The notes under the pieces were generated by a model that was given only the letters and a program-made list of their open reading frames with translations, was not told the origin of the DNA and ran no database searches. This document shows positions 1 through 64,000 of a stretch of DNA of 64,000 bases, one piece after another (positions within the stretch are counted from its first letter, which is position 1; every line of letters begins with the position of its first letter). The stretch covers positions 3,169 to 67,168 of the forward strand of contig JAGAQV010000017.1 in assembly GCA_017622555.1 (NCBI GenBank). The letters run 5' to 3'. Source of the DNA: Clostridia bacterium (GTDB taxonomy: Bacteria; Bacillota; Clostridia; Oscillospirales; Acutalibacteraceae). The position numbers and the translations under genes were made by a program.

Positions 1-65
1 TTAAGTCGGAAATTGATTCGAAACGCTTTGTAAGGGTTTATTCCATTAAAAAGCGTAATGCTTTT

Positions 66-1685
66 TTGGCAAGTGGCGCTTCAATATTCTTCACGTTTTT
101 GCTTTTAATAATGAAAATGCCCTTTATGACAGGTGCTGTGCTTTCTCAAACTAAACCCACGATGATTATTTGTGCAGCATTTTTAGGACTTATTGCTGTT
201 GCTAACGGCGATATGTTTTTATCGCTCTCAAGCCTGCTTAAAAAGCGGTCAAATGCGGATGCTTTGGCTTCACTTTCCTCTTTATTTGTACTTGCTTACA
301 GTATTTTTGGAATTATTAAGGGTGAAATTGTTACCGACCTTTGTCTGCTATGCGGTATTTCACTTAGCCTTCGTGCAATTGGTCAGTTCCAAAAATATTC
401 GTATCTGCTTTCAAACCTTAAGCAAATTTGCAAAAAATCACCTAAAAAAGCTATACGCCTTTTAAGTGACCCTGCCATTACCTATTCAATGGCAAAAAAT
501 ACAATTGAAGGTGACACTCTTATTGCTGCGCCGCAAGAAAGTGACCAAATTAACGATTATATAAAATATTCAACCTATGGCACGTTTTTAAATGGCAAGC
601 TTCCGATTATAACGGTTATATCGCTGTTGGTGTCAGCTCTTACGTTTTTTGCAACCTCTAAATATTTTGGCGGTGTATTTTACGGTATGTATGCCGCAGC
701 CGCCGTGCAATGCTTTGCTACGCTTCCCACAGTTTTCTTAATTGATAATCTTCCCCTGTTCCAAGCATCTAAAAAGCTTAACCGCCAAGGTGCTATGATT
801 TCGGGCAAAGCAGGTGCTGAACATATTGAACTTGCAAATGCTATTGTTTTAAATTCTGATGATTTGTTCCCCGCAGGAACGGTTACACTTCATAATATGA
901 AGGTTTTGTCGGAAAATAATATGAGTGATACAATTCTTCGTGCTGCTTCTTTAACACGTGAGCTTTCAAGTCCTTTATTTAATGTGTTCAAGGAAATTGC
1001 GGGTGAAGATAATATGCAAAATCTTCCTGTTTCTGACACAGTTAAATACGAAGAAAGAATGGGAATTTCGGGTTGGGTTGACAATCAGCTTTTGTTTATC
1101 GGCAACCGTACCATTATGGAAGCCCACGGTATAGCTGTGCCAGATATTGAAACTGACCGCAAAATTTTAAGAAGCGGTTACTTCCCTGTTTACGTTGCTT
1201 CTAACGATACTGCCGTTGCGCTGTTAATGGTGCAATATTCGGTTAACCCCACAGTAGCTAAAGAGCTTCACCACTTAACCAAAATAGGTGTTACGCTTTT
1301 AATTAATAACACCGACCCGAATTTAACTAACGAAATGATTTGTGATTATTTGGGACTTTATGAAGATTCGGTAATGGTAATGAGCGCCGCTGGCTGTAAT
1401 ATGTATAAAAACACTTCCGCTCCGATTGAAAGCTGTTCAGCCCCCGCAGCATTTCGTGGTAAGCCCATATCACTTGCTAAAATTCTTAACTGTGCAAACC
1501 GAATTCGCCGCAGTAACACAACCATAACCGTTATGTATATTCTATCCGCTGTGCTTGGTGTTTTAATGTTTGCATATACATCATTCACATCAGCCGATAC
1601 TTTAATGAACGGTGGGGCAGTTTTACTTTACGCCCTTATTTCAACTGTATTAACAATAGGTATTTACCTTACACAAAAACCATAA
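66..1685 (+). CDS. Polytopic membrane protein; degenerate P-type (P1B-like) ATPase homologue without recognisable catalytic motifs
   Basis: The 539-codon ORF starts at TTG 66, with the first ATG at 111. An in-frame stop at 33-35 shows it is complete in the window. N-terminal hydrophobic helices are followed by segments that read like CopA/ZntA P/N domains (ASKKLNRQGAMISGKAGAEHIELANAIVL, GISGWVDNQLLFIGNRTIMEAHGIAVP, VALLMVQYSVNPTVAKELHHLTKIGVTLLINNTDPN). NSDDLFPAGT sits where DKTGTLT is expected, and no TGES, CPC or GDGxND is visible. Confidence 0.5.
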   Translation: MASGASIFFTFLLLIMKMPFMTGAVLSQTKPTMIICAAFLGLIAVANGDMFLSLSSLLKKRSNADALASLSSLFVLAYSIFGIIKGEIVTDLCLLCGISLSLRAIGQFQKYSYLLSNLKQICKKSPKKAIRLLSDPAITYSMAKNTIEGDTLIAAPQESDQINDYIKYSTYGTFLNGKLPIITVISLLVSALTFFATSKYFGGVFYGMYAAAAVQCFATLPTVFLIDNLPLFQASKKLNRQGAMISGKAGAEHIELANAIVLNSDDLFPAGTVTLHNMKVLSENNMSDTILRAASLTRELSSPLFNVFKEIAGEDNMQNLPVSDTVKYEERMGISGWVDNQLLFIGNRTIMEAHGIAVPDIETDRKILRSGYFPVYVASNDTAVALLMVQYSVNPTVAKELHHLTKIGVTLLINNTDPNLTNEMICDYLGLYEDSVMVMSAAGCNMYKNTSAPIESCSAPAAFRGKPISLAKILNCANRIRRSNTTITVMYILSAVLGVLMFAYTSFTSADTLMNGGAVLLYALISTVLTIGIYLTQKP

Positions 1686-1700
1686 ACGAGGTGCTGTTTT

Positions 1701-3623
1701 ATGTCCGATAATAAAAAGTTTTACATTACAACTGCAATTGCTTATACATCTCGTAAGCCACACATTGGCAACGCTTACGACATTGTTTTGGCCGATATGA
1801 TTGCCCGTTATAAGAAAATGCAGGGCTATGATGTATTTTTGATGACCGGTTCTGACGAGCACGGCCAAAAAATTGAAGAATATGCTAACGCCGCTGGTAT
1901 TTCACCTAAAGAATATGTTGACGGCGTTTCAAATCAAATTAAAGAGGTTTGGCAAAGCCTTAACACCAATTATGATAAATTTATCCGCACAACAGACGCT
2001 GATCACGAAGCCGCTGTGCAAAAGATTTTTACAAAGCTTTATGAGCAAGGCGATATTTACAAGGGTCATTACGAGGGTAAATACTGTGTGCCCTGTGAAT
2101 CCTTCTTTACACCTTCCCAGCTTGTTGACGGCAAGTGCCCCGACTGTGGCCGTGAGGTAATTGATTCTAAAGAAGAAGCATATTTCTTACGTCTTTCAAA
2201 ATATCAAGACAAGCTTTTAGAATATTACGAACAAAACCCTGATTTCATTATGCCTGAAAGCCGCAAAAATGAAATGATTAACAACTTTTTAAAGCCAGGT
2301 CTTTCGGATTTGTGCGTTTCCCGTTCGACGTTTAAATGGGGTATTCCCGTCGAATTCGACCCTAAGCACGTAACATACGTTTGGATAGATGCTCTTTCAA
2401 ACTATATTACAGGTATTGGCTATAATCCCGAGGGTAGTACCGAACAGTTTAAGGCTTTATGGCCTGCTGATTTGCACGTAATCGGTAAGGATATTGTTCG
2501 CTTCCACACAATTTATTGGCCGATTATTTTAATGGCGCTTGGTCTTCCCCTACCGAAACAGGTACTCGGTCACCCGTGGGTACTTGTTGGTGAGGATAAA
2601 ATGAGCAAGTCAAAGGGTAACGTTATTTACGCTGACGAATTGGCAAAGCGTTTTTCAACCGATGCTGTGCGTTACTATCTTCTTTCCGAAATTCCCTTTG
2701 CGCAGGACGGCACAATTACCTACGAAAGCTTTATTAACAAGTTTAACGCTGACTTGGCAAATACCCTTGGCAACCTTGTTAACCGTTCGGTTGCAATGAC
2801 TAATAAGTATTTTGACGGCAAGGTAAGCTTTAAGGAATGTGATAACGAATTTGATAATGACCTTATTGCTACAGCAAAGGAAGCTATCGAAAAATACCAC
2901 AGCCTTATGGATATTTACCGCAATGCCGATGCAGTAAACGCTGTTATGAACCTTGCAAAGCGTTGCAATAAGTATATTGATGAAACTACCCCTTGGTCAC
3001 TCGCTAAGGACGAAGCGCAAAAAGACCGCCTGGAAGCCGTTTTATATAATTTGCTTGAATGTATTCGCCTTTTAGGTATTATGCTTACCCCCGTTATGCC
3101 CGAAAGCTGTGATAGCATTAAGGCACAGCTTAACGAAAATAACACCACACTTGCTTTTGGCGAGGTTAAGGAATATTCAGTCGGTGCCGCTACTCCCCTT
3201 TTCGCAAGAATTGATGCTGAAAAGGTTTTGGCCGAAATCGCCGCCGAGCAAGAAGCCGCAAAGAAAGCCGCTGAAGAGGCCGCAAACGTTGCAACAATTG
3301 CCGAAATTGGCATTGAGGACTTTGCAAAGGTAGAGCTTTGCGCCGCTAAAATTGTTGCTTGCGAAGCCGTTCCCAAGGCTAAAAAGCTTTTAAAGCTCAC
3401 CCTGAATGATGGCAAGCGTGACCGCACCGTTGCTTCAGGTATTGCAAAATTCTATAAGCCTGAAGAGCTTGTGGGCAAAACCGTTATTTTGGTTTCAAAC
3501 CTTAAAAAAGCCAAGCTTTGCGGTATTGAATCGGAAGGTATGATTTTGGCCGCCGACTGCAGTGAGGATAATATTAAAGTTATTTTCCTTGAAGATATTC
3601 CCGCAGGCAGTAAAATTAGGTGA
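1701..3623 (+). CDS. metG: Methionine--tRNA ligase with C-terminal tRNA-binding (EMAP/Trbp111-like) domain
   Basis: Class I HIGH-type motif (KPHIGNAY), KMSKS motif (KMSKSKGN) and a CxxC...CxxC knuckle (CVPC..CPDC). The C-terminal tRNA-binding tail reads GKTVILVSNLKKAKLCGIESEGMIL. GAGGTG RBS 7 nt upstream. Confidence 0.95.
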   Translation: MSDNKKFYITTAIAYTSRKPHIGNAYDIVLADMIARYKKMQGYDVFLMTGSDEHGQKIEEYANAAGISPKEYVDGVSNQIKEVWQSLNTNYDKFIRTTDADHEAAVQKIFTKLYEQGDIYKGHYEGKYCVPCESFFTPSQLVDGKCPDCGREVIDSKEEAYFLRLSKYQDKLLEYYEQNPDFIMPESRKNEMINNFLKPGLSDLCVSRSTFKWGIPVEFDPKHVTYVWIDALSNYITGIGYNPEGSTEQFKALWPADLHVIGKDIVRFHTIYWPIILMALGLPLPKQVLGHPWVLVGEDKMSKSKGNVIYADELAKRFSTDAVRYYLLSEIPFAQDGTITYESFINKFNADLANTLGNLVNRSVAMTNKYFDGKVSFKECDNEFDNDLIATAKEAIEKYHSLMDIYRNADAVNAVMNLAKRCNKYIDETTPWSLAKDEAQKDRLEAVLYNLLECIRLLGIMLTPVMPESCDSIKAQLNENNTTLAFGEVKEYSVGAATPLFARIDAEKVLAEIAAEQEAAKKAAEEAANVATIAEIGIEDFAKVELCAAKIVACEAVPKAKKLLKLTLNDGKRDRTVASGIAKFYKPEELVGKTVILVSNLKKAKLCGIESEGMILAADCSEDNIKVIFLEDIPAGSKIR

Positions 3624-4387
3624 GTAGCTTGGAAGCTTTAATTTTTGACACACACGCCCATTATGAAGACCCCGTTTTTGAGGATAATTTTGATGAGCTT
3701 ATAAACGAAATGAAGAATTCCGGTGTGGGCGGTATTATAACCTGTGGTTGTGATAAACAAAGTAGCTTAAAGGCATTATCCCTTGCTGAAAGGTATGAAA
3801 TTGTTTACGCTGCTGTTGGTATTCACCCCGGTAATATTGACAACGGCACGACAATCGCCGAAATTCGCGAATTACTTTCACACCCAAAATGTGTTGCCGT
3901 TGGCGAAATTGGGCTTGATTATTACTGGCGGCAAGACAACAAGTCAGAACAAAAAGAAATTTTCAAAGCACAGCTTCAGCTTGCCAATGAATTGGGTTTG
4001 CCTGTTTTAGTGCACGACCGTGATGCCCACGCTGACACACTTGAAATTTTAAAGGAATATAAACCAAAGGGTGTTGTACACGCCTTTTCAGGCAGTGTGG
4101 AAATGGCACGTGAAATTGCAAAATTAGGGCTTTATTTAGGCGTTGGCGGTGTTTTAACCTTTAAAAACGCAAGGGCGTTACCCGCCGTTGTAAGCGATAC
4201 CCCAATTGAAAAGCTTTTGCTTGAAACTGATGCCCCATATTTAGCCCCCGTACCCCATAGGGGTGAAACCAATAATTCGGCAATGATACATTATGTTGCT
4301 GAAAAAATGGCTGAAATTAAAGAAATTTCAAAAAATGAAGTTTTGATTCAGACCTTTAAAAACGCAAAAAAATTGTTTAATATTTAG
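3620..4387 (+). CDS. tatD: TatD-family metal-dependent hydrolase (DNase)
   Basis: IFDTHAHY N-terminus, GEIGLDYYW, LVHDRDAH and LLETDAPYL motifs. The start overlaps the metG stop (GTG 3620; TTG 3629 also possible). metS-yabD type synteny. Confidence 0.9.
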   Translation: MSSLEALIFDTHAHYEDPVFEDNFDELINEMKNSGVGGIITCGCDKQSSLKALSLAERYEIVYAAVGIHPGNIDNGTTIAEIRELLSHPKCVAVGEIGLDYYWRQDNKSEQKEIFKAQLQLANELGLPVLVHDRDAHADTLEILKEYKPKGVVHAFSGSVEMAREIAKLGLYLGVGGVLTFKNARALPAVVSDTPIEKLLLETDAPYLAPVPHRGETNNSAMIHYVAEKMAEIKEISKNEVLIQTFKNAKKLFNI

Positions 4388-4393
4388 AATAAG

Positions 4394-4433
4394 CACCCCA
4401 TTTTCAACAGATAATAACTGTGAAAGTGGGGTG
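4394..4433 (+). other. Stem-loop between tatD and the 15-nt repeat
   Basis: caccccattt (4394-4403) pairs with aaagtggggtg (4423-4433) with one bulged G. No clean T-run follows. The 3' arm contains the only SD-like sequence (GGGGTG) for the small ORF at 4440. Confidence 0.4.
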
Positions 4434-4439
4434 TTAAAA

Positions 4440-4574
4440 TTGGATAACAAAAACAGATTTGACCAAAACAAAAATGACCAAAACCGTAACGAGCAAAATC
4501 GTAACGACCAAAATAAAAACAACCAAAACAAAAAAGATCAAAACAAGAACGATCAGAATAAAAACAATCGATAA
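4440..4574 (+). CDS. Candidate 44-aa D/Q/N/K-rich pentapeptide-repeat protein (unannotated, below the ORF-track cutoff)
   Basis: TTG start, translation (M)DNKNRFDQNKNDQNRNEQNRNDQNKNNQNKKDQNKNDQNKNNR*. The TAA stop at 4572-4574 lies immediately before the bidirectional terminator. The two alternative listed frames (4459..4644 +, 4328..4531 -) run through the terminator or are antisense. SD-like GGGGTG lies 6 nt upstream. Confidence 0.3.
   Translation: MDNKNRFDQNKNDQNRNEQNRNDQNKNNQNKKDQNKNDQNKNNR
4461..4565 (+). repeat. Seven tandem copies of a 15-nt unit (consensus GACCAAAACAAAAAC)
   Basis: The units were read directly and are in register: gaccaaaacaaaaat / gaccaaaaccgtaac / gagcaaaatcgtaac / gaccaaaataaaaac / aaccaaaacaaaaaa / gatcaaaacaagaac / gatcagaataaaaac. 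Confidence 0.9.
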
Positions 4575-4602
4575 AAAAAGCCGCCCTTACGGGCGGTTTT
4601 TT
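4575..4602. terminator. Bidirectional intrinsic terminator shared by convergent genes
   Basis: A-run, stem gccgccc/gggcggt with loop ttac, then T-run. It sits between the small + ORF and the stop of the - strand gene at 4601. Confidence 0.8.
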
Positions 4603-5947
4603 ATGCTAATGAATATGGAAAATATAATGTTTTATCGGTTTTAAAGCCGTAAGTCATTGCGGTGTATTCGCCTTTTTTATCCTTTTCGCAAAGGGTTAAA
4701 AAGCTGTCGGTTGGCACAACCGAAATATCACCCTCTTGGTTCGAAGCAGCAACTTCGCAAAAGCCAAACTGCTTATAATAATCAATTAGTCTGCTTTCTG
4801 CCGGACGTAAAATTAAAATATCATTTGTTTCATCTTTGATTTTTTCCATTAAAGCCTTGCCATAGCCTTTGCCACGATGCTTTTCCTTAACGGTAAAGCC
4901 GTAAATATACTTAGCCCTTTTACCCTCAATTTCGCAGGGAAGCAAAAAGCACATTGCAACCGTTTCGCCGTTAATTCTTAAGGTTTTAATGTCATTAAAG
5001 CACAAATCGAAGAGCTTATTTGTAAATGGGCCATCATGAAAAGCATTATCGTAAAGGCGAATACAAGCGTCCCTTAAAGGTCGACAGCGGTATTTTTCAA
5101 GCAAAATTTCAGGCCTATATGAAAGCTTAGCCTTGCGAAGTCCGGGAAGCCCCATATCATCCTCTCGGTTAATATATTTGTAACCCTCAAGCGTTTTTGC
5201 AAATTCGTTATTTATAACCGTGTAAGCGGCGGCATAATCCTTAAGTGCTTTTTCAATATGAATATCAAAAACATAATCGTTTATTGGTGAGCCAAGTGTA
5301 AAGGCGACAACCTCATTTTCAACATAAATTGCACCGCCCTTAACATTTAAAAGTTCCATATTTTCTAAAATGGTTTTAATGCCTTCACTCTCGATAGCCA
5401 TATATTCATCCATACGGTCATCGTTTTCACGGTACCATTTTTCAGCGCAGACAAGTACGTCGTTTATATTTTCGTTAGTTATGGGCTTAAAGCACCAATT
5501 AAACTGCTTTGAAAAAGCAGAAATATGGTTACGCTTACTGTGATATTTTTTGCCTACCAAATTTGCAAGATCTTCCCTATTATAAATATAGTCAAATGCA
5601 TCCCGCGCGGGTGAAATATCATATTCGTCACCCAAAAGCGCTTTAAATTCTTCAATTTTGCTGTCATTTTGCACCCAAAAGCGTGGTTTTTGCGGTGCAG
5701 TATATTCAAATATACATTCAAGACCTTTTTTTAGGTCATTGCAAATTGGCAACCCAAAGCTTTGACTTTTTTCCTTGCCCGATTTTAAAAACAGCATACC
5801 TTCCTTTTCGGCATACATATTATTATATGCCCTTTGCCAAACAATAAGATTTACTGCATTTTTTTCACAGGCAAGAATTTCATTATTATAGGTTAGCTTT
5901 TGAATTTTTAAAGCGTCATTAAGTTCTATTTTTTTAAATTCTAACAT
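4601..5947 (-). CDS. DUF2156 (lysyl-PG-synthase C-terminal-like) domain fused to a C-terminal GNAT acetyltransferase domain
   Basis: 448 aa. The N-terminal ~300 aa resemble the DUF2156 family (NAVNLIVWQRAYN, KRNHISAF). The C-terminal ~130 aa carry a GNAT signature (HRGKGYGKALMEKI). Confidence 0.55.
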   Translation of the reverse strand: MLEFKKIELNDALKIQKLTYNNEILACEKNAVNLIVWQRAYNNMYAEKEGMLFLKSGKEKSQSFGLPICNDLKKGLECIFEYTAPQKPRFWVQNDSKIEEFKALLGDEYDISPARDAFDYIYNREDLANLVGKKYHSKRNHISAFSKQFNWCFKPITNENINDVLVCAEKWYRENDDRMDEYMAIESEGIKTILENMELLNVKGGAIYVENEVVAFTLGSPINDYVFDIHIEKALKDYAAAYTVINNEFAKTLEGYKYINREDDMGLPGLRKAKLSYRPEILLEKYRCRPLRDACIRLYDNAFHDGPFTNKLFDLCFNDIKTLRINGETVAMCFLLPCEIEGKRAKYIYGFTVKEKHRGKGYGKALMEKIKDETNDILILRPAESRLIDYYKQFGFCEVAASNQEGDISVVPTDSFLTLCEKDKKGEYTAMTYGFKTDKTLYFPYSLA

Positions 5948-5998
5948 ACTTTCAAAAAATTGAGGATTAAAAGGCGTGCCGTTACGACACGCCTTATT

Positions 5999-8392
5999 TT
6001 AACCCGTAGTTGTGTTTGTATCTTGCTGATTTGTTGTTGATTCGTTTGTACTACCACTTTCGTTCCCACTTGTAGCATTTCCGCTTGAAGTGTTACTTGT
6101 AGTATCGCTTGTAGTACCGCTTGCGGCATCACTTGAGGTGGTATCATTATTATCGGGCATTACGTCGGTTGTGGGTGCACCTAAAAGCTCACCCTCGTGG
6201 GTAGTACACTTTTCGGGTAATGCCGTCTTCTTATACCAACCAATATCAATTTTTTCACAAGCATCAGTAGCCAAAAGACCTGTTTCAGCACAGTAATACT
6301 GCTTTACAACATACTTTGAGGTCGGATAATCCTTAGCGGGTAAATTCTGATGAATTTCGCCCATAACCTGACGCCAAAGCTTAGCTGCAAGAGTTTTGTT
6401 TGAAGCGGGCATTTTTTGCTGTGTTTTATAGCCTATCCAAGATGAAGCAACATAGTAAGGTGTACCGCCAACAAACCATTTATCGTTAGCATCGTTAGAG
6501 GTACCTGTCTTACCGAAGGCACGGAAATTCGTGAATGAACCCGCCTGTGCTTTACCTGTACCGTTTTTACCGTAAATAACGTTTTGAAGCATTTTGTTCA
6601 TAATCATTGCGGTATCTTCACTTACAGCAACAGTAGGCTTGGTGTTTTGTTCTAAAATTAGCTCGTCACGCTGGTCGGTAACCTTTGTGTAAAGTGTGGG
6701 CTCGTAATACAAACCGCCGTTGCCAAAAATAGCGTAAGCCGCTGCGGATTCAATAGTCGTAACACCGCCGTCTGTACCGCCAAGGCCTAAAGAAGAAAGG
6801 TTTTTATCCTCTTCGGTTAAGTTTTTAAGACCCAACTTTTGTGTTAAAAAATTATATGACGTACCAACACCAAGTGAACTGTTAACAAGCGCAACAGGGA
6901 TTGTGTTTGTTGAACGCTCAAGTGCCTCACGTGCGGTAATGTTACCACGATAGGCACCGTCATGGTTGCCGGGTGACCATTTACCATAGGACGCCTTAAC
7001 ATCATTTAAAAGGGTTGAATAGTTAATTAAATTATTTTCAATTGCGGGGGCATAAACAGCCATAGGCTTCATTGTAGAACCCGGCTGACGAACCGCATCA
7101 ATTGCATTGTTAAAGCCACGGTTGTCGGTTTTTTCGCCTATATTACCAACAAGCGCTTTAACCTGACCTTTATAATTCAAAATGGTCATTGCACCTAAAA
7201 GCGGGTCACCCTTGCTGCTGGGTTTAGCAACCGAAGCTGCTTCGAGGTAATACTTTTCGGCAATTGCCTGCATTTTTGTATCAACAGTTGCATAAATCTT
7301 ATAACCACCGTTATAGAAAAGGCGTTCCGCACGGGCAATATCATAACCGTATTTTTCAGCCAAATCACGAGAAACATCGGTAATAAGCGCATCAATAAAG
7401 TAGGAATTTATATCGTTATTCGCAGTTGCATCCTTATTGGCAACAATTTTAACGTCTTCGTTTATTGCTTCGTTATATTCGGCCTCGGTAATAAGCTTTT
7501 GATCCTTCATAAGACCAAGAACTATTTTACGGCGCTTTTTGTTTGCTTCGGGGTTAGTGTCGGGTGCGTAGTTAGTCGGGCTTTTGGGAATTGAAGCAAG
7601 TGTTGCACATTCGGCAATTGTAAGCTCACTAACGTCCTTATCAAAATAATAATTGGCTGCAACCTGAACACCATAGGTACCGTGACCCATTGCAATTGTA
7701 TTAAGATAGCATTCCAAAATTACGTCTTTGGTGTATTTGCTTTCCAAATACCTTGCACGCATAATTTCGCGAACCTTACGCATTTTGGTTTTATCATCAT
7801 CACCTGTAAGGTTTTTAACAAGCTGCTGTGTAATTGTAGAACCACCCTGACGGGAAGAATAAATGGGGATAAATTCGTTAATAACCGCACCTGTAGTACG
7901 CTTCCAGTCAACACCAAAATGGGTTTCAAAGCGTTGGTCCTCAACAGCGATAAATGCGTTTGCCAAGCGTTGCGGAATACCCTTATAGTTTTCATCGTTA
8001 TTGTCAATTGCTTGGCGGTCATAGTCAACCCACAAGCGATTATACATACCGTGAAGACGCGTATATTCTTCATATTTGCCTTTACCATTATCAACATAAA
8101 CTGTAGTTGTAAGGTTTAAGGTAAGGTCGTTAAGGTCTTCCTCCATAGTACCGTCAACCATTGTGAAAACATACAAAAGCATACCGCCAAGCGTTGCGCA
8201 AGCGCCAATAATGCAAACCAAAAAGCAAACCAAAACAGTTTTAATAATTTTTTGCTTTTTGCTTAATTCCTTTTTTGGCTTTTCAGCTTCTTCAATACTT
8301 TTAGAAGAAAAAGCGTTAAGGTCAAAGTTGGCTTCGCCCTCGTCCACTACGTCATTTGAATTGGCGTAACTAAACAAATCCTTATCTTCCAT
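5999..8392 (-). CDS. Class A penicillin-binding protein (glycosyltransferase + transpeptidase), PBP1A-like
   Basis: GT51 motifs EDQRFETHFGVD and RQGGSTITQQLVKN. Transpeptidase motifs STMK, SxN and KTGTS. One N-terminal TM helix and an S/T/N-rich C-terminal tail. ATG 8392 is preferred over TTG 8404 because GGAG lies 6 nt upstream. Confidence 0.92.
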   Translation of the reverse strand: MEDKDLFSYANSNDVVDEGEANFDLNAFSSKSIEEAEKPKKELSKKQKIIKTVLVCFLVCIIGACATLGGMLLYVFTMVDGTMEEDLNDLTLNLTTTVYVDNGKGKYEEYTRLHGMYNRLWVDYDRQAIDNNDENYKGIPQRLANAFIAVEDQRFETHFGVDWKRTTGAVINEFIPIYSSRQGGSTITQQLVKNLTGDDDKTKMRKVREIMRARYLESKYTKDVILECYLNTIAMGHGTYGVQVAANYYFDKDVSELTIAECATLASIPKSPTNYAPDTNPEANKKRRKIVLGLMKDQKLITEAEYNEAINEDVKIVANKDATANNDINSYFIDALITDVSRDLAEKYGYDIARAERLFYNGGYKIYATVDTKMQAIAEKYYLEAASVAKPSSKGDPLLGAMTILNYKGQVKALVGNIGEKTDNRGFNNAIDAVRQPGSTMKPMAVYAPAIENNLINYSTLLNDVKASYGKWSPGNHDGAYRGNITAREALERSTNTIPVALVNSSLGVGTSYNFLTQKLGLKNLTEEDKNLSSLGLGGTDGGVTTIESAAAYAIFGNGGLYYEPTLYTKVTDQRDELILEQNTKPTVAVSEDTAMIMNKMLQNVIYGKNGTGKAQAGSFTNFRAFGKTGTSNDANDKWFVGGTPYYVASSWIGYKTQQKMPASNKTLAAKLWRQVMGEIHQNLPAKDYPTSKYVVKQYYCAETGLLATDACEKIDIGWYKKTALPEKCTTHEGELLGAPTTDVMPDNNDTTSSDAASGTTSDTTSNTSSGNATSGNESGSTNESTTNQQDTNTTTG

Positions 8393-8540
8393 AACTATCT
8401 CCAATCCTTAAAGACTAAAATACATTATAATTATCTATATTATACCACACGCTTGCGGCAAAATCAACTTTTACGGTTTTTTTTAACAATTCTGTCATAT
8501 TTACTTAATAAATTTTGGCTTGCTATTTTGTAAACAATTA

Positions 8541-8569
8541 TTGAAATTCGCATTTGTATATGCTATTAT
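8541..8569 (+). promoter_or_regulatory. Sigma-A-type promoter for oadB-like gene
   Basis: TTGAAA (8541-8546), 17-nt spacer, TGcTATTAT (-10 at 8564-8569). Confidence 0.45.
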
Positions 8570-8640
8570 AATAATGATAAAAGGCGAAATTCGGCAATTT
8601 GCGATTTTTGCCACTAATAACGAGAGAAAGGTTTGAGAAA

Positions 8641-9825
8641 ATGGACTTTTTAATGGACATTTTGAAAGAGCTCAGCTTCCTGGTTGAAAATCTTTCGGCT
8701 TTTGTCGAAGCAGGCGGCTGGAAGTACCTTGCAATGTGGGCTATTGGCGGTGTGCTTATTTATCTTGCTATCCGTCACGATATGGAGCCAACGCTTCTTC
8801 TCCCTATGGGCTTTGGTACAATTTTGGTTAACATTCCGTCTTCGGGTGCTATTACCCGCTTTACCGAAACGGGCGAGGTTATAAGTGAGGGTGCATTAAC
8901 CACACTGTTTAACGCAGGTATTGCGAACGAATTATTCCCGCTAATACTATTTATAGGTATTGGCGCGATGATTGACTTCGGCCCCCTGCTTACCAACCCC
9001 AAGCTTATGATTTTTGGTGCCGCAGCACAGTTTGGTATCTTCTTTACCTTCTGTATGGCATCAATGTTCTTTACCACAAACGAAGCTGCATCTATCGGTA
9101 TTATCGGTGCGGCTGACGGCCCTACCGCCATTGTTGTTGCAAACAAGCTTTTAGGCGCCGATAACGATATTACAGGTGCTATTATGGTTGCGGCATATTC
9201 TTATATGGCGCTTGTTCCCATTATTCAGCCACCCGTTATCAAGCTTTTAACCACCAAAAAGGAACGCCTTATCCGTATGCCTTATGAACAAAAGCAGGTT
9301 TCAAAGCTCACCAAAATTTTGTTCCCCATCGTTATTACGGTTGTTGCAGGTGTTGTTGCTCCCGAATCGGTTTCACTTATCGGCTTTTTAATGTTCGGTA
9401 ACCTTATTCGTGAATGCGGTGTGCTTAACTCCCTTTCTGACACTGCACAAAAGGTTCTTGCAAACCTTATTACAATATTCCTTGGTATTACAATTGCTTG
9501 TCAAATGGAAGCTTCCAAGTTCCTTAACGTTAATACACTTCTCATTCTCGGTCTTGGTCTTTTCGCCTTCATTTTCGACACTGCAGGCGGTGTAATCTTT
9601 GCAAAATTCTTAAACCTTTTCTTACCAAAGGGCAAAAAGATCAACCCCATGATCGGTGCTGCAGGTATTTCAGCATTCCCAATGTCAGGCCGTGTTGTTC
9701 ACAAGCTTGGTCTTAAGGAAGACCCTCAAAACTTCTTACTTATGCAGTCCATAGGTGTTAACGTTTCAGGTCAGATTGCATCAGTTATTGCGGGCGGTCT
9801 TATCCTAAGCTTCTTTATGAAATAA
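8641..9825 (+). CDS. Sodium ion-translocating decarboxylase, beta subunit (OadB/GcdB/MmdB family)
   Basis: Polytopic membrane protein with family-typical segments (LLLPMGFGTILVNIP, IGIGAMIDFGPLL, IIGAADGPTAI, MIGAAGISAFPMSGR). ATG 8641 follows a GAGAGAAAGG RBS. Confidence 0.85.
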   Translation: MDFLMDILKELSFLVENLSAFVEAGGWKYLAMWAIGGVLIYLAIRHDMEPTLLLPMGFGTILVNIPSSGAITRFTETGEVISEGALTTLFNAGIANELFPLILFIGIGAMIDFGPLLTNPKLMIFGAAAQFGIFFTFCMASMFFTTNEAASIGIIGAADGPTAIVVANKLLGADNDITGAIMVAAYSYMALVPIIQPPVIKLLTTKKERLIRMPYEQKQVSKLTKILFPIVITVVAGVVAPESVSLIGFLMFGNLIRECGVLNSLSDTAQKVLANLITIFLGITIACQMEASKFLNVNTLLILGLGLFAFIFDTAGGVIFAKFLNLFLPKGKKINPMIGAAGISAFPMSGRVVHKLGLKEDPQNFLLMQSIGVNVSGQIASVIAGGLILSFFMK

Positions 9826-9837
9826 GGGGGTAATAAT

Positions 9838-10005
9838 ATGTTAAATAATTTAATTTTGGCTAAAAGTATTTTCAGCGCATTCAACCCCATGGCTTTTGTT
9901 GACAACCTAAAATATATGCTTTCGGGTATGATTGCAATATTTATCGTTATCGGTATAATAATCATTATCACCGTAATTTTAAATAAAATTTTCAGCAAAA
10001 AGTAA
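9838..10005 (+). CDS. Small single-TM protein, OadG-like (gamma-subunit-like) by position and topology; not in ORF track
   Basis: The 55-aa sequence MLNNLILAKSIFSAFNPMAFVDNLKYMLSGMIAIFIVIGIIIIITVILNKIFSKK was translated by hand. GGGGG RBS, starts 12 nt after oadB, followed by a terminator. Confidence 0.45.
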   Translation: MLNNLILAKSIFSAFNPMAFVDNLKYMLSGMIAIFIVIGIIIIITVILNKIFSKK

Positions 10006-10010
10006 ATCCA

Positions 10011-10042
10011 AAAACCGCAAGGAAAATTCCTTGCGGTTTTTG
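10011..10042 (+). terminator. Intrinsic terminator
   Basis: Stem ccgcaagg/ccttgcgg, loop aaaatt, T-run. Confidence 0.8.
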
Positions 10043-10161
10043 TTATATGATTAAATCACATTAAATCGGGTTAGTTCATTTTTATTTTTTTTAAAATTAG
10101 GTCTTCTATTTTGTGTTAATATTTGGTATAATATATTTAATTATATATAATGGAGTATTAT

Positions 10162-10920
10162 ATGAACATAAACATTGATGGCCTTAACATAAAATACACT
10201 GACGAAGGCAGCGGCCAACCCGTTCTACTGCTTCACGGTTGGAATTCGTCATATACTGTGTACGGCGGCATTATAAATCTTTTAAAAAGTCGCTACCGTG
10301 TGGTTGCGCTAAACTTCCCCGGTTGCGACGGTTCCGACACAATGGAAAGCCCTTGGACACTTGACGATTACTGCACCTTCGTGCTTAAATTTATGGCAGC
10401 GTTAAACATTAAAGACCCCATAATGTTCGGGCATTCGCACGGCGGTCGTGTTACACTTAAAATGGCGGCCGAGGGTATGGTTAACCCACCTAAAATTGTA
10501 CTGCTCGACTCAGCAGGGCTTATTCCTAAAAAAAGCCTTAAACAAAAATTTAAGGCAAAAAGCTTTAAAGTTATTAAGTGGTTTTTAACCTTGCCGATTA
10601 TAAAAAATTTCAGCCAAGGTCTTTTGGATAAAGCACGTGCTTACTATGGCTCGGCAGATTATAACGCCGCACCCGAGGTGCTGCGTAAAACTCTTGTCAG
10701 TCTTGTTAATACCGATTTGCGTGATATAATTGGTAACATTACCGCCCCCACACTTCTTATTTGGGGCGAAAACGACACTGCTACACCTTTAAGTGACGCA
10801 AAAATTATTGAATCTAAAATTAAAGACTCAGGCCTTTGCGTTATTAAGGGCACAGGACATTATTCATTTTGTGAACGTCCCTTTGAAGCACAGGCAATTA
10901 TCAACAGCTTTTTAAGTTAA
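10162..10920 (+). CDS. Alpha/beta-fold hydrolase
   Basis: HGWNSS oxyanion region, nucleophile elbow GHSHGG, C-terminal GTGHY (His). ATG 10162 is preceded by GGAG. Confidence 0.8.
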   Translation: MNINIDGLNIKYTDEGSGQPVLLLHGWNSSYTVYGGIINLLKSRYRVVALNFPGCDGSDTMESPWTLDDYCTFVLKFMAALNIKDPIMFGHSHGGRVTLKMAAEGMVNPPKIVLLDSAGLIPKKSLKQKFKAKSFKVIKWFLTLPIIKNFSQGLLDKARAYYGSADYNAAPEVLRKTLVSLVNTDLRDIIGNITAPTLLIWGENDTATPLSDAKIIESKIKDSGLCVIKGTGHYSFCERPFEAQAIINSFLS

Positions 10921-10930
10921 GAGGTTTTTT

Positions 10931-12487
10931 ATGGACATTTTCTTTATTTTAGCCCTCATATTTATTGCGGCATCGGGGCTGTGCTCTATCGTTCGCCAGT
11001 ACCAAATGCTTCAGCAAAATTCTTATTACATTTCACGTTATTTAAAATGGGTGTTCCCCTTCTACCGAACCCGCTTAATTTTTGATGTTATTTTTGCTTT
11101 AGGCGCCTCAGCCTTGCTTTTCTTTAAGCTTAATATTCCTGCGTTTATTCTTGCAGTTATAATTTTCGGCTTCCGACTTAACACCGCAATTAAAACACAA
11201 AAGAAATCGGTTAAGGCTTTAGCCCTTACCGCCCGTGTTAAAAGGCTTTTTGTTACCGCGTTTTTAGCGGCGGCAGGGCTTGTTGTTTTAGGTGTGTTTG
11301 TTCCCTACACATACTTAATTAGTGTGTTTGCAGGAATGCTTTCCCCCCTGCTTACACTTATTTGCCGCATTTTAAATTCACCCATTGAAGCACTTGTGAA
11401 CGCTTGGTATATAAACGATGCAAAGCGCATTATTAAAGCGCATAAGGACTTAATAGTTATCGGCGTTACGGGTAGCTATGGCAAAACTACCACAAAGTTT
11501 ATTTTAACCCGCATTTTAAGTGAAAAATTTAATGTTATGTGTACTCCGCACAGCTTTAACACACCAATGGGTGTTGTACGCACCATTCGCACAATGTTAA
11601 AGCCCCAAACCCAAATTTTTGTTTGCGAAATGGGCGCTAAAGAGGTTGGCAACATTAACGAGGTTTGCGTTATTGCAAAGCCGCACCACGGTATGATTAC
11701 CTCAGTTGGTCCACAGCACCTTGAAACCTTTAAATCAATTGAAAACGTTTACAAAACAAAATTCGAACTTGAAGAGCACGTTAAAAAAGCAGGCGGTATG
11801 CTTTTTGCCAACGGCGACAGCGCTGAAATCAGTCGCCAGCTTGATAGGGACTGCAAAATCTACGGCACCTCACCAAATTTTGAATATTATGCCGACAATA
11901 TAAGCTATGGTAAATTTGGCAGCAGCTTTACGGTGCATATTAAAGATATTGAAATTGACCTTACCACCAAGCTTTTGGGTCTACACAGTATAATTGACAT
12001 TATCGGTGCTGTAGCACTTGCTTATGAGTTAGGCGTTTCTCCTGATGATATTAAATACGCCGTGGCATCTCTAAAGCCCGCCGAGCACCGACTTGAAATG
12101 AAGCCGTTTAACAAAGGCTCATTACTCATTGACGACGCCTATAACTCCAACCCCGAGGGTTGCTTGGAAGCTGTTAGAGTGCTTGGCTCGTTTGACGGTA
12201 TGAAAAAGGTTGTTGTTACCCCCGGTCTTATTGAGCTTGGCGAAAAAGAATATGAATGTAACTTTAATTTGGGACTAGAAGCCGCCAAAAATGCCGACAT
12301 TATTATTTTGGTTGGTATAAACCGTTCAAAGCCTATGGCTGATGCGGTTAAAACAACCGATTTTCCACAAGAAAACCTTTATATTGCCGCTTCCTTTAAA
12401 GAAGCTATGGATATTTACAACCGATTTGCCGACGGTAATACTGTTGTGCTTTTTGAAAACGATTTACCCGATAATTATTTAAACTAA
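10931..12487 (+). CDS. murF: Mur ligase family protein, MurF-like (UDP-MurNAc-tripeptide--D-Ala-D-Ala ligase) with N-terminal multi-TM extension
   Basis: P-loop GVTGSYGKTTTK, EMGA, SVGPQHLE and DDAYNSNP motifs. The first ~150 aa are 4-5 hydrophobic helices instead of the usual soluble domain 1. Directly upstream of ddl. Confidence 0.7.
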   Translation: MDIFFILALIFIAASGLCSIVRQYQMLQQNSYYISRYLKWVFPFYRTRLIFDVIFALGASALLFFKLNIPAFILAVIIFGFRLNTAIKTQKKSVKALALTARVKRLFVTAFLAAAGLVVLGVFVPYTYLISVFAGMLSPLLTLICRILNSPIEALVNAWYINDAKRIIKAHKDLIVIGVTGSYGKTTTKFILTRILSEKFNVMCTPHSFNTPMGVVRTIRTMLKPQTQIFVCEMGAKEVGNINEVCVIAKPHHGMITSVGPQHLETFKSIENVYKTKFELEEHVKKAGGMLFANGDSAEISRQLDRDCKIYGTSPNFEYYADNISYGKFGSSFTVHIKDIEIDLTTKLLGLHSIIDIIGAVALAYELGVSPDDIKYAVASLKPAEHRLEMKPFNKGSLLIDDAYNSNPEGCLEAVRVLGSFDGMKKVVVTPGLIELGEKEYECNFNLGLEAAKNADIIILVGINRSKPMADAVKTTDFPQENLYIAASFKEAMDIYNRFADGNTVVLFENDLPDNYLN

Positions 12488-12497
12488 GGTGATAAAA

Positions 12498-13691
12498 ATG
12501 AAAACAAATGTTGCAGTTTTTTACGGTTGCCGCAGTGTTGAACATGAAGTTTCAATTATCTCGGCCGTTCAGGCAATGCGTGCAATTGACCGTGATAAAT
12601 ATGCCGTAACCCCCGTTTACGTTACCAAAAACGGTGAAATGTACACAGGCGATAGCCTTTTCACCATTGAGGAGTACCGCAATTTGCCTGAACTTTTAAA
12701 GAAAAGCAAAAAGGTTTATTTTGTGCGTGAGGGCGATAACGTTTTAATGCGTGATATTGAAAAGAAGCCCTTTAAAAAGGACGTGGCAACCGTTATTGAC
12801 GTTGCTTTCCCCGTTGTTCACGGCACTAACTGTGAGGACGGCACCATTCAAGGCTTTTTTGAATATTTAAATTTGCCATACGTTGGCTGTGATATTATTT
12901 CTTCCGCTGTGGGTATGGACAAAGCAGTATTTAAGGACGTACTTAAAAACGCAGGTCTTCCCACACTTGACTGCATTACCTTCCGCGCACGTGAATATGT
13001 TGCCGAAAAGGAAGCTATTTGCAAAAAAATTGCAAAAGAAGTCGGCTTTCCACTTATTGTTAAGCCTGTAAACCTTGGCTCAAGCGTTGGTATTACAAAG
13101 GTTAATACTGAAAACGAGCTTGATTCAGCCATAATGCTTGCAATTTCCTTTGCTGACAAGGTTTTGGTTGAAAAGGCAATTACTTCCCTTCGTGAAATTA
13201 ACTGCTCCGTACTTGGCAATGCTGACGAATGTGAAGCCAGTGTTTGTGAAGAGCCCTTTATGAACGACGAAATTTTATCTTATGAAGATAAATATATGGG
13301 TAATTCCAAAAACGGCGGTCAAAGTAAGGGTATGGCTTCCCTTGGCCGTAAAATCCCTGCTGATTTAAGTGAAGAAAAGTCAAACGAAATTCGTGCTTTG
13401 GCTTGTAAAATATTCAAAGCTATCGGCGCCAACGGTGTTGTTAGAATTGACTTTATGATTGATACATCAACCGATACCGTTTACGCTAACGAAATTAACA
13501 CCATTCCAGGCTCGCTTGCATTCTATCTATGGGAAGCAACGGGTGTTAAATACACCGAACTTATTAACCGTATGATTGACCTTGCGTTCCGTCGTCAGCG
13601 TGGTCGTGAAAACATTACCTACACTATTGACACTAATATTTTGTCGGGCGTATCATTCGGTACAAAGGGCGCTAAAGGGGCTAAGATGTAA
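12498..13691 (+). CDS. ddl: D-alanine--D-alanine ligase
   Basis: VAVFYGCRSVEHEVSIISA N-terminus, ATP-grasp segments (FPLIVKPVNLGSSVGI, EINTIPG). AAGGTGA RBS before ATG 12498. Confidence 0.92.
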   Translation: MKTNVAVFYGCRSVEHEVSIISAVQAMRAIDRDKYAVTPVYVTKNGEMYTGDSLFTIEEYRNLPELLKKSKKVYFVREGDNVLMRDIEKKPFKKDVATVIDVAFPVVHGTNCEDGTIQGFFEYLNLPYVGCDIISSAVGMDKAVFKDVLKNAGLPTLDCITFRAREYVAEKEAICKKIAKEVGFPLIVKPVNLGSSVGITKVNTENELDSAIMLAISFADKVLVEKAITSLREINCSVLGNADECEASVCEEPFMNDEILSYEDKYMGNSKNGGQSKGMASLGRKIPADLSEEKSNEIRALACKIFKAIGANGVVRIDFMIDTSTDTVYANEINTIPGSLAFYLWEATGVKYTELINRMIDLAFRRQRGRENITYTIDTNILSGVSFGTKGAKGAKM

Positions 13692-14875
13692 TGACAAGAC
13701 TTCTAACCCGTCTTTTTATTAAAAACCCCGATGATGTAAAAAACAACGCCACCCGTGAAGCCTATGGCTCGTTAAGCGGCGTTGTGGGTATTATTTGCAA
13801 TTTGTTGCTGTGCGCCTTTAAAATTACTGTGGGACTGCTAACAGCAAGTATTTCTATCGTAGCTGATGGTTTTAATAACTTGTCAGATATGGGGTCGTCG
13901 GTAATTACCATTTTAGGCTTTAAGCTTGCAAATAAGCCCGCCGATAAGGACCACCCCTTTGGTCATGGAAGAATTGAATATATGTCGGCCTTTATTGTAG
14001 CAATTTTAATTATGCTTGTCGGCTTTGAGCTGATGAAAACCTCGGTTACCGCCTTGGCTGACGGCACTGCAATGCCAGTATATTCTACCACTTCAATTAT
14101 TGTTCTGGCCGTTTCGGTAATATTTAAGCTTTGGCTTTACATATTCAACCGAAAAATTGGCAAAAAAATTGATTCGGAAACACTTCTCGCTACTGCTCAG
14201 GATTCACTTAACGATTCAATTGCAACCGCTGTAATTTTACTGTCAGTTGCAGTAAGCAAAGTGGTTGCCCTTCCCTTTAATTTGGACGCTGTAATGGGTA
14301 TAGCCGTATCATTGTTTATACTTTTTGCAGGCATTAACGCCGCTAAAGAAACACTAAACCGCATTTTAGGTGAGCCACCCAGTCCCGAGCTTATTTCCGA
14401 CATTGAAGCAGCCATTTTATCCCGTAAGGATTTTGTCGGCATACACGACCTTATTATTCACAACTACGGCCCAGGTAGGCTGTTTGCATCAGTACACGTT
14501 GAGGTTCCGCAGGATATTGACATTGTTCACTGTCACGAACAAATTGACCTTTGTGAAAAGGAGATTTACGACAATTTGGGTGTTTCATTGGTTATTCACA
14601 TGGACCCTATGGACATAAACAACGAACAAGTTACTTTTGTAAGAACACAGCTTAGTGACGGCATTAAAGTTATTGATGAAAATTTAACTCTTCACGATTT
14701 TAGAATGACCCCCATGGCTGACACCCAAACAAATCTTGTTTTTGACGTTGTTGTTCCGCAAGAACTAAAAATCAGCGAAAAAGAGCTTAATGACAAAATT
14801 TCGCAAATTGCAAAGCTTATTAACCCAACCTTTTGCTGTGTTATAACCTTTGACCGTGATTTCACAGGTCGTTAA
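13691..14875 (+). CDS. Cation diffusion facilitator (CDF) family transporter
   Basis: Six TM helices, HGRIEY and DSLNDS motifs, C-terminal cytoplasmic domain. The start overlaps the ddl stop (TAATG). Confidence 0.85.
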   Translation: MTRLLTRLFIKNPDDVKNNATREAYGSLSGVVGIICNLLLCAFKITVGLLTASISIVADGFNNLSDMGSSVITILGFKLANKPADKDHPFGHGRIEYMSAFIVAILIMLVGFELMKTSVTALADGTAMPVYSTTSIIVLAVSVIFKLWLYIFNRKIGKKIDSETLLATAQDSLNDSIATAVILLSVAVSKVVALPFNLDAVMGIAVSLFILFAGINAAKETLNRILGEPPSPELISDIEAAILSRKDFVGIHDLIIHNYGPGRLFASVHVEVPQDIDIVHCHEQIDLCEKEIYDNLGVSLVIHMDPMDINNEQVTFVRTQLSDGIKVIDENLTLHDFRMTPMADTQTNLVFDVVVPQELKISEKELNDKISQIAKLINPTFCCVITFDRDFTGR

Positions 14876-14888
14876 ATTACATACACAT

Positions 14889-14926
14889 AAAAAAACACCG
14901 CCCTTAAAGGCGGTGTTAATTTTTTC
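14889..14926. terminator. Bidirectional intrinsic terminator
   Basis: A-run, stem acaccgcc/ggcggtgt, T-run, between convergent genes. Confidence 0.8.
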
Positions 14927-14931
14927 TTTAA

Positions 14932-16974
14932 TTATTCAGCAACTTCTTCAGCCACTTCAGCGGGTGCTTCTTCTACTACAGCTTCTTCAACAGGAGCTTC
15001 TTCAGCAGCTACTTCCTCTTCGGGCAATAATGCGCGGATAGAAAGGCTGATACGCTTCTTTTCGGTGTCAATTGCGGTAATCTTAGCTTCAACTTCCTGA
15101 CCGATGGTTAATTCATCAGCGGGCTTATTGATACGCTTGTTAGCAATTTGAGAAATATGGATAAGACCATCAATTCCGGGAATGATACGAGCAAATGCAC
15201 CGTATGTAGTCATGCTAACGATAGTAACTTTAACAACATCGTCAACGTTGTAGTTGTTTGTGAAGATGGTCCAAGGATTTTCTTCTTCCTTTTTGTAGCC
15301 AAGAGAAATCTTCTTCTTTTCAACGTCAAGATCCTTAACGTATACTTCAACAGTATCGCCAACTAAAACGACTTCAGACGGATTCTTAATACGAGCCCAA
15401 GAAAGCTCGGAAATATGAATCATACCGTCAACGCCGCCAATATCAACAAATGCGCCATAGCTTGTGAGTGATTTAACGGTACCTGTGAAGCGGTCACCAA
15501 CAGCAATGTTAGCCCAAACCTTTTCTTCGGCAGCCTTCTTTTCTTCACGAAGCACGCTGCGGATAGAGCCAACAGCTCTGCGACCACGGCCGATTTCAAT
15601 AATGCGGAAAGAAACTTCCTTACCCTTAAGGTCTTCGAGAGAATCATTTCTGGAAGCGGTTGCCTGAGATGCGGGGATAAATACTTTAACATTGTTGACA
15701 TAAGCAACTACGCCGCCCTTGATAACGTCACGAACAACGCCCTTAACGATTTCGCCCGATTCCTTAGCGGCAACTATATTATCCCAACCGGCAATAGCAT
15801 CGTAACGACGCTTTGAAAGCATTGCGGTTCCTTCCATATCGCTAATCTTCATAATAATAAGATTAAGCTCGTCATTAACCTTTACTTCATCAACAAGGTT
15901 AACATTGGGGTCAGAAGAATATTCGTTTGCTGTGATGTAGCCTGTAACTCCTCTGCCGATATCCACTGTAATTTCAGAGGAATTAACAGCGATAACAACG
16001 CCAGTAACCTTCTGATCACTTGTTAAGCTGTTGAGTGAAGCTTCGAACGCTTCCTCGTCTGTCATTTCTTCGAAGCTTTTGGTAGCAGCTTGAACTTCCT
16101 CTTCAACCTGCTCAACCGGTTGTAAATTTTCTGTCATGGTTTTTAAAACCTCCTTTATAATACCTGCAGGTGTGGAAGCACCCGCAACAACAGCAATGTT
16201 TTCGCAATTGGAAAAATTACTGATATTAAGCTCATCAGCAGTTTCGACCCAATATGTGTTGGAGCAATTGGCCCGACAAACGTCATAAAGCTTTGCCGTG
16301 TTCGAGCTACCCTTACCACCGATAACAACAACACCGTCGCTACCTTTTGCGAGCTCGAAAGCCTCCTGCTGCCTCATTGCAGTTGCATTACATATTGTAT
16401 CAAAAATTTCTGCATTTGTACACACTTTTTTTAAAAAATTTGCAATTTTTTCCCAAACTTTTTTGTTAAAAGTGGTTTGTGAAACTAAAATAACCTTTTT
16501 TTCGGCAAAATTAGCATTTTTATTAAGTAAATCGGCAAGCTCAGCTTCATCACTAACCACAAAGGTTTTACCAACGCTATGACCGACAATCCCCTTTACC
16601 TCTTGGTGATTTATATCACCCGCAACAATTACAATATAACCGTTACTACTTTTTTCATTTACAATTTTGTGTATTTTTGAAACAAAAGTGCAGGTGGCAT
16701 CGACATAACGTATATTATTGTTTATACAATAATCAATAACCGACTGCTCTACCCCGTGCGAACGGATAATAAGCACCTCGTTTTCGTTTGCTTCATTGGG
16801 TGAAGAAACGATTCTTACCCCTTTTTTTGAAAGCTCATCTACAAGCTGGGGGTTATGAATTATGGGACCTAAGGTGCAAACCTTTTCGCCTTTTTCTATT
16901 AAATCATAAACTGTATTAACCGCACGGTTTACGCCGAAGCAAAAGCCTGCGGTTTTTGCAAGTTTAATGTTCAT
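14932..16974 (-). CDS. ispH: Bifunctional 4-hydroxy-3-methylbut-2-enyl diphosphate reductase / ribosomal protein S1 fusion
   Basis: The N-terminal LytB/IspH part reads AKTAGFCFGVNRAV with conserved Cys. The C-terminal part has four S1 domains (YGAFVDIGG.DGMIHISE type). Acidic E/A/V tail. Lies next to cmk, as rpsA does in Firmicutes. Confidence 0.9.
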   Translation of the reverse strand: MNIKLAKTAGFCFGVNRAVNTVYDLIEKGEKVCTLGPIIHNPQLVDELSKKGVRIVSSPNEANENEVLIIRSHGVEQSVIDYCINNNIRYVDATCTFVSKIHKIVNEKSSNGYIVIVAGDINHQEVKGIVGHSVGKTFVVSDEAELADLLNKNANFAEKKVILVSQTTFNKKVWEKIANFLKKVCTNAEIFDTICNATAMRQQEAFELAKGSDGVVVIGGKGSSNTAKLYDVCRANCSNTYWVETADELNISNFSNCENIAVVAGASTPAGIIKEVLKTMTENLQPVEQVEEEVQAATKSFEEMTDEEAFEASLNSLTSDQKVTGVVIAVNSSEITVDIGRGVTGYITANEYSSDPNVNLVDEVKVNDELNLIIMKISDMEGTAMLSKRRYDAIAGWDNIVAAKESGEIVKGVVRDVIKGGVVAYVNNVKVFIPASQATASRNDSLEDLKGKEVSFRIIEIGRGRRAVGSIRSVLREEKKAAEEKVWANIAVGDRFTGTVKSLTSYGAFVDIGGVDGMIHISELSWARIKNPSEVVLVGDTVEVYVKDLDVEKKKISLGYKKEEENPWTIFTNNYNVDDVVKVTIVSMTTYGAFARIIPGIDGLIHISQIANKRINKPADELTIGQEVEAKITAIDTEKKRISLSIRALLPEEEVAAEEAPVEEAVVEEAPAEVAEEVAE

Positions 16975-16977
16975 AAG

Positions 16978-17640
16978 TTAAATTCGTTCCTTAACAATAT
17001 TTAAAATAAGTTCTAAAGACTCTTGCGGCTCTAAACCTGTTGTATCAGCTAAAACTGCATCGTCAGCCTGTTTTAAGGGTGCGATTTCACGGTGGGAGTC
17101 ATTATAATCACGCTGCACCATATCGTCATAAACCTCTTTAAAGGTAACGGTCATACCTTTATTTATAAGCTCATCATAACGACGACGTGCCCGCTCCTCT
17201 GCTGATGCGGTAAGGAAAATTTTAACCGTAGCGTTTGGCAAAACAACCGTGCCAATATCACGCCCGTCCATTAAAACGTTATTTTCCCTTGCAAGCTTTC
17301 TTTGCATTTCCAAAAGAAAAGCACGCACCTCACCCTTTGCCGAAACGGCAGAAGCCATCATAGAAGCCACAGGTGTGCGGATTTCTTCACTAACGTCAAC
17401 ACCGTCCAAAAACACACGCTGCTCACCGTCTACAAAGCGTATATCTACCGTTGTGTCAGCCAAAACCGAAGGAATGTCACAATTAAGGTCAGTATTAGCG
17501 CCCATTTTTGAAAATTTTAGACCGACGGTACGGTAAAGCGCACCCGTATCAACATAAATAAAGCCAAGCTCTGCTGCGGCTTTACGCGCTAACGTGCTTT
17601 TACCTGCGCCTGCAGGACCGTCAATAGCTACTGATATCAT
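16978..17640 (-). CDS. cmk: Cytidylate kinase
   Basis: IAIDGPAGAGKST P-loop. The ATG at 17640 gives the usual short N-terminus; an alternative TTG lies at 17652. Confidence 0.9.
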   Translation of the reverse strand: MISVAIDGPAGAGKSTLARKAAAELGFIYVDTGALYRTVGLKFSKMGANTDLNCDIPSVLADTTVDIRFVDGEQRVFLDGVDVSEEIRTPVASMMASAVSAKGEVRAFLLEMQRKLARENNVLMDGRDIGTVVLPNATVKIFLTASAEERARRRYDELINKGMTVTFKEVYDDMVQRDYNDSHREIAPLKQADDAVLADTTGLEPQESLELILNIVKERI

Positions 17641-17658
17641 AAAATGCGGCAACTCCTC

Positions 17659-18891
17659 TCAAACATTTTGACCGGCCAAATAACCGGTAGAAAAAGCAAT
17701 TTGCAAATTAAAGCCACCTGTAAAGGCGTCAACGTCAATAACCTCGCCCGCAAAAAAAAGACCGGAAATTAGCTTTGATTCCATAGTAGCAGGGTTAATT
17801 TCTTTAACCGATACACCGCCACGAGTGATTATAGCCTCTTCCACGGGGCGAAGCCCTGTAACAGTTAGTGGGAAATTTTTTATAACCTCGCAAAGATGTA
17901 AGCGTTCCTCACGGCTTATTTGGTTAACCTTTTTATCCCCCTGAATGCCCGAAAGCTTTACCACAACAGGTATTAAGCTTTTAGGAAGTAATGCATCAAG
18001 CGAATTTGCAAAGTCCTTATTTTGAAGCTGTGAAAAGTCCCTTAAAATGCGGTTGTCAAGCATATCAAGGCTTAACGCAGGCTTTAAATCAATTAAAACA
18101 TTATATTCCTTGCCCGCCTTAACATAAGCCGAAGCCGACAAAACAAGCGGACCCGAAATCCCGAAATGCGTGAACAGCATTTCACCCATTTCGCTGAAAA
18201 CGGGCTTTTTCTTACCTTTTTCAAAAAGTGAAAGGGTTACGTTTTTAAGACTTAAGCCCGAAAGGCGTGTGCAAAAGCCCTCGTGACAGTTCATAGGCAC
18301 TAAAGAGCCCGAAATATCAGTAACAGTATGCCCCAAGGCCTTCGCCATTCGATAACCGTCACCCGTAGAGCCCGTTACCGAATATGAAGCGCCACCCGTG
18401 GCAATTACAACACTGTCAGCAGGTAAGGCTTCACTATTTGAAAGCTTTACACCCGCTACCTTGCCATTTTCAGTAAGTACTGCCGCAACCTCGCCGTTTA
18501 TAATTCTTACACCGTTCGCTTTTACGGTATTTACCAAAGCATCAACAATATCCACCGCTTTATCCGATACAGGAAAAACACGGTTGCCCCTTTCGGTTTT
18601 AAGGGGTACGCCAACACTTTCAAAAAAGGTCATAGTGTCCTGCGGTAAGAAAGATGAAAAGGCCGAATATAAAAACCTGGGATTTCGTGGCGTGTTTGCA
18701 ATTAAAGTGTCAAGGTCACAGTTGTTAGTAACGTTGCACCTGCCCTTGCCGGTTATCATAACCTTTCTGGCAGGGCGGTTATTTTTTTCAACCACCGTTA
18801 CCTCGGCACCACCGTTCCTATACTTATAGGCCGCACTTATTGCCGCCTTAAGTCCTGCAGCACCACCGCCGATTATAACAATATTTCTCAA
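17659..18891 (-). CDS. FAD-dependent oxidoreductase, HI0933/BaiN-like family
   Basis: GGGAAGL dinucleotide-binding N-terminus and family length of ~410 aa. TTG start with GAGGTG RBS. Confidence 0.8.
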   Translation of the reverse strand: MRNIVIIGGGAAGLKAAISAAYKYRNGGAEVTVVEKNNRPARKVMITGKGRCNVTNNCDLDTLIANTPRNPRFLYSAFSSFLPQDTMTFFESVGVPLKTERGNRVFPVSDKAVDIVDALVNTVKANGVRIINGEVAAVLTENGKVAGVKLSNSEALPADSVVIATGGASYSVTGSTGDGYRMAKALGHTVTDISGSLVPMNCHEGFCTRLSGLSLKNVTLSLFEKGKKKPVFSEMGEMLFTHFGISGPLVLSASAYVKAGKEYNVLIDLKPALSLDMLDNRILRDFSQLQNKDFANSLDALLPKSLIPVVVKLSGIQGDKKVNQISREERLHLCEVIKNFPLTVTGLRPVEEAIITRGGVSVKEINPATMESKLISGLFFAGEVIDVDAFTGGFNLQIAFSTGYLAGQNV

Positions 18892-19030
18892 GCCTTTTCA
18901 CCTCACAATCATCTTTTTTATTTTACAATAAAAACCGATAAAAGTAAAGGCTTAAAACCTTTTAAAAAATGTGGAAAATTTTAATAAAAAGCAAAACCGC
19001 AGACTGTAAAAAATCTACGGTTTTTAAGTT

Positions 19031-20191
19031 TTAAATAATTCTTACACGAATAACGCCGTCAATATCATTGATTTCCTTTTCAAGTGTAGCGATATCGGCA
19101 TTGTCAATGTCAAGCATTGTATATGCATAGTCGCCACGTGACTTGTTAAGCAGGTTTTCAATGTTAATACCATCATCAGATACAAGACCGGTAATTTTAG
19201 TAAGCATATTGGGAACGTTTTTGTGAATTACACAAACACGGTTTTTACCGCTTCTGGGCATTGTAACTTCGGGAAGATTAACTGAATTTACAATGTTACC
19301 GTTTTCGATGTAATCAATAAGCTCTTTTGCCGCCATAGAAGCGCAGTTGTCTTCCGATTCGGGAGTAGATGCACCCAAATGAGGAATTGCAATTACGCCG
19401 TCAACATCTAAAACATCATCAGTTGGGAAGTCGGTCACGTAAGCTGCAACCTTGCCCGATTCGAGCGCCGCAATTAAATCAGCGTCGTTAACCAAAGCAG
19501 CACGTGAGAAGTTAAGAATTCGAACGCCGTTCTTCATTTTTGCAATAGTGTCGGCATTAATCATATTCTTTGTGCTGTCAACAAGCGGTACGTGAATTGT
19601 GATATAATCGCAATTTGCATAAATTTCGTTAATATCGTTAATATAAACAGCATTGTGATTTAAGTTCCAAGCCGATTTAACCGACAAATAGGGGTCATAG
19701 CCGTAAACAGTCATACCAAGGTGGTTAGCGGCATTTGCAACCATAACACCAATTGCGCCAAGACCGATAACACCAAGCTTTTTGCCCTTAATTTCAGGAC
19801 CGCCAAATGCGCCCTTGCCCTTTTCAACCATTTTGCCAACCTCGGCCCCGTTGCCCTTTAGGGTTTTAGCCCATTCAATACCCGAAACAACACGGCGAGA
19901 TGATAAGAAAAGACCTGCCAAAACAAGCTCCTTAACAGCGTTAGCGTTAGCGCCGGGGGTGTTAAAAACTACAATACCCTGTTCACTGCAGCGGTCAATC
20001 GGGATATTATTAGTACCTGCACCCGCACGTGCAATAGCCTTTAAGGTTGCGGGAAATTCAGTGTCGTGAAGTGCGGCAGAACGAACAATCGCACCGTCGG
20101 CATTTTCAACCTCGTCACCAATGGTATATTTTTCATCAAAAACCTCTAAACCCGATTTAGAGATTTTGTTATAAGTTTTAATCTTATACAT
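19031..20191 (-). CDS. serA: D-3-phosphoglycerate dehydrogenase with C-terminal ACT domain
   Basis: 2-hydroxyacid dehydrogenase NAD site GVIGLGAIG, catalytic HLGAST, ACT-like tail. Translationally coupled to serC (TAATG). Confidence 0.88.
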   Translation of the reverse strand: MYKIKTYNKISKSGLEVFDEKYTIGDEVENADGAIVRSAALHDTEFPATLKAIARAGAGTNNIPIDRCSEQGIVVFNTPGANANAVKELVLAGLFLSSRRVVSGIEWAKTLKGNGAEVGKMVEKGKGAFGGPEIKGKKLGVIGLGAIGVMVANAANHLGMTVYGYDPYLSVKSAWNLNHNAVYINDINEIYANCDYITIHVPLVDSTKNMINADTIAKMKNGVRILNFSRAALVNDADLIAALESGKVAAYVTDFPTDDVLDVDGVIAIPHLGASTPESEDNCASMAAKELIDYIENGNIVNSVNLPEVTMPRSGKNRVCVIHKNVPNMLTKITGLVSDDGINIENLLNKSRGDYAYTMLDIDNADIATLEKEINDIDGVIRVRII

Positions 20192-21273
20192 TATGCGTTT
20201 TCCTCCTCGAATTTCTTCATAAATTCAACAAGCTTTTCTACGCCTTCAATAGGCATTGCATTGTAAATAGATGCACGCATACCGCCAACACTGCGGTGAC
20301 CCTTAAGGTTAACAAAACCTGCCTTCTTGCTTTCAGCAACGAATTTAGCATCAAGCTCGTCATTACCTGTAATAAAGGGAACGTTCATAAGTGAACGGTC
20401 TTCGGGAACAACTGTACCCTTGAACATTTTGGAATTATCAAGGAAATCGTAAAGGATTTTAGCTTTCTTTTCGTTTAGTTCCTTCATCTTTTCCAAACCG
20501 CCCATTTTCTTAATCCACTTGAAAGTAAGACCTGCAACGTAAATTGCATAGCAAGGGGGTGTGTTGAACATTGAGCCATTTTCAGAATGGGTATCATACT
20601 TAAGCATTGTGGGGGTAATATCCATAGCATTGCCAATAAGGTCCTTACGGATAATTACAATGGTAACACCTGCGGGAGCAACGTTCTTTTGTGCACCTGC
20701 ATAAAGTACGCCAAACTTGGTAACGTCGATAGGTTCAGACAAAATGCAGCTTGAAATATCAGCTACAAGCGGAACGTTACCTGTTTCGGGAATGTAGTTA
20801 TACTTAGTACCATAAATGGTATTGTTAAAGCAAATGTGAACGTAATCAGCATCCTTATCAAAATCTTCAGCCTTAACCTTAGGAATATAGCTGAAAGTTT
20901 TGTCCTTAGAGGAAGCAACAATACGTGCTTCACCATAACGTGCGGCTTCCTGATAAGCTTTGTTAGCCCACTGACCTGTTACGATAAAGTCAGCCTTCTT
21001 ATTCTTGTTCATAAGGTTTAAGGGAAGCATTGCAAACTGGGTAGATGCACCGCCCTGTAAGAAAAGAACTGCGTAATCATCAGGAATGTTCATAATCTCA
21101 CGAAGGTTAGCTTCTGTCTCATCAAAAATTGCTTGATATTCTTTCGAACGGTGAGACATTTCCATAACCGATTGACCGCTTGTGCCATATTCCAACATTT
21201 CGTCTGCTGCAGTCTTTAAAACCTCTTCAGGTAACATAGAAGGACCTGCGCTGAAATTGTAAACTCTTGCCAT
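20191..21273 (-). CDS. serC: 3-phosphoserine aminotransferase
   Basis: YNFSAGPSMLP N-terminus, class V aminotransferase features. ATG 21273 is preceded by GGAGG; the ORF-track start at 21288 contains the RBS. Confidence 0.92.
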   Translation of the reverse strand: MARVYNFSAGPSMLPEEVLKTAADEMLEYGTSGQSVMEMSHRSKEYQAIFDETEANLREIMNIPDDYAVLFLQGGASTQFAMLPLNLMNKNKKADFIVTGQWANKAYQEAARYGEARIVASSKDKTFSYIPKVKAEDFDKDADYVHICFNNTIYGTKYNYIPETGNVPLVADISSCILSEPIDVTKFGVLYAGAQKNVAPAGVTIVIIRKDLIGNAMDITPTMLKYDTHSENGSMFNTPPCYAIYVAGLTFKWIKKMGGLEKMKELNEKKAKILYDFLDNSKMFKGTVVPEDRSLMNVPFITGNDELDAKFVAESKKAGFVNLKGHRSVGGMRASIYNAMPIEGVEKLVEFMKKFEEENA

Positions 21274-21307
21274 AATAATGACCTCCAAAATTTAATGTAC
21301 GCTATAC

Positions 21308-21336
21308 ATTATATGCGGTCGATATAACAATGTCAA
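21308..21336 (-). promoter_or_regulatory. Consensus sigma-A promoter for serC-serA
   Basis: On the minus strand: TTGACA, 17 nt, TATAAT. Confidence 0.6.
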
Positions 21337-21420
21337 TAGGTTTGTTAAAAACTTGTCAAAGTTTTTGCGAAATTTTCAAAATTTTACAAATTCTTTGTTA
21401 AAAAAATATCAATACCGCAT

Positions 21421-21453
21421 AAATAAAGGCCTGACAGTTCTTGACCGTCAGGC
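21421..21453 (-). terminator. Intrinsic terminator after cysK
   Basis: Stem gcctgacag/ccgtcaggc with one mismatch, U-rich tail on the minus strand. Confidence 0.7.
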
Positions 21454-21464
21454 AAATTTTTATA

Positions 21465-22394
21465 TTAAATATCAAAAAGTTCGGTTGAAAGGTAACGTGA
21501 ACCACCATCGGGCAATATTACAACAATATTTTTACCCCTCATCTCTTCCCTGTTTGCCACCTGTATTGCCGCACAAAAAGCAGCGCCCGAAGAAATACCA
21601 ACCGAAAGTCCCTCGTTTGCCGAAAGCTGCTGTGCATAGCTTATTGCATCATTATCGGCCACGGTAATTACTTCATCACAAACAGAAGCGTCATAATTTT
21701 CAGGAATAAAGCCAGCACCAATGCCCTGAATTTTATGAGCACCGCTTTTACCCGTGGTTATAAAGGGAGATGAAAGCGGCTCGACACCAATTATTTTTAT
21801 ATCACTGTTTTTCTCTTTAAGGTAACGGCCAATACCGGTAATTGTACCGCCCGAGCCGATACCACACACAACAGCATCAACCCTGCCGTTTAAATCACCC
21901 CAAATTTCAGGCGCAGTCATTTTATAATGCGCTTCGGGGTTTGCGGGGTTATAAAACTGACCTGCAATTATACTGTTTTCTATTTCACGGTTTAGCTCCT
22001 CGGCCTTTTCAATTGAGCCGTTCATACCCTTTTTACCGTCAGTCAGCACAACCTTAGCACCGTAAGAAGCAATAAGCTTGCGGCGCTCAACCGACATGGT
22101 TTCAGGCATAACTAAAATTGCGTTATAGCCCTTTGCTGCACAAATTGCCGCAATGCCAATACCGGTATTACCAGAAGTTGGCTCAATAACAGTACCACCT
22201 GACTTTAACGTGCCGTTTTGTTCAGCCGTTTCAATCATATTAAGTGCTACCCTGTCCTTAACACTACCCGCGGGGTTAAAATATTCAAGCTTTGCGAAAA
22301 CGTTACCGCCAAAGCCGTATTTGTTTTTTGAATTGTTAAGCAAAAGCATTGGTGTATTACCAACAGCTTGACTTAATGAATTGTATAATGCCAT
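21465..22394 (-). CDS. cysK: Cysteine synthase A (O-acetylserine sulfhydrylase)
   Basis: PLP-enzyme motifs (NPAGSVKDR, TSGNTGIG, GIGSGGTITG). The true start is MALYNSLSQAVGNTPM at 22394. The 431-aa ORF-track version is an upstream extension antisense to greA. Confidence 0.92.
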   Translation of the reverse strand: MALYNSLSQAVGNTPMLLLNNSKNKYGFGGNVFAKLEYFNPAGSVKDRVALNMIETAEQNGTLKSGGTVIEPTSGNTGIGIAAICAAKGYNAILVMPETMSVERRKLIASYGAKVVLTDGKKGMNGSIEKAEELNREIENSIIAGQFYNPANPEAHYKMTAPEIWGDLNGRVDAVVCGIGSGGTITGIGRYLKEKNSDIKIIGVEPLSSPFITTGKSGAHKIQGIGAGFIPENYDASVCDEVITVADNDAISYAQQLSANEGLSVGISSGAAFCAAIQVANREEMRGKNIVVILPDGGSRYLSTELFDI

Positions 22395-22448
22395 AAAAAC
22401 ACCTCTTTTGTATTTTACCCCAAACACCTTACACTTTGCAACAGTTAC

Positions 22449-22476
22449 TTGAAAATTTTTCATTTTTTGGTATAAT
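22449..22476 (+). promoter_or_regulatory. Sigma-A promoter for greA
   Basis: TTGAAA, 16 nt, TGgTATAAT (extended -10). Confidence 0.5.
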
Positions 22477-22491
22477 ATATGCGGTGATAAA

Positions 22492-22995
22492 ATGTTTGAC
22501 GAATTAACAAATGTTGATATTAAGAAAATGAAGGACGAGCTTGAATACCGTATAACCGTGCTTCGCCCCAAGATTTTGGAGGAGGTTGTTTTTACCCGAA
22601 GCTTTGGCGATTTATCCGAAAATGCCGAATACCACGCCGCCAAGCGTGAAAGAGGTAAAAACGAAAGCCGTATTAGATACCTTCGCAATATGATTAAAAC
22701 CGCTGTAGTGATTGACACAGACAGTAAGGAAGATGAAATCGGTCTTTTTGATACAGTCACCTATTACGTTGAAGAGGATGACTGCGAAGAACAGGTACGA
22801 ATTGTAACAACCCTTCGCCAAAATTCAATGGCGGGTATTATCAGTAAAGAATCCCCTTTAGGTGCGGCAATTATGGGCAAAAAGGTAAACGACCGTATAT
22901 ATATTAAGGTAAACGATAATTACGGTTATTATATTGTAATAAGAAAAATAGAAAAAGGCGAAGACGACGAAAGCCTTGAAATAAGGAAATTTTAA
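22492..22995 (+). CDS. greA: Transcription elongation factor GreA
   Basis: GDLSENAEYHAAK motif, ~160 aa. Confidence 0.92.
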   Translation: MFDELTNVDIKKMKDELEYRITVLRPKILEEVVFTRSFGDLSENAEYHAAKRERGKNESRIRYLRNMIKTAVVIDTDSKEDEIGLFDTVTYYVEEDDCEEQVRIVTTLRQNSMAGIISKESPLGAAIMGKKVNDRIYIKVNDNYGYYIVIRKIEKGEDDESLEIRKF

Positions 22996-23022
22996 AGAGG
23001 TCACAATGCGTGACCTCTTTTT
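22996..23022 (+). terminator. Intrinsic terminator after greA
   Basis: Stem agaggtcac/gtgacctct, T-run. Confidence 0.8.
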
Positions 23023-23062
23023 ACGTTCAAATCATAGCTTGTCGGGCTAAAGCCCAATTTAT

Positions 23063-24868
23063 CTAATTGTTCCCCTCTAAAATACTGTGGTCGATAAACG
23101 AAACGGTTTGTTTTTTGCCGTCATATTTTACGTCAAAAATTTCGATAACGTTATCCTTTTCTTTTAAAAGACCGCCCGGTACGTAAAGTGTGCGTTGTGG
23201 ACCCTTATCCCAAAAACGACCAATGTTAAAGCCGTTTATCCAAATGTTGCCGTGTGAAAAGCCATTGGTAAGCAAGAAAGTATCAATCCCTGCTTTTGCA
23301 TCAAATTTACCCTTTAAAAAGCAAGGTTTATTCGCTTTTTCATCGCCGATTGGTTTATAATTCAGTTTAGTTATATCATCAAGCGGCAAAGACCACTGCT
23401 TCCAATTAAACCAGTTAGAATAAATTGAAACGTTCCCCACAATACCTTTGTTTTCGGTATAGGTTTTGTGGTTAGAATAACGCCCCAAATTTTCAACCAA
23501 AACGTTAACGTCCATTCCGTTTTCATCATTTGTAAGAATTATCGGGGTATTTTCACCATCTCGCAAATATTCGCCCTTATATTCACCGTTTACAAAAACG
23601 TTAGCCTTATCGTTCACATAAGAAAGGTTAAGCGGTCCCGTATATTTACCCGGCGCAACCTTTACATTATATAAAACGTAGCCGAAATTTTGGTTTAATT
23701 CTTCCATTGTAAGTGGCTCAAGCGATTCCTTTTCACAAACCGCCAAATTTTCAAGGTTTTGAAATAAGTCGGCACTTTCGCAAAGCTCAACTTCAAACGC
23801 TTGCGTCGGCTTTTTATTATATGTATGTGGGCGTTTTGCTTTGCCTAAATACTCATCTAGAATATCACGGCATAAGAAATATTTTTCGGTGGGGTTGCCG
23901 TCCTCACTTATTAAAGAATCGCAGTCATAAGACGTAGCATAAGGCAAAAACTTTGACGGCAGCTTATAATCGTCAGCATAGGAATGACCATAAATTGCGC
24001 CGCTTGTAAAACCAAAGTTTGTGCCACCCGAAAACATATAAAAGCTGACCTGCACACCGTTTTCAAGTAACAGCTTATAGGTGTCTGCCACTTCCTTAGG
24101 GTTGCGGTAAGAAAATTCTTTAGTCCATTGTTGGCTTCTGCCCGACCACAATTCACCTGCAAACTTTGGTAAATTAGGCAATAAATCGGCATAAGCGTTT
24201 AAGGGATGCGAACAGTCCTCAACCCTTGCCCTAAAGTTTAAACCAACGAAGCTGTCATCGGTGGTACCGTTATAAATCATAGCCCTAACAGCGCCGTCGG
24301 TAGTGTAAAACGGGACGTCTACCCCGCCATTTTCAAGCATTTGGCGAAGTTCTTTGAGATACACCTTGTCATTACCATAGGTGCCATATTCGTTTTCAAT
24401 ACAAACCGCAATAATCGGGCCGCCATTGGTTGAAAGATACGGCACAAACACCTTGCACAGCACCTTAAAATAATCCGAAACTGCCGCCAAAAATGCGGGG
24501 TGACTACAACGGAATTTCATATCCTTATCCCGCAATAGCCAAGCAGGCATACCGCCAAGGTCAAGTTCTGAACAAATATACGGTCCCGGACGAAGCATAA
24601 CCTTTAAACCAACCCTTTGGGCAGTTTCTAAAAAGGCGGCAAGGTCAAGAATACCCGAAAAATCAAAAACGCCCTTTTCCTTTTCGTGCTGGTGCCAAGG
24701 TACGTAAACCTGAATGGCAGTAAGCCCAAAATCCTTTGCTAAATTAAGGCGATGCTCCCAGTCAGACGGGTGTATGCGAAAATAATGAATATCACCAACA
24801 GCAAGGTAAAATTCCTCGCTGTTTAGGTAAAATTTTTCCTTATCATAGGTTAAAAGTTGTTTTTGCAT
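23063..24868 (-). CDS. Beta-galactosidase, glycoside hydrolase family 35
   Basis: GH35 N-terminal TIM-barrel signatures (YFRIHPSDWEHRL, VYVPWHQHE, GPYICSELDLGG.P.WL, ENEYG). Confidence 0.85.
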   Translation of the reverse strand: MQKQLLTYDKEKFYLNSEEFYLAVGDIHYFRIHPSDWEHRLNLAKDFGLTAIQVYVPWHQHEKEKGVFDFSGILDLAAFLETAQRVGLKVMLRPGPYICSELDLGGMPAWLLRDKDMKFRCSHPAFLAAVSDYFKVLCKVFVPYLSTNGGPIIAVCIENEYGTYGNDKVYLKELRQMLENGGVDVPFYTTDGAVRAMIYNGTTDDSFVGLNFRARVEDCSHPLNAYADLLPNLPKFAGELWSGRSQQWTKEFSYRNPKEVADTYKLLLENGVQVSFYMFSGGTNFGFTSGAIYGHSYADDYKLPSKFLPYATSYDCDSLISEDGNPTEKYFLCRDILDEYLGKAKRPHTYNKKPTQAFEVELCESADLFQNLENLAVCEKESLEPLTMEELNQNFGYVLYNVKVAPGKYTGPLNLSYVNDKANVFVNGEYKGEYLRDGENTPIILTNDENGMDVNVLVENLGRYSNHKTYTENKGIVGNVSIYSNWFNWKQWSLPLDDITKLNYKPIGDEKANKPCFLKGKFDAKAGIDTFLLTNGFSHGNIWINGFNIGRFWDKGPQRTLYVPGGLLKEKDNVIEIFDVKYDGKKQTVSFIDHSILEGNN

Positions 24869-24876
24869 AAAGTCAC

Positions 24877-25464
24877 CTAATTTTCCTCAGTTTTAGAATA
24901 AACCTTCATACCAACACCGTGGTCGTGTACTAAAATATCCTTCGGCATTTTTAAAAACCTTACAGTAACGTACATATCACCTGCGGCGCCCGAAATGTTC
25001 ATAATTTGAATAAAATAAACCACCCAAAACCATTCTCGTGGCATAAAGCAGTTAATAACCGCAATAACAACGCCCCATACAATAACGGGTGCCAAAGCAA
25101 TTGTTATATAGCTTTTCTTATCATAATAATCATCACTGCCGGCAAAAGCGTAAAGCCCTGTAAAGCCATATTTAACCTTTTGGGTGCCGCAAAGCTTCAT
25201 TGTAATGCCGTGTACTAATTCGTGCAAAACCATATAAACAACTATTGAACCCAAAAGCACACCAAAGCGAATAAAATACTGCGCAAAACCGTATTCAAAG
25301 CTAAAAAGCTCTCTTATTGGTATGTAAAAGCACATTGGCACAATCATTAAAACCGAAATTATTATAGCGAGTCCGTTTACTAGTAACGACTTTTTCTTGT
25401 CCTTTTGTAAATCAATTTCGTAAATTTGGTTAAAGCCTTCAGGTAAAGTATTAAGAGCTTTCAT
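24877..25464 (-). CDS. DUF3267-family putative membrane zincin metallopeptidase
   Basis: TM helices and a HELVHG motif. ATG 25464 follows a GAGGTGG RBS; the ORF-track start at 25572 is an extension. Confidence 0.6.
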   Translation of the reverse strand: MKALNTLPEGFNQIYEIDLQKDKKKSLLVNGLAIIISVLMIVPMCFYIPIRELFSFEYGFAQYFIRFGVLLGSIVVYMVLHELVHGITMKLCGTQKVKYGFTGLYAFAGSDDYYDKKSYITIALAPVIVWGVVIAVINCFMPREWFWVVYFIQIMNISGAAGDMYVTVRFLKMPKDILVHDHGVGMKVYSKTEEN

Positions 25465-25583
25465 AAAACCACCTCGTACTTGAATTGTAGCACAACAATC
25501 CAAAAAGGGCAATATTTTAACCGTTTTAGTGCAAAAATGTAATATAAAACCCGTGTTAGAAAACTCTAACACGAGGTTTAAAA

Positions 25584-26225
25584 TTAAAATTCAATATCCA
25601 AAAGCTCGGAAAAATCGTATATATAATAATCAGAAACTGTTTTGATGTCATCAACATAGTCCTTTGAAGAATCATCATAAACACCGCAAACCTTCATACC
25701 CGCTGTTTTTGCGGTTTTGTCAGCGTTATAATTATCATCCAAAAACAAAACCTCATTTACATTTTTGCCTAACTTTTCAGCCGCCATTTTGTAAATTTCA
25801 GGGTTGGCCTTTGTGGTAGCAAAATCATCACACGACCACACGTTATCAAATAAATCATAAAGGTCAAGCCTTTTAAGGCAAGCGTCAAGAGTTATATGGG
25901 GGCTGGCTGTCAAAACATTAAGACTGTTACCCCTGCTTTTAAGCTTTTTAAGCACAGAAATTACGTTGCTTTTTGCGGGAATTTTATTAAAATACCCGTC
26001 AAGCATATATTCCTGCATTAAGCCGATTATTTCTTCCTTTGTAAGCTTAACACCAAGCTTTAAATAATATTCCGCCGTGCCGTTAACACCAAGCGGAGTA
26101 ATAATTTTAACAATATCATCCCCATAGGAAATGTTGTTTTCATCCAAAATACGCAGCATTGCACTTATAAAGGTCGGCATAGAATCAACAAGTGTGCCGT
26201 CAAAATCAAATAAATAAGTTTTCAT
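25584..26225 (-). CDS. HAD-superfamily hydrolase (phosphatase/beta-phosphoglucomutase-like)
   Basis: DFDGTLVDS motif I and a distal LDDN/D motif. GAGGTGGGAG RBS. Confidence 0.8.
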   Translation of the reverse strand: MKTYLFDFDGTLVDSMPTFISAMLRILDENNISYGDDIVKIITPLGVNGTAEYYLKLGVKLTKEEIIGLMQEYMLDGYFNKIPAKSNVISVLKKLKSRGNSLNVLTASPHITLDACLKRLDLYDLFDNVWSCDDFATTKANPEIYKMAAEKLGKNVNEVLFLDDNYNADKTAKTAGMKVCGVYDDSSKDYVDDIKTVSDYYIYDFSELLDIEF

Positions 26226-26242
26226 ACTCCCACCTCAAAGGT

Positions 26243-26271
26243 AGTATAGCATAAAAACGGTGGTAGGACAA
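26243..26271 (-). promoter_or_regulatory. Sigma-A-type promoter for the HAD gene
   Basis: On the minus strand: TTGTCC, 17 nt, TGcTATACT. Confidence 0.5.
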
Positions 26272-26280
26272 GGGGATTTA

Positions 26281-26455
26281 AGTGAAGCGTCGGCAAAGCC
26301 GACGTGATGCATTTGCTACGCAAACGTGATGTTATGTGCTAACGCACAAAGTGATGTAATGTGTTCCTTCCCACGCGCCGAAGGCGTGCATCACGAGCAA
26401 AGCCTGCATCACGCACGAAGTGTGCATCACGTTCCGCACACGCGGAACACATCGT
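26281..26455. repeat. Hairpin-spaced short-repeat array 1: GTGATG x3 (direct) then TGCATCACG x3 (inverted)
   Basis: GTGATG at 26304, 26326 and 26351. TGCATCAC at 26387, 26405 and 26423, with a degenerate 4th copy (acacatcg). Spacer mini-hairpins: cgtcggc/gccgacg, tttgc/gcaaa, tgtgc/gcaca, cgcgcc/ggcgtg, gcac/gtgc, gttccgc/gcggaac. Confidence 0.85.
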
Positions 26456-26460
26456 TTTCA

Positions 26461-26499
26461 AAACAAAAAAGCACTTCTTTCGAAGTGCTTTTTTGTTTT
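26461..26499. terminator. Bidirectional intrinsic terminator
   Basis: A6, stem gcacttc/gaagtgc, T6. Downstream of the GH63-like gene on the minus strand. Confidence 0.8.
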
Positions 26500-26632
26500 G
26501 GGTGTTTTGAACTTAATGACACGAATAAACTGTGCCTGAAAGCTGGGGATTTTTCTATTTGCTCGGCGGTATAATAATAACCGCCAACCCTTGAAAAAGC
26601 TTGATTATTATTTTCATCCTTTTAAATTATAA

Positions 26633-28165
26633 TTAAATTATAAACTTGCTTTCACCTTCGGGTATATCATACGCCTTGCCGTTTACTTCAAGGGTATACG
26701 ACTTATTGGTCACAACGTGACACTCGTTGCCGTCTGCTACAATATCGGTAACAACTTCGCCAAAACGAAGGTTTTTAATGCCAATTTTACCTTCTACGCC
26801 CACAGGTTTTGCCCATTTTATCTTGTTTTTAAAGGCATCAATAGTATGGAAGCCCAACACAAACTCAATGTACACCGCAATGGGACCCAATGCCGACCAA
26901 CCGCAAAAATCGGGGCGCACAAGCCTGCCATCATCTTCTACGCAGGTGGCAGGCTCACACTTTTCGGGAGAATAGCACTCCCAGATAGTATGCGGAGAAA
27001 AATCGGTATAAGTTTTATACATGTGCTCAAGAAGCTTAAACGAAAGGGTGCGCGCATCGCTGTAAAACCCGTAATTTCGAAGCCCCTTAAGGGTAGCGTA
27101 TGCCGTCGGCAACCAAACCGAGCCCCGCCAGTACTTTCCGTTAACGTTATAGTCGTTATCGTTACGTGACAGCGAAACAAACGGCACCTTTCCGCCAAAG
27201 GTTTTGGGGTTGTGTAGCTCGGAAAGTAACGCTTCGGCCTGCTCTTTTGTAGCCACCTCTGCCGTCAGCGCCCAAAACGACGCTATAGTTGCCACCTTGC
27301 AAAACTCGTGAGTGTTGCAGTCAATATCGTAATAAAAACCGTCTTCTTCACACCAATAAAGACGGTTTATAATATCCGCTTTTTTGTTGAATTTTTCGTT
27401 CCATACCGCTTGATTTTGGGTATCGCCCACTATTGCAAAAAGCTTCGCTATCATTTTTGCCGCCATCGCCTGCTGCAGGATGGCATCCACCCACAATAAA
27501 TCAGGGTTATTAGGGCGCGGTTCATAAGCGTGCTCTCCCCTTCTTCCGCGGGGGGTATTATCCATACCTGAGCGACCGCCCTCCCATTTATAACCGTATT
27601 CTTCGGCTATAAGGCAGGTCGGCGCCATAACTCCGGAAATAGTGGTAGGCGTCTTTTGGCTCTCAAACCACTCATAATGCTTTTGCAAAAACTTCTCTTT
27701 ATATAGCAGGTTTTTAATATACTCTTTATCGCCTTTCACTAAAGCGTTTTCGTACTCTGCCCAAGCAAAAAGCGGTGGGTTATCGGCAATGTGTATTTGC
27801 ACTTCAAACGGCTCGCCTACTACACTGCCCGTCCATTCGGGCTCGTTTTCGGTAGGGATTATAATGCCTAATTTTTTCCCGCCGTAAAGTTTTTCATAAA
27901 AGTTTCGAAGCGACTCCACTCCCGGGAAAACGTCACGCGCAAATTTGCAAAAAAGCGACATAAAGCTTGTGTCCCAAATCCAAATTTGGGTTTCGCAAAA
28001 GGCCTCATCCATATAGGGACTTTGGGGCATACCGTCAACTGTCTTAATATGGTCAAAAGCCAACTCCCAAGCCTTATTATAAAATTCGTTATACTGCGGC
28101 ATTTCTTCGCAAACGGGTTGGGGTATATATTCCCGCCAGTTTGCCGCACCAAATTCGTTAGGCAT
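26633..28165 (-). CDS. (alpha/alpha)6-barrel glycoside hydrolase, GH63/MGH1/trehalase-like
   Basis: ~510 aa with IWIWDTSF (WDS/T.F type) and C-terminal FCGWSALGP segments typical of GH63/GH37-like enzymes. ATG 28165 follows an AAGGAAG RBS. Confidence 0.6.
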   Translation of the reverse strand: MPNEFGAANWREYIPQPVCEEMPQYNEFYNKAWELAFDHIKTVDGMPQSPYMDEAFCETQIWIWDTSFMSLFCKFARDVFPGVESLRNFYEKLYGGKKLGIIIPTENEPEWTGSVVGEPFEVQIHIADNPPLFAWAEYENALVKGDKEYIKNLLYKEKFLQKHYEWFESQKTPTTISGVMAPTCLIAEEYGYKWEGGRSGMDNTPRGRRGEHAYEPRPNNPDLLWVDAILQQAMAAKMIAKLFAIVGDTQNQAVWNEKFNKKADIINRLYWCEEDGFYYDIDCNTHEFCKVATIASFWALTAEVATKEQAEALLSELHNPKTFGGKVPFVSLSRNDNDYNVNGKYWRGSVWLPTAYATLKGLRNYGFYSDARTLSFKLLEHMYKTYTDFSPHTIWECYSPEKCEPATCVEDDGRLVRPDFCGWSALGPIAVYIEFVLGFHTIDAFKNKIKWAKPVGVEGKIGIKNLRFGEVVTDIVADGNECHVVTNKSYTLEVNGKAYDIPEGESKFII

Positions 28166-28186
28166 AATTTCCACTTCCTTGTGATG

Positions 28187-28215
28187 ATTTTACTATAAAA
28201 CTTAAATAAAGTCAA
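28187..28215 (-). promoter_or_regulatory. Sigma-A-type promoter for the GH63-like gene
   Basis: On the minus strand: TTGACT, 17 nt, TAAAAT. A further copy of the array-2 motif (plus strand tgtgatgatttta, 28179-28191) overlaps the -10/+1 region. Confidence 0.5.
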
Positions 28216-28382
28216 CGGCTCGCCGTTGTATATCATCAATTCCGCAGGAATTGCATATCATCAAAACTTTAGTTTTGTATATCATCAAGCCGACAGATAT
28301 ACACACTTCGTGTGATGATATACGCCTTCGGCAATGATATACACGACTGCGTCGTGGTGATATACCATTGCTTTCGCAATGG
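28212..28382. repeat. Hairpin-spaced short-repeat array 2: G(T/C)ATATCATCA x3 (direct) then (TGA)TGATATAC x3-4 (inverted)
   Basis: Direct copies at 28228, 28253 and 28277. Inverted copies at 28296 (gatatac), 28313, 28335 and 28358. Six private spacer hairpins: 28213-28228, 28238-28252, 28262-28277, 28324-28332, 28342-28356 and 28365-28382. Central hairpin at 28302-28314. Confidence 0.9.
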
Positions 28383-28417
28383 AAAAAAACACTCGTTCAA
28401 GAGAACGAGTGTTTTTT
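28383..28417. terminator. Bidirectional intrinsic terminator (terminates tRNA-Leu on the minus strand)
   Basis: A7, stem cactcgttc/gaacgagtg, T6. Confidence 0.8.
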
Positions 28418-28503
28418 GGTGCCGATGACCGGACTTGAACCGGTACGATATTGCTACCGAGGGATTTTAAGTCCCTTGTGTCTGCCTATTCCACCACATC
28501 GGC
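28417..28503 (-). tRNA. tRNA-Leu (anticodon UAA), type II with long variable arm, CCA encoded
   Basis: The reverse complement folds by hand. Acceptor stem GCCGATG/CATCGGC, anticodon stem AGGGA/TCCCT with loop CTTAAAA, long variable arm, T-arm CCGGTTCAAGTCCGG, 3' ACCA. Confidence 0.9.
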
Positions 28504-28512
28504 ATATCTAAA

Positions 28513-28541
28513 ATAATATAATATTTTAGATGTTTTGTCAA
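28513..28541 (-). promoter_or_regulatory. Sigma-A promoter for tRNA-Leu
   Basis: On the minus strand: TTGACA, 17 nt, TATTAT, about 9 nt before the mature 5' end. Confidence 0.55.
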
Positions 28542-28565
28542 GTGTTTTTTATGCCTTTTGTTAAA

Positions 28566-28934
28566 TTATTTGCAACTGCAGCAGCTTTTAAAAAGCTTAT
28601 CAACATCAAGCCGTTTTTCATCACTGTTTTTAATAAAATTCAAGGTGTTAAAAGCGGCAGCAGGTGCAGTGTCAGTATAGAATGCATCCACCACTCCCCT
28701 TTCACAGCCAACGTGCAAGGTGCTTCTAAGCACACCGTCAAGCAGCGATAAATCGCTTAACGGTTCAATAATATGAACAGTTAACACAGTGTCAATATCA
28801 AAAAGGCAGTAACCCAAAATTCCCTCTTTATCGGTTGCTAAAAGCAAGTTTGAATACTCGCTAAACGGCACACCCGCTTCGTTATAATATTTTTCGGTTA
28901 ACTGCCTGTCACTTGTTACTTTTAAGGTTATCAT
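28566..28934 (-). CDS. Hypothetical 122-aa protein with C-terminal CCxC tail
   Basis: The ORF is translationally coupled to rluB (TAAATG). No family is recognised. It ends ...LDVDKLFKSCCSCK. Confidence 0.5.
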   Translation of the reverse strand: MITLKVTSDRQLTEKYYNEAGVPFSEYSNLLLATDKEGILGYCLFDIDTVLTVHIIEPLSDLSLLDGVLRSTLHVGCERGVVDAFYTDTAPAAAFNTLNFIKNSDEKRLDVDKLFKSCCSCK

Positions 28935-29681
28935 TTAAACATTTTCCTTCATTTGAGTAATACTTGTAAGACGGCGCATTTCACGCTCATTAAGGTTACG
29001 CCAACTGCCACGAGGCAGCATACCAAGCTTAACGCCCGCAATTTCGGTGCGTTTGAGGCGCAAAACCTCTAAATTAACGGCTTCGCACATACGGCGGATT
29101 TGGCGGTTGCGGCCCTCGCTTATAATGAAAATAAGTACAGTCCTATCAGGCTTGCGTTCAGCTACGAAGCAGTCACATGGCAAAACCTTTTTACCGTCAA
29201 GCTCTATACTGCCATCACTCAAGGTTAAAAGCTTTTCATCTGCCACCTCGCCCGCAACGGTTACACGGTAGGTTTTATTAACGTGGGAAGACGGGTGTGT
29301 TAGCTTGTTGGCAAAATCGCCGTCATTAGTCATAAACAAAAGACCCTCGGAATTCATATCAAGTCTACCCACAGGGAAAAGGCGGTCACCTGCATCCTTA
29401 ACTAAATCAGTAACACATTTACGACCCTTTTCATCACTTGTAGTAGTAACAAAGCCACGGGGCTTGTGAAGCATTATATAAACCTTTTCATTTTTACCTG
29501 CAACAACGGTTTTACCACGAACGGTAATTTTATCACGCTTAGGGTCTACCTTTTGACCAATAATCGCCACGTGACCGTTAACCTTTACCTTACCTGCTTC
29601 TATAAGCTCTTCAGCCTTACGGCGCGAAGCAATACCACATTCAGCCAAATGCTTTTGCAGTCTGATTTTATTATCCTTCAT
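28935..29681 (-). CDS. rluB: Pseudouridine synthase, RsuA/RluB family with N-terminal S4 domain
   Basis: S4 domain (RLQKHLAECGIASRRKAEELI) and catalytic GRLD motif (FPVGRLDMNSEGL). Confidence 0.88.
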   Translation of the reverse strand: MKDNKIRLQKHLAECGIASRRKAEELIEAGKVKVNGHVAIIGQKVDPKRDKITVRGKTVVAGKNEKVYIMLHKPRGFVTTTSDEKGRKCVTDLVKDAGDRLFPVGRLDMNSEGLLFMTNDGDFANKLTHPSSHVNKTYRVTVAGEVADEKLLTLSDGSIELDGKKVLPCDCFVAERKPDRTVLIFIISEGRNRQIRRMCEAVNLEVLRLKRTEIAGVKLGMLPRGSWRNLNEREMRRLTSITQMKENV

Positions 29682-29690
29682 CTTAATCTC

Positions 29691-30812
29691 CTAAATAAAT
29701 TTTGCTATGTATAAAAAGTTTTCTAAAACCTTTGTAATTGTTTTTTTCTCAAATTTAGTAAGCGGCACGGCTTCCTTTGATGTGATTTTTCTTTCAAAAA
29801 CCACCTTGCCGTTTTGCTTATAAACCGCTTTACCAAGCACCTCGCCATTTTTAACGGGCGCAAATAAATATTTGGGCAAATATACCTCGCAAGTAAAGCC
29901 CTCGCTTTGTGTCGAATTAATTACCAAAGGTTCAATTTCAACCTTAATATTATCCTTTGCACCGCTTATAACAGGCAAAGTGTATTCGGTTTGCTTTGGT
30001 GAAATTTCAGTTTGAATTATTTTTGAAAGGCCATACTCTAGCATATTTGTGTGGTCCTGCCAGTCATTAGGTGCATTAAGCGTTACCGCAATAACTAATT
30101 TTCCGTCACGCCTTGCGGCGCTTACTAAACACCGCCCCGACTTTTTGGTAAACCCTGTTTTAACACCCACACACCCTTCAAAGCTTTTCAGCAACTTATT
30201 GTGGTTTGTAAGCGTGCGCCTATAAGGCGGGTTACCGTAATTAAGCACCGCACTTTTACTACCGACTGCCGCCGCAAAATCAGCATTATTTAAAGCGTAT
30301 TTTGTAAGCAATGCCAAATCGTAAGCGGTGGTGTAATGGTTTTCATCATCCAGCCCCGACGGCGTTACAAAATTGGTGTTTTTAAGTCCAATTTCCTTAG
30401 CTTTGTTGTTCATAAGAATAGCAAAATCAGGTATAGTACCCGCCATAACTATCGCAATTGTATTTGCCGCATCGTTGCCCGAAGCCAGCATTAAACCGTA
30501 CAGCAAATCGTGTAGTGTTACCCTATCGCCGCTAAGCAGTCCCATTGAAGAGCCTTCGACCCGCACCATTTCATCAGTAACGGTAATTTCACGCTGAAGG
30601 TTACCATATTCACACAGCAAAAGCCCTGTCATAATTTTTGTGGTGCTTGCCATTGGAAGCCGCTGTTCAGCATTTTTAGAATAAATAACCTCGCCTGTGT
30701 CGCCGCAAATCACCACCGCAGCCTTGGCAGAGGTTTCAAGCGCTGATACACCTAACGGCATACTAACCAAAAACAGTGCAAAAACCACTAATATACAAAT
30801 AAGCCTTTTCAC
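29691..30812 (-). CDS. D-alanyl-D-alanine carboxypeptidase (S11 family, DacB-like)
   Basis: Signal peptide, SxxK (ASTTK), SGN and KTG(F)T motifs. GTG 30812 follows a GAGGTG RBS. Sits in a B. subtilis-like scpA-scpB-...-dacB neighbourhood. Confidence 0.85.
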   Translation of the reverse strand: MKRLICILVVFALFLVSMPLGVSALETSAKAAVVICGDTGEVIYSKNAEQRLPMASTTKIMTGLLLCEYGNLQREITVTDEMVRVEGSSMGLLSGDRVTLHDLLYGLMLASGNDAANTIAIVMAGTIPDFAILMNNKAKEIGLKNTNFVTPSGLDDENHYTTAYDLALLTKYALNNADFAAAVGSKSAVLNYGNPPYRRTLTNHNKLLKSFEGCVGVKTGFTKKSGRCLVSAARRDGKLVIAVTLNAPNDWQDHTNMLEYGLSKIIQTEISPKQTEYTLPVISGAKDNIKVEIEPLVINSTQSEGFTCEVYLPKYLFAPVKNGEVLGKAVYKQNGKVVFERKITSKEAVPLTKFEKKTITKVLENFLYIAKFI

Positions 30813-30865
30813 AAAACACACCTCGTTTTAAACTTATTAAAACGAGGTTTTGGTTATGACTTATA

Positions 30866-31237
30866 TTAATTTTCTTTGTCCTTAGTAAAAAGCTCCTTAG
30901 CCTTGTCAATAATTTCGGGTGCCATTGTAACAGCCTTTTCAAGTGTGGTAAGCTCATTATAAATGGGCACCATTTTAACGTTACCTTCGCTGATAACCAT
31001 AAAAGCAATAGGCGAAACAGTAACACCTGCGCCGCTACCACCGCCGAAAAGACCCTGCTGATTTTTGGTGGCAAAGTCGCTGCCGCCGGTTGCAATACCA
31101 TAAGCCACCTTTGAAACGGGAATTAAGGTAAGCCCGTCAACAACAATGGGCTCGCCTGTGATAACGTCGGCATTTACCATTGCCTTTAATTTATCCATTG
31201 TAGTGTCTAAAATTGCTTGGATTTTATTATCACTCAT
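30866..31237 (-). CDS. ytfJ: GerW/YtfJ-family sporulation protein
   Basis: 123 aa with the family-typical GEPIVVDGLTLIPVSKVAYGIATGG segment. Confidence 0.8.
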   Translation of the reverse strand: MSDNKIQAILDTTMDKLKAMVNADVITGEPIVVDGLTLIPVSKVAYGIATGGSDFATKNQQGLFGGGSGAGVTVSPIAFMVISEGNVKMVPIYNELTTLEKAVTMAPEIIDKAKELFTKDKEN

Positions 31238-31851
31238 TATAATTCATTCCTCACACTGAAATTTTTATATTCTTTTAACGCCTTAAAGGCAATTATAAGC
31301 AGCAAAATGGCATTTGCTTTAGCATTAAACGAAACGCTGAACTGACTTTCAATATGCTTAAAGCCTGCCGAAACGTTAATTTGCTTAAGCTTAATATTAA
31401 GGTTTTGGTCAATAAAGGAGAGCACAGGATAAACAATACTGCAAACTGCGCCATATTCCAAAGCGGTCATTGCGGCATCACTGCCAACAACAATTAAATC
31501 AAGCTTAAATTTGCGGAATTTAATTTTTAAAAGCTGTGGTTTAACTTCAGTTATAACCTTACCCGCAAAATCAAAAATTTCCCGAATTGCACCCTTAAAG
31601 CCATGCTTGGCTTTAAGCTTTTCAAAAACACCCTGTTCTTTTTCTTTGGGCTTATCTTCTTCACTTTTTTCCTTAGGCTTTTCTTTTTCGGCTTTTTCTT
31701 CCTTTTCATTTTGAAACTCATAAACCGTAAGCCCTAAAAATTTAATTTTTAGAAAAAAGTCATTCTCAAACTTAATTTGGGCTGTAATAGGCAAAAGCAA
31801 AAGTAAGGCTATCAGCAATAAAATTCCGCCGATAATATATAGCGCTATCAC
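31237..31851 (-). CDS. DUF2953 (YtfI-like) sporulation-associated membrane protein
   Basis: N-terminal TM helix, K/E-rich linker, position directly upstream of ytfJ. Confidence 0.6.
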   Translation of the reverse strand: MIALYIIGGILLLIALLLLLPITAQIKFENDFFLKIKFLGLTVYEFQNEKEEKAEKEKPKEKSEEDKPKEKEQGVFEKLKAKHGFKGAIREIFDFAGKVITEVKPQLLKIKFRKFKLDLIVVGSDAAMTALEYGAVCSIVYPVLSFIDQNLNIKLKQINVSAGFKHIESQFSVSFNAKANAILLLIIAFKALKEYKNFSVRNEL

Positions 31852-31893
31852 TAAAACACCCCTTTTAAGTTATTTTTGGTAAATTTTAAAAAA

Positions 31894-32460
31894 CTATTCG
31901 TCAGTTAGTGACAACTGCTCGCCAACATCGTTTACTTCACCCTCGTCCTGATTTTTTGGAAGAGGCGGCAATTCGCTTAAATCGCCAAGCTCAAAGCACC
32001 TTAAAAAGTTTTTGGTTGTGCCGTAAAGCAATGGCTTACCCGGAAGCTCCAAACGGCCGCGTTCCTCAATAAGACCTTTTTCAATAAGGGTGGTAACAAC
32101 GCTTGAGCAGTCAACGCCACGTACCTGTTCAATAAACGATTTGGTAACAGGCTGGTTGTAGGCCACAACTGCTAACACTTCAAATGCGGCGGCTGAAAGC
32201 GGAGTGCGACGCTTAATGTCAAACGCTTTTTTAATATATTCGCTATATTCGGCACGGGTTGTAAGCTGATAAGCATTATCAAGTCGTACAAGCTTAATGC
32301 CGCTATCGTCCTTTTCAAGCTTTTCAGTAAGCATTTCCATAATTTCTACCGTTTTAGTGGGGGTAATTTCAAACACCTGTGTAAAACGGTCTATACTGAG
32401 AGGCTCGCCGCTGGCAAAAAGCACGGCTTCAAAAGCCTTAACAAGTTCATTTTTGGTCAT
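31894..32460 (-). CDS. scpB: SMC-Scp complex subunit ScpB
   Basis: Tandem winged-helix pattern (ALLFASGEPLS, AAFEVLAVVAYNQPVT, RGVD). Overlaps scpA. Confidence 0.9.
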   Translation of the reverse strand: MTKNELVKAFEAVLFASGEPLSIDRFTQVFEITPTKTVEIMEMLTEKLEKDDSGIKLVRLDNAYQLTTRAEYSEYIKKAFDIKRRTPLSAAAFEVLAVVAYNQPVTKSFIEQVRGVDCSSVVTTLIEKGLIEERGRLELPGKPLLYGTTKNFLRCFELGDLSELPPLPKNQDEGEVNDVGEQLSLTDE

Positions 32461-33176
32461 TTGCGTTTACGCTCCTTAATTAAAGAGATTTCCTGTTCCT
32501 CGCCATCCCCCGTAACAACAACACGGTTGGCCTTGCAAAGCTCTAACACAGCCAGAAAGGTTGCCACCATTTCAGAACGGCTTTCGGCGGTTTTGTAAAG
32601 GTCAGAAAGCTTTTGCTTGCTGCCCTTCCAAAGCGTGCGGATAACATAAACAATTTTTGTGGAAACCGCAACAATTTTTTTCGCAACAATGCGTGTAAAG
32701 GGTGCGGTTGATGGCGGTAAGCGACGTTTACCCCTACCAACTGCTGCAATATAAGCGTCAAACATAACCTGCTTGTTGTGCTTTAAAATATAGGTCTTGT
32801 CCACCTCGACCTCAGCAGGAAGCCTTACAAACAAGTCAAAGCCGCCCTGCATTTCAGTAAATTTCTTTGCCATTTGCTGACAAACCATATATTCGAGCAG
32901 TTCACCTGTTAATTCTTCCTTAAGCTTTACAACCTCATCGTGTTTTGGCAAAAGGCTTACGGTCTTTATGTATAAAAGGCGTGAAGCCATTTCCAAAAAG
33001 TCGCTTGCGACCTCCATCTCGCCTTCTTCAATACCCTCGATTTGCTGAAGATATTGGTCGATAAGCTCTACAAGCGGAATATCGTAAATATTATATTTGT
33101 TACGTGCAATAAGCTGCAGCAACAAATCAAGTGGGCCTTCAAAGCCCTCCAACTTATAATTTAAAATTTGTTCCAT
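32457..33176 (-). CDS. scpA: Segregation and condensation protein A (kleisin)
   Basis: FEGPLDLLLQLI N-terminal motif, ~240 aa. Confidence 0.9.
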   Translation of the reverse strand: MEQILNYKLEGFEGPLDLLLQLIARNKYNIYDIPLVELIDQYLQQIEGIEEGEMEVASDFLEMASRLLYIKTVSLLPKHDEVVKLKEELTGELLEYMVCQQMAKKFTEMQGGFDLFVRLPAEVEVDKTYILKHNKQVMFDAYIAAVGRGKRRLPPSTAPFTRIVAKKIVAVSTKIVYVIRTLWKGSKQKLSDLYKTAESRSEMVATFLAVLELCKANRVVVTGDGEEQEISLIKERKRK

Positions 33177-33184
33177 TTAATACC

Positions 33185-33859
33185 TCAAAAAAACATAAAC
33201 GGTAATGATGCAAAATTATTAATTGCGCCTAAAATAGCGCTTGAAGCGATTGCCAAGGGCTTGTCCAAAATATCAGTTGCAATAATTATAAGCACTGCAA
33301 ACATTAAAATACGTTCGTGCTGCATAACACGCCAATAATATTTATCAGGCAAAACCGCAAACAAAATTCGTGACCCGTCAAACGGGGGCACGGGAATGAA
33401 ATTAAACACCGCCAAGAAAACATTTATTTGGGCAACGCTTACAAAAAACATATAAATGTACACGGCAACTGCACCCATACCTGCGCCAAAGGTTGCCACC
33501 GCATTTGCAAACAAAAGCGAAACGGTAGCCACAACAATATTAGCCGCAGGCCCAGCAAAAGCGGTAATTGCCATACCCACTTTTGGATTATTAAAGTTGC
33601 GAGGGTTAATTTGCACGGGCTTTGCCCAACCAACACCGAAAAGGATGATACACAAAGCGCCGATATAGTCAATATGAGCAAAAGGGTTTAAGGTTAGTCT
33701 GCCTTGATAACGGGGTGTGGGGTCGCCAAGCTTTGTTGCAATAAAGCCGTGCGCCCACTCGTGTATAGGCAATGTCAGAAAAACAACCACTAAGGATGAA
33801 ATTAAGCTTACAACAAGGCTTAACGGGTCAAAATTACCCGACAAAAGCTCCTGCAACAA
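33185..33859 (-). CDS. Site-2 protease family (M50) membrane metalloprotease
   Basis: HEWAHG (HExxH) and NFIPVPPFDG motifs in TM helices. Confidence 0.85.
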   Translation of the reverse strand: MLQELLSGNFDPLSLVVSLISSLVVVFLTLPIHEWAHGFIATKLGDPTPRYQGRLTLNPFAHIDYIGALCIILFGVGWAKPVQINPRNFNNPKVGMAITAFAGPAANIVVATVSLLFANAVATFGAGMGAVAVYIYMFFVSVAQINVFLAVFNFIPVPPFDGSRILFAVLPDKYYWRVMQHERILMFAVLIIIATDILDKPLAIASSAILGAINNFASLPFMFF

Positions 33860-33923
33860 GACATATCACTCCAATATAATATATTATTAAATCTATTATA
33901 TTACATTATGGGTAAAAAGACAA

Positions 33924-33961
33924 GAAAAAAATCACCCTAAAGGCTTTAACCTTAGGGTGAT
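33924..33961 (-). terminator. Intrinsic terminator after the flippase gene
   Basis: Long stem atcaccctaagg/ccttagggtgat with a U-run on the minus strand. Confidence 0.75.
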
Positions 33962-33967
33962 TAAAGT

Positions 33968-35374
33968 TTATTTGCGTCTTTTAACAAATGAAATAATTTT
34001 TAAAAAGAAAATTTTTATAAATTTAAAGTTTATCACAAACAACAAAACCAATGCCGCTGCTTGTACGGGATAGTTAAACGGAAGCCCAAAAAGCATATAC
34101 CCCGTTTGAAATAAAACAATTAAAGTGTTAAGTGACACTGTAATAAAATGAGTTTTAAAGGGGATATATTTTTTCGCATCATAGGTGCGGATAACAAACA
34201 CCGCAAGATAGCTTACAAAGGTAGCAATTGCCGCACCCTGTGAGCCGATTTTGGGTATTAAAATAAAGTTTAAAACAATGTTAACCCCTGCGCCCACCAT
34301 TGTGGTTAAAAATGAATTTTTACTGCGCTTTTCCACCACGTAAACCGAGCCCATAAAGTTTGCAAAGGCGCTGAAAACCATTGCTAAAGACAGCATTGGT
34401 ACAAATTCCCACGCTGAATAAAAGCTTTCGGTTGTAAGAATTTTTATAAGCGGTACCGATAGCGCAGTTATGGCTGAACCCGCCAAAAACATTACACTTT
34501 GGAAGGAGGACCAAACCTTAGAATAAAATTCAATATGCTCGTTTTTATCGTTTTCAGATTCACTAATAGCCGAAAACTGCCAAGCCTGCATAAACACGGT
34601 TGAAAGCAAGGTTAAAAATGTGGGAAGCTTGTTTGAAACCGCATAAATACCGTTAGCGTCCGTGCCTAAAAACCAGGTAACCATATACCTGTCAGACACA
34701 CTTGTAACCCACCAAAAAATAGTGGCGGGAATCATAGGTATACTGTAAGCGAGCATTTGCTTCAGTGTGGTTTTTTCAGGCTTTAAAACAATTTCACGCC
34801 ACAGCTTTTCTTTAAAGAAAATCAGTAACGCAGTAAGTCCGTCGGCCAACACAACCGACAAAACATAACCTATAATGCCAAAATCGAAAACTGCTAAAAA
34901 CAGTATGTTCAGTACAATTACAAGCGAGGTATTAACAATGCCCTGCACCGCAAAAAACGCGGTTTTATTTTTAGCCCTTATAAACTGCGCACAAAGCGAA
35001 TGATAGCAAGAAGCCATTGTGTAAATTATAATAAGCCACAAATAGCTTCTAAGCTGTGCGGAAATTGCCAAAAGCGGCGCAATTATCAAAAACAAAAGAC
35101 CGCCAAGGGTTATTGTGTAAAGGCCCGATGAAAAAACGCTTTTTTTGTCGTGATTACTGTCAATCGCAAAGCGAAAAACACCGTTTGTAATGCCAAGCGA
35201 AATAATAGGCAATAAAAGGTTACAGGTTTGGGTAATAATATCGGCCGTACCGAATTCGGACGTGGTAAGATAGCCCGTATAAAAGCGCACCATTAAAAAC
35301 ACCAACAGCTTTGATCCGAAGGTGCCAAGACTTATAAGCGCAGTATTTGAAACTAAGGTTTTGTATTTGTTCAT
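33968..35374 (-). CDS. MOP-superfamily polysaccharide/lipid-linked oligosaccharide flippase (Wzx/SpoVB/MurJ-like)
   Basis: 468 aa, ~14 TM helices, typical N-terminus (NTALISLGTFGSKLLVFLMV). Confidence 0.75.
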   Translation of the reverse strand: MNKYKTLVSNTALISLGTFGSKLLVFLMVRFYTGYLTTSEFGTADIITQTCNLLLPIISLGITNGVFRFAIDSNHDKKSVFSSGLYTITLGGLLFLIIAPLLAISAQLRSYLWLIIIYTMASCYHSLCAQFIRAKNKTAFFAVQGIVNTSLVIVLNILFLAVFDFGIIGYVLSVVLADGLTALLIFFKEKLWREIVLKPEKTTLKQMLAYSIPMIPATIFWWVTSVSDRYMVTWFLGTDANGIYAVSNKLPTFLTLLSTVFMQAWQFSAISESENDKNEHIEFYSKVWSSFQSVMFLAGSAITALSVPLIKILTTESFYSAWEFVPMLSLAMVFSAFANFMGSVYVVEKRSKNSFLTTMVGAGVNIVLNFILIPKIGSQGAAIATFVSYLAVFVIRTYDAKKYIPFKTHFITVSLNTLIVLFQTGYMLFGLPFNYPVQAAALVLLFVINFKFIKIFFLKIISFVKRRK

Positions 35375-35433
35375 AAACTTATACTTCCCATTATTTTACA
35401 TCCTATTAATGATACTGCATTTCTTTAAAACTG

Positions 35434-36174
35434 TCAAGTTGCGAGTTGTATATACTGTGCCGCAACGTAACCCACAATGCCACCGTATTGAACAAGATAC
35501 CACCCAGGTACCGTTGCAAAAACCGTAACCTCAGCCCCGTTTGGTATTCGACCAACTATAAACGCATCGGTTGAAGGGCGGGTGCGCACGTTTAAGTGAC
35601 CTCCGTTTGTACGTACACTACCGACCTGTATGGGCTGCGGATAATTAAACGGTATACCAAAGTATTCGGTTAAGGACTGCGTAAGCGTTCTTGCAATTAA
35701 ATCAATATTATTTCGCACCCAGTCGGCATCCTGTGCATTATCGTGGTAACCGATTTCAATTAAAACACCGGGTGCTCTAACACGGGCAACCTCACCAAGT
35801 GAGGTGGTGGGTATTGCTCGCACGTTATCGGGCAAGGGGTAAACAGTTTTAAAATTTTGAACCAAAATATCGGCAAAGCGCTTACCCGCTGTGCTTGTGG
35901 GGTAATAATAAACCTCTATTCCCCGCCTTTCACCGTTACCCGAAGCGGTGGCATTTGAATGAAGCGCCAGATGCAAATCAAACACCCCGCTGTTTGATGC
36001 CGCAATTGAGGTGGCGGCGGTCATTTCGGGTGTGTTTCTTACAAACTGGATACCGCTGGCGGCCAAATAGGGTTCCATAGCGTCGGCAATAAGGTTCATA
36101 TAATATTCCTCGTTACCGCCGTTTACATAAGGGTTAAATTCCTGTGTTGAGGGGCTTAAATAAATTGTTGGCAT
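35434..36174 (-). CDS. N-acetylmuramoyl-L-alanine amidase (Amidase_3) with C-terminal SH3b domain
   Basis: LHLALHSN, GIEVYY and IEIGYHDN motifs. SH3b-like tail (GHLNVRTRPS...GWYLVQYGGIVGYV). Confidence 0.8.
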   Translation of the reverse strand: MPTIYLSPSTQEFNPYVNGGNEEYYMNLIADAMEPYLAASGIQFVRNTPEMTAATSIAASNSGVFDLHLALHSNATASGNGERRGIEVYYYPTSTAGKRFADILVQNFKTVYPLPDNVRAIPTTSLGEVARVRAPGVLIEIGYHDNAQDADWVRNNIDLIARTLTQSLTEYFGIPFNYPQPIQVGSVRTNGGHLNVRTRPSTDAFIVGRIPNGAEVTVFATVPGWYLVQYGGIVGYVAAQYIQLAT

Positions 36175-36225
36175 AATAAAAACATCCTTTCATTTCAAGT
36201 TATGAAACAAAAGGATGTTATATGT

Positions 36226-36762
36226 TTAAATATTAAGACCTTCGGCCGACTTTTTAACCACCGATAAAAACCAGCAGTAAAGTGCTTCGCCAAGCTCCTG
36301 ATAAATGGGGTCGCCGTCGTGCGAGCAAAGCATTGCAAAGGTTTGACCCATTCGTCTTTCAAGGTCAAAGCCACGGCGGAACACTAGATAATAAAAGGAA
36401 AATGCGCCCGTATCGGTAGAGGTTTTATAAAGTGACTCGTCCTTTTGCTTTAAGGTGTCCAAAAAGCTTTTTTGGGCAATACCCGTAACCGTGTCGTCAG
36501 GTGCATATTCCTCAAAGCCGACAGTAGCGGTAAAGGAAATTAGAAGTCGGCGCTGAATTAAAATATCGTTTCCGATTTCCTCCGATAAGGGATTTTCATT
36601 CGCATCAGCAATAAATTCAAGCGCAACGTCCCTACCCCACTGTTCAGCCTTTTCTTGAATTTCGGCAGAAACCTTTTGACTGTCAGCAGAGCTATTAAGA
36701 TTTTTCTTAACATCAATTGACGGCTTGTCGCCTACGATTTTAATGTCTTCATCCAAAAACAA
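36226..36762 (-). CDS. Hypothetical soluble protein (178 aa)
   Basis: ORF with TTG start and AAAGGAA RBS. No TM helices or recognisable motifs. Confidence 0.45.
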   Translation of the reverse strand: MFLDEDIKIVGDKPSIDVKKNLNSSADSQKVSAEIQEKAEQWGRDVALEFIADANENPLSEEIGNDILIQRRLLISFTATVGFEEYAPDDTVTGIAQKSFLDTLKQKDESLYKTSTDTGAFSFYYLVFRRGFDLERRMGQTFAMLCSHDGDPIYQELGEALYCWFLSVVKKSAEGLNI

Positions 36763-36775
36763 TTAAATCATTCCT

Positions 36776-37018
36776 TTATTCCAAACTCTTTAGGGCTTGT
36801 GCCAATTGGTCGGGGCAAGAGGTGCCCTTAAAGCCACATTTAGTACCTTCCAAGCGGCTAATGACATCCTCAACCTTCATACCCTCAACAAGCGCCGAAA
36901 TACCTTTAGTGTTACCGTTACAGCCACCTTCAAAACGAAGGTTATATACCCTACCGTCTTCGATATCGGCAGTGATTGTCCTAGAACAAACCCCATTAGT
37001 TTTATATGAAAGTTTCAT
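36776..37018 (-). CDS. TSCPD-domain small protein (TIGR03905-like)
   Basis: 80 aa. The GVCSR...FEGGCNGNTKGISALVEGM...GTKCG.KGTSCPDQLA Cys pattern is typical of this family. Confidence 0.75.
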   Translation of the reverse strand: MKLSYKTNGVCSRTITADIEDGRVYNLRFEGGCNGNTKGISALVEGMKVEDVISRLEGTKCGFKGTSCPDQLAQALKSLE

Positions 37019-37030
37019 TTTAAATATTCC

Positions 37031-38086
37031 TTATCTGTCCTTAAATTTGTTGCTTCTTACAGGGTGACGAAGCTTTCTTAAAGCCTTGGCTTCAATTTGA
37101 CGAATACGCTCACGGGTAACGTTAAATTCAGAGCCAACCTCTTCAAGAGTATGGCATCTGCCATCCATAAGACCAAAGCGCAAACGAATAACTGCTTCTT
37201 CACGGGGTGTAAGAGTTTTTAAAACTCCGTCAATATCCTCATTTGTAATGGTTTTTAAAGCGGCTTCGTCGGGGGCTAAGGCATCCTCGTCACGAATAAA
37301 GTCCATAAGGCGAGAATCTTCCTCAGGTCCGATAGGTGTTTCCATAGAAACGGGCTCCTGTGCAACACGCATAATTTCACGAACACGCTCAACAGGTAAA
37401 TCCATCTTTTCAGCAATAAGCTCTTCACTGGGCTCCGAGCCGTTTTCATGCAAAAGCTGGCTTTGAATTTTCTTTAAGCGGTTAATGGTTTCAACCATGT
37501 GAACAGGAATACGAATAGTTCTTGCCTGATCTGCAATTGCACGGGTAATAGCTTGTCTTATCCACCAAGTAGCATAGGTTGAAAACTTAAAGCCTTTAGT
37601 GTGGTCAAACTTGTCAACAGCCTTAATAAGACCAACGTTGCCTTCCTGAATTAAGTCAAGGAAGTACATACCACGGCCAACGTATTTTTTAGCAATACTA
37701 ACAACAAGACGAAGGTTTGCTTCGGTAAGGCGTTGCTTTGCATATTCACTGCCCTCGCTTATTTTAACCGCAAGCTCAATTTCCTCGTCAGATGATAAAA
37801 GCGGAACACGGCCAATTTCACGAAGATAAACTTTAACGGGGTCATCAAGTGACATATTTTCAAAATTACCGTCATCCTCGGTAATAGCATCAACGTCCAC
37901 ATCAACCTCTTTAAGCTCGTCCTCGGTAGGCTCCTCGTCAAAGTCAAGCTCTAAAACAGTGGGCTCGGAAAAAAGCTCCTCCAAATCCTCAGGGGCGTTC
38001 TCAATATCGTGTATGCTTTCTTCTTTTTCTTCTACTTCTTCTATATTGGTGTCTAAGATTTTTTCTTCCTTTTTAGTGTTAGCCAT
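37031..38086 (-). CDS. sigA: RNA polymerase primary sigma factor (sigma-70/SigA)
   Basis: Acidic N-terminus, region 2 ([14 protein letters not shown]), region 4 ([20 protein letters not shown]). Downstream of dnaG. Confidence 0.95.
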
Positions 38087-38103
38087 AATTTTCAAGCTCT
38101 CCT

Positions 38104-39867
38104 TTATTTTTTCTTGTCAATAATACTTTGAAGCTGTGCCGCCCAGTCTTCATTTGAAGCTTCAGCGGGATTTTGGCGGCTGAGCCGTTCGTTTTCTTCT
38201 AATATTACCTTAATACAGTCATTTAATACAGTTTTCGGCACATTTCCGCCCTTGTCGGCATTTTGCAGCGTTACAAGATAGCCAACCTCAGCCGGTAAAA
38301 GCTTTTGCGCAAAAACCGAAATATCAAGCATTCCCCCACCGTTCAAGGTTTCACAAATAAGTTCGTAAATACGACGGTTAAGCCCCGTTACCATTTTATC
38401 GGGTGTTAATTTTTCACTTACAATGTCATAAAAATCGGGGTGCTGAAGTAAAAGTGAAATTACCGTTTCTTCAGCGGCCGTACCCTTTGGCGAATTGCGC
38501 TTTTCGGGGTTTAAATCATCCTTGGAAAACTTAGGGTGAATAACAGCATTTATTTCAGCTTTTTTAACCTCACGAATATTCTTTTTACGGAGCTCGTCCA
38601 CCTTAGCGGTAAGTGCCGTGCGTGAAACACCGTACTTTTCACAAAGCCTGCCTATATAAATATCGCGTGCCATAACGTCATCAGTTGTGGCAATAATTTC
38701 GGCGGCAATGTTTAAATATTTAAGCCTACCGTCTTCATTTGTTAAATCAAGTCCCTTAGCCGCCATAAGCAGCTTATAGTCCATATTGCTAACGGCACCT
38801 TCAAGTAGTGCTTTAAAGCGTTCGGGACCTTGAGTTTTAATAAATTCATCAGGGTCCTTACCGTTGGGAATTGAAACAACCCGAACTGTAAGCCCTGTGT
38901 TTCGTAAAATTTCTTCCGCGCGTTTTATTGCCTTTTGACCTGCGGCGTCAGCATCAAGCATTAACACAATTTCCTTTGTGTAGCGTGCAATTAAATTTGC
39001 CTGCTCGCTTGTAAAGGCTGTGCCCAAAGGCGCAACAACGTTTTCAAAGCCCGCTTGATGAAGCGAAATAACGTCCATATTACCTTCAACCAAAATTATT
39101 TGCTCACTGCAAAAGTTTTTGGCAAAGTTTATACCAAAAAGGTTTTCACTTTTTTTATAAACGGGTGTGTCGGACGTGTTAACGTACTTGCCGCCTTGCT
39201 TATCGTCCCCCGGCATAGCTCGTCCGCTAAAGCCGACAATATTGCCCCTAATATTAATAATTGGAAACATTGCGCGTTTTCTGAAGCGGTCATAATAGCT
39301 GCCACCTTGGCTTACACCTACAACGTTTGCGGTAACCATATCGCTTATTGAAAAGCCCTTACCTTTTAAATGATTAATGAGAGCATCCCAACTGTCAGGT
39401 GCGGCGCCAAGACCGAAATGCTTAATGGTTTTTAAGGATAAACCGCGGCTTTGGTAATAATCAAGCGCCCATTTACCCGCATCGCTCATTAAATAACTGT
39501 GGAAGAATTTTGCGCTTTCACGGTTAATGTCATAAACCGTGTTTTTCACCTTTTGAAAGGTATTATCATACCCATCCTGTGGTAATTGAATATTACTGCG
39601 TTCAGCCAACAGCTTAATGGATTCAATATAATCAAGATTTTCAATTAAACCCGTAAAGGTAATAACATCGCCACCGACACCGCAGCCAAAGCAGTAAAAC
39701 GAGCCGTTTTCGGGGTAAACGGTAAAAGACGGAGTTTTTTCACTGTGGAACGGGCAAAGACCCACAAGATTTTTACCCCTGCGCTTTAAAACGGAATATT
39801 GCGAAATAACCTGCTCGATATCATTTTTATACTTTATTTCGCTTATAACCTCTTCAGGTATTGCCAT
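38104..39867 (-). CDS. dnaG: DNA primase
   Basis: Zinc ribbon ([11 protein letters not shown]...CFGCG), TOPRIM domain ([14 protein letters not shown]). Confidence 0.95.
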
Positions 39868-39898
39868 AAAAACGCCGCCCTTTCACAAAAAATTATAA

Positions 39899-40897
39899 TT
39901 AAATAGACCAGCCCTTAGGAATGAAAATATTTGAATAAACCGTAACAGCGTAATGGTCGGTCATACCTGCAATATAATCACATATTGCACGGTCGATACC
40001 GTCGGTTTTTAAAATAGCCTGGTATTCGTCACCCATTTTTTCGGGATGAGCCTTAAAGTATTCGTAAATGCCGTCAACTATACCTAAAACCTTGCCTTCC
40101 TCTGCTTTAGCAATAGGGTTATGGTAAACACGGGCGTACAAAAATTCGTGCAGCTCATTATAGTAATCAAAAATATCGTCATCCATAACAATATCATTAC
40201 TGCCGTTTTTAACAATTGAATTTAAAAGTGTTGTTATTCTTTGGGTTTTGGTGTGTCCCAAAGCGTCGCGAATTTCCTTAAGAATATCATCATTTGAAAT
40301 TACGCCTGCTCGAATTGCATCATCAATATCGTGATTTATGTAAGCAATACGGTCAGCAAAGCGTACAAGCTTACCCTCAAGCGTATGCGCCCATTCGCCA
40401 CGGGTGTGATGCTTAATACCGTCTAAAACTTCAAAGGTTAGATTAAGACCTCGGCCATCCTTTTCAAGATGCTCGCACACACGAACGCTTTGGTCAAAGT
40501 GGGTAAAATCAAACGGCATTAAATCGTTAAGTGCCCTTTCCCCCGCATGACCGAACGGAGTATGTCCCAAATCGTGACCGAGTGCAATTGCTTCGGTCAA
40601 ATCTTCATTAAGTCTTAAGGCACGGGCAACCGTACGGGCAATTTGCGAAACCTCTAACGTGTGGGTTAAACGGGTACGATAATGGTCGGATTCAGGTGCT
40701 AAAAAAACCTGAGTTTTGTGCTTTAAGCGGCGAAACGCTTTTGAATGGATAATTCTGTCCCTGTCACGCTGAAAATCAGTACGAAGTGTGCACTTTTCCT
40801 CTTCACGCTTTCTCCCCTTTGTATTAACGCTTAAAGTAGCATTTTCACAAAGTAAAATTTTCTCATTATTTTCAGTTATAATTCTTGCACATTCCAC
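39899..40897 (-). CDS. dgt: dGTP triphosphohydrolase-like HD-domain protein
   Basis: RTRLTHTLEVSQIAR and HDLGHTPFGH motifs. GTG start with AGGAGG RBS. Confidence 0.85.
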   Translation of the reverse strand: MECARIITENNEKILLCENATLSVNTKGRKREEEKCTLRTDFQRDRDRIIHSKAFRRLKHKTQVFLAPESDHYRTRLTHTLEVSQIARTVARALRLNEDLTEAIALGHDLGHTPFGHAGERALNDLMPFDFTHFDQSVRVCEHLEKDGRGLNLTFEVLDGIKHHTRGEWAHTLEGKLVRFADRIAYINHDIDDAIRAGVISNDDILKEIRDALGHTKTQRITTLLNSIVKNGSNDIVMDDDIFDYYNELHEFLYARVYHNPIAKAEEGKVLGIVDGIYEYFKAHPEKMGDEYQAILKTDGIDRAICDYIAGMTDHYAVTVYSNIFIPKGWSI

Positions 40898-40946
40898 ATT
40901 ATTCGCCTCCTATGTAATAATATTAGCAAAAAAATTTCGAATTCCT

Positions 40947-41573
40947 TTATTTTTTTAAAAAAGGAAGCAAAATTTTATCTTTTTCTTCCATTTCAAGCCT
41001 TGCGCAAAAGCTTTCACGAAGCTTTTCTTTAAAGCTAACATAAAATTCTTCCTTCAAAACAAAGGTAATTGTAATTTTGTCGGTATATCGGGTGTCCTCA
41101 ATTTCGCCCTCACTCGCCGCAATTAAGTTTTGAAGCAAAGTAAGGTCGGAATATTCACAAATAATTTCACCCCTTATACCCTGGAGCATTATATAAACTT
41201 CGGCTGAGGACAAAACGTCCTGCGTGGCTTTTGAATAAGCCCTTACAAGACCGCCCGTGCCAAGCAAAATGCCGCCAAAATAACGGGTAACTACAACTGC
41301 TATATTTGTAATACCGCTTCCTTGAATACAGTCAAGCATGGGCTTACCCGCCGTGCCGTGAGGCTCGCCATCATCTGAAAAACGGCACATACGCCCACCA
41401 TCTACCGAATAGGCGTAAACGTTGTGACGAGCATCCCAGTACTTTGACTTCATTTCCTTAACAAAGGCGTTTGCCTCATCCTCAGTTTCACAATGACAAA
41501 GAGTTGCAATAAAGCGAGAGCGCTTTTCAACATATTCAGCTTCATTTCGTTTAAATACGGTTTGATAACCCAT
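40947..41573 (-). CDS. yigZ: YigZ/IMPACT family protein (UPF0029)
   Basis: KRSRFIA, HNVYAY and GEPHGTAGKPML motifs. Confidence 0.8.
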   Translation of the reverse strand: MGYQTVFKRNEAEYVEKRSRFIATLCHCETEDEANAFVKEMKSKYWDARHNVYAYSVDGGRMCRFSDDGEPHGTAGKPMLDCIQGSGITNIAVVVTRYFGGILLGTGGLVRAYSKATQDVLSSAEVYIMLQGIRGEIICEYSDLTLLQNLIAASEGEIEDTRYTDKITITFVLKEEFYVSFKEKLRESFCARLEMEEKDKILLPFLKK

Positions 41574-41648
41574 ACCACACCACCTTTTATATGGATATAA
41601 AGAAAAATCCGCAGCCGCCTTACCGGCAGTTGCGGAAATAAAGGTAAA

Positions 41649-41852
41649 TTATTTATTGATATTGAAACGCTTGTTAAATCTATCAACGCGTCCGCCGGTA
41701 TCTACCAATTTTTGCTTACCGGTAAAAAACGGATGACATTTAGAGCAAATATCCAAACGGATATCTTTTTTAGTAGAACGAGTTTCAAACTCAGCACCAC
41801 AAGCGCATTTAACTGTTACCTTTTCATACTCAGGATGAATTCCTTGTTTCAT
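41649..41852 (-). CDS. rpmE: 50S ribosomal protein L31 (Zn-ribbon type A)
   Basis: MKQGIHPEY start, CxC...[18 protein letters not shown]. The ORF-track start at 41915 is an extension. Confidence 0.93.
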
Positions 41853-41922
41853 CTTGGTCACTCCCTTCCATAACGATAGCCAAATTATAATAGCACAAAA
41901 TAATTCAAAATGCAAGTATTTT

Positions 41923-42522
41923 TTATCGATTTATATATTTTTTTATTTTCTCATAAATTTCAACGGCCTTAAAGCGCATTACATAACGTTTTTCGTTCTT
42001 TGCAATTTGGACAGATTCCTCACAAACCGTGTCAGAAAGCTCACCCTTTGCCGCCGCAGGAATACAAACTGTTGGATAAACCACACACCACCAATTTTTA
42101 CCCTCACCCTTACCTAAAGTGATTATAAGTGACTGATAATCCCCTGCAGGCAACGTGAAATCATCATAATAACGGGTAGAAAATTCACTAATACCAAGAC
42201 TTGCTTTAGCTTTATATTCGAAGCCGTTTTCCTCTATGACGTTGTTTGCAATTTGTTCAAATAAAGAAAGATTTTCAAAAACTGTATTTTGAGCCGTTTC
42301 CAAATCACAGGAATTTAAAAACATCCCGTCGGTTTTTAAAAGTATTTCATCCCTTATTTTAAGTTTTAATTGTTGGTCAGCCTCACTATCGGAATTGGCG
42401 ATTATATGTAACCGCAAAACGTTTTGTCGCAAATCGTCACAAGCGGCCGAAAAGTGCGACATTGAAAGCAAAACTGCACAAACAAGTCCAAAACAAAGGG
42501 AAAAATGTATTCTTTTTTTCAT
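41923..42522 (-). CDS. spoIIR: Stage II sporulation protein R
   Basis: Signal/TM N-terminus, [11 protein letters not shown] and [12 protein letters not shown] motifs. Confidence 0.88.
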
Positions 42523-42578
42523 AAACTAAAACTCCTTGTCAATTCAGTTAATCTGAATATTGACAAAAGCTTTAGTTT

Positions 42579-43412
42579 TTATTCAAATTCAATTGCCAAA
42601 TTGGTTGGGTGGCACAGCCAACAGGGAATTTTCTGCTTAATTAAGGCATTTTTAGCGACTTTAGCCTTGTCGGAATTATCATATAACGCAAACCAAGTAG
42701 GTCCGCTTCCTGTTAATGCAACCGCTACTGCATCAGTTTTTAAAAGCGCCTCTTTTACCTTGCTTTGCGGCCACACCGTTTCAAAAGCATTGTAAAGCTT
42801 TTGTGAAAGCGCCAAAAGGTCATTGTCTTCAATAGCCGAAAGCACAGCGCTTGTATCGGCAAGGGTGGTATCCTGACTGTCAAGTCGGCGGTACATTTCC
42901 GCAGTAGATGGCTTTAAATCTGCCTTAGCAAGCAAAATACAGCCTTTTTTAAGGGGTACGGCAGGGGTTAAAATTTCGCCAATACCCTCGCTTCGCATAC
43001 AGCCACCCTTTATAAAAAACGGAACATCGGCGCCTAATTTTACCGCCAAGCCGCAAAGTGACTCATAGCTTAAATTAGTATCATAAAGCTTATTAAGTCC
43101 CAAAAGAACTGCCGCAGCGTCGGCACTGCCGCCACCAAGCCCTGCAGAGAGGGGAATTTGCTTTTCAATTTTAATTTCACAGCCGCCAATTATATCCGTA
43201 GCTTCAAAAAACAGCATTGCGGCCTTGTAGGCAATATTTTCTTCCTGAGGCAAATTGCCGCAAGCAACATTTATAACATCTGCTTTTTCAATATAAACAG
43301 TATCAAAAAGGCTTACCGAATGCATAACGGTATCAATTAAATGATAGCCGTCTTCCCTTTTGCCGCAAACCGACAAGGAAAAATTTATTTTTGCATTAGC
43401 CTTTAGCTTCAT
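42579..43412 (-). CDS. ispE: 4-(cytidine 5'-diphospho)-2-C-methyl-D-erythritol kinase
   Basis: AKINFSL, GYH and GHMP-kinase motif PLSAGLGGGSADAAA. Confidence 0.9.
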   Translation of the reverse strand: MKLKANAKINFSLSVCGKREDGYHLIDTVMHSVSLFDTVYIEKADVINVACGNLPQEENIAYKAAMLFFEATDIIGGCEIKIEKQIPLSAGLGGGSADAAAVLLGLNKLYDTNLSYESLCGLAVKLGADVPFFIKGGCMRSEGIGEILTPAVPLKKGCILLAKADLKPSTAEMYRRLDSQDTTLADTSAVLSAIEDNDLLALSQKLYNAFETVWPQSKVKEALLKTDAVAVALTGSGPTWFALYDNSDKAKVAKNALIKQKIPCWLCHPTNLAIEFE

Positions 43413-44298
43413 TTTTCTTACACCTCAAATTTAAAACTAAAACCGACATAAGCACCAAAGCAATGCCTAAAAAATGCCATATTTCAAAAGCTTCGTGATA
43501 AACTAAAACGCTCACCAATGTTGCTACTACAGGCTCGATTGTAGCAATTATAGGCGCAACCGAGGTTGACACACCCATAAGTCCCGCCGTATAAAGCAAA
43601 TACGGTATAACCGTATTGGTAACAGCCATTAAAAACAGTATTGCAAGCGACATAGGCTCAGCCACAACCGACGAAACGGTTTTGAATATATTTACAAGCG
43701 GCAACGAACCTATTGCCGCAAACAAAAATGTATAAAAGGTAATTGTTAAACTGCCATAGCCCTTGTTTATAAGTATTTGGCTGAAAATTGTGTAAAGTGA
43801 ATAGCCAAAGCCTGTTAAAAGGCCAAAACAAAGCGCAGTTGGCGTTAAGCGGTGATTTTGCGAAAACGCACCCGAAACAAAGCAACAGCCCAAAAATGCA
43901 ATAACAAGCGCAAAAATTTTATTAAAGGTAATTTTTTCACGAAACAGCAAAACGGAAATAACACAAACAAAAATCGGCGCTGTGTATAAAAGCACTGCCG
44001 CTACCGAAAGTGACGTAAGCGACATGGTTTTATAATAACTGAAATTAAACAGCACAATGCTAAAAACACCTGCCGAAGCAAAAAGCCATAAATCCTTTAA
44101 TTTAACCTTAAAAAGACTTTTGTTTTTTAAAAGAATAATTATGCCCAAAACCAAAGAAGAAAAAATTGCTCTAAAGAAAACAATTTGCATTTCCTTAATT
44201 CCGAAATTGCCGACGGCTTTTACAAAAATGCCTGCCGCACCCCAAAGCGCTGCAGCAATTAAAACAAGTAAAAAATGTATGTTAATTTTACCTTTCAA
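43396..44298 (-). CDS. DMT-superfamily (EamA) transporter
   Basis: Ten TM helices in two EamA-like repeats. Confidence 0.75.
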   Translation of the reverse strand: MKGKINIHFLLVLIAAALWGAAGIFVKAVGNFGIKEMQIVFFRAIFSSLVLGIIILLKNKSLFKVKLKDLWLFASAGVFSIVLFNFSYYKTMSLTSLSVAAVLLYTAPIFVCVISVLLFREKITFNKIFALVIAFLGCCFVSGAFSQNHRLTPTALCFGLLTGFGYSLYTIFSQILINKGYGSLTITFYTFLFAAIGSLPLVNIFKTVSSVVAEPMSLAILFLMAVTNTVIPYLLYTAGLMGVSTSVAPIIATIEPVVATLVSVLVYHEAFEIWHFLGIALVLMSVLVLNLRCKKNEAKG

Positions 44299-44381
44299 GC
44301 TATATCACCCACAAAATAAAAGGCGTAATTCAAAAGAATTACACCTTTATTTTAGCCATATAATATTACTATGTCAAGAAG

Positions 44382-45356
44382 TTAGTTTGTAACCGCGTGA
44401 TGATAACCGTAGACGGTTTCATCCAGTGCTTCAAAGCGATATCCCATCGCCTTCAAGCCCTTAAGAATTTCGGGCAAGGCTTCAACCGTGGCTTTTTTAT
44501 TGCCAAGGTCATGCATTAAAACGCAAATTGAGTTTTTCTTTGCGGCCTGTGTTAAAACATTGTTGGTAATTATATCAGCCGTTACGTTATTATTTTCGGC
44601 ATCACCCGAATCAACGTTCCAGTCAAAATAAGCGTAGCCATTAATTTGTACCTGACTTGTAAGCCGTGTCATAATACCTTTGCTATACTTTTTGCTTGTG
44701 CCGTTACTGCTGCCGCCTGGGAAACGTATAACCTTTGAACGAACACCCGCAATGTCATACACCTTATCCGAAAGGGCATTTAAATCTTCAAAAAATGCAT
44801 CGGTGCTTTTATAAATCAAATCATACCTATGGGTGTTTGAATGAAGCCCGATTGTATGACCCTTTTCAGCTATTTTCGGCAAATACTCAAGCTTTGAGTT
44901 GGACCCTATTACAAAAAAGGTCGCCTTGGCTTCATATTCATCTAAAATATCAAGTATTTCAAGCGTTCTGTCAGAGGGACCGTCATCAAAGGTTAAATAA
45001 CAAACCTTGCTGTTTGGCGTTTCGGTTGATTGTGGTGAATTTTGTGAAGCTAAAACCTTTTCGGCAAGTATAAGCTTTTGAGGGTCCACACTTTCTAAAA
45101 GCTTTTGTTTGTCAGCAAGCTCTTTTTGTGAAGCCTCAAGCTTTTGCTTTAGGTCGGCGTTTTCAGTTTTAAGTGCTTCATTTTCAGCGTTAAGGGCATT
45201 TACGTCATCCACGTTAGCAGAGACCGATGCCACACGCTTTTGAAGTTTATAATTTTGCACGGCCAAACCCACCGCACAACCCGTAAGGCAAATAATTGCC
45301 ACTAAAATTAAAGCAACCATCACTTTAAAAACGGTTTTTTTATTAATTTTATTCAC
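44382..45356 (-). CDS. Membrane-anchored polysaccharide deacetylase (NodB homology domain) with coiled-coil linker
   Basis: YLTFDDGPS, LHSNTH and RFPGGS motifs. GTG 45356 is preferred because a TGgTATAAT promoter element lies inside the longer ORF-track version. Confidence 0.75.
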   Translation of the reverse strand: MNKINKKTVFKVMVALILVAIICLTGCAVGLAVQNYKLQKRVASVSANVDDVNALNAENEALKTENADLKQKLEASQKELADKQKLLESVDPQKLILAEKVLASQNSPQSTETPNSKVCYLTFDDGPSDRTLEILDILDEYEAKATFFVIGSNSKLEYLPKIAEKGHTIGLHSNTHRYDLIYKSTDAFFEDLNALSDKVYDIAGVRSKVIRFPGGSSNGTSKKYSKGIMTRLTSQVQINGYAYFDWNVDSGDAENNNVTADIITNNVLTQAAKKNSICVLMHDLGNKKATVEALPEILKGLKAMGYRFEALDETVYGYHHAVTN

Positions 45357-45454
45357 ATTCTCATTTCCTTTGTATTTACTAATAACATTATACCAAAGAC
45401 ACAGATACAATAATATTACAAATTATTACAAAATGCAACATAAAAATAAAAAAG

Positions 45455-45483
45455 TTGATAAAATAACAAACTGATGTTATAAT
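45455..45483 (+). promoter_or_regulatory. Sigma-A promoter for degV
   Basis: TTGATA, 17 nt, TGtTATAAT. Confidence 0.55.
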
Positions 45484-45513
45484 GGTTAAGTAAATTTATT
45501 TTGGAGGGTCATT

Positions 45514-46371
45514 ATGGCTGACATTATCATTACATGCGATTCTACCGCAGATTTACCGTTAGAGCTTCGCGAAAAATATAATATTGGTGTTATTCCTCTT
45601 GGTGTAACCTTGGGTGACACCACTTATCAGGACGGCGTTAACATCACCCCTGATGAAATTTATGCGCACCACTCAAAAACAGGTGAATTACCTAAAACCA
45701 CCGCCGCAAACGTAGGCGATTTTATAGACTTTTTTACCCCTTATGTAGAAGCAGGTAAAACTGTAATTCACTTCCCCATTTCTTCTGAAATGTCTTCAAC
45801 ATATAATAACGCTTTACTTGCATCTGCTGATTGGGACAACGTTCACATTATAGATTCTCGAAACCTTTCGACAGGCATTGGTCTATTGGTTGTAGCCGCT
45901 GCCGAGATGGCGCAAAACGGTATGGCGGCTAATGAAATTGTTGCAAAAGCCGAAGAGCTTGTTAAATGTTCTGATGCTTCTTTTGTAATTGACAACCTTG
46001 AATATCTCCACAAAGGTGGTAGATGCTCGGCTGTTGCAATGCTTGGCGCAAATCTTTTAAAATTAAAGCCCTGTATTGACGTTACAAACGGCAAAATGGA
46101 CGTTAGCAAAAAATACCGTGGCAAATACGGCGAAGTGTTAAAGCAGTACGTTTCGGAACGCCTTAGCGACCTTGATGCAATTGATAACAGCCGTATTTTT
46201 GTGACCCACGCCGGTTGCTCTGATGAAATTGTAAACGCTGTTGCAGATCAGGTTAAGGGCTACAACTTCTTCAAGGAAGTTATTGTATGCCGTGCAGGCT
46301 GTACTATTTCCTCACACTGCGGTGCTGACACACTTGGTATTTTATACATTCGCAAGTCACCTAAAGCGTAA
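45514..46371 (+). CDS. degV: DegV-family fatty-acid-binding protein
   Basis: The IIITCDSTADLP N-terminus and ~285 aa length are typical of DegV. Confidence 0.88.
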   Translation: MADIIITCDSTADLPLELREKYNIGVIPLGVTLGDTTYQDGVNITPDEIYAHHSKTGELPKTTAANVGDFIDFFTPYVEAGKTVIHFPISSEMSSTYNNALLASADWDNVHIIDSRNLSTGIGLLVVAAAEMAQNGMAANEIVAKAEELVKCSDASFVIDNLEYLHKGGRCSAVAMLGANLLKLKPCIDVTNGKMDVSKKYRGKYGEVLKQYVSERLSDLDAIDNSRIFVTHAGCSDEIVNAVADQVKGYNFFKEVIVCRAGCTISSHCGADTLGILYIRKSPKA

Positions 46372-46471
46372 TTTTGCATAGTATATTGCAGGGGACCGTA
46401 AGGGATATCCTGCATATCGGCGGCAAAAATATGTTTGCCTTTAAAATTACCGATTTTCCCCTTTATATAAA

Positions 46472-46497
46472 AGAAACCACCCAAACGGGTGGTTTCT
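46472..46497. terminator. Bidirectional intrinsic terminator (pflA / degV side)
   Basis: Stem agaaaccaccc/gggtggtttct, U-rich flanks on both strands. Confidence 0.75.
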
Positions 46498-47214
46498 TTA
46501 TTTTATAAGGTTATTAAGCTTTTCCTGAAGTTTTTTTACGCTTTCCAGATTTGCCGAATCAAAACGGTCAAATAAAAACTCACGGTTTAAAGCGTCATAC
46601 TTTGTTTTGCAAATTTTCTTAAACGGTAGTAATTCAACCTTTTTTACACAACTGTATTTTTTAACAATTTCCGAAAGCTTTAAAAGATTATCGTCATCAT
46701 CGTTAATAGTCGGAACAATAACCTGTCTAAGCCTTACGTTTTTACCCTTTTTGTTGAGCATCTCCAAAAACTCAAGCGGCTTTGAAAGCTGACAACCAAC
46801 GTATTTTTCATAATCATTGTTGTTTGTAAACTTAATATCAAGCATTACGTAATCGGTTTCGTCAATAAGCTTTTCAACCGCTGGGGTTATAACGCTACCG
46901 CTCGTATCAATGCAGGTATTTATGCCGTTTTGATGGCATTTTTTAAAAATTTCGGTTGCAAATTCTGGCTGTAAAATTGGCTCGCCACCCGAAAGGGTTA
47001 TGCCTCCTTCTTGACCGTAATATTCTTTATACCTTACTGCCTTTTGCACAATTTCTTCGCTTGTGTATTCCTTACCGCCGGCCATTTCCTGAGTTTCGGG
47101 GTTGTGGCAATAACCGCAATGAAGCGCGCAACCTTGCAAAAACACGACAAATCTTACCCCCGGCCCGTCAAGCGTGCCGAGGGTTTGAATTGAATTAACA
47201 AAGCCTTTTTCCAT
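46498..47214 (-). CDS. pflA: Pyruvate formate-lyase activating enzyme (radical SAM)
   Basis: CxxxCxxC cluster (GCALHCGYCHNPE). Translationally coupled to pflB (TAATG). Confidence 0.92.
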   Translation of the reverse strand: MEKGFVNSIQTLGTLDGPGVRFVVFLQGCALHCGYCHNPETQEMAGGKEYTSEEIVQKAVRYKEYYGQEGGITLSGGEPILQPEFATEIFKKCHQNGINTCIDTSGSVITPAVEKLIDETDYVMLDIKFTNNNDYEKYVGCQLSKPLEFLEMLNKKGKNVRLRQVIVPTINDDDDNLLKLSEIVKKYSCVKKVELLPFKKICKTKYDALNREFLFDRFDSANLESVKKLQEKLNNLIK

Positions 47215-49445
47215 TACATTGCCTCATGGAAGGTACGGCTGATAACTTCCTTTTGCTGTTCCTTAGAAAGCTTATGGAAATTAACCGCATAACCCGAAAC
47301 ACGAATTGTAAGGTTGGGGTAAGCTTCGGGGTTATTATAGGCTTCAATAAGAGTTTCACGGTTTAGAACGTTAACGTTGATATGGTGTGCCATTTTTGCA
47401 AAATAGCCGTCAAGAATAGCAACCAAATTACCGATTCTTTCCTCCTCGTCCCTACCAAGAGTTTCGGGAGTAATCGAGAAGGTATTTGAAATACCGTCAC
47501 GGCAGTCATCATAGCTGATTTTAGCAATTGAATTAAGTGAAGCAAGCGCACCGTTTTCCTCGCGGTTGTGCATGGGGTTTGCACCAGGTGCAAATGCCTC
47601 GCCTGCTTTTCTGCCGTCGGGGGTAGCACCCGTATTCTTACCGTACATTACGTTTGAAGTAATAGTAAGCACAGAAAGAGTGTGAATTGCATAGCGATAT
47701 GTCGGTGTTTTGCGAAGCTCGGTAATAGTTTTATGTGTAATTTCCTTTGCGATAAGGTCTACTCTGTCATCATCGTTGCCAAACTTGGGGAAATCACCCT
47801 CAATATCAAAATCAACAATATATCCCTTTTCATCTCTGATAGGCTTAACCTTGGCGTATTTAATTGCACTGAACGAGTCTGCAATAACCGAAAGACCTGC
47901 AATGCCAAAGGCCATAAGACGCTCTACCTCCGTATCGTGAAGCGCCATTTGTGACTTTTCGTAAGCATATTTATCGTGCATATAATGAATTATATTCATT
48001 GTATTAACGTAAAGATTTGCAAGCCATGAAAGGTATTCGTCAAAGCGCTTAACAACAGTGTCATAATCAAGCACCTCGTCAGCAATAACCTCTGCCTTGG
48101 GGCCAATTTCAATTTCGCTTGTGGTGTCATAACCGCCGTTTAAAGCAATAAGCAAAAGCTTAGGCAGGTTGCAGCGCGCACCAAAGAACTGCATTTGCTT
48201 ACCCACCTTCATAGCGCTTACACAGCAAGCAATTGCATAATCATCCCCATAAATTGGGCGCATTAAATCGTCATTTTCATACTGAATCGAGTCAGTATCA
48301 GCCGAAACCTTTGCGCAAAAACGCTTAAAGCCTTCGGGCAAAGCAGTTGACCATAAAACCGTAAGGTTCGGTTCGGGTGAGGAACCGAGTGTGTAAAGTG
48401 TATTAAGAATACGGAAGCTGTTTTTCGTAACAAGAGTACGGCCGTCCTCGCCCATACCGCCGACAGCTTCGGTAATCCACATTGGGTCGCCGCCGAAAAG
48501 CTCGTTGTATTCGGGTGTACGAAGATGACGTGCCATACGAAGCTTCATTACAAAGTCGTCAATAATTTCCTGCGCCCCTGTTTCAGTTAAAACACCGTTT
48601 TTAAGGTCACGTTCAATATAAATATCAAAGAAGGTTGAAACACGACCAAGTGACATTGCGGCACCGTTTTGTTCCTTTATAGCAGCAAGATATGCAAAAT
48701 AAGTCCACTGAACAGCTTCCTTTGTGTTAGAAGCAGGACCGCTTATGTCGTAACCGTACATTGCAGCCATTTCCTTCATAAGACCCAAGAAATTAATTTG
48801 CTGGGCAAGCTCTTCTCCAAGACGAATTTGCTCGGTCTTGAAGACAGTATTTTCAAGCTTAAGCTTGTCTAAACGCTTGCCTTCAATAAGACGGTCAATA
48901 CCGTAAAGCGCAACACGGCGATAGTCACCAATAATTCTGCCACGACCGTATGCATCGGGAAGACCCGTTATAACGTGGCAATGCCTTGCTTGGCGCATTT
49001 CCTTTGTATATGCACGGAAAACACCGTCATTATGGGTTGTACGGTATTTAAATTCGTCCTCGATTTTAGGAGAAACCTTGTAACCGTAAGCCGCACAAGC
49101 CTGACGAACCATACGCATACCGCCAAAGGGATTAAGACCTCGACGCAAGGGACGGTTTGTTTGAAGACCCACAATTATTTCGTTTTCCTTATCTAAATAA
49201 CCTGCTTCATAAGCAGTTAATGAAGAAACTGTTTCAGTATCAATATCCAAAACACCGTCAAACTGGCGCTCAACAGTCATAAGGGCTTCAAGCTTTTTCA
49301 TAAGAGCGCTTGTCCTTTCGGTTGCACCCGCTAAAAAGCTGCTGTCACCCTTATATTCAGTATAGTTTTGCTGAATAAAATCTCTTACGTTAATTTCATC
49401 CTGCCATACGCCCGGTTTAAAACCATTCCATTTTTCACTTGTCAT
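47214..49445 (-). CDS. pflB: Formate C-acetyltransferase (pyruvate formate-lyase)
   Basis: Glycyl-radical C-terminus (RVSGYAVNF) and active-site [11 protein letters not shown] 49445 follows a GGAGG RBS. Confidence 0.95.
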
Positions 49446-49520
49446 TTTATAAAATTCCTCCATGGAAAAAATCAATAAAAACAAAAATTTGGTATTTATC
49501 GGCCTAAAGCCGTACTATAT

Positions 49521-49549
49521 ATTGTATATCAAGCTTTAATTTTTGTCAA
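49521..49549 (-). promoter_or_regulatory. Sigma-A promoter for pflB, bracketed by an inverted repeat
   Basis: On the minus strand: TTGACA, 17 nt, TACAAT. TGTATAT (49523-49529) and ATATACA (49549-55) overlap the -10 and abut the -35. Confidence 0.55.
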
Positions 49550-49624
49550 TATACATTAATAACTATTTTGTAACAAATACTACTGACTTTTACGAAAAAA
49601 GTTATAAAAAATGAAAACTGCGCA

Positions 49625-49653
49625 TTGATATTTATTTTGTGTTATGTTACAAT
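49625..49653 (+). promoter_or_regulatory. Sigma-A promoter for the ACT/UPF0210 pair
   Basis: TTGATA, 17 nt, TACAAT. Confidence 0.5.
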
Positions 49654-49683
49654 ATCATAAACTATTATTACAAAGGTGATTTT

Positions 49684-49953
49684 ATGAAAACTGTTGTTTC
49701 GGTTATAGGCAAGGATGCCGTTGGCATTATTGCAAAAGTAAGTAATATTTGCAGTGAATGTAATGCCAATATTTTAGACATTACACAGTCAGTTTTACAG
49801 GATATGTTTGTAATGGTTATGCTAACTGAAATTAAGGAGCTTAACTGTACTTTTGCCGAATTTTCTGATAAAATGAAAGCACTTGGCAAGGAAAATAATC
49901 TTGATATACGTGTAATGCACGAGGATATATTTAATTCCATGCACAGAATTTAA
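49684..49953 (+). CDS. ACT-domain protein (UPF0237 family)
   Basis: 89 aa, [27 protein letters not shown]. The ORF-track start at 49639 is an extension. Confidence 0.8.
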
Positions 49954-49964
49954 GAGGTTTTAAA

Positions 49965-51323
49965 ATGATTAACATTCATGACATAATGGAAACCATAAAT
50001 ATGATTTCCGAAGAAAATCTTGACATACGCACAATTACAATGGGTATTTCCCTATTGGATTGCTGTGATAGTAACCCCGAAAAAGCGTGTGAAAAGATTT
50101 ATAATAAAATAACCCGCTTAGCAGGTAACCTTGTTAAAACAGGTGAAGACATTGAAAAGGAATTTGGTATTCCGATTATAAATAAGCGCATTTCGGTAAC
50201 CCCCATTGCTATGATAGTGGCATCTTCGGGCGGTGACCCCGTTATGTATGCCAAAACCCTTCAAAAAGCGGCAGATGCCACGGGTGTCAACTTTATCGGC
50301 GGTTATTCCGCTCTTGTACACAAAGGCTTTTCCGCAGGGGACGAAGCACTTATTCGTTCAATTCCACGCGCATTGTCAGAAACCACAAACGTTTGCTCAA
50401 GCGTTAACATAGGCTCGACAAAAGCGGGGATAAATATGGACGCTGTAAAGCTTATGGGACAGATTGTTCGTGAAACGGCCGAAATTACAGCTGACCGTGA
50501 ATGCATTGGCTGCGCAAAGCTGGTTGTTTTTTGCAACGCTGTTGAAGATAATCCCTTTATGGCAGGTGCTTTTCACGGCGTGGGCGAGCCCGACTGTGTT
50601 ATTCACGTCGGTGTTTCGGGTCCGGGTGTTGTGCAGGCCGCAATAAAGAAGCACCCGAACGCCACTTTGGGCGAACTTGCTGAAATTATAAAGCGTACCG
50701 CATTTAAAATTACAAGAATGGGTCAGCTAGTTGGTAATGAGGCTTCAAAACGTTTAGGTGTACCCTTTGGTATTGTTGACTTATCTCTTGCCCCCACCCC
50801 TGCGGTTGGTGACTCGGTTGCACATATTTTAGAAGAAATGGGTCTTGAATGCTGCGGTATTCATGGCACCACCGCCGCCTTGGCAATGCTTAACGATGCT
50901 GTCAAAAAGGGTGGCGTTATGGCTTCCTCTTACGTTGGCGGTCTTTCGGGCGCATTTATCCCCGTTACAGAAGATGCCGGTATGATTGATGCCGCACGCT
51001 CTGGTGACCTTACCCTTCAAAAGCTTGAAGCTATGACCGCCGTTTGCTCGGTTGGTCTTGATATGATAGCCATTCCAGGTGAAACCCCCGCCGAAGTTAT
51101 TTCGGCAATTATTGCAGATGAAGCCGCAATCGGTATGGTAAATTCAAAAACCACCGCCGTTCGTGTTATACCCGCAATTGGCAAAGTAAAGGGTGAAGAA
51201 CTTGACTTTGGCGGTCTTTTGGGCTCGGGTCCGATAATGGACGTTAACCTTAATAAATTACCCACTAAATTTATTGACCGTGCAGGTCGCATTCCCGCAC
51301 CGATGCAAAGTCTTAAAAATTAG
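49965..51323 (+). CDS. UPF0210/DUF711 (PFL-like fold) protein
   Basis: 452 aa. The [15 protein letters not shown]-terminal region is typical. Conserved pairing with the preceding ACT protein. Confidence 0.8.
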
Positions 51324-51331
51324 GTGATTAT

Positions 51332-51805
51332 ATGAAGCTTTTATTTAAGCAACGCTTGTTTTCATGGTTTGACAGCTATGATATTTTTGATGAGGATGGC
51401 AACACAGTTTATGTTGTAAAGGGTCAGCTTTCGTGGGGACACCTTTTAAAAATTTACGACAAAAACGGCAATGAAGTTGGCACCGTTAAGCAAAAAATCT
51501 TTTCGCTTTTACCAAGATTTGAAATTTATAAGGGTGAACAGTACCTCGGATGCATCAGCCGAGAATTTTCATTTATTACACCCCGTTATAACATTGATTT
51601 TAACGGTTGGCAGGTTGAGGGCAATTGGTTTGAATGGGATTATAACATTTTAAATCAGCAAAATATTCCCGTTGCCGATATTTCAAAGCAAATTTGGAAC
51701 TGGACCGACACTTACATAATCGACGTTTTCAACCCGGATGATGCGTTATACGCTTTAATGCTTGTTTTGGCAATTGATGCCGAAAAATGCTCGAGAGATA
51801 ACTAA
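51332..51805 (+). CDS. LURP-one-related (DUF567, tubby-like fold) protein
   Basis: 157 aa, FSWFDSYDIFDEDGN...LLKIYDKNGNEVG pattern. Confidence 0.65.
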   Translation: MKLLFKQRLFSWFDSYDIFDEDGNTVYVVKGQLSWGHLLKIYDKNGNEVGTVKQKIFSLLPRFEIYKGEQYLGCISREFSFITPRYNIDFNGWQVEGNWFEWDYNILNQQNIPVADISKQIWNWTDTYIIDVFNPDDALYALMLVLAIDAEKCSRDN

Positions 51806-51840
51806 AAAAATGCCGTCACATAAGTGACGGCATTTAAATT
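51804..51840. terminator. Bidirectional intrinsic terminator
   Basis: A-run, stem atgccgtcac/gtgacggcat, T/A-rich tail, between convergent genes. Confidence 0.75.
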
Positions 51841-52464
51841 TTAATCATCCATTTTAAAGGAAAGTCGCATAAGACTGTCGCTAAAGTGAATATTTTGTAC
51901 TACAACACCGGGATGATTCATTGCAATATCGTAATGGCTGAAATTCCAAAAAGCCTTAACACCAAGCTTTATAAGCTGGGCGGAAATGCCCTCGGCCGCT
52001 TCCTTAGGTATGCATAAAATTGCAACCTGCGGTAAATTTTCACGGCAAAATTCATCCAAAGTGTCGGTACTGCGAATAGGCTGATTACGAACAACCTGAC
52101 CGACAAGTGATTCCTTAGAATCAAAAAGACCAATAAGATGAAAGCCCTTAGATTCAAAATTCATATGCATGGCAACGGCACGGCCTAAGTTACCCATACC
52201 TATAAGAATTGTATTTTTCGGTCTATCAAGCTTTAAAATTTGACCGATTTCTGACTGTAAAACCTCAATATTATAACCATAGCCCTGCTGACCGAAGCCA
52301 CCAAAACAGTTAAGGTCCTGCCTGATTTGGCTAGCCGTAAGACCCATTCTTTCAGAAAGCTCACGTGAAGAAATACGTTCCCTTCCCTGTGCTTTAAGCT
52401 CGCCTAAAAATCGATAATACCTCGGTAAGCGTTTAATTACCGATTCGGAAATTATACCACCCAT
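51841..52464 (-). CDS. rex: Redox-sensing transcriptional repressor Rex
   Basis: RLPRYYRFL, winged helix and GMGNLG Rossmann motif. Confidence 0.92.
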   Translation of the reverse strand: MGGIISESVIKRLPRYYRFLGELKAQGRERISSRELSERMGLTASQIRQDLNCFGGFGQQGYGYNIEVLQSEIGQILKLDRPKNTILIGMGNLGRAVAMHMNFESKGFHLIGLFDSKESLVGQVVRNQPIRSTDTLDEFCRENLPQVAILCIPKEAAEGISAQLIKLGVKAFWNFSHYDIAMNHPGVVVQNIHFSDSLMRLSFKMDD

Positions 52465-52564
52465 TTTATACTCCTATTTATATATGTATTCACACATAAA
52501 TAATAATTGAATTTTGTATCTTTGTCAAGTTGAAAAAATTTGCAAAAAATATTTTAAAAAACTA

Positions 52565-52592
52565 TTGACAAATAGAAAAAAGTCAGTATAAT
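52565..52592 (+). promoter_or_regulatory. Sigma-A promoter for perR-rbr
   Basis: TTGACA, 16 nt, TATAAT. Confidence 0.55.
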
Positions 52593-52597
52593 AAAAT

Positions 52598-52610
52598 AGT
52601 AATCATTACT
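52598..52610. promoter_or_regulatory. Fur/PerR-type operator (perfect 6-1-6 palindrome)
   Basis: AGTAAT-C-ATTACT lies immediately downstream of the -10. It resembles the 7-1-7 Per/Fur box core TAATnATTA. Confidence 0.55.
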
Positions 52611-52626
52611 GATTTGGGTGAAAAAT

Positions 52627-53004
52627 ATGAAAAACTATTCAAAACAGCGCGAAGCAATTCTAACTGTTTTGCGCGAAACAGATACTCACCCTACAGCAAA
52701 TTGGATTTACGAACAAGTTCGGGAAATAATACCCAATATAAGCTTGGGTACCGTTTACCGAAATCTTTCAGAGCTAAGTCGAAACGGTGATATTATAAGC
52801 CTTAACGTTGGCGACGGGTTTGAGCATTTTGATTATGACACTACCCCACACGCCCACCTGCACTGTAAAGAGTGTGGCTGTATTCACGATGCAAGGCTTG
52901 AATGTGACCCCTTGGCCGAGCTTTCGAAAAAAATGGGCTTTATGCCTGACACTACCATTTATGTAGCTTACGGTATCTGTCAAAACTGTAAAACAACAAA
53001 TTAA
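52627..53004 (+). CDS. perR: Fur-family transcriptional regulator (PerR-like)
   Basis: Winged helix (GTVYRNL), HxH...CxxC (HLHCKECG, C-terminal CQNC). Adjacent to rubrerythrin. Confidence 0.8.
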
Positions 53005-53023
53005 ACTTTTGGAGGAAATTATT

Positions 53024-53566
53024 ATGAAAAAATATGTATGTCTTATCTGCGGTTATACTCACGAAGGTGATTCTGCTCCCAATGAGTGCCCCATCTGCCA
53101 CGCTCCCGCTTCTAAGTTCCAGGAACAGTCTGCTGAAAAAAGCTGGGCTGCTGAACACGTTGTAGGCGTTGCACAGGGCGTTGACCAGAGAATTATTGAC
53201 GGTCTTCGTGAAAACTTCAACGGCGAATGCTGTGAGGTTGGTATGTATCTTGCTATGGCACGTGTTGCTCATAGAGAAGGCTATCCCGAAATTGGTCTTT
53301 ATTGGGAAAAAGCAGCTTATGAAGAAGCTGAACACGCAGCAAAATTTGCTGAGCTTTTGGGCGAAGTTGTAACCGATTCCACCAAGAAAAACCTTGAAAT
53401 GCGTGTAGATGCTGAAAACGGCGCAACTCTCGGTAAGTTTGAGCTTGCAAAGCTTGCTAAAGAGCTCGGCCTTGATGCTATTCACGACACCGTTCACGAA
53501 ATGGCTCGTGATGAGGCTCGTCACGGTAAGGCATTTGAGGGTCTCCTCGGTCGTTATTTTAAATAA
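53024..53566 (+). CDS. rbr: Reverse rubrerythrin (N-terminal rubredoxin-like FeS4 domain + C-terminal di-iron four-helix bundle)
   Basis: N-terminal CLIC...CPIC, then ExxH di-iron motifs (EEAEH, DEARH). GGAGG RBS before ATG 53024. Confidence 0.88.
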
Positions 53567-53577
53567 TTAAATATTTA

Positions 53578-53607
53578 AGGGGAGTGGATAACCACTCCCC
53601 TTTTTTT
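53578..53607 (+). terminator. Intrinsic terminator after rbr
   Basis: Stem aggggagtgg/ccactcccct, T7. Confidence 0.8.
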
Positions 53608-53938
53608 ATTTATTTTCGTCATCCTGTCCTACTAGGCCTGCCGCCGCAGATACGGGAAGGCTAAACACAATGCCCTTGGTTTTCTTTGACATTTCAAGCT
53701 TATCATAAACCGCATTAAAAACATTATTTTTAATGCTTTTTTCAACAACCATCATTAAAATTTCTTTTTCGGAATGAATGCTTATGCCGAAAAATGCTGC
53801 CGCCTCTTCATTAGTAACGCCACGGGCGGTTAAAATTGTACCACCACGCACACCGCATTCACGTGCAACGTCCATAACATCATCGGCCAAACCTTCATTA
53901 ACAATGGCAAGAATAAGTTCATATTTATTGCTTGGCAT
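53606..53938 (-). CDS. P-II-family (GlnB-like fold) small protein
   Basis: 110 aa. The ELILAIVNEGLADDVMDVARECGVRGGTILTARG pattern is typical of P-II-like proteins. Confidence 0.7.
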   Translation of the reverse strand: MPSNKYELILAIVNEGLADDVMDVARECGVRGGTILTARGVTNEEAAAFFGISIHSEKEILMMVVEKSIKNNVFNAVYDKLEMSKKTKGIVFSLPVSAAAGLVGQDDENK

Positions 53939-53945
53939 AATAAAA

Positions 53946-54311
53946 TCATTCCTTTCCTAAACGGTTGTCAGATAAAAATTGGTAAACGTTTATACCGATA
54001 ATGCTTGACATTGGCACACAAAACGCAATGCCCTTACCCTTTTTAACCGTTTCAAATTTTTCCTGTAAAACCTTAATTGCAGCAGTCGCTGTATCCTTTT
54101 TAACGATACTTATAATTACCGATTTTTGACGGTTAAGGCCCAAAAGTTCTTGAAATTCGCTTGTCGCAGTACCAAGGCCTGACACTACAAACTGGCTGTT
54201 TATTTTAAACTGCGACAGCACGTCAACATAAAATTCAGTTTTAGAACGGTCAACAACTGTAAAAAGCAGTTCAAGCTTTTTTATTGACTGTTCGTTGACA
54301 ACGTTGCTCAT
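53946..54311 (-). CDS. Second P-II-like small protein
   Basis: 121 aa starting at ATG 54311 (AAGGAGG RBS). Same beta-alpha-beta periodicity (LELLFTVVDRSKTEFYVDVL). Confidence 0.6.
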   Translation of the reverse strand: MSNVVNEQSIKKLELLFTVVDRSKTEFYVDVLSQFKINSQFVVSGLGTATSEFQELLGLNRQKSVIISIVKKDTATAAIKVLQEKFETVKKGKGIAFCVPMSSIIGINVYQFLSDNRLGKE

Positions 54312-54321
54312 AGTGTCCTCC

Positions 54322-55845
54322 TTACATAAAATTGATAATTTGCTTATCGTCAGCAGTAATAATACGGCGCATTGCACGTCGTTCCTTAACAAATTCGCTT
54401 ACAATTGAACGGAAACCGAGAAGCTGAATTGTAATAAGCGGTGACAAGGCAACCAAGGCAACAACGCCGAAAGCATCGTTTAAAACCGCTTCTGACCCTT
54501 GAAGCATTACACAAACACCTGTTGCAAATGGCAAAATAAAGCCCGATGTCATAGGTCCACTTGCCACACCGCCCGAGTCAAACGCAATTGCCGTATAAAC
54601 CGGCGGCACCACAAGGGATAATAAAAGCGAAATGAAATAACCGGGGATAAGATAATAAACAATTGAAAAATCAAAAATAATGCGAATAATTGAAAGCGCA
54701 ATTGCGCTGCCAACACCAATACAAAGCCCCATAATCATTGACTTTTTGGTAATTGCACCGCCCGTAATTTCCTCAACCTGAGAATTTAGCACGTGAATTG
54801 CGGGCTCGGCCAAAACAACAAGCACACCAACCGCAAGACCAAACAAGGTTAAAAACACCTTACTAGTTTTTGCGAGCTCATATCCGATTTGGTAGCCGAT
54901 TGGCATAAAGCCAACGTTTACACCTGTTAAAAAGATAACCAAACCGATATATGTAAACACAACGCCCACACCTATTTTTTGAAGCTGACGCTTTGAAAGA
55001 TGCAGGAAAATAAAATTGCAAGCAAGGAAGAATGCCACAATCATTAAAAGGGCAATTCCAACCTCCTTTGCGGTGTGCGCCAAATTGTTTAAAAAGGCGT
55101 TTAAAACGTCGCTTGAAACGTTATAATCGGGCACGTTGTAAACCATTTTGTTTTTTGAAAAAATGCCAAGCAGCATAACAGCAATTATGGGTCCTACCGA
55201 GCAGAGCGCCACAAGACCGAAGCTGTTTTCTTTGGATTTTCTATCACCTAAAACGCTTGCTACACCGACACCAAGCGCCATTATAAAGGGCACAGTTATG
55301 GGGCCTGTGGTAACACCGCCCGAATCAAACGACAAGGGCAAAAGGCTTATATTACCGCTGACCGACAGCATTAAGGCCAAGGCAAAAACAAGCATATAGC
55401 AAAGCGCTAAGATAAGGGATAACGGCTTTTTAAAGATAATGCGCAAAATTGCCGCCATTAAAAATATACCTACACCAATACCCACGGTGTAAATCAGTAG
55501 TGTACCATTCATAACTGCGCTTACCTGCTTTGCAAGTACCTGTAAATCGGGCTCCGCCACGGTTATAAGCACACCCATCAAAAAGCAAACCGCAAGCAAA
55601 AGCCACAGCTTTTTTTGGCGTGAAAGCCCCGCACCCACTTGAACACCCATAGGTGTCATGGCAATATCGGCCCCAAGGTTAAAAAAGCCTATACCTAAAA
55701 TTAGCATTACCGCACCGACTGTAAAGGTGATAAGCTCGTATTTAGAAAAGTTAAAAAGCGGGGTTAATGCAAGAATATAAACAATAGCGGTTATTGGCAA
55801 CGCTGAAAGCAGCGCTTCCCGAATTTTACCCCAAAGCTGACTCAC
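54322..55845 (-). CDS. DUF1538-family polytopic membrane protein (duplicated domain)
   Basis: ~508 aa with an internal repeat: SFDSGGVTTGPITVPFIMALG in the first half and AFDSGGVASGPMTSGFILPFA in the second. GTG 55845 follows a GGAGG RBS. Confidence 0.7.
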   Translation of the reverse strand: MSQLWGKIREALLSALPITAIVYILALTPLFNFSKYELITFTVGAVMLILGIGFFNLGADIAMTPMGVQVGAGLSRQKKLWLLLAVCFLMGVLITVAEPDLQVLAKQVSAVMNGTLLIYTVGIGVGIFLMAAILRIIFKKPLSLILALCYMLVFALALMLSVSGNISLLPLSFDSGGVTTGPITVPFIMALGVGVASVLGDRKSKENSFGLVALCSVGPIIAVMLLGIFSKNKMVYNVPDYNVSSDVLNAFLNNLAHTAKEVGIALLMIVAFFLACNFIFLHLSKRQLQKIGVGVVFTYIGLVIFLTGVNVGFMPIGYQIGYELAKTSKVFLTLFGLAVGVLVVLAEPAIHVLNSQVEEITGGAITKKSMIMGLCIGVGSAIALSIIRIIFDFSIVYYLIPGYFISLLLSLVVPPVYTAIAFDSGGVASGPMTSGFILPFATGVCVMLQGSEAVLNDAFGVVALVALSPLITIQLLGFRSIVSEFVKERRAMRRIITADDKQIINFM

Positions 55846-55912
55846 CTTTTTCACCTCCGATACAGTATCTAATTTATTATATCAAATTTCTTTATTTAAA
55901 ACAACCCTGAAA

Positions 55913-55943
55913 CAAAAAAGAAGATGCCCGAAGGCATCCTCTT
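55913..55943 (-). terminator. Intrinsic terminator after the AGCS gene
   Basis: On the minus strand: stem gaggatgcc/ggcatcttc with a UUCG loop, then a U-run. Confidence 0.75.
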
Positions 55944-55949
55944 TAAGTA

Positions 55950-57485
55950 TTATTTTTCCTCTAAGTTGTTGTACTTTTCATCATAAGATAAAACGAGTGC
56001 AACTTCCTTTTTCTTGATATTACGCTCTATGTAATTCTTTGTAATCTTCACAACTAACGGACAAAGAACAAGTACACCAATAAGGTTGGGAACCATCATA
56101 AGACCATTAAACGTGTCCGAAATATCCCAAGCAAGTGAAGATGTAAGTACTGCACCGAAGATTACTGTTATAACGTGGATAATGCGGAAAATAACGGTTG
56201 TCTTTGCACCAAAGAGATATTCCCACGCCTTGCTTCCGTAATGCGACCAACCAAGAACGGTAGTAAATGCAAACAGGAACATTGCAATGGCAATAAACCT
56301 TTGACCGATGTTACCCCAAGGGAACACTGCATTAAATGCGCCGCCAACCAAGGTTGCATCAGTAAGACCTGCTGCAATTTCACCTGTTTCAATATTGAAC
56401 ACGCCTGTTGTAAGACCGCCGGATGTAAGAACAACAAGTGCAGTCATTGTGCAAACAACCATTGTGTCGGCAAATACTTCGAATATGCCCCACATACCCT
56501 GCTTAACAGGTTCTTTAATGTTAGAGTTTGAATGAACCATAACCGATGAACCAAGACCCGCTTCGTTTGAGAAAACGCCACGCTTAAAGCCGTTTGTCAT
56601 AGCAACGATAACACCACCGATACCACCGCCTACAAATGCCTCAGGCTTGAATGCATTAACAAAGATTGCCTTAAACGCAGGAATAATAGCATCATAGTTT
56701 ACACCGATAATTACAAGTGAGCCCAAAACAAAAAGCACCACCATAAAGGGAACAATTTTTTCAGCAACGGAAGCGATTCTTTTAAGACCGCCCAAAGTGA
56801 TAAGTGCGGTTAAAGCCATAATAGCAACACCGATAAGCACATTGTAAAGTGAAACGTCACCAAAAACGTTAATTGCAGAAAGTGCCTTAACGTCAAATGC
56901 AGCTGCAACGTTAGCAACAATTTTGTTTACCTGACCCATTGAGCCGATACCGAAAGAAGCAAGCATTGTAAAAATACAGAAAAGCACGGCCAAAACTTTA
57001 CCAATCCACTTGCAACCCTTTTTGCCGCCAAGACCGTCACGAAGATAATACATCGCACCGCCCGACCATTCATCATTAACGTTTTTGCGGCGGAAATACA
57101 TACCTAAAACATTTTCGGCATAGTTTGTCATCATACCAAAGAATGCGGCAACCCACATCCAGAAAACTGCACCTGCGCCACCAACACAAATTGCTGCAGC
57201 AACACCGGCAATGTTACCAGTACCAACAGTTGCAGCAAGGGCTGTACACAAGGCCTGGAAGGGCGAAATTGAGCCCTTTTCCTTGCTGTGACTGATAACG
57301 TCCTTTTTGAAAAGACTGCCTATAGTGTTTTTCCACCAGTGCGGAAGATGTGATACCTGGAAAAACTTTGTACAGCAGGTAACTATAATACCTGTACCAA
57401 TGAGTAGCGCCAAACCAAAAATACCCCAAACGACGCTGTTAATTTCGCCGTTTATAGCTGCTACACTTTCTAAAAACTTCTCCAT
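55950..57485 (-). CDS. Alanine/glycine:cation symporter (AGCS family)
   Basis: ISPFQALCTALAATVGTGNIAGVA, SNEAGLGS and ~11 TM helices. Confidence 0.9.
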   Translation of the reverse strand: MEKFLESVAAINGEINSVVWGIFGLALLIGTGIIVTCCTKFFQVSHLPHWWKNTIGSLFKKDVISHSKEKGSISPFQALCTALAATVGTGNIAGVAAAICVGGAGAVFWMWVAAFFGMMTNYAENVLGMYFRRKNVNDEWSGGAMYYLRDGLGGKKGCKWIGKVLAVLFCIFTMLASFGIGSMGQVNKIVANVAAAFDVKALSAINVFGDVSLYNVLIGVAIMALTALITLGGLKRIASVAEKIVPFMVVLFVLGSLVIIGVNYDAIIPAFKAIFVNAFKPEAFVGGGIGGVIVAMTNGFKRGVFSNEAGLGSSVMVHSNSNIKEPVKQGMWGIFEVFADTMVVCTMTALVVLTSGGLTTGVFNIETGEIAAGLTDATLVGGAFNAVFPWGNIGQRFIAIAMFLFAFTTVLGWSHYGSKAWEYLFGAKTTVIFRIIHVITVIFGAVLTSSLAWDISDTFNGLMMVPNLIGVLVLCPLVVKITKNYIERNIKKKEVALVLSYDEKYNNLEEK

Positions 57486-57504
57486 TTTTAAAACTCCTTA
57501 TTAA

Positions 57505-57536
57505 AATAATAAAACCGAACTGCAAAACAGTTCGGC
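57505..57536 (-). terminator. Riboswitch expression-platform terminator
   Basis: On the minus strand: stem ccgaactg/cagttcgg followed by UUUUAUUAUUUU, 20 nt before the RBS. Confidence 0.7.
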
Positions 57537-57567
57537 AAAAGTACAAGAAAGAAAAAATACAACCTTT

Positions 57568-57700
57568 GTCCTTTTGCCTGAGAGATTAACGGTTAAAAAC
57601 CGCCTTGCCCCTTCGGCACCTGATTTAACAGAATTCTCCAAAGTGCTATCAGTTCACAGTCGAATACCTTCTGCAAACCTCACATAGCTTATTCAGTTCC
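57568..57700 (-). ncRNA. Glycine riboswitch (single clearly conserved aptamer at 57568-57639 plus upstream leader)
   Basis: The minus strand reads GGAGAAUUCUGUUAAAUCAGGUGCCGAAGGGGCAAGGCGGUUUUUAACCGUUAAUCUCUCAGGCAAAAGGAC. This carries the GGAGA, CCGAAGGGGCAA and CUCAGGCAAAAGGAC cores. Confidence 0.85.
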
Positions 57701-57705
57701 CAATA

Positions 57706-57733
57706 AGTATACCACAAAAATTGTAAATTTCAA
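57706..57733 (-). promoter_or_regulatory. Sigma-A promoter for the riboswitch-AGCS transcript
   Basis: On the minus strand: TTGAAA, 16 nt, TGgTATACT. Confidence 0.5.
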
Positions 57734-57824
57734 GTATTTTTTAAAATTTTTTGTTGACATCTAAAAAAAATGGTAGTATCCTAAAAAAATAAAATATATA
57801 TTATTATGTAAAGGAGATACATAT

Positions 57825-59177
57825 ATGCTTAAATCAGAATACCTTAAAAAAGTATACGCCGACGTTGAAGCACGTAACCCCGGCGAAAAGGAATTCCATC
57901 AAACAGTTTATGAAGTTTTATCTTCTATTGAACCTGTTGTTGAATCCAACCCCGAATATCAAAAGTGGGGCATTATTGAAAGAATGGTAGAACCCGAAAG
58001 AATGATTACCTTCCGTGTATCTTGGGTTGATGATAACGGCGCAGTTCACGTAAACCGTGGCTTCCGTGTTCAGTTTAACTCGGCTATCGGTCCTTACAAG
58101 GGCGGTCTTCGTTTCCATCCCTCAGTTAATGCCAGCATTATTAAGTTCTTAGGCTTTGAACAAACCTTCAAGAATAGCCTTACCAGTCTTCCTATGGGCG
58201 GCGGTAAGGGCGGTAGTGACTTTGACCCCCGCGGCCGCAGCGATGGCGAAATTATGCGTTTCTGCCAAAGCTTTATGACCGAGCTTTCAAAGCACATCGG
58301 TGCTGATACCGACGTTCCCGCAGGTGACCTTGGTGTAGGCGCTCGTGAAATCGGTTACCTTTACGGTCAGTATAAGCGCCTTCGTAACGAATTTACAGGC
58401 GTTCTTACAGGTAAGGGTCTTCCCTACGGCGGTTCTCTTATCCGTCCTGAAGCAACCGGCTTCGGCGCTGTTTATTATGTAGATGAAATGCTCAAGTCCT
58501 TTGGCGACACCATTAAGGGCAAGACCTTTGCAGTTTCAGGCTTCGGTAACGTTGCTTGGGGTACTGTTAAGAAGGTTACCGAGCTTGGCGGTAAGGTTGT
58601 TACCATCTCAGGTCCTGACGGCTACGTTTATGACGAAGACGGCATTAACACCGACGAAAAGATTGAATTTATGCTTTCAATGCGTTCTTCTGGTCGTGAC
58701 AAGGTTAAGGATTATGCCGACAAGTTTGGCGTTCCTTACTTTGAAGGTCAGAAGCCTTGGGGCACTAAGGTTGACATTATTATGCCTTGCGCAACTCAGA
58801 ACGAGGTTGACGTCAAGGAAGCTGAACAAATTATTGCTAACGGCGTAAAATATTACGTTGAAGTTTCTAATATGCCCACCACTAACGAAGCAGTTGCTTT
58901 ACTTAAGGAAAACGGTGTTACCGTTGCTCCTTCAAAGGCAGTTAATGCAGGCGGTGTTGCAGTTTCGGGTCTTGAAATGAGCCAGAACTCAATGCGCTAC
59001 AACTGGACCGCTGAAGAAGTTGATGCTAAACTCAAGCAGATTATGAAGAACATCTTCTCGGCATCTCTTAACGCTGCTGAAAAATACGGTATGCCCGGCG
59101 ACTTGGTTGCAGGCGCTAACATTGCAGGCTTTGAAAAGGTTGCAAATGCTATGCTCGCACAAGGCGTTGCATACTAA
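57825..59177 (+). CDS. gdhA: NADP-specific glutamate dehydrogenase
   Basis: KGGLRFHPSV, GGGKGGSDFDP and GFGNVAWG motifs. AAAGGAG RBS. Confidence 0.95.
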   Translation: MLKSEYLKKVYADVEARNPGEKEFHQTVYEVLSSIEPVVESNPEYQKWGIIERMVEPERMITFRVSWVDDNGAVHVNRGFRVQFNSAIGPYKGGLRFHPSVNASIIKFLGFEQTFKNSLTSLPMGGGKGGSDFDPRGRSDGEIMRFCQSFMTELSKHIGADTDVPAGDLGVGAREIGYLYGQYKRLRNEFTGVLTGKGLPYGGSLIRPEATGFGAVYYVDEMLKSFGDTIKGKTFAVSGFGNVAWGTVKKVTELGGKVVTISGPDGYVYDEDGINTDEKIEFMLSMRSSGRDKVKDYADKFGVPYFEGQKPWGTKVDIIMPCATQNEVDVKEAEQIIANGVKYYVEVSNMPTTNEAVALLKENGVTVAPSKAVNAGGVAVSGLEMSQNSMRYNWTAEEVDAKLKQIMKNIFSASLNAAEKYGMPGDLVAGANIAGFEKVANAMLAQGVAY

Positions 59178-59209
59178 TTCGTAATTCATAATTTGTAATG
59201 CGTAATTAA
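59175..59209 (+). repeat. Five tandem heptads TAAT(T/G)(C/T)(G/A), left arm of an inverted heptad array
   Basis: TAATTCG TAATTCA TAATTTG TAATGCG TAATTAA. The first TAA is the gdhA stop codon. Confidence 0.85.
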
Positions 59210-59241
59210 CGCACCCAACGATATGTTGGGTGCGTTTTTTT
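59210..59241 (+). terminator. Intrinsic terminator after gdhA
   Basis: 10-bp stem cgcacccaac/gttgggtgcg, T7. Confidence 0.85.
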
Positions 59242-59340
59242 ACACATAATTTCAAATTTGGTTTTATCTATGCCTTCTCCTGCGGGAGAAGACTTTGGTT
59301 TGTACAATTCCGTCAGCCCGATAAACTATAATTCACACAA

Positions 59341-59374
59341 CAATTCCGCATTACGCATTACGAATTACGCATTA
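59341..59374 (+). repeat. Four tandem heptads CG(C/A)ATTA, right arm (reverse complement of the left-arm heptad)
   Basis: (caattc)CGCATTA CGCATTA CGAATTA CGCATTA. The reverse complement reads TAATGCG TAATTCG TAATGCG TAATGCG. Confidence 0.85.
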
Positions 59375-59382
59375 TTTAAAGT

Positions 59383-59410
59383 TCTATTTTGGACAAGTCG
59401 GTCATATCAT
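59383..59410 (+). promoter_or_regulatory. Candidate sporulation-sigma (sigma-E-like) promoter for spoIIIA
   Basis: TCTATTT, 13 nt, CATATCAT. This is a loose match to the B. subtilis sigma-E pattern (-35 ATA-rich, -10 CATAcAnT), and spoIIIA is sigma-E dependent in model organisms. Confidence 0.25.
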
Positions 59411-59427
59411 CTATTGAGGTGATAATT

Positions 59428-60351
59428 TTGATAACCAACGATGCATTATCAAATGTTTTATATGCCCTGCCACCCAAAATTAAGGGCGCACTTTTTAATC
59501 TTTCCCCCACTGTTCAGCAAAACGTAGCGGAAATTAGGCTTCGCAAAAATTTACCGTTTTCTTTAACCATTCAAGGCGAAACGGTTTTTCTAAAAACTGA
59601 CGGACAAACCTGCTTTTCGCTTTGCAACGGGCTTGTTTACATAACTGAAGACGATATTAACCAATGCTTTCACCTTTTGTGTGATGCATCGGTTTTTGCC
59701 CACGAAAACGAACTGCGTGAAGGCTTTATAATTATGAAAAACGGTTGCAGGGCGGGTGTGTGCGGCAGGCTTTCAGATAACGGCACCATGCAGGACATAA
59801 CTTCAATTAACATTCGAATAAGCCGTGAAATTAAAGGCTGTGCAAATGAGCTTTTATCAAATTACAACGGCGGCGGACTTTTAATTGCAGGTCCACCCGG
59901 AAGTGGTAAAACCACCATACTTCGTGATTTTATTCGCCAGCTTTCAAACGGAACTAAGGGAAAAATTAACCGTATTGCCGTAATTGATTCAAGAAGCGAA
60001 ATTTCTGGCGGTGGCAAGCTTGATTTGGGCCTTGCAACCGATGTTTTACAGGCTGATAACAAGGCAGTCGGCGCGGAAATTGCCCTTCGCACAATGTTTC
60101 CCGATTATATTGCCTTTGATGAAATTGGAAACGTTAACGAGCTTAACGCCGTAAGCCTTTGCTTTTCGTCAGGTGTAAAGGTTATAACCACTGCGCACGT
60201 TGAAAATACCTTTGACCTTAAAAACCGTGAAATTACAAGGCGATTACTTTTAAGCGGTGTTATTGACCAAGTAGTCATATTGCCATCACTTTATGGCGGA
60301 AAGCCACAATTTATAACCACGAAGGAGCTTTATCGTGAGGCTGCTGTTTAA
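59428..60351 (+). CDS. spoIIIAA: Stage III sporulation protein AA (ATPase)
   Basis: Walker A GPPGSGKTT and Walker B-like IAFDEIG. TTG 59428 with a GAGGTG RBS is preferred over the ORF-track TTG at 59389. Confidence 0.88.
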   Translation: MITNDALSNVLYALPPKIKGALFNLSPTVQQNVAEIRLRKNLPFSLTIQGETVFLKTDGQTCFSLCNGLVYITEDDINQCFHLLCDASVFAHENELREGFIIMKNGCRAGVCGRLSDNGTMQDITSINIRISREIKGCANELLSNYNGGGLLIAGPPGSGKTTILRDFIRQLSNGTKGKINRIAVIDSRSEISGGGKLDLGLATDVLQADNKAVGAEIALRTMFPDYIAFDEIGNVNELNAVSLCFSSGVKVITTAHVENTFDLKNREITRRLLLSGVIDQVVILPSLYGGKPQFITTKELYREAAV

Positions 60352-60763
60352 AATTGCGGGGCTTATTATTATTCTTACAACCTGCACAGCGATAGGCTTT
60401 TTAAAAGCAATTTCACTTAAAAAACGTTGTAAACGCCTTACTGAAATTATAAACGGATTTTTAAAGCTTAAGGAAAAGCTAAGGCTTCGTGCGGGTGATA
60501 AAAAGCGGCTTTTATGCGAATGCTTTGGAAGTCAGCACAATTTAACCGAAGGCTTAAAAAAAGAAGATATTACCCTTTTTAATGATTTTTTAAACACCTT
60601 TGGCAGTGGCGACACTCATTCAGAACTTCAGCGGTGTGAAGCCTTTATCGGACTTTTTGATATTAAAATTAATGAGGCTACAGCCGAATTAAACAGTCAG
60701 GCACAGCTTTATAAAGGACTTGGGTTTTTATGCGGTGTTTTTATTTGCATTTTCTTTTTGTAG
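60335..60763 (+). CDS. spoIIIAB: Stage III sporulation protein AB
   Basis: N- and C-terminal TM helices, position and size, LYKGLGFLCG C-terminal motif region. Confidence 0.8.
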   Translation: MRLLFKIAGLIIILTTCTAIGFLKAISLKKRCKRLTEIINGFLKLKEKLRLRAGDKKRLLCECFGSQHNLTEGLKKEDITLFNDFLNTFGSGDTHSELQRCEAFIGLFDIKINEATAELNSQAQLYKGLGFLCGVFICIFFL

Positions 60764-60772
60764 GTGAACTTT

Positions 60773-60967
60773 ATGGATGTTGATTTTATTTTTAAAATTG
60801 CCGCTATAGGCATAATTGTAACGGTTTTAAATCAGGTGCTTATACGATCGGGCCGAGAGGAACAGGCAATGCTCACCACCCTTGCAGGACTTGTTGTAGT
60901 GCTTTTAATGGTTGTTAATGCCGTGGCCGAGCTTTTTACCACAGTTAAGGATTTATTTGGCCTTTAA
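60773..60967 (+). CDS. spoIIIAC: Stage III sporulation protein AC
   Basis: 64 aa, two TM helices. MDVDFIFKIAAIGIIV matches the SpoIIIAC N-terminus pattern. Confidence 0.85.
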   Translation: MDVDFIFKIAAIGIIVTVLNQVLIRSGREEQAMLTTLAGLVVVLLMVVNAVAELFTTVKDLFGL

Positions 60968-60968
60968 A

Positions 60969-61355
60969 ATGGATATTTTCAAAATTTTAATTATTTGCAT
61001 TGTTGCGGCAATTTTTGCAGTGATTTTTCGCCAACACAGGCCCGAATTTTCTATTTTACTTGCACTTGTTACTGCAGTTTTAGCACTTTATTTGGTTTTT
61101 AATGCCTTAATTTCACCAATAAGCCGCATTTCACAAAAGCTAGAAGGCTATGGCGTTGAGCTTTCATATTTTAAGGTTGCGCTTAAGGCTTTAGGTATTG
61201 GATATGTAACAAGCTTTGCAGCTGACATTTGCAGAGATGCAGGACAAACCACCCTTGCCTCCCTTTCGGAAACGGTGGGAAAATGCAGTATTTTTTTGCT
61301 GTCTGTTCCGCTTGTTATTAACATTGTAGATTTAGCGTTAGGATTTATAAAATGA
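60969..61355 (+). CDS. spoIIIAD: Stage III sporulation protein AD
   Basis: 128 aa, four TM helices, MDIFKI start. The ORF-track start at 60912 overlaps spoIIIAC. Confidence 0.85.
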   Translation: MDIFKILIICIVAAIFAVIFRQHRPEFSILLALVTAVLALYLVFNALISPISRISQKLEGYGVELSYFKVALKALGIGYVTSFAADICRDAGQTTLASLSETVGKCSIFLLSVPLVINIVDLALGFIK

Positions 61356-62467
61356 TTAAAAAAGTCGTATTAACATTTTTAATAATGCTTTGCCTTATTA
61401 CTGCCGTTTCAGCAGAAGAATCCGACATTTATAAAGAACAGTTTTCCGCTTCGGGTATAGATGAATTAAATGACGAAATACCAGACGCCACCAAGGAGTT
61501 ATTAGATAACTTTTCAATTGATATAAGTGACAGCGACTGGGTAAATTCGCTCAGTAACGAAAATGCCTTTTTACATATTTGGGGCTTTATTAAAAGCGGC
61601 GCTAAAGCACCTTTAAGAGCCTTTGGCATAATTTTATCACTTATAATTTTAAGCGCTGTTATTTCAACTGCTTTTAAAGACAGTATGACCGAAACCGTTA
61701 CTTTTGCCACCGTTTTAGCCGTATGCGCAGCATTGCTTTCCCCCGTTTATTCAGCCATAACAGCCTCTACAGAGGCTCTACGTGGCTGTGCTACCTTTAT
61801 GACAGCATTTGTGCCAGTGTTTGCAGGTGTGGTTGCGGCAAGCGGAAGAACCTTAACCTCCGCCTCAATGAGCGGTGTTTTACTGCTTGCCTCAAACCTT
61901 GTTACCTTTATTGCCAACTTTGCCGTTGTGCCGCTTACCTGCGGGCACCTTTCTCTAAGCATCGCTTCATCAGTTTCACCCTTACTTCAAAACACTAATT
62001 TAGCAAGTGGTGTGAAAAAGCTTTCGCTTTGGATAATGGGGTTGATTTCCACCGTTTTTGTGGGCATTTTGAGCATTCAGACAGTCATTAACGGTGCGGC
62101 TGACAGCTTATCACTTCGCACTGCAAAATTTATTGTGGGCTCAAGCGTGCCGGTGGCGGGCGGTGTATTATCCGAAGCGCTTGCAACTGTTACCGCTTCT
62201 CTTTCACTTTTACGCTCAAGTGTGGGAATTTGGGGCGTTTTAATTTGCGCCTTAACCTTTTTACCCATAATAATTGAGCTCTTAATGTGGCGGTTGGGTC
62301 TTTTAATGCTTTCCTTTTTTAGCGACACCTTTTGTGTTGGCAAAATATCTATGCTTTTAAAAAGCGTTGATTCGGTAATGTCGGTTTTAGTAGGTGTTGT
62401 ACTGCTTACTGCGGCAATGTTTATAATTTCGCTTACAGTTGTAATTATGGGCGGTAAGGGTGTATGA
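61352..62467 (+). CDS. spoIIIAE: Stage III sporulation protein AE
   Basis: Signal peptide plus ~7 TM helices; size and order in the operon. Confidence 0.85.
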   Translation: MIKKVVLTFLIMLCLITAVSAEESDIYKEQFSASGIDELNDEIPDATKELLDNFSIDISDSDWVNSLSNENAFLHIWGFIKSGAKAPLRAFGIILSLIILSAVISTAFKDSMTETVTFATVLAVCAALLSPVYSAITASTEALRGCATFMTAFVPVFAGVVAASGRTLTSASMSGVLLLASNLVTFIANFAVVPLTCGHLSLSIASSVSPLLQNTNLASGVKKLSLWIMGLISTVFVGILSIQTVINGAADSLSLRTAKFIVGSSVPVAGGVLSEALATVTASLSLLRSSVGIWGVLICALTFLPIIIELLMWRLGLLMLSFFSDTFCVGKISMLLKSVDSVMSVLVGVVLLTAAMFIISLTVVIMGGKGV

Positions 62468-62889
62468 ATATAAATTCGTTTTTAATTTCCTTTTGTGTGT
62501 CTGCAATTTTTATTGGTTTTGTTTTTATTATTTGCCCAAGCGGTCAAATGAAAAATTCTGTTAAATATATATTAAGCCTTGTTTTCACCTTAATTATAAT
62601 TTCCTCTGCTTTGAAAATTGATTTTGACCTCGATTTCAAATCTGACACTTCAAATACAGAGGCTACCACCCAAGCAATTGATGAGGCATCTGCCCGATAT
62701 GTTTTTGAAACCTGCCTTAATGCTTCAAAAATAGAATTTTCAAAAATTTCGGTTTTAACTACTAAAAATGCTGATGACAGCATAGTAATTAGTAAGGTTT
62801 TAATATTTTCAAAGGAAGAAAAAAGCAAAATTTTAAATTCTATTGAGGGCATAACACAAAATTTAGAGGTTGAAATTATAAATGAATAG
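62464..62889 (+). CDS. spoIIIAF: Stage III sporulation protein AF
   Basis: Two N-terminal TM helices and a soluble C-terminal domain; operon position. Confidence 0.75.
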   Translation: MNINSFLISFCVSAIFIGFVFIICPSGQMKNSVKYILSLVFTLIIISSALKIDFDLDFKSDTSNTEATTQAIDEASARYVFETCLNASKIEFSKISVLTTKNADDSIVISKVLIFSKEEKSKILNSIEGITQNLEVEIINE

Positions 62890-63415
62890 CATATATAAAA
62901 AATATTTAGAAAAGCTTAAAAATCCACGGGTTTTAATAGTAATAGGTATAATTGGCCTTGGACTGATTTTTCTTTCCTCGTTGGGCACAGGTGATGAGAA
63001 AGCTTCAAAAATAAGTGAAGATTTTACGGCCGAAGAATACAAGGAAAGTTTGGAAAAAGATATAACACGGCTTGTAAAGGGTATTTCAGGCAGCAGAAAA
63101 GTAACGGTTGTTATCACCCTTGAAAGCAGTATTAATTACAACTATGCCGACACAATTGAAGAACTGGGTGAAAGCAAAAACGACAACAACAATACCACTG
63201 AAAAAAGCGAGATAAAGCAAGGGTATATAACAGTTAAAAACGCCGACGGCAGCGAACAGGCAATTTTAATTTCAAAGCAAATGCCTGAAATTCGGGGCGT
63301 GGCAATTGTATGCGAGGGCGGCGATACCCCTGCCCTTAACGAAAAAATTCAAAACGCCGTTACGTCGGCTTTGAATATTACATCTAAACGAGTATTTATC
63401 GCAGGAGGAAATTAA
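62882..63415 (+). CDS. spoIIIAG: Stage III sporulation protein AG
   Basis: N-terminal TM helix; C-terminal PEIRGVAIVCEGGD...V..AL ring-building-motif region. Confidence 0.8.
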   Translation: MNSIYKKYLEKLKNPRVLIVIGIIGLGLIFLSSLGTGDEKASKISEDFTAEEYKESLEKDITRLVKGISGSRKVTVVITLESSINYNYADTIEELGESKNDNNNTTEKSEIKQGYITVKNADGSEQAILISKQMPEIRGVAIVCEGGDTPALNEKIQNAVTSALNITSKRVFIAGGN

Positions 63416-63416
63416 A

Positions 63417-63944
63417 ATGAAAAAAGGCAAGGTTTTAGGTAAAGGTCAAATTGTAGTAGGTGTAATGGTGTTAGCGCTTGCCGCGGCAATTTGGCTTAAC
63501 ACAAAATATCTTCCTACAAACACAAAATATTTAGGTGAATCGACCTATGTTGATAATAAAACCGACGGTGAAAGCGTTCAAACCGGAACTAGTGAAGCCG
63601 ATTATTTTGCAGCGGCAAAGGCTGACCGAGAAAAAGTGCGAAAAGCCGCTATTGAAGAGGTAGAGGAGCTTTTAAAAAGCGCAAAGCTTACCGACACTGA
63701 TAAAAAATCAGCGTTGGCGCTTATTGAAAAAATCACAAAAAACACAAATAACGAAATTAACATTGAAAACCTTTTAAAAGCCAAAGGCTTTACAAAGGCT
63801 TTGGCGGTTATAAGCGATGATGAAATAAACGTTATTGTAAAAAGCGATGGGCTTACCACTGCAAATACTTTACAAATTCAAGACATTGTGACAAACCAAA
63901 CCGACATTTCGCTTTCTAAAATTAAAATTATTCCAATTAAATAA
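63417..63944 (+). CDS. spoIIIAH: Stage III sporulation protein AH
   Basis: N-terminal TM helix, K/E-rich linker, C-terminal SpoIIIAH-like domain (AVISDDEINVIVKSDGLT); last gene of the operon. Confidence 0.8.
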   Translation: MKKGKVLGKGQIVVGVMVLALAAAIWLNTKYLPTNTKYLGESTYVDNKTDGESVQTGTSEADYFAAAKADREKVRKAAIEEVEELLKSAKLTDTDKKSALALIEKITKNTNNEINIENLLKAKGFTKALAVISDDEINVIVKSDGLTTANTLQIQDIVTNQTDISLSKIKIIPIK

Positions 63945-64000
63945 AAATTCTGTTGTGTTATGAAAAATTTGTGTTATAATAGGAATAAAGGCAAGGTGTT

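Follow-up and report, generated by a model that had tools for sequence, protein, structure and literature searches.

Arrays of short k-mers and unique hairpins as an intergenic DNA module family in gut Clostridia

The locus and its two arrays

Within the window, the whole 64-kb stretch of DNA that was analysed, two arrays of short repeats and hairpins stand on either side of a GH63/trehalase-like glycoside hydrolase gene (26633..28174, minus strand). The gene downstream of array 1 encodes a HAD-family hydrolase (25584..26225, minus; Pfam HAD_2, E = 5e-25), and a tRNA-Leu(TAA) gene (28417..28503, minus) directly precedes the module of array 2 in the sense direction. An exact-protein look-up of the GH63-like protein of the window returned no record.

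Array 1 (26283-26458) is enclosed by a bidirectional intrinsic terminator and a sigma-A type promoter. The terminator (26459..26500) is made of an A-run, perfect 19-bp arms, a GAAA loop on the minus strand and a T-run. Directly 3' of the GH63-like gene, a pre-terminator box (..TTCAGGCACAGTTTATTCGTGTCATTAAGTTCAAAACACC; 26501..26545, minus) is present, which is also found upstream of module terminators in loci L001 (3912), L003 (1683), L023, L048, L075 and L131. The promoter of the HAD gene (26243..26271, minus), TTGTCC-17-(TG)cTATACT, is part of a conserved module, ACCGYTTTTATGCTATAMT, common to about 30 loci.

The promoter-proximal arm of array 1 (26283..26358) carries three copies of GTGATG on the plus strand, read as CATCAC on the sense strand (26305-26310, 26327-26332 and 26352-26357), with the three hairpins cgtcggc-aaa-gccgacg (26288-26304), tttgc-tac-gcaaa (26313-26325) and tgtgc-taac-gcaca (26336-26349). 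It also includes a relic, GTGAAG (26283-26288, plus), whose sense-strand form CTTCAC is the k-mer of the orthologous array in locus L030. The terminator-proximal arm (26369..26458), with its G..A loops on the plus strand, contains three plus-strand copies of TGCATCACG at an exact 18-nt spacing (26387, 26405 and 26423), the central hairpin cgcgcc-gaa-ggcgtg (26375-26389), hairpin 1, gttccgc-acac-gcggaac (26431-26448), and the mini-hairpins cac-gaa-gtg and agc-aaa-gc. A centre inverted repeat (26359..26367, ATGTGTTCC on the plus strand) is partnered by a left inverted repeat at the terminator-side end (26444..26452, GGAACACAT on the plus and ATGTGTTCC on the sense strand) that overlaps the 5' arm of hairpin 1, the two being perfectly complementary over 9 bp (pairing P1). 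All the k-mers and hairpins that a sequence-only reading of this DNA had described for array 1 were found where it had placed them, as were the terminator with its 19-bp arms and the promoter with its upstream TG (TTGTCC-17-TATACT, 26271..26243) between which it had seen the array sandwiched; the GTGAAG relic and pairing P1 are additions to that reading.

Array 2 (28205..28383) likewise has unique hairpins between its k-mer copies, which read on the plus strand as (G)TATATCATCA three times, followed by GATATAC, TGATGATATAC, AATGATATAC and GTGATATAC. It is separated from the tRNA-Leu gene by a bidirectional terminator (28384..28417), and its last hairpin is overlapped by the -35 of the promoter of the GH63-like gene, TTGACT-17-TAAAAT (28187..28215, minus). 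The window's copy of this array is chimeric, its left hairpin and centre being mismatched. Within arrays 1 and 2, no two hairpins are alike.

Such an arrangement, defined as at least three copies each of a 6-mer and of its reverse complement, lying segregated and no closer than 12 nt to one another, occurs twice in the real sequence, as arrays 1 and 2, and in none of 200 first-order Markov simulations of 64 kb; the other intergenic gaps of the window hold no further such array. The absence of the grammar from the simulations and the presence of homologues of both arrays in relatives support the earlier proposal that a grammar common to both arrays argues for a selected structure or a generative mechanism rather than for a single transcription-factor site. 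The region of array 1 folds better than its dinucleotide shuffles on both strands (z = -3.8 and -3.3). Array 1 recurs unchanged in L024 and L025, both independent public assemblies, and is thus not an assembly artefact.

A shared grammar in a mosaic module

Arrays 1 and 2 are members of an undescribed family of intergenic DNA modules of about 180 bp in gut Clostridia, no description of the array element having been found in the literature. The same grammar was found in about 30 more arrays, from related goat-gut and human-gut contigs. The family includes 27 distinct arrays linked to a promoter, whose length of about 170-190 nt is measured from the T-run of the bidirectional terminator to the -35 of the conserved promoter, plus array 2 and the arrays of L018, which have no downstream promoter. 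It is best explained as a dispersed, modular, dyad-symmetric repeat hosted by gut Oscillospirales, Acutalibacteraceae-like bacteria. Sequence homologues of array 2 were identified in seven loci, L003 (950-1200), L023, L050, L074, L079, L119 and L124, and architectural homologues of array 1 in L030, L028 and L150. The earlier statement that the grammar is shared and the primary sequence is not is valid between arrays 1 and 2, but the primary sequence is not free, since each array belongs to a dispersed repeat family and has sequence homologues elsewhere. Comparison of the array 1 module with phage and plasmid sequences by BLAST yielded matches only to 40-nt terminator-like stretches, and a scan of viral contigs for three copies of ATATCACT gave 66 matches that are all, except L154, unrelated tandem repeats. 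Assemblies are often broken at arrays.

In gene orientation, the layout runs from the bidirectional terminator through a first arm, a centre and an inverted arm to the conserved sigma-A promoter, and in promoter-linked arrays the position and orientation of these parts are invariant. The first arm comprises three to four units, each made of a k-mer and a unique short hairpin, and the second arm three to four units with the reverse-complement k-mer; the orientation of the k-mer switches exactly once, at the centre, in all arrays. Each array uses a single k-mer of 6-11 nt, with at least nine k-mers across the family, such as CGTGATGCA, GTATATCATCA and ATATCAC, and several k-mer families can be found in one genome, as in the window, L079, L069 and L044. 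The hairpins, six to eight separate ones per array, are unique in sequence, have perfect stems of 4-7 bp and alternate with the k-mers without linkers. In 25 of 28 arrays, the centre is complementary over at least 9 nt to the terminator-side (left) end, through family-specific sequences, with a median pairing length of 11 vs 5 for non-self pairs. The terminators of the modules, with A6-8/T6-8 runs, are all bidirectional and have loops of 4-7 nt, never triloops. Arrays often directly follow the terminators of tRNA, 5S or cassette genes, and collapsed or partial arrays occur in L001, L003-C, L028 and L128. Two other candidate explanations of the layout were rejected, namely an inversion of one arm (inverton), as 0.87 Mb of loci contain no all-direct arrays, and a helical phasing of the k-mers, whose spacing is irregular (16-25 bp).

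The 28 arrays include 127 distinct hairpins. On the strand where the k-mer reads ..TCA(C/T).., 73 of them have G..A loops and 2 have T..C loops, and the rule applies to each arm (39 and 34 G..A loops; 0 and 2 T..C loops). This favoured strand switches at the centre, so that both arms consist of the same type of unit, strand-inverted in one relative to the other. It diverges at the centre in superfamily I, to which array 1 belongs, and converges in superfamily II, to which array 2 belongs. Most loops are of the C-GNA-G or C-GNNA-G type; triloops account for 68 of the 127, and GTTA, GATA and GACA, which are not of GNRA type, are also among the loops. A 5'C-G3' pair closes every one of the 71 G..A tri- and tetraloops, and these 71 of the 127 distinct hairpins fit the DNA mini-hairpin motif.

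Stems are almost always perfectly Watson-Crick paired and nearly devoid of G.U pairs. In the ATATCAC family, 97.1% of cells are paired and 12 pairs are changed on both sides, a result matched by none of 500 shuffles. Single stem changes give, on the sense strand, T.G three times and C.A once; over all hairpins, imperfect stems are too few for a signal in the wobble-pair strand test. No kissing (loop-loop) complementarity was detected between partner hairpins past the G..A/T..C rule. A strict one-to-one nested pairing of k-mers with their reverse complements (k:k') was rejected, since variant k-mers are mostly uncompensated in the partner arm, with the exception of one conserved G.T in the family of array 2.

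The terminator and the promoter are parts of a larger mosaic module around the array, and arrays, terminators and promoters assort independently of one another. Arrays of the ATATCAC family are 83-98% identical, for 24-68% identity in the upstream 100 nt and 71-83% in the promoters, and the L044a and L044b arrays are 98% identical between flanks of 63% and 77% identity. Near-identical strains, with neighbouring genes 98-99.9% identical, differ exactly at the arrays. L030 shares the window's promoter at 100% and its HAD gene at 98% identity, but its array at only 69%, the k-mer being replaced in every copy except one relic. Between the window and L023, the GH gene is 99.9% identical, and the breakpoints coincide with the centre of array 2 and the next terminator. 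Different genes lie between the tRNA-Leu and HAD genes: the window has the GH63-like gene there, L028 has YcxB and L030 has the gene of an 80-aa membrane protein. The cassette genes among the loci include DMP19-like and SUFU-like immunity-type proteins. As judged from these sequence comparisons, arrays appear to mark sites of gene-cassette swapping.

A proposed DNA structure and competing readings

The loops of the arrays resemble those of DNA mini-hairpins (GCGNAGC / GCGNNAGC), which have the same C-GNA-G and C-GNNA-G loops, GTTA included, on a defined strand. DNA mini-hairpins follow the rule GC-GNA-GC or GC-GNNA-GC, TTC loops do not confer the nuclease resistance seen with G..A loops, and fragments of mini-hairpins are poorly bound by SSB; they occur at single-strand initiation sites and hairpin promoters, in the origins of phages G4, St-1 and alpha3, in ssiA of RSF1010 and in N4 vRNAP promoters (PMC13037366). 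The known ones are single, belong to phage or plasmid origins and serve a known primase or polymerase, whereas the arrays gather six to eight hairpins at many chromosomal intergenic sites. In RSF1010, ssiA and ssiB are on opposite strands.

The reading favoured here, held tentatively, is that the array may be a structured DNA boundary and recombination module. It would act as a folded nucleic acid rather than through a series of binding sites for a transcription factor that recognises double-stranded DNA. Because the G..A loop repertoire matches the mini-hairpin rule and the neighbouring RNA terminators use loops of 4-7 nt, the structure is read as DNA-type, and its active form would most likely be, judging by loop chemistry alone, DNA made single-stranded or extruded. 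Unpairing could occur during replication or through transcription-driven negative supercoiling behind the adjacent promoter, after which the arms would form nuclease-resistant, SSB-excluding mini-hairpins. Two roles are proposed for the array, which would separate units of independent transcription as a structural spacer or boundary and would also be a portable recombination joint for the gain, loss and exchange of promoter-gene-terminator cassettes. Several features count against this reading. A plain cruciform has no need of a strand-specific loop rule, and the use of the same k-mer throughout an array is left unexplained. We also know of no process that would explain the switch of the favoured strand at the centre.

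The fixed polarity of arrays relative to the terminator would also fit read-through RNA, and a structured RNA produced by terminator read-through, or an antisense RNA ending at the bidirectional terminator, is a possible although rather unlikely alternative. Hairpins, left-end/centre helix and k:k' pairing would then build a compact domain insulating the downstream gene by processing, by blocked translation of the read-through RNA or by 3'-end stabilisation. The constant position of arrays, terminators that are perfectly bidirectional despite co-directional flanking genes, the covariation in the hairpins and in the left-end/centre helix, and the excess of T.G over C.A among single changes on the sense strand all fit RNA. 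The sense strand also folds slightly better than the antisense in 17 of 27 arrays, and for 8 of 9 unrelated 'type Y' elements of the same niche the sense fold is likewise the better one, with a sense-strand G.U bias (44 vs 23 pairs). The GGCGGTGA Shine-Dalgarno region has a complement in a conserved CACCGC of the promoter spacer, which only read-through RNA would contain; this complementarity is conserved, with no covariation between the anti-SD and SD sequences (self = non-self). However, the G..A rule applies to opposite strands in the two arms, and one transcript thus carries only half of the favoured loops; moreover, superfamilies I and II are opposite in polarity. The C-GNA-G triloops and the GTTA, GATA and GACA loops are of DNA type and not of GNRA/UUCG type, in contrast to the longer loops of the adjacent RNA terminators, and the scarcity of G.U pairs in the stems also speaks against RNA. 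A strong terminator stands upstream of the array, and no promoter was found for an independent transcript. No Rfam family matches the array: the sole matches of the window above the gathering thresholds are a glycine riboswitch and a tRNA, and permissive searches around array 1 return terminator-like matches of at most 27.6 bits for thresholds of at least 50.

It is somewhat less probable, and on the whole doubtful, that arrays are non-autonomous mobile elements of the MITE or REPIN type, with k-mers as subterminal binding or cleavage sites of a trans-acting transposase or HUH-type enzyme that would work on hairpin DNA in single-stranded form. Arrays would then persist beside terminators as selfish DNA, any boundary function being secondary. 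Near-identical arrays do occur in unrelated flanks, as in L044a and L044b and throughout the ATATCAC family, which is a hallmark of MITEs. As to terminal inverted repeats, superfamily I arrays start and end with inverted k-mers (AGTTATAT...ATATCACT), and inverted repeats of 9-13 bp bracket the terminator-proximal arm. A one-strand motif next to a hairpin is the substrate type of HUH, REP/RAYT and IS200/IS605 enzymes (PMC3333891), and the collapsed or partial arrays, like the frequent assembly breaks, would suit such elements. Nevertheless, the array borders show no target-site duplication, no filled/empty pair of orthologous sites was found, and each of the several k-mer families of a genome would require its own enzyme. 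Among the families listed for the window and 22 loci, in lists of 25 families, no recombinase, transposase, HUH enzyme, regulator or other gene is consistently linked, which also counts against the boundary and recombination reading, and no RAYT (Y1 transposase) appears. The invariant terminator-array-promoter placement and orientation also count against mobility.

Among known repeats, REPs and BIMEs are likewise extragenic, just 3' of genes or terminators, dispersed, and made of short GC-rich palindromes that adjoin a brief conserved motif on one strand, units occurring in either orientation; roles in supercoiling, termination, mRNA stability and recombination have been proposed for them (PMC3333891, PMC3733652, PMC2817692). 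However, REPs are near-identical copies of one imperfect palindrome of 20-40 nt, whereas the hairpin stems of the arrays are all different and perfect. Instead of the GTAG/CGTC tag at the foot of REP palindromes, each array carries its own 6-11-mer, with GTAG only inside some loops, and the orientation of units alternates in BIMEs but switches once, at the centre, in arrays. Modular repeats and MITEs (pneumococcal BOX with its boxA-boxB(n)-boxC structure, Correia, RUP, and the subterminal motifs of eukaryotic Ac/Ds and En/Spm) are also dispersed and modular over about 100-200 bp, highly structured, located beside promoters or terminators, and include short motifs in direct and inverted copies. 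The arrays differ from these by their invariant position and polarity between terminator and promoter and by their unique hairpin spacers, and no sequence similarity, target-site duplication or parent IS was found.

A rather improbable further reading is a new integron-like cassette system in gut Oscillospirales, with arrays as its recombination sites, an unlinked enzyme that would read the fold and k-mers that would be the addresses. A single-stranded array would form a ladder of k:k' duplex boxes and four-way junctions with mini-hairpin side arms, the k-mer would decide which arrays pair and exchange, as orthogonal addresses, and promoter-gene-terminator cassettes, including immunity-type genes, would be shuffled beside tRNA and rRNA genes. 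Like integron attC sites and the repetitive intergenic sequences of Bacteroidales rAID-1 orphan-immunity gene arrays, arrays are structured intergenic elements defined by fold over sequence, at the borders of small, variable accessory genes in the same orientation, with exchange breakpoints inside the element (bioRxiv 10.1101/471110). However, an attC site is a single imperfect hairpin (57-141 nt) that contains R/L boxes and extrahelical bases, is bounded by R''/R' core sites and lies at the 3' end of promoterless cassettes with intI nearby, whereas arrays have six to eight hairpins, belong to cassettes equipped with individual promoters and terminators, and show no linkage to a tyrosine recombinase. 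No integrase was found among the genes neighbouring arrays.

An operator array for a double-strand DNA-binding regulator of the adjacent promoter is very unlikely. The ribbon-helix-helix (RHH) protein omega of pSM19035, an example of such a regulator, binds contiguous WATCACW heptads in direct and inverted copies, with one motif common to all its operators; the k-mers TATCACT, CATCAC and TTTCAC resemble this heptad, and direct and inverted copies adjoin the -35. Nonetheless, membership of the omega/RHH operators was rejected, since different k-mers precede nearly identical promoters and are held 9-18 nt apart by spacers that are always palindromic, with strand-specific loops. The k-mer spacing of 16-25 bp is unphased, the promoter-less L018 arrays would have nothing to regulate downstream, and no regulator gene is linked. 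CRISPR arrays, with constant direct repeats of 23-50 nt in one orientation and unique, non-palindromic spacers, were rejected as well, the repeats here being 6-11 nt long with palindromic spacers and an orientation that inverts at the centre. Finally, a random grouping of short repeats and hairpins within a terminator-rich spacer, for which only the shortness of the motifs speaks, has a negligible probability given the empty simulations and the recurrence of the architecture, with covariation, at about 30 loci.

Meaning for gut Clostridia

If the reading as a structured DNA boundary and recombination module is true, the arrays would represent a previously unnoticed class of structured intergenic DNA in gut Clostridia with a simple grammar, namely a single k-mer for each array, mini-hairpins that are all unique, a change of strand and a long-range pairing that closes the structure. 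This would explain the assembly breaks at array sites in these organisms and offer a natural test bed for the formation and action of mini-hairpins in chromosomes, and the arrays may supply natural terminator-spacer-promoter insulator parts. They would also mark the limits of accessory genes with independent expression as well as the positions at which strains differ, and would help to locate cassette-type variable loci in metagenomes.

Array 1 and its genomic setting

Every element of array 1 (26283-26458) listed in the sequence-only reading was found again by reading positions 25900-26900 and by repeat search. They retrieve three plus-strand GTGATG copies (26305, 26327 and 26352), a hairpin ahead of each (26288-26304, 26313-26325 and 26336-26349), a central hairpin (26375-26389), the hairpin gttccgc-acac-gcggaac (26431-26448) and a perfect bidirectional terminator (26459-26500). 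Three plus-strand copies of TGCATCACG stand at 26387, 26405 and 26423 with an exact 18-nt period, and the minus-strand promoter TTGTCC-17-TGcTATACT lies upstream of the HAD hydrolase gene (25584-26225). Two features were absent from the earlier list, namely a 9-bp perfect complementarity between the array centre (26359-26367) and the terminator-side end (26444-26452), and a relic GTGAAG at 26283-26288.

As the flanking genes all lie on the minus strand, the order in gene orientation is GH63-like gene (26633-28174), conserved box, terminator, array, promoter and HAD gene. Array 2 (28205-28383) has a tRNA-Leu and its terminator on one side and, on the other, TTGACT-17-TAAAAT, the promoter of the GH63-like gene; the two arrays thus flank one single gene. 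The GH63-like protein finds its best relatives, at most 71% identical in a species-representative set, in MAGs of goat-gut and other gut origin that are labelled Acutalibacteraceae, Oscillospiraceae or Clostridia. The window belongs to the core chromosome of a low-GC member of the Clostridia, with genes including rpoD, dnaG, metG and pfl.

Chance, which the earlier reading had set against its own proposal, does not account for the arrangement: a scan for a 6-mer in at least three copies, then at least three reverse-complement copies, gives two places in the window, arrays 1 and 2, and none in 200 Markov simulations. Nothing array-like occurs among the other intergenic gaps of the window. Both strands of the array 1 region fold more stably than shuffled sequence, and identical copies of it in L024 and L025 (among the related gut contigs, numbered with L), which are independent assemblies, exclude an assembly artefact.

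Other features of the window include a glycine riboswitch aptamer (57556-57651, minus; Rfam 61 bits) upstream of the gene at 55950-57485. The A-rich intergenic stretch 4388-4600, with degenerate repeats GACCAAAAC / AACAAAAA and then a terminator (~4578-4600), may be a repetitive coding tail or spacer. In the intergenic region 59178-59388, repeated ATTACG(C/A)AT motifs are inverted at both ends (taatgcgtaatt ... attacgcattacgaattacgcatta), with a terminator-like hairpin between them.

A family of arrays and its grammar

Arrays of the same grammar recur in related loci, which supports the cautious proposal of the sequence-only reading that a shared grammar reflects a selected structure or a generative mechanism. 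L003 carries three consecutive arrays 3' of 5S rRNA and tRNA-Asn, of which one is homologous in sequence to array 2; L018 has two back to back (k-mers ATGAAGC and GTGAAATA), and L001 one short array. The promoter module ACCGYTTTTATGCTATAMT, common to several arrays and directly 3' of them, yielded ~30 distinct arrays when used as a probe against metagenome contigs, many in human-gut assemblies. The k-mer families are GTGATAT / ATATCAC, TGATAT / ATATCA, GTATATCATCA / TGATGATATAC (array 2), GTGAAAT / ATTTCAC, GTATGTAATC / GATTACATAC, AATGATG / CATCAT, GTGAAG / CTTCAC, GTGATG / CATCAC (array 1) and ATGAAGC / GCTTCAT. No published description of the element was found in literature searches.

The full intergenic module runs box, A-run/stem/T-run terminator, array, promoter, 5'UTR, and the array length from terminator T-run to -35 is nearly constant (~170-190 nt). 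The box, of ~40 nt (TTCAGGCACAnTTyATTCGTGTCAyTAAGTTCAAA..), is conserved between the stop codon and terminator of unrelated genes (window 26501-26545, minus; also L001 3912, L003 1683, L023 1813, L048, L075 and L131); other modules have a second type, ..AAAATCnnCGGTTTTT... In the promoter spacer, (T/C)CACCGC stands directly 5' of the -10 (window 26231-26263, minus; also ~25 related loci), complementary to GGCGGTGA at the expected Shine-Dalgarno place of the 5'UTR (CCACC/GGTGG in the window). This pair is conserved without covariation, self and non-self pairings being equal, and only a read-through RNA would contain the (T/C)CACCGC half. A 'type Y' dyad element occupies the same terminator-to-promoter niche at other loci (L054, L101, L132, L116, L050 at 4464, L079 at 4972, L117, L135 and L003 3380-3560); it is a long hairpin whose CT-rich 5' and GA-rich 3' arms surround a small central hairpin.

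Within one array all k-mers are identical and the hairpins unrelated. Hairpins adjoin the k-mers without linkers, and their stems of 4-7 bp are nearly all perfect Watson-Crick. On the A-strand, defined as the strand where the k-mer reads ..TCA(C/T).. or GTATGTAATC, 73 of 127 distinct hairpins have G..A loops and only 2 have T..C loops (39 and 34 versus 0 and 2 by arm). Triloops make up 68 of the 127, and a 5'C-G3' pair closes every one of the 71 G..A tri- and tetraloops; the G..A repertoire comprises GAA, GTA, GCA, GTAA, GTTA, GCAA, GAAA, GATA and GACA. The terminator hairpins of the same modules, which certainly act as RNA, have loops of 4-7 nt (TTTC, GAAA, TTCG) and never triloops. The A-strand changes sides at the array centre, hence the complementarity of k-mer and reverse complement. 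In superfamily I (including array 1) its 5'->3' direction points away from the centre in both arms; in superfamily II (including array 2), of opposite polarity, it points towards the centre. All-direct arrays are absent from the loci searched, and there is thus no sign of arm inversion.

A long-range pair closes the array. The terminator-side end, made up of k0 and the 5' arm of hairpin 1 or of that arm and its loop, has its complement in the centre. The match is perfect over at least 9 nt in 25 of 28 arrays (median 11 nt versus 5 for non-self pairs), with sequences that differ from family to family; the promoter-side end has no such partner. In the ATATCAC family, 97.1% of proposed-pair cells are paired and 12 pairs changed on both sides, values reached by none of 500 shuffles. 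These double changes are mostly replacements of entire hairpins, and in L149 two hairpin sets have recombined.

Modular exchange at the arrays

Each array evolves as a module in its own right. Identity among ATATCAC arrays is 83-98%, against 24-68% for their upstream 100 nt (box and terminator) and 71-83% for their promoters; in the single contig L044, two arrays 98% identical have different flanks. Between L030 and the window, the promoter is 100% and the HAD gene 98% identical (third-position differences 4%), and the array upstream of HAD only 69%, with k-mer GTGAAG / CTTCAC instead of GTGATG / CATCAC. Array 1 of the window keeps one CTTCAC, adjoining the -35. In the syntenic L028 (HAD 91% identical at the protein level), tRNA-Leu is followed by an AATGATG / CATCAT array, which has the hairpin tttgcgtagcaaa in common with array 1, and then by a YcxB gene where the window has GH63; no more than two hairpins precede HAD.

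Comparison of window 26226-28565 with L028 4951-6001 and L030 1-778 shows a GH63-like gene, a YcxB-like gene and an 80-aa membrane protein gene, respectively, between tRNA-Leu and HAD. From these gene swaps and the array and flank comparisons, the tRNA-Leu-to-HAD stretch is a variable locus in close relatives. Exchanges end at arrays: L023 matches the window at 99.9% identity across the GH63-like gene, and the two part at the array 2 centre and within the next terminator. Array 2 of the window is chimeric, since its left hairpin and centre are mismatched. In L023 1840-1950, another terminator and other sequence directly follow the box of the GH63-like gene. Short-read contigs of this species also end at or inside arrays, terminators or tRNA (L023 1-180, the start of L024, the ends of L026 and L027), as expected from dispersed repeats or strain variation.

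Elsewhere, the genes 3' of arrays are small and diverse, many encoding membrane proteins; others are one DMP19-like, one SUFU-like, DUF6487 and YcxB (including L003 1242-1640 and L107 322-931). DMP19-like and SUFU-like proteins are known as immunity families of polymorphic toxin systems. Their presence with small membrane proteins downstream of arrays suggests accessory or immunity cassette islands beside tRNA and 5S genes. The nearest contextual parallel is found in the Bacteroidales rAID-1 orphan-immunity arrays, with 'repetitive intergenic sequences reminiscent of integrons' (bioRxiv 10.1101/471110).

Active form and putative roles

The arrays form a nucleic-acid structure family, selected or process-generated, with strand-specific DNA-type mini-hairpins, a long-range closing pair, a fixed place from terminator to promoter and modular, recombinogenic behaviour. 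Their G..A loops follow the 'mini-hairpin DNA' rule GC-GNA-GC / GC-GNNA-GC; such hairpins, known at phage G4, St-1 and alpha3 origins, ssiA and N4 promoters, give nuclease resistance with G..A loops and not with TTC loops, and their fragments bind SSB poorly (PMC13037366).

With most confidence, the active form would be single-stranded or extruded DNA and not RNA, because the strand that obeys the loop rule differs between the two arms, the loops belong to the C-GNA-G and C-GNNA-G types, the stems lack G.T pairs, and the array, with no promoter of its own, sits past a strong terminator. An RNA form is less likely; it would fit the fixed polarity of arrays relative to the terminators, the bidirectionality of the latter, sense-strand single changes that are T.G in three cases versus C.A in one, and a sense RNA slightly more stable than antisense. 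In the type Y element, sense folds better than antisense in 8 of 9 cases, with 44 versus 23 G.U pairs.

Beyond this DNA form, the array may serve, in decreasing order of confidence, as a boundary or spacer separating transcription units or as a portable joint for the recombination of cassettes. Among the families listed for 22 loci and the window, no recombinase, transposase or regulator is consistently linked. The dispersed copies would fit a MITE-like selfish origin, but no target-site duplication, empty site or enzyme was found.

Several known systems do not fit: the array has no Rfam match; its hairpins all differ, without GTAG or CGTC tag or alternating orientation (REP/BIME); there are many per array, and cassettes have promoters (attC); repeats are far too short and spacers are palindromes (CRISPR); palindromes separate k-mers, which differ ahead of the same promoter (omega-type heptad operators); and phage or plasmid matches are terminator-like 40-mers only. 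One typical ATATCAC-family array occurs in L154 1350-1600 (IMG/VR UViG_3300018495_002688), a 4.2-kb contig classed viral; the k-mer pattern has 65 further viral matches, all of them tandem repeats of unrelated type.

The arrays make up a genuine and conserved family, so far undescribed and open to direct test; these structured intergenic repeats are widespread, their grammar is unusually explicit and their roles are putative.

Follow-up and report, generated by a model that had tools for sequence, protein, structure and literature searches.

A mosaic array of fixed motifs and private hairpins related to Gut-1: a candidate boundary element between transcription units in gut Clostridia

The locus considered here lies in a 64,000-nt stretch of DNA (the window), where an intergenic array of short motifs and small hairpins, termed array 2, is bordered on one side by a tRNA-Leu(taa) gene (28417-28503, minus strand; tRNA detection and Rfam), whose 3' end abuts a bidirectional terminator, and on the other by a promoter-like site recognised by sequence match, TTGACT-17-TAAAAT (28187-28215, minus strand), belonging to a GH63/MGH1-like gene. 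This placement and the overall anatomy had been described in a first-pass annotation, and both descriptions proved correct, with the motifs, the spacer hairpins and the bidirectional terminator all found. The array comprises three copies of GYATATCATCA, then three to four reverse-complement copies, with a distinct mini-hairpin in each spacer, and ends in the terminator. On the plus strand, GYATATCATCA was located at 28228, 28253 and 28277 and its exact reverse complement at 28313; with at most one mismatch allowed, seven matches occur in the window against 1.19 expected, a count reached in none of 100 shuffles.

Read from the promoter towards the terminator, array 2 opens with hairpin H1 (CAACGG-CTCG-CCGTTG, 28213-28228), the end of which, joined to GACT, makes up the -35 box of the GH63/MGH1-like gene; in the family described below, this position is held by a degenerate last motif, TTGATT. 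It is followed by motif A1 (GTATATCATCA, 28228-28238), hairpin H2 (AATTCC-GCA-GGAATT, 28238-28252), motif A2 (GCATATCATCA, 28253-28263), hairpin H3 (AAAAC-TTTA-GTTTT, 28263-28276) and motif A3 (GTATATCATCA, 28277-28287). The centre segment X' (CAAGCCGACAG, 28286-28296), which in the family, though not in the window copy, is paired with one half of anchor hairpin P0, leads into a degenerate fourth motif copy (GATATAC, 28296-28302). The opposite arm then runs through hairpin CACAC-TTC-GTGTG (28302-28314), motif A3' (TGATGATATAC, 28313-28323), hairpin GCC-TTC-GGC (28324-28332), the imperfect motif A2' (AATGATATAC, 28333-28342), hairpin ACGAC-TGC-GTCGT (28343-28355), motif A1' (TGGTGATATAC, one mismatch, 28355-28365) and P0 itself (CCATTGC-TTTC-GCAATGG, 28365-28382). 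All motifs and X' are given on the plus strand. The motif search located A1, A2, A3 and A1', the repeat search A2', both searches A3', and the repeat search with the family alignment the degenerate copy; the hairpins were delimited from sequence and predicted fold, except for H2 (sequence and family comparison) and P0 (family comparison). The terminator (28384-28417; inverted-repeat search) consists of an A-tract, a 15-bp stem and a T-tract, its 15-nt arms AAAAAACACTCGTTC and GAACGAGTGTTTTTT, which start with six A and end with six T, being 100% complementary around a 4-nt loop. Herein, the assignment as an intrinsic terminator applies to this flanking part only and not to the array.

The inner pair A3/A3' had been noted as a perfect 11-nt complement, which it is, and 28313-28323 is equally complementary to A1. 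The spacers had been described as GC-rich hairpins of 5-7 bp with loops of 3-4 nt. Each is indeed a different small palindrome, but the stems span 3-7 bp, that at 28263-28276 is AT-rich, and, with the closing pair included, most loops have 3 nt. Likewise, a further motif copy reported at 28179-28191 is present as a 9-nt match, TGTGATGAT, but falls in the 5' UTR of the downstream gene, outside the conserved plan of the family.

On the sequence evidence gathered here, array 2 is real and is one member of a widespread, barely studied family of intergenic elements in gut Clostridia. A metagenome scan with the inner motif pair returned at least 120 loci, and 57 distinct terminator-anchored arrays of the array-2 type were parsed among the matches listed. 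From terminator to promoter, their plan comprises the bidirectional terminator, P0, an arm of three units, X', an inverted arm of three to four units and the -35 box of the next gene, where a unit is a motif of 10-11 nt and, after it, a hairpin whose sequence is arbitrary, and X' is complementary to the 5' half and loop of P0. Among the matches listed, this unit count was kept by 45 of the 57 arrays, the first motif starts 19-21 nt past the terminator in 52, and a tRNA gene ends at the terminator in at least 26, with 13 different tRNA types represented. A sense promoter, TTGATT-17-TATAAT, stands at a constant offset in 19 of 50 arrays (again among the matches listed), and a terminator identical to that of the window was found with other arrays (L353, L371). 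The same plan is followed by a sister element in the window, array 1 (26283-26500), 1.8 kb from array 2 and written in the motif GTGATGC. Its GTGATG copies lie at 26304, 26326 and 26351 and its CATCAC copies at 26389, 26407 and 26425, with P0 at 26431-26448, a segment X (26444-26452) complementary to X' (26359-26367), and a bidirectional terminator at 26459-26500. Homologues of the arrays occur on human-gut contigs and other metagenome contigs, and the flanking GH63-like gene has its closest relatives in gut MAGs of Acutalibacteraceae, Oscillospiraceae and other Clostridia, the best protein match in the genome-contig scan having 71% identity. The hosts of the family appear to be gut Oscillospirales, that is, Acutalibacteraceae and Oscillospiraceae-like Clostridia.

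Comparison across the family showed the hairpins to be under selection to pair irrespective of their sequence, with P0 and the long-range X:X' pairing both covarying. The first-pass annotation had predicted that hairpins would covary around constant motifs, and this was seen in relatives: homologues with fixed motifs but substituted hairpins are present at L004 950-1200 and in L256, where the counterpart of H1 carries compensatory changes (CACGGC...GCCGTG). Pair columns of hairpin h3 have the compositions CG:26/GC:12/AU:3 and GC:16/CG:15/AU:10, and 96.4% of its cells are paired. Across the 57 arrays among the matches listed, the spacer hairpins measure 3-11 bp, and only P0 and the AATTCC/GGAATT stem (that of H2) are conserved among them. 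P0 is conserved in sequence at a fixed distance from the terminator, with 99.7% of cells paired and two covarying types. Of 46 distinct arrays among the matches listed, 42 have the 11-nt X:X' complement, in four covarying types, with 95.4% of cells paired against 33-43% when the partner is slid, and even a P0 loop column covaries in it (AU:29, CG:7). The window copy and L361, both hybrid arrays, are among the four of the 46 listed arrays without this pairing. The P0 of the window copy belongs to the other type (CATTGC), so that P0:X' pairing cannot form and the copy is a hybrid; it is slightly defective and recombinant in appearance.

The same comparison showed that the motif varies between arrays, as if in dialects, and that the two arms of one array are always complementary. 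In addition to GTGATGC, the dialects include RTGATAT (L004-a and L008) and GTGAAATC, ATGTAATC and AACATCA (L352 and L393), all with the same plan. The hairpin populations of the two arms differ, one having short GC-rich stems and the other AA...TT stems of 5-6 bp. Single variants of the motif within the type-2 family (GTATCTCATCA, GCATATCATCA) have no compensating change in the nested partner; the backing for A:A' pairing is solely the complementarity across dialects, which counts against the zipped fold proposed below.

The family is in the same superfamily, as far as sequence and predicted structure can tell, as the orphan Rfam motif Gut-1 (RF01706). This contradicts the earlier statement that no described element has such a grammar, since Gut-1 likewise has a conserved linker between variable hairpins. 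As described in the main text and supplementary Gut-1 note of Weinberg (2010, Genome Biol 11:R31, PMC2864571), Gut-1 is a single 77-nt arm in which the linker GUGAWAU occurs four times around three variable, covarying hairpins, is known only from gut bacteria and metagenomes, and adjoins terminators and tRNA genes in the authors' flank-annotated alignment. These parts of the source contain no inverted second arm, P0/X' pairing or terminator/promoter coupling, and no paper on Gut-1 other than Weinberg 2010 was found in the literature. In the published Gut-1 flanks, the reverse-complement motif occurs 85 times against 75 for the forward motif. Against a gathering cut-off of 50 bits for the covariance model, window positions 28294-28368 on the plus strand score 26.3 bits (E = 0.003-0.005), below the cut-off, and array 1 gives a weak match of 18.6 bits at 26363-26434 on the minus strand, whereas two arrays at or near it, L004 227-302 (64.4 bits) and L008 81-152 (49.5 bits), have a full plan identical to that of the window arrays. 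The model matches both arms, on opposite strands. The succession of linkers and hairpins is found at 28296-28365 as GATATAC, hairpin, GATGATATAC, hairpin, AATGATATAC, hairpin and GGTGATATAC. Array 2 shares this grammar and the gut origin with Gut-1, but its linker is not GUGAWAU, its motif being GTATATCATCA/TGATGATATAC, and its arms are inside-out relative to Gut-1-type arrays, with an AUCA-type arm having G..A loops adjoining the terminator. On this comparison, Gut-1 turns out to be one arm of double arrays.

At the gathering threshold, only tRNA was found by Rfam in the array region; snoRNA, MicC and PyrR matches (E > 0.05) were dismissed as chance, driven by UGAUGA or the terminator. Two patterns of three direct-repeat copies each matched more than 100 loci on viral contigs and were set aside as ordinary tandem repeats or phage GTGATATCAC operators without hairpin spacers, and the Gut-1 centre pattern GTGATATTGCCN{3,6}GGCAGTT was counted there at 29 loci.

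A comparison with shuffled sequences had been suggested, and both strands of array 2 are far more stable than their shuffles (RNA z = -9.0 and -9.2). With DNA parameters (z = -7.0), the predicted minimum-energy structure is exactly the nested rod of stacked four-way junctions that had been envisaged. The minimum-energy folds favour P0 together with A:A' pairing, and X:X' is absent from them, which counts against reading the array as a boundary element.

That reading is nonetheless the one preferred, at somewhat short of an even chance: array 2 would be a mosaic copy of the Gut-1 superfamily forming a strand-symmetric, folded boundary module between transcription units. The element would act as a folded single strand. 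Its private hairpins would fold locally, bringing motif copies side by side whatever the spacer length, after which the arms could zip together, giving stacked four-way junctions in the form of a rod or branched cruciform, with P0/X' as an alternative closure of the terminator-proximal arm. We infer that the element works as DNA, or in transcripts arriving from either side. It may serve as an insulator, topological or against read-through, or be the substrate on which a lineage-specific single-strand-binding enzyme acts. For duplex DNA whose centre of 25-35 bp is not palindromic, it is kinetically doubtful that a branched cruciform would be extruded. The proposed strand symmetry is argued from near-pure Watson-Crick pairing without strand preference and from loop types that are mirrored between the arms, and furthermore from the position of the array between a terminator and a promoter without a fixed antisense promoter.

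The order and fixed spacing of the parts also suit an unlikely but serious alternative, in which the array encodes a structured non-coding RNA of about 200-240 nt on the plus strand of the window, antisense to the flanking genes, starting near the start codon or promoter of the downstream gene and ending at the shared bidirectional terminator, with the UGAUGAUAUAC linkers or the zipped rod as functional surface, for example as a protein or RNA sponge with a cis-acting lid. The terminator is integral to the module at constant distance from the array, and the order array, P0, terminator matches that of an sRNA gene; this is how a plus-strand sRNA gene is expected to look and argues against the boundary reading, as does the classing of Gut-1 as a likely RNA and sRNA candidate by Weinberg et al. 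(PMC2864571), although the orientation given there is opposite, with the terminator upstream. A fold z-score of -9 would be in keeping with such an RNA, as would a plus-strand promoter-like site, TTGCCG-16-CATAAT, at 28141-28168, and mirrored promoter-like sites ending 35 nt upstream of the array in four arrays that carry the CACCGC promoter module or a variant of that module (three with TTCATA-18-TATTAT, L292 with GTGACA-16-AATTAT). Yet among the matches listed, antisense promoter-like sites are scattered in 14 of 50 arrays and missing in the other 36, and no consistently placed one was found in the 50 scanned. Deviations in X:X' are G-U on the plus strand in seven arrays against one on the other, and a second tally of X:X' wobbles gives 7 vs 3, whereas P0 wobbles (5 vs 0) fall on the opposite strand, and the 194 distinct hairpins among the matches listed, with about 980 Watson-Crick pairs, hold only four internal G-T and five A-C, without G-U excess. 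These wobble counts are small and contradictory, so no strand can be concluded from them, and the argument from missing G-U pairs is weakened since short GC-rich stems may not tolerate wobbles. Moreover, loops in the terminator-proximal arm are of the G..A type in 41 cases against one T..C, and those of the second arm T..C in 54 against no G..A (among the matches listed), so that on either strand half of the hairpins would have U..C loops, the complements of G..A loops. Wobbles, loops and promoters together gave no net strand signal. The sRNA proposed earlier gains no specific support from G-U counts, loops or antisense promoters, and a strand-symmetric folded boundary element is favoured over a classical plus-strand sRNA.

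Improbable, but with several features in its favour, is a mobile or recombining repeat that is not autonomous, akin to REP/BIME/REPIN or MITEs, spread and maintained by a lineage-specific enzyme acting on single-stranded hairpin DNA, such as an HUH/Y1 transposase-like protein, the grammar then reflecting substrate requirements of the enzyme rather than a host function. In partial support of the mobile or recombination element put forward in the first-pass annotation, modules (terminator, P0, motif, promoter) recur in different combinations at different loci, the window copy and L361 are hybrids, the L004 homologue of array 2 sits in another gene context, and several dialects share one contig, just as several REPIN families coexist per genome. 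Pairing is confined to Watson-Crick pairs with c(GNA)g triloops, which are typical of stable DNA mini-hairpins, and assemblies break within arrays. However, REP and IS200/IS605 ends are recognised through their hairpins, and here it is the hairpins that lack conservation; target-site duplications were not seen, and blastn gave no array match in plasmid and phage collections. Copies sharing the same tRNA and downstream gene (e.g., tRNA-Tyr followed by a 113-aa gene) persist across metagenomes with diverged hairpins, which points to long residence and not to recent movement. Very improbable is the remaining proposal, a double-stranded operator or iteron array for a sequence-specific protein regulating the adjacent promoter. 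Direct and inverted 11-bp motif copies do lie just upstream of that promoter, the -35 box is supplied by the last degenerate motif copy, and the GTGATATCAC arrays on viral contigs resemble true operators, but regular helical spacing and unconstrained spacers are not what is found: motif starts are 24-25 nt apart in one arm of the window copy and 17-23 in the right arm, around hairpins of varying stem length. Spacers are selected as palindromes of any sequence, for which a duplex-binding protein has no need; the different motifs of neighbouring arrays in one genome would demand different proteins, and the X:X' covariation extends to loop bases.

Known repeat systems resemble the arrays in part. 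CRISPR also alternates constant and variable elements, but its repeats measure 24-48 nt, whereas the constant element here is an 11-nt non-palindromic linker, inverted in half of the array, the variable elements are 9-20-nt palindromes, and none of the flanking genes examined was noted as a cas gene, so that the earlier exclusion of CRISPR was sound. The exclusion of REP/BIME stands as well, there being no single conserved imperfect palindrome in all copies but 194 distinct hairpin sequences in 57 arrays (among the matches listed). The proteobacterial REP/BIME/REPIN elements are similarly extragenic, multi-copy mosaics of hairpins and linkers at gene ends, with inverted units and several families per genome, and their long-term vertical persistence is a further proposed likeness. 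They differ in that the palindrome is conserved, rather than the linker between private hairpins, and in lying mostly within transcripts upstream of terminators, whereas the arrays lie downstream. Integron attC sites are likewise imperfect inverted repeats whose arms are matched to one another and not to a universal consensus, and are thought to be active as folded single strands between small gene cassettes. In contrast to these, each gene between arrays has its own promoter and terminator, each arm carries three to four units with branch hairpins, and no R/L box pattern was evident in the array by eye. Further readings were rejected: inversion or shufflon activity between the arms, given their differing hairpin populations; loop-loop kissing, given loop identities unmatched in frequency between the arms; DNA curvature or helical phasing, given irregular spacing; and cryptic promoters within units, given the lack of a -10 box at the right distance.

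A generalisation of the boundary reading, possible though on balance doubtful, is that Gut-1 and its relatives are halves of an unrecognised class of self-zipping, strand-symmetric boundary elements acting on DNA topology or on polymerases from either side. Each such element may be built from a terminator, the anchor hairpin, a pair of complementary arms made of dialect motifs and private hairpins, and a promoter, adopting a branched rod or cruciform with P0/X' as alternative closure, and may act where tRNA genes and other genes end in gut Clostridia. Gut-1 has been listed in Rfam since 2010 as a human-gut orphan motif; what is new is a larger, strictly organised element with several dialects, tied to terminators, tRNA ends and promoters in abundant gut Clostridia. 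The architecture yields testable predictions, namely long-range P0:X' pairing, arm zipping, strand symmetry and boundary position, and a new kind of boundary or structured nucleic acid, if borne out, would bear on gene organisation in much of the gut microbiota. On the practical side, short-read assemblies break in such arrays: in independent assemblies of the same strain, breaks fall at the terminator of array 1 and within array 2.

Array 2, the hairpin-and-motif element at window positions 28179-28417, is real, and its motifs, inverted copies, private hairpins and bidirectional terminator read in the sequence as the first-pass annotation had laid them out. By pattern matching, the motif GYATATCATCA occurs at 28228, 28253 and 28277 and its reverse complement at 28313; imperfect complement copies lie at 28333 and 28355 and a truncated one at 28296, and the spacers are small palindromes, all different. 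Allowing up to one mismatch, the whole window holds seven matches against 1.19 expected, and 0 of 100 shuffles gave seven. The array ends in a bidirectional terminator with a perfect 15-bp stem (28384-28417), adjoined by a minus-strand tRNA-Leu(taa), and on its opposite side the promoter-like TTGACT-17-TAAAAT lies upstream of a GH63/MGH1-like glycoside hydrolase gene (26633-28165, minus strand). In the comparison with shuffled sequences that had been proposed as a check, both strands proved far more stable than the shuffles by RNA folding (z = -9.0 and -9.2), and DNA parameters gave z = -7.0. The DNA-parameter minimum-energy structure is a nested rod of four-way junctions, so the rod envisaged earlier is recovered as a predicted fold.

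Scanning metagenomes with the inner motif pair yielded at least 120 loci, whose identifiable sources are mainly human-gut contigs; among the matches listed, 57 distinct terminator-anchored arrays were delimited. Read from terminator through array to downstream gene (T-first, the minus strand of the window), the shared plan comprises the bidirectional terminator; TATCC with the anchor hairpin P0, which is either CATTGC-GAAA-GCAATG or CAAGCC-GACA-GGCTTG; three units of GTATATCATCA plus hairpin; a degenerate GTATC; an 11-nt centre segment, X'; three or four units of TGATGATATAC plus hairpin; and GATTT. Among the matches listed, 45 of the 57 arrays carry three units in the first arm and three or four in the second, the first motif starts 19-21 nt from the terminator in 52, and a tRNA gene directly precedes at least 26, with 13 tRNA types represented. 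Among the same matches, the terminal TTGATT forms the -35 box of TTGATT-17-TATAAT at a fixed offset in 19/50 arrays, and the downstream genes are various. One recurrent 113-aa gene (MPKNYLLIYSEQLATDIELLCQ...ANIREANYGQSKADMLSK) begins 55-65 nt downstream of many tRNA-linked arrays (L288, L294, L309, L312, L341, L357, L407 and other loci); its product presumably resembles the four-helix-bundle/23S rRNA intervening-sequence protein family.

The hairpins bear marks of selection for pairing. Family arrays among the matches listed contain 194 distinct spacer hairpins with about 980 Watson-Crick pairs, and homologous positions show compensatory replacements; in h3, 96.4% of cells are paired, and pair columns are made up of CG:26/GC:12/AU:3 and GC:16/CG:15/AU:10. 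Together with a homologous array in the relative L004, where the motifs are identical and some hairpins replaced, this bears out the expectation that hairpins covary and motifs stay fixed. In the same set, P0 falls into two covarying types and is 99.7% paired. In 42 of 46 distinct arrays listed, X' is complementary to X, the P0 5' half plus loop, in four covarying types; X:X' cells pair in 95.4% of cases versus 33-43% in slid controls. Covariation extends to one column of the P0 loop (AU:29, CG:7, among these matches), which the local hairpin cannot explain. P0 and X:X' are mutually exclusive and therefore represent two alternative closures of the element. The same plan, including P0/X', recurs in further motif versions, or dialects (GTGATGC, RTGATAT, GTGAAATC, ATGTAATC and AACATCA). 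Single motif variants are uncompensated within the array-2-type family; the arms are mutually complementary in every array, across dialects, and this complementarity is the sole argument for the putative arm-to-arm pairing.

In array 2 itself, P0 is of the CATTGC type and the centre segment, CAAGCCGACAG, of the CAAGCC type (28286-28382); X:X' therefore cannot form, and the long-range pairing is lost. L361 carries a second hybrid. In L381, an array likewise preceded by tRNA-Leu(taa), probably the orthologue of array 2, has a matched P0/X' pair. The hybrid points to recombination among arrays, or possibly to a chimeric assembly. Assembled independently from short reads of the window's own strain, L001 (window 26497-28255) and L002 (window 26500-28251) match the window with 0 mismatches and stop precisely at the terminator of array 1 and within array 2; as repeats, the arrays break assemblies. 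Furthermore, identical terminator stems are found with different arrays, so the parts act like modules present in several copies.

A hairpin-density scan located array 1 at about 26283-26459, in the gap that separates the glycoside hydrolase gene from its neighbour. This array follows the same grammar with another motif, GTGATG(C) three times and then (G)CATCAC three times. Its bidirectional terminator spans 26459-26500, its X:X' complement is intact (26444-26452 with 26359-26367), and the two arrays bracket the GH63-like gene. Gut MAGs of Acutalibacteraceae, Oscillospiraceae and other Clostridia carry relatives of that gene; identity reached 71% at best, and the window's own species did not turn up in this search. 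L004 holds three arrays within 1.9 kb: one after 5S rRNA, tRNA-Asn and a terminator, the homologue of array 2, and a mini-array with GTGAAAT that is also found in L003. Several dialects also share one contig in L352 (4680-4840 and 5205-5340) and L393 (4170-4330 and 9400-9560), whose same-plan arrays use GTGAAATC, ATGTAATC/GATTACAT and AACATCA/TGATGTT.

Two flanking modules were also observed. At loci without a tRNA before the terminator, a conserved stretch, TTGAACTTAATGACACGAATAAACTGTGCCTGAAA, about 35 nt long, lies between stop codon and array-associated terminator (window 26507-26541; L003 about 3905-3945; L004 about 1665-1712; L316 beside the first array). In addition, a promoter module, ...CACCGCTTTTATGCTATAAT...AAGGCGGTGAnnnnATG, is common to unrelated downstream genes (window 26226-26275, minus strand; L004 400-450 and 1195-1245; L337, L353, L371, L393), and through its 6-7-nt inverted repeat CACCGC/GCGGTG the promoter spacer pairs with the Shine-Dalgarno region.

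The published description presents Gut-1 (RF01706) as three variable hairpins with GUGAWAU between them, from human-gut sequences only and without known function (PMC2864571). In a permissive Rfam scan, the right arm of array 2 matched it weakly (26.3 bits, below the 50-bit cut-off), and the first L004 array scored 64.4 bits, above it. In arrays of this kind the model matches each of the two arms, on opposite strands, some seeds in the authors' flank-annotated alignment run on into the inverted arm, and the alignment file holds 85 reverse-complement motifs versus 75 motifs; the catalogued Gut-1 is thus a single arm of an element that has two. Judged by sequence, array 2 is a diverged, inside-out, locally recombinant member of a Gut-1 superfamily of hairpin-and-motif arrays, and the first-pass statement that no described element has this grammar gives way. 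A literature search found no later papers on Gut-1; the double arms, P0/X' switch, dialects and terminator/tRNA/promoter coupling go further than the one description, as far as available.

Other classes were ruled out. The 11-nt linker, palindromic spacers and half-inverted array exclude CRISPR, and private hairpins exclude REP/BIME in the strict sense, both as initially judged; irregular spacing and spacers constrained to palindromes exclude a phased operator array.

A plus-strand sRNA is suggested by the general look of the locus and by a terminator integral to it. An RNA made from one strand should show a G-U excess on that strand and favourable loops in both arms. Among the matches listed, non-Watson-Crick hairpin pairs are few and balanced (4 G-T versus 5 A-C), P0 wobbles favour the T-first strand (5 versus 0), and X:X' wobbles put the opposite strand ahead (7 versus 3), leaving no net strand signal. 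Loop types are strongly asymmetric, yet mirrored: on the T-first strand of these matches, the terminator-proximal arm has 41 G..A loops (GTA, GAA, GCA, GNNA) versus 1 T..C, and the other arm 0 versus 54. The GTATATCATCA-bearing strand therefore always has c(GNA)g-type loops, in both arms; C-G-closed GNA triloops are a classic type of DNA mini-hairpin with very high stability. One arm has short, GC-rich stems, the other AA...TT stems of 5-6 bp; inversion shuffling was ruled out by these differing populations, and neither arm can stand in for the other.

On the sense strand, the array follows a strong terminator and precedes a -35 box; promoter-like sites on the antisense strand are limited to 14/50 arrays listed, at scattered positions. 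Wobble balance, mirrored loops, this placement and the scattered promoters therefore favour a symmetrically read element, which might be read as DNA or within transcripts entering from either side. A strand-symmetric folded boundary element is thus the best, if tentative, reading, and a plus-strand sRNA, its main rival, is less likely.

Plasmid and phage collections gave no array match, and on viral contigs the repeat patterns hit tandem repeats or phage GTGATATCAC operators that have no relation to the arrays, except in L256, where host flank lies beside a split tRNA. In L256/L257 (340-400), an array-2 homologue and its terminator adjoin a 41-nt tRNA 3' fragment at a predicted-prophage edge, an arrangement suggesting that a phage integrated into the tRNA preceding the array. 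Viral contigs L157 (1694-1800), L183, L198 and L222 carry GTGATATCA(C/T) sites in groups of four to six directly after the CAT, a start codon in reverse complement, of what looks like a minus-strand ORF; these groups resemble typical operator arrays of phages and have no relation to the hairpin arrays. Elsewhere in the window, a 122-aa ORF upstream of tRNA-Leu (28566-28934, minus strand) has no Pfam match, and a glycine riboswitch aptamer lies at 57556-57651 on the minus strand (61 bits, Rfam gathering threshold).

Follow-up and report, generated by a model that had tools for sequence, protein, structure and literature searches.

The heptamer arrays that flank the gdhA terminator upstream of the spoIIIA operon probably belong, as its two arms, to a heptamer-armed, gene-less inverted repeat of a family with the word TAATKCG, whose duplex would form in read-through transcripts and be cut by RNase III. 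As judged from its sequences, this TAATKCG family consists of dispersed intergenic elements and extends over many phyla. The arrays lie in a window of 64,000 nt (the whole stretch of DNA that was analysed) from a Clostridia bacterium (GCA_017622555.1, contig JAGAQV010000017.1). They had been described in an earlier note on this DNA and are real, each feature listed there having been recovered at its position.

It has been known since 1990 (STRR) that heptameric repeats are over-represented between bacterial genes, and a genome-wide confirmation followed in 2007. As a regulator of spoIIIA the gdhA-spoIIIA locus is ordinary, and its value is in what it led to: a TAATKCG word shared by Clostridia, cyanobacteria, spirochaetes, Planctomycetota and others, arms fixed at five units, anchoring at stop codons, and a repeat word that follows the clade of the pentameric protein, a four-helix bundle, whose gene such arms enclose.

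The arms and the gdhA-spoIIIA spacer

The features of the locus, in window coordinates, are:

57825-59177, + strand: gdhA, NADP-specific glutamate dehydrogenase, 450 aa (NCBIfam NF006929, 718.9 bits, above cut-off)
59175-59209, + strand: left arm, five TAATKCG-type heptamers (TAATTCG TAATTCA TAATTTG TAATGCG TAATTAA)
59208-59241, + strand: gdhA intrinsic terminator, a 13-bp stem AACGCACCCAAC/GTTGGGTGCGTT (59208-59236) followed by a T-run
59254-59334, strand not applicable: secondary insert in the loop, related to a dispersed MITE family of the genome
59274-59291: mini-hairpin CTTCTCC-TGCG-GGAGAAG in the loop, inside the MITE-related insert
59340-59374, + strand: right arm, degenerate ACAATTC, then CGCATTA CGCATTA CGAATTA CGCATTA
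59381-59410, + strand: promoter-like block of spoIIIA (GTTCTA 59381-59386, GGACAAG 59391-59397, CATA 59403-59406)
59428-60351, + strand: spoIIIAA, followed by spoIIIAB and spoIIIAC (TIGR02858, TIGR02833 and TIGR02848 matches)

The left arm opens with the TAA stop codon of gdhA (59175-59177), puts a TAA stop into each of the three frames and closes with the family-typical TAATTA. The right arm repeats this word as its reverse complement, TAATKCG becoming CGMATTA, and the degenerate fifth unit (ACAATTC, 59340-59346) is followed by four clean CGMATTA units (59347-59374). Both arms were called by TRF (period 7; 4.7 and 4.6 copies), and together they make a 33-nt inverted repeat that is 85% complementary, with 134 nt in between. 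That the two arms can pair, as the earlier note had suggested, was borne out by folding: the 211 nt of RNA spanning them form a long hairpin of -63.1 kcal/mol (z = -7.2). In G000 the arms mismatch at 5 of 33 nt, which counts against the pairing model. Within the window, TAATKCGTAATKCG occurs five times when at most one mismatch is allowed, always inside one of the two arms (0.16 occurrences expected from shuffled sequence; 0/100 shuffles reached 5).

The terminator is the innermost part of the loop between the arms, and the terminator, the hairpin at 59274-59291 and the direct repeats (ACAATTCCG at 59304 and 59340; TTTGGTTT at 59257 and 59294) were all confirmed. The MITE-related insert is bounded by a degenerate AATTTGGTTTTATC and an exact CCCGATAAACTATAATT (59317-59333); its 23-nt end is identical to other copies in the genome, and the end motif is found at 29 genome sites, as compared with ~0.14 expected. 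This insert is missing from the gdhA-spoIIIA spacers of relatives and from contigs of other strains, and contig depth was 0 over 59286-59333 in runs X3, X6 and X7. The loop (59210-59339) contains only the terminator, the mini-hairpin and the MITE fragment, with no PF05635 ORF, and we therefore class the element as gene-less, a derivative or relative of the complete cassette rather than one itself. No direct duplication flanks the arms (GCATAC/TAATTCG...CGCATTA/TTTAAAG), and a search of 58900-59600 against Rfam 15 at permissive thresholds gave at best 25-26 bits, as compared with gathering thresholds of 70-72. The element sits between gdhA and spoIIIAA, and not in helix 25 or 45 of 23S rRNA; no paper on the repeat sequence itself turned up in the literature.

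On the downstream side, alignment with relatives makes a TTG at 59428, located 7 nt 3' of the RBS GAGGTGA (59416-59422), the most likely start of spoIIIAA, 53 nt from the right arm. The right arm ends 6 nt 5' of the promoter-like block, which is conserved in the genus: GTTCTA-N4-GGAC(A/T)(A/T)-N6-7-CATA precedes spoIIIAA at nearly all of the 30 loci from the genus, whether or not these have heptamers. No sigma-70-like site was detected on the + strand, and we infer from its sequence a resemblance to a mother-cell sigma-E/K-type promoter with a SpoIIID-like box. Both the sigma-E/K and the SpoIIID assignment follow the B. subtilis consensus sequences.

Under the reading that we favour, a subclade of the genus would have inherited the element from its common ancestor and kept it since, and this strain would later have gained the ~80 bp MITE-related insert in the loop. 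The left arm would be part of the gdhA 3' UTR, supplying the gdhA stop codon as well as back-up stops in all three frames. Because the right arm is positioned behind a strong terminator, the duplex would arise only in read-through transcripts, in which the right arm, once transcribed, would pair with the left over ~33 bp. RNase III, whose gene (rnc) is encoded in this genome, would cut the arm duplex by analogy with the intervening sequences of rRNA, and this would separate strongly expressed gdhA read-through from the sporulation promoter located 6 nt past the arm. The element would be selfish or mobile in origin, with any insulating effect a by-product that was possibly co-opted. An RNA clamp on read-through, one of the actions proposed in the earlier note, is by this analogy the most plausible action of the arms; alternatively, they may act by binding a PF05635 pentamer. 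RNA runs for this species contained only 5-9% of the sampled words of the locus. In R. flavefaciens L076, for which metatranscriptome contigs were available, no transcript ends were seen; the contigs gave just a very large summed depth over the bins with heptamers, along with fold-back joints of the assembly.

Conservation of the arms and architecture of the TAATKCG family

Arms of 5+5 units occupy the gdhA-spoIIIA spacer in four species (G000, G024, G033 and G061), the SpoIIIAA proteins of which are only about 55% identical. The earlier note had held that loss of the heptads in relatives keeping this neighbourhood would speak against its element; since they are kept in G024, G033 and G061, and are present in degenerate form in G015, this objection does not arise. 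G033, G061 and G015 have terminator stems of a different sequence but retain the arms, and in G033 the arms form a perfect 24-bp stem (z = -10). The right arm was also found in G026 and G006. In G006, gdhA and the left arm have been replaced and the right arm is kept without its partner, a case that a pure pairing function leaves unexplained. No empty gdhA-spoIIIA site was found among the genus loci compared, and insertion at this locus is thus deduced from the family rather than seen. At the strain level, contigs of other samples break at heptamer arrays.

The genome holds 129 period-7 arrays in total, and the TAATKCG word forms 16 arrays, including at gyrB-gyrA and, for some, inside TIR-bounded MITE-like elements (AATTGGGGTTTATCG...CGATAAACTATAATT). 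An exact 18-mer of the word was present in 12/37 genomes of the genus as compared with 0/24 from other genera of the order, and a looser pattern in 20/41 genus genomes. Beyond the order, the word occurs in >120 contigs from at least 8 phyla, and carriers of its arrays include the non-sporulating Nostoc, Treponema, Planctomycetota, Bacteroidales and Chloroflexota. The arrays accompany unrelated genes, for example between gyrB and gyrA, between asd and dapA, and upstream of queA.

Although the arrays range overall from 2 to 12 units, their lengths have a sharp mode at five (9 arrays of three units, 18 of four, 57 of five, 10 of six and 4 of seven). This distribution, together with the 5+5 units fixed in four species, gives no support to the free slippage that the earlier note had entertained. 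The end of a co-oriented ORF is abutted by 51/119 arrays, the last unit is TAATTA[T/A] family-wide, and array pairs are mostly convergent (12 convergent, 2 divergent, 0 tandem). At its variable fifth position the word accepts either G or T, while the unit count stays constant. Orthologous gdhA-spoIIIA arms have their G and T variants in different orders, as do separate loci, indicating turnover. A single conserved 35-mer, as in a true TIR, was ruled out by the variation in G/T patterns (GTGGT 13, TTGTT 11, GGTGT 7, among others). The longest perfect arm complement averaged 21.7 nt within a locus and 19.5 nt between loci, a difference of only ~2 sd, so that co-variation of the arms is not decisive evidence for pairing. 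Loop contents across TAATKCG loci comprise hairpins, REP-like palindromes, a SASP gene and PF05635 genes.

PF05635 genes and the alternatives to the proposed read-through duplex

A complete cassette, in which a PF05635 gene lies between TAATKCG arms, is positioned between gyrB and gyrA (contig C18:37888-38316); the gene (C18:37935-38282) encodes a product of 116 aa. PF05635 is the four-helix-bundle family of the 23S-rRNA-IVS protein, a cousin of the DGR protein Avd. The gyrB-gyrA site has the complete form in 9 genus members, and in others there are empty spacers of 20-35 nt, remnants or, in one case, a pseudogene. TAATKCG arms surround the C18-type gene in G000, G024, G026, G061, G009, G001 and G004, and in G023 it is flanked by GAATKCG, a variant of NAATKCG. 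The TAATKCG word also flanks PF05635 genes in R. flavefaciens FD-1 (between asd and dapA) and in a Treponema genome.

Across 46 PF05635 genes from 7 phyla, 35 lie within 220 nt of a period-7 array with 3.5 units or more, and a further 8 have hairpin-interleaved word arrays; the genes with arrays include 12/12 in 7 genomes of other phyla. The repeat word followed the PF05635 protein tree, requiring 22 changes where the minimum is 21 (shuffled mean 33.4; 0/200 shuffles as low). Words other than TAATKCG flank the remaining two PF05635 genes in this genome, and one Caldilineaceae cassette uses the STRR1-like word GGGGACT. PF05635 as a universal cargo of TAATKCG arrays was ruled out, since a PF05635 gene lies beside the array at only 2 of 80 public TAATKCG loci that were retrieved; most arrays are gene-less or single.

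It is possible, though unlikely, that one pentameric PF05635 protein, here the one encoded between gyrB and gyrA, binds each five-unit arm and reads one heptamer per subunit in single-stranded RNA or DNA. Gene-less arrays, that of gdhA-spoIIIA included, would then be targets in trans, serving as a regulon or as sites for the spread of the element. The sharp mode of five units in TAATKCG arms is in line with this, as is a fixed unit number combined with a tolerant fifth position, and ~20 other words beside PF05635 genes, like the three word families of this genome, run to 4.4-5.7 copies by TRF. PDB entry 2rld (E = 2.4e-36) has five chains, and S23p is a toroidal homopentamer (PMC4990558). A study of Nostoc postulates a heptamer-binding protein (bioRxiv 10.1101/2022.06.06.494920). 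The congruence of repeat word and protein clade also argues for a protein partner, although co-inheritance of the gene and its flanks would by itself produce it. In the genus, NAATKCG arrays were found in 10/10 genomes with the cognate gene, as compared with 10/31 without it. In this genome, two of the three heptamer families (TAATKCG and TATTCAT) and the GTGATGC hairpin arrays match the words beside three PF05635 genes. TATTCAT was left out of the phyletic comparison because its degenerate pattern also catches words such as TCTTCAC. The theme that the earlier note saw shared with two other arrays of the window held up, the word of array 1, GTGATGC, being that before another PF05635 gene of this genome, and both arrays are tied to the same system.

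Several observations fit poorly with a pentamer-bound arm. G025 has ~30 pattern matches without any PF05635 gene, and G033 has 18 without the cognate clade. No gene in the assembly is cognate to the TAAAGAA type, which with ~39 arrays is the largest of the genome's heptamer families, and S23p is apparently not expressed in Coxiella (PMC4990558). A wider proposal, which we hold just as tentatively, is that PF05635 proteins are the sequence-specific partners of bacterial heptamer repeats, with one word per paralogue clade and cassettes that seed gene-less arrays. If true, it would unite STRR-type repeats, TAACTGA repeats, Gut-1-like hairpin-and-word arrays and the ORF-bearing intervening sequences of rRNA as one system. 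The pentamer reading would turn an old descriptive puzzle into a question that can be put to the bench, with a 116-aa protein and a 35-nt oligonucleotide.

Quite unlikely, in our assessment, is a neutral origin, in which slippage and template switching 3' of an AT-rich stop codon produced a selfish or home-grown repeat, or a decayed cassette left it as a relic, and homogenisation with other copies keeps it while the arms do nothing for gdhA or spoIIIA. Heptameric SSRs have been treated as unexplained, over-represented repeats (PMC4692102, PMC4679880), and neutrality would be consistent with the differing G/T order, with the heterogeneous loop contents, and with a gyrB-gyrA cassette that is gained, lost and decays. 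It does not account well for 5+5 units that stay fixed across species with such divergent SpoIIIAA proteins and a completely changed terminator, nor for a length distribution that is sharply peaked rather than geometric. The terminal TAATTA is also kept, arrays take their anchor and orientation from stop codons, and the same word recurs in distant phyla.

An operator array through which a sporulation regulator acts on the spoIIIA promoter is highly improbable: in seven species the right arm does end 5-7 nt 5' of the conserved promoter block, and G006 retains this arm after the replacement of gdhA and the left arm, but identical arrays lie at gyrB-gyrA, at asd-dapA, upstream of queA and inside MITEs, arrays occur in phyla without sporulation, 23/30 genus members have the promoter block without any heptamers, the units are unlike the Spo0A box (consensus TGNCGAA), and the GGACAAG that we take to be SpoIIID-like is outside the arm. 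The link to sporulation and spoIIIA regulation drawn in the earlier note was not supported, as the same five-unit arrays recur at 16 unrelated places of the genome and in non-sporulating phyla.

Relation to known repeats

The read-through duplex that we favour has its model in the ORF-bearing intervening sequences (IVS) of 23S rRNA, known from Coxiella burnetii, Leptospira, Brucella and Haemophilus and encoding S23p/PF05635. As in these, two inverted arms of ~28-35 nt form a long stem, and a PF05635 gene occupies the loop of the full TAATKCG form, with heptamers beside the ORF. The arms of an IVS form a 28-bp stem that is cut by RNase III, and in Coxiella heptameric repeats (GACAGAT x3-4), the copy number of which varies between strains, occur beside the S23p ORF (PMC4990558). 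Unlike an IVS, the gdhA-spoIIIA element lies between protein-coding genes, has no ORF and has a terminator and a MITE fragment as its loop; its whole arm is made of five heptamers. The rRNA intervening sequences are thus linked to a wider class of cassettes inside conserved operons (gyrBA, atpGD, asd-dapA).

Like MITEs and REP/BIME elements, the gdhA-spoIIIA element is short, non-coding, dispersed, intergenic and hairpin-forming; unlike them, TAATKCG copies share the repeat word only, with no common interior sequence, and the gdhA-spoIIIA locus has no linked transposase or RAYT gene. Contiguous 7-bp operators (WATCACW), in direct and inverted orientation, stand beside promoters of plasmid pSM19035, where 7-10 units are read cooperatively by the omega repressor, a small dimeric RHH protein. 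The TAATKCG arms resemble these in their contiguous direct and inverted 7-bp units and differ in the word and in that the pSM19035 operators are plasmid-borne.

The heptameric SSRs (cyanobacterial STRR such as CCCCAGT, Nostoc GGGGAYT, Xanthomonas GGGAATC; PMC4692102) are, like TAATKCG, tandem 7-nt repeats that are intergenic and multi-copy, and GGGAATC forms 70-75 convergent inverted pairs in Xanthomonas, with the type preserved between species (Rehm et al. 2015, PMC4692102). Unlike the STRR-type repeats, TAATKCG carries a stop codon, has a length fixed at ~five units and is AT-rich, so that no G-quadruplex is possible. Its hosts are Clostridia and many other phyla, and a link to PF05635 is not described in the STRR and Xanthomonas papers (PMC4692102). 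The TAACTGA repeats of marine Beggiatoaceae, Cyanobacteria and Bacteroidetes occur in sets of 2-6 copies with stops in all three frames (MacGregor 2015, PMC4679880), and the TAATKCG heptamer likewise holds stop codons. The patchy distribution of TAACTGA across phyla suggests horizontal transfer without a known vehicle, and it was proposed to be the site of a post-transcriptional regulator (PMC4679880). The sets of TAACTGA are mostly located just upstream of start codons, with only one inverted pair reported (PMC4679880), whereas TAATKCG arrays begin at stop codons and often form inverted pairs.

Heptamer arms at gdhA-spoIIIA

The spacer between gdhA and spoIIIAA, which is followed by spoIIIAB and spoIIIAC, is a gene-less member of a class of cassettes in which two heptamer arms enclose a gene of the PF05635 family (23S rRNA-IVS/S23p/Avd-like four-helix bundles). 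Tandem heptads on both sides of the gdhA terminator, as described in the earlier note, were borne out in the following arrangement:

57825-59177: gdhA, NADP-glutamate dehydrogenase, 450-aa ORF
59175-59209: left arm, TAATTCG TAATTCA TAATTTG TAATGCG TAATTAA, beginning on the gdhA stop codon
59208-59236: gdhA terminator, a 13-bp stem followed by a T-run
59274-59291: hairpin between the arms
59347-59374: right arm, CGCATTA CGCATTA CGAATTA CGCATTA, directly preceded by the degenerate unit ACAATTC
59381-59410: block upstream of spoIIIAA, conserved genus-wide (loci L011-L040)

TRF called a period of 7 for both arrays, and the arms form a 33-nt inverted repeat that is 85% complementary, with 134 nt in between. 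Matches to two adjacent units (at most one mismatch) occurred five times in the 64-kb window, every one in these arms, as compared with 0.16 expected from shuffles. The terminator, the hairpin, and the ACAATTCCG and TTTGGTTT repeats between gdhA and spoIIIA likewise agree with the earlier description. The loop also carries an extra piece (59254-59334) that terminates in an exact copy of the terminus of a MITE-like element; relatives are without this piece, and zero depth was found over 59286-59333 in three other samples of the species.

The gdhA-spoIIIA neighbourhood was found in this genome (G000) and in G024, G033, G015 and G061, and the heptads were checked there: four of the five keep a 5+5 arrangement (five left units from the stop codon, the terminator, then four right units and one degenerate unit), and in G015 both arms are degenerate. 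The right arm is also retained in G026, at a contig end, and in G006, in which gdhA is replaced. Terminator stems vary among species (CGCACCCAAC, CCCACCCCGTGG, TCCCCACGGG and others) and the arms are retained. Compared with that of G000, SpoIIIAA is 76% identical in G024 and about 55% in the others; in the SpoIIIAA tree the carriers form two clades in an unresolved polytomy, with 2 changes needed.

A block of the form GTTCTA-N4-GGAC(A/T)(A/T)-N6-7-CATA always lies 5-7 nt downstream of the right-arm end, and is kept in nearly all 30 genus members, with or without heptamers. From B. subtilis consensus sequences we take this block for a probable mother-cell sigma promoter (sigma-E/K type) that includes a SpoIIID-like box, GGACAAG. 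It directly abuts the T-run of the upstream terminator or the heptamer arm. The proposal that the arms bind a regulator of spoIIIA was not supported, and the proposal that they may form a hairpin upon read-through from gdhA appears plausible.

PF05635 cassettes and the array grammar

Outside the window, a pair of five-unit TAATKCG arms encloses a gene encoding a 116-aa protein (C18:37888-38316), wedged from the gyrB stop codon to the gyrA ribosome-binding site. The ORF matches PF05635 '23S rRNA-intervening sequence protein' (2e-29) and TIGR02436 'four helix bundle protein', and its nearest solved relative is 2rld, a five-chain entry. Orthologous cassettes (at least 69% identity), with TAATKCG or GAATKCG arms, occupy gyrB|gyrA in nine genus genomes; elsewhere in the genus the site holds a pseudogene (G014), arm remnants alone (G022, G006) or, in many cases, an empty spacer of 20-35 nt, a pattern indicating that arms and gene are gained and lost as one unit. 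TAATKCG also frames PF05635 genes at asd|dapA of R. flavefaciens FD-1 and in a Treponema genome.

Conserved gene pairs are interrupted by PF05635 cassettes in G064 (L170), R. flavefaciens FD-1 (L193), Treponema (L195) and Paludibacteraceae (L196), each cassette beginning exactly at the upstream stop codon. In flanking sequence, the word CAATKCA was read at an atpG|atpD junction and TAATKCG at asd|dapA; the Treponema junction may be a gmd and fucose-synthase gene pair, and the Paludibacteraceae one trpB|trpA. In a Clostridia MAG (SUG1651, L067:873-1522), TAATKCG arms identical at 34/35 nt surround an entire gene for a small acid-soluble spore protein; that gene's terminator and another heptamer array (GAGTGGA) are enclosed as well, so that the arms can frame cargo other than PF05635.

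The arrays share a grammar, examined in 119 TAATKCG arrays (102 from public loci, 17 from G000). In 51 of the 119, the array abuts the end of a co-oriented ORF (120 codons or longer), whose stop codon falls within the first units; a divergent gene start lies near only 16. Neighbouring arrays are convergent in 12 pairs, divergent in 2 and tandem in none, and most arrays close with TAATTA[T/A/C/G] as their last unit. As a 7-nt unit is not divisible by 3, a run of three puts TAAT, a strong stop signal, in every frame. Five units are the commonest number among the public arrays (3 units, 9 arrays; 4, 18; 5, 57; 6, 10; 7, 4; 9 or more, 3), and allowing for the detection bias that the 18-mer seed brings leaves the mode at five. 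Arrays differ freely in whether position 5 is G or T, and hence are not copies of a single 35-mer; what is held constant is their number of units.

The word tracks the PF05635 protein. A set of 46 PF05635 genes comprised 34 of the genus and related Clostridia and 12 from other phyla (seven genomes). Of these 46, 35 have a period-7 array of 3.5 units or more within 220 nt, on both sides in 20, and 8 further genes have arrays of a 'hairpin-and-word' type; heptamer arrays flank all 12 genes from other phyla. TRF copy numbers group at 4.4-5.7 irrespective of word. When the 22 word labels are mapped onto a maximum-likelihood tree of 45 proteins, 22 changes are required (minimum 21), as compared with a mean of 33.4 for shuffled labels (0/200 as low as 22), and the NAATKCG proteins, that of Treponema included, form a single clade (support 94/93). 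Co-inheritance of gene and flanks would give the same pattern; however, members of the NAATKCG clade occupy different insertion sites (gyrB|gyrA, asd|dapA, atpG|atpD and others).

The three PF05635 genes resident in G000 lie beside TAATKCG, TATTCAT and GTGATGC (hairpin arrays). The word of array 1, a direct-then-inverted array of the window (GTGATGC/GCATCAC, 26302-26431), is also the word immediately upstream of the PF05635 gene at C25:4957-5277 (gene and array together within C25:4957-5540), where the array is direct-then-inverted and hairpin-interleaved; the orthologous gene in G003 is arranged likewise. ATATCAC, ACATCAT or ATGAATTG arrays occur with related PF05635 clades. Given the shared word and these related-clade arrays, 'Gut-1-like' arrays and contiguous heptamer arms seem to be one system.

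Possible modes of action

Pairing of the arms as RNA may best account for them, a ranking that rests mainly on its being the sole action demonstrated for a homologous element: in the Coxiella IVS, heptameric repeats adjoin the S23p ORF, and the homologous arms pair as a stem of 28 bp, which RNase III cleaves in its middle (PMC4990558). The arms fold as a long stem in G000 (-63.1 kcal/mol, z = -7.2) and as a perfect 24-bp stem in G033 (z = -10), and G000 has an RNase III gene. At gdhA-spoIIIA such a duplex would require read-through of the gdhA terminator, and its cleavage would break the link between gdhA, a vegetative gene with strong expression, and a sporulation promoter.

Alternatively, the arms may be protein sites, the five units of each matching a pentameric toroidal protein. 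However, G025 carries about 30 three-unit NAATKCG matches with no PF05635 gene detected (genome 85% complete), and G033 carries 18 matches to the NAATKCG pattern without the cognate PF05635 clade, its gyrB|gyrA site being empty. A lack of function would agree with the turnover between G and T variants and with loops of differing content, but the unit number is fixed and the arms have long been retained at gdhA-spoIIIA.

Spread of the word and related repeats

Heptameric intergenic repeats are known yet unexplained, among them STRR in cyanobacteria, GGGAATC in Xanthomonas (70-75 convergent pairs) and GGGGAYT in Nostoc (PMC4692102); TAACTGA heptamers occur in Beggiatoaceae, cyanobacteria and Bacteroidetes, with horizontal spread suspected (PMC4679880). 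Intervening sequences of rRNA that carry an ORF are also known (PMC4990558). Our literature search found no publication on the TAATKCG word, nor on PF05635 tied to heptamer arms outside rRNA. The wider value of the present element lies in a candidate protein partner for heptamers, PF05635, and in the five-unit rule.

A genome-wide count of tandem runs, proposed in the earlier note, revealed that TAATKCG is not private to the gdhA-spoIIIA spacer: the G000 assembly (1.6 Mb, 31 contigs, 39.7% G+C) holds 16 TAATKCG arrays, 12 of TATTCAT and about 39 of the TAAAGAA type (inside MITEs). Several of the TAATKCG arrays are internal to a MITE-like element that is dispersed in G000 and bounded by AATTGGGGTTTATCG...CGATAAACTATAATT; these ends were found at 22 and 29 places as compared with about 0.14 expected. 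Examples of the family are:

59254-59334 of the window
C7:68677-68798
C27:7341-7508
C31:58018-58185

A subtype of ~122 nt has a TAATKCG array inside, and in one of ~170 nt inverted TAAAGAA-type arms enclose two GC mini-hairpins. Many G000 contig ends fall about 120-140 nt within copies of this element.

Within the genus, 12 of 37 genomes have the exact 18-mer TAATGCGTAATTCGTAAT, as compared with none of 24 other genera of the order; a looser three-unit pattern is present in 20 of 41 genomes. In public genomes the 18-mer is present on at least 120 contigs; hosts among the matches listed include Ruminococcus, Acutalibacteraceae, Oscillospiraceae and Selenomonadales, as well as Nostoc, Microcoleus, Chloroflexia, Caldilineaceae, Anaerolineae, Treponema, Bacteroidales, Planctomycetota, Verrucomicrobiota and others. 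Palindromes of the GTAGGGG...CCCCTAC type, REP-like in look, often occupy loops adjoining TAATKCG arrays (L047; L099; G000 C9:65220-65330 and C13:25785-25890).

In metatranscriptome X22, contigs pile up on the heptamer bins of one public locus (L076:68-134, 1475-1541 and 1609-1675), where their summed depth exceeds that over the flanks by a factor of 50 to several thousand and peaks at 39,681. Rumen and gut metatranscriptomes therefore contain RNAs with heptamers that come from many different loci or organisms, some of them in great abundance.
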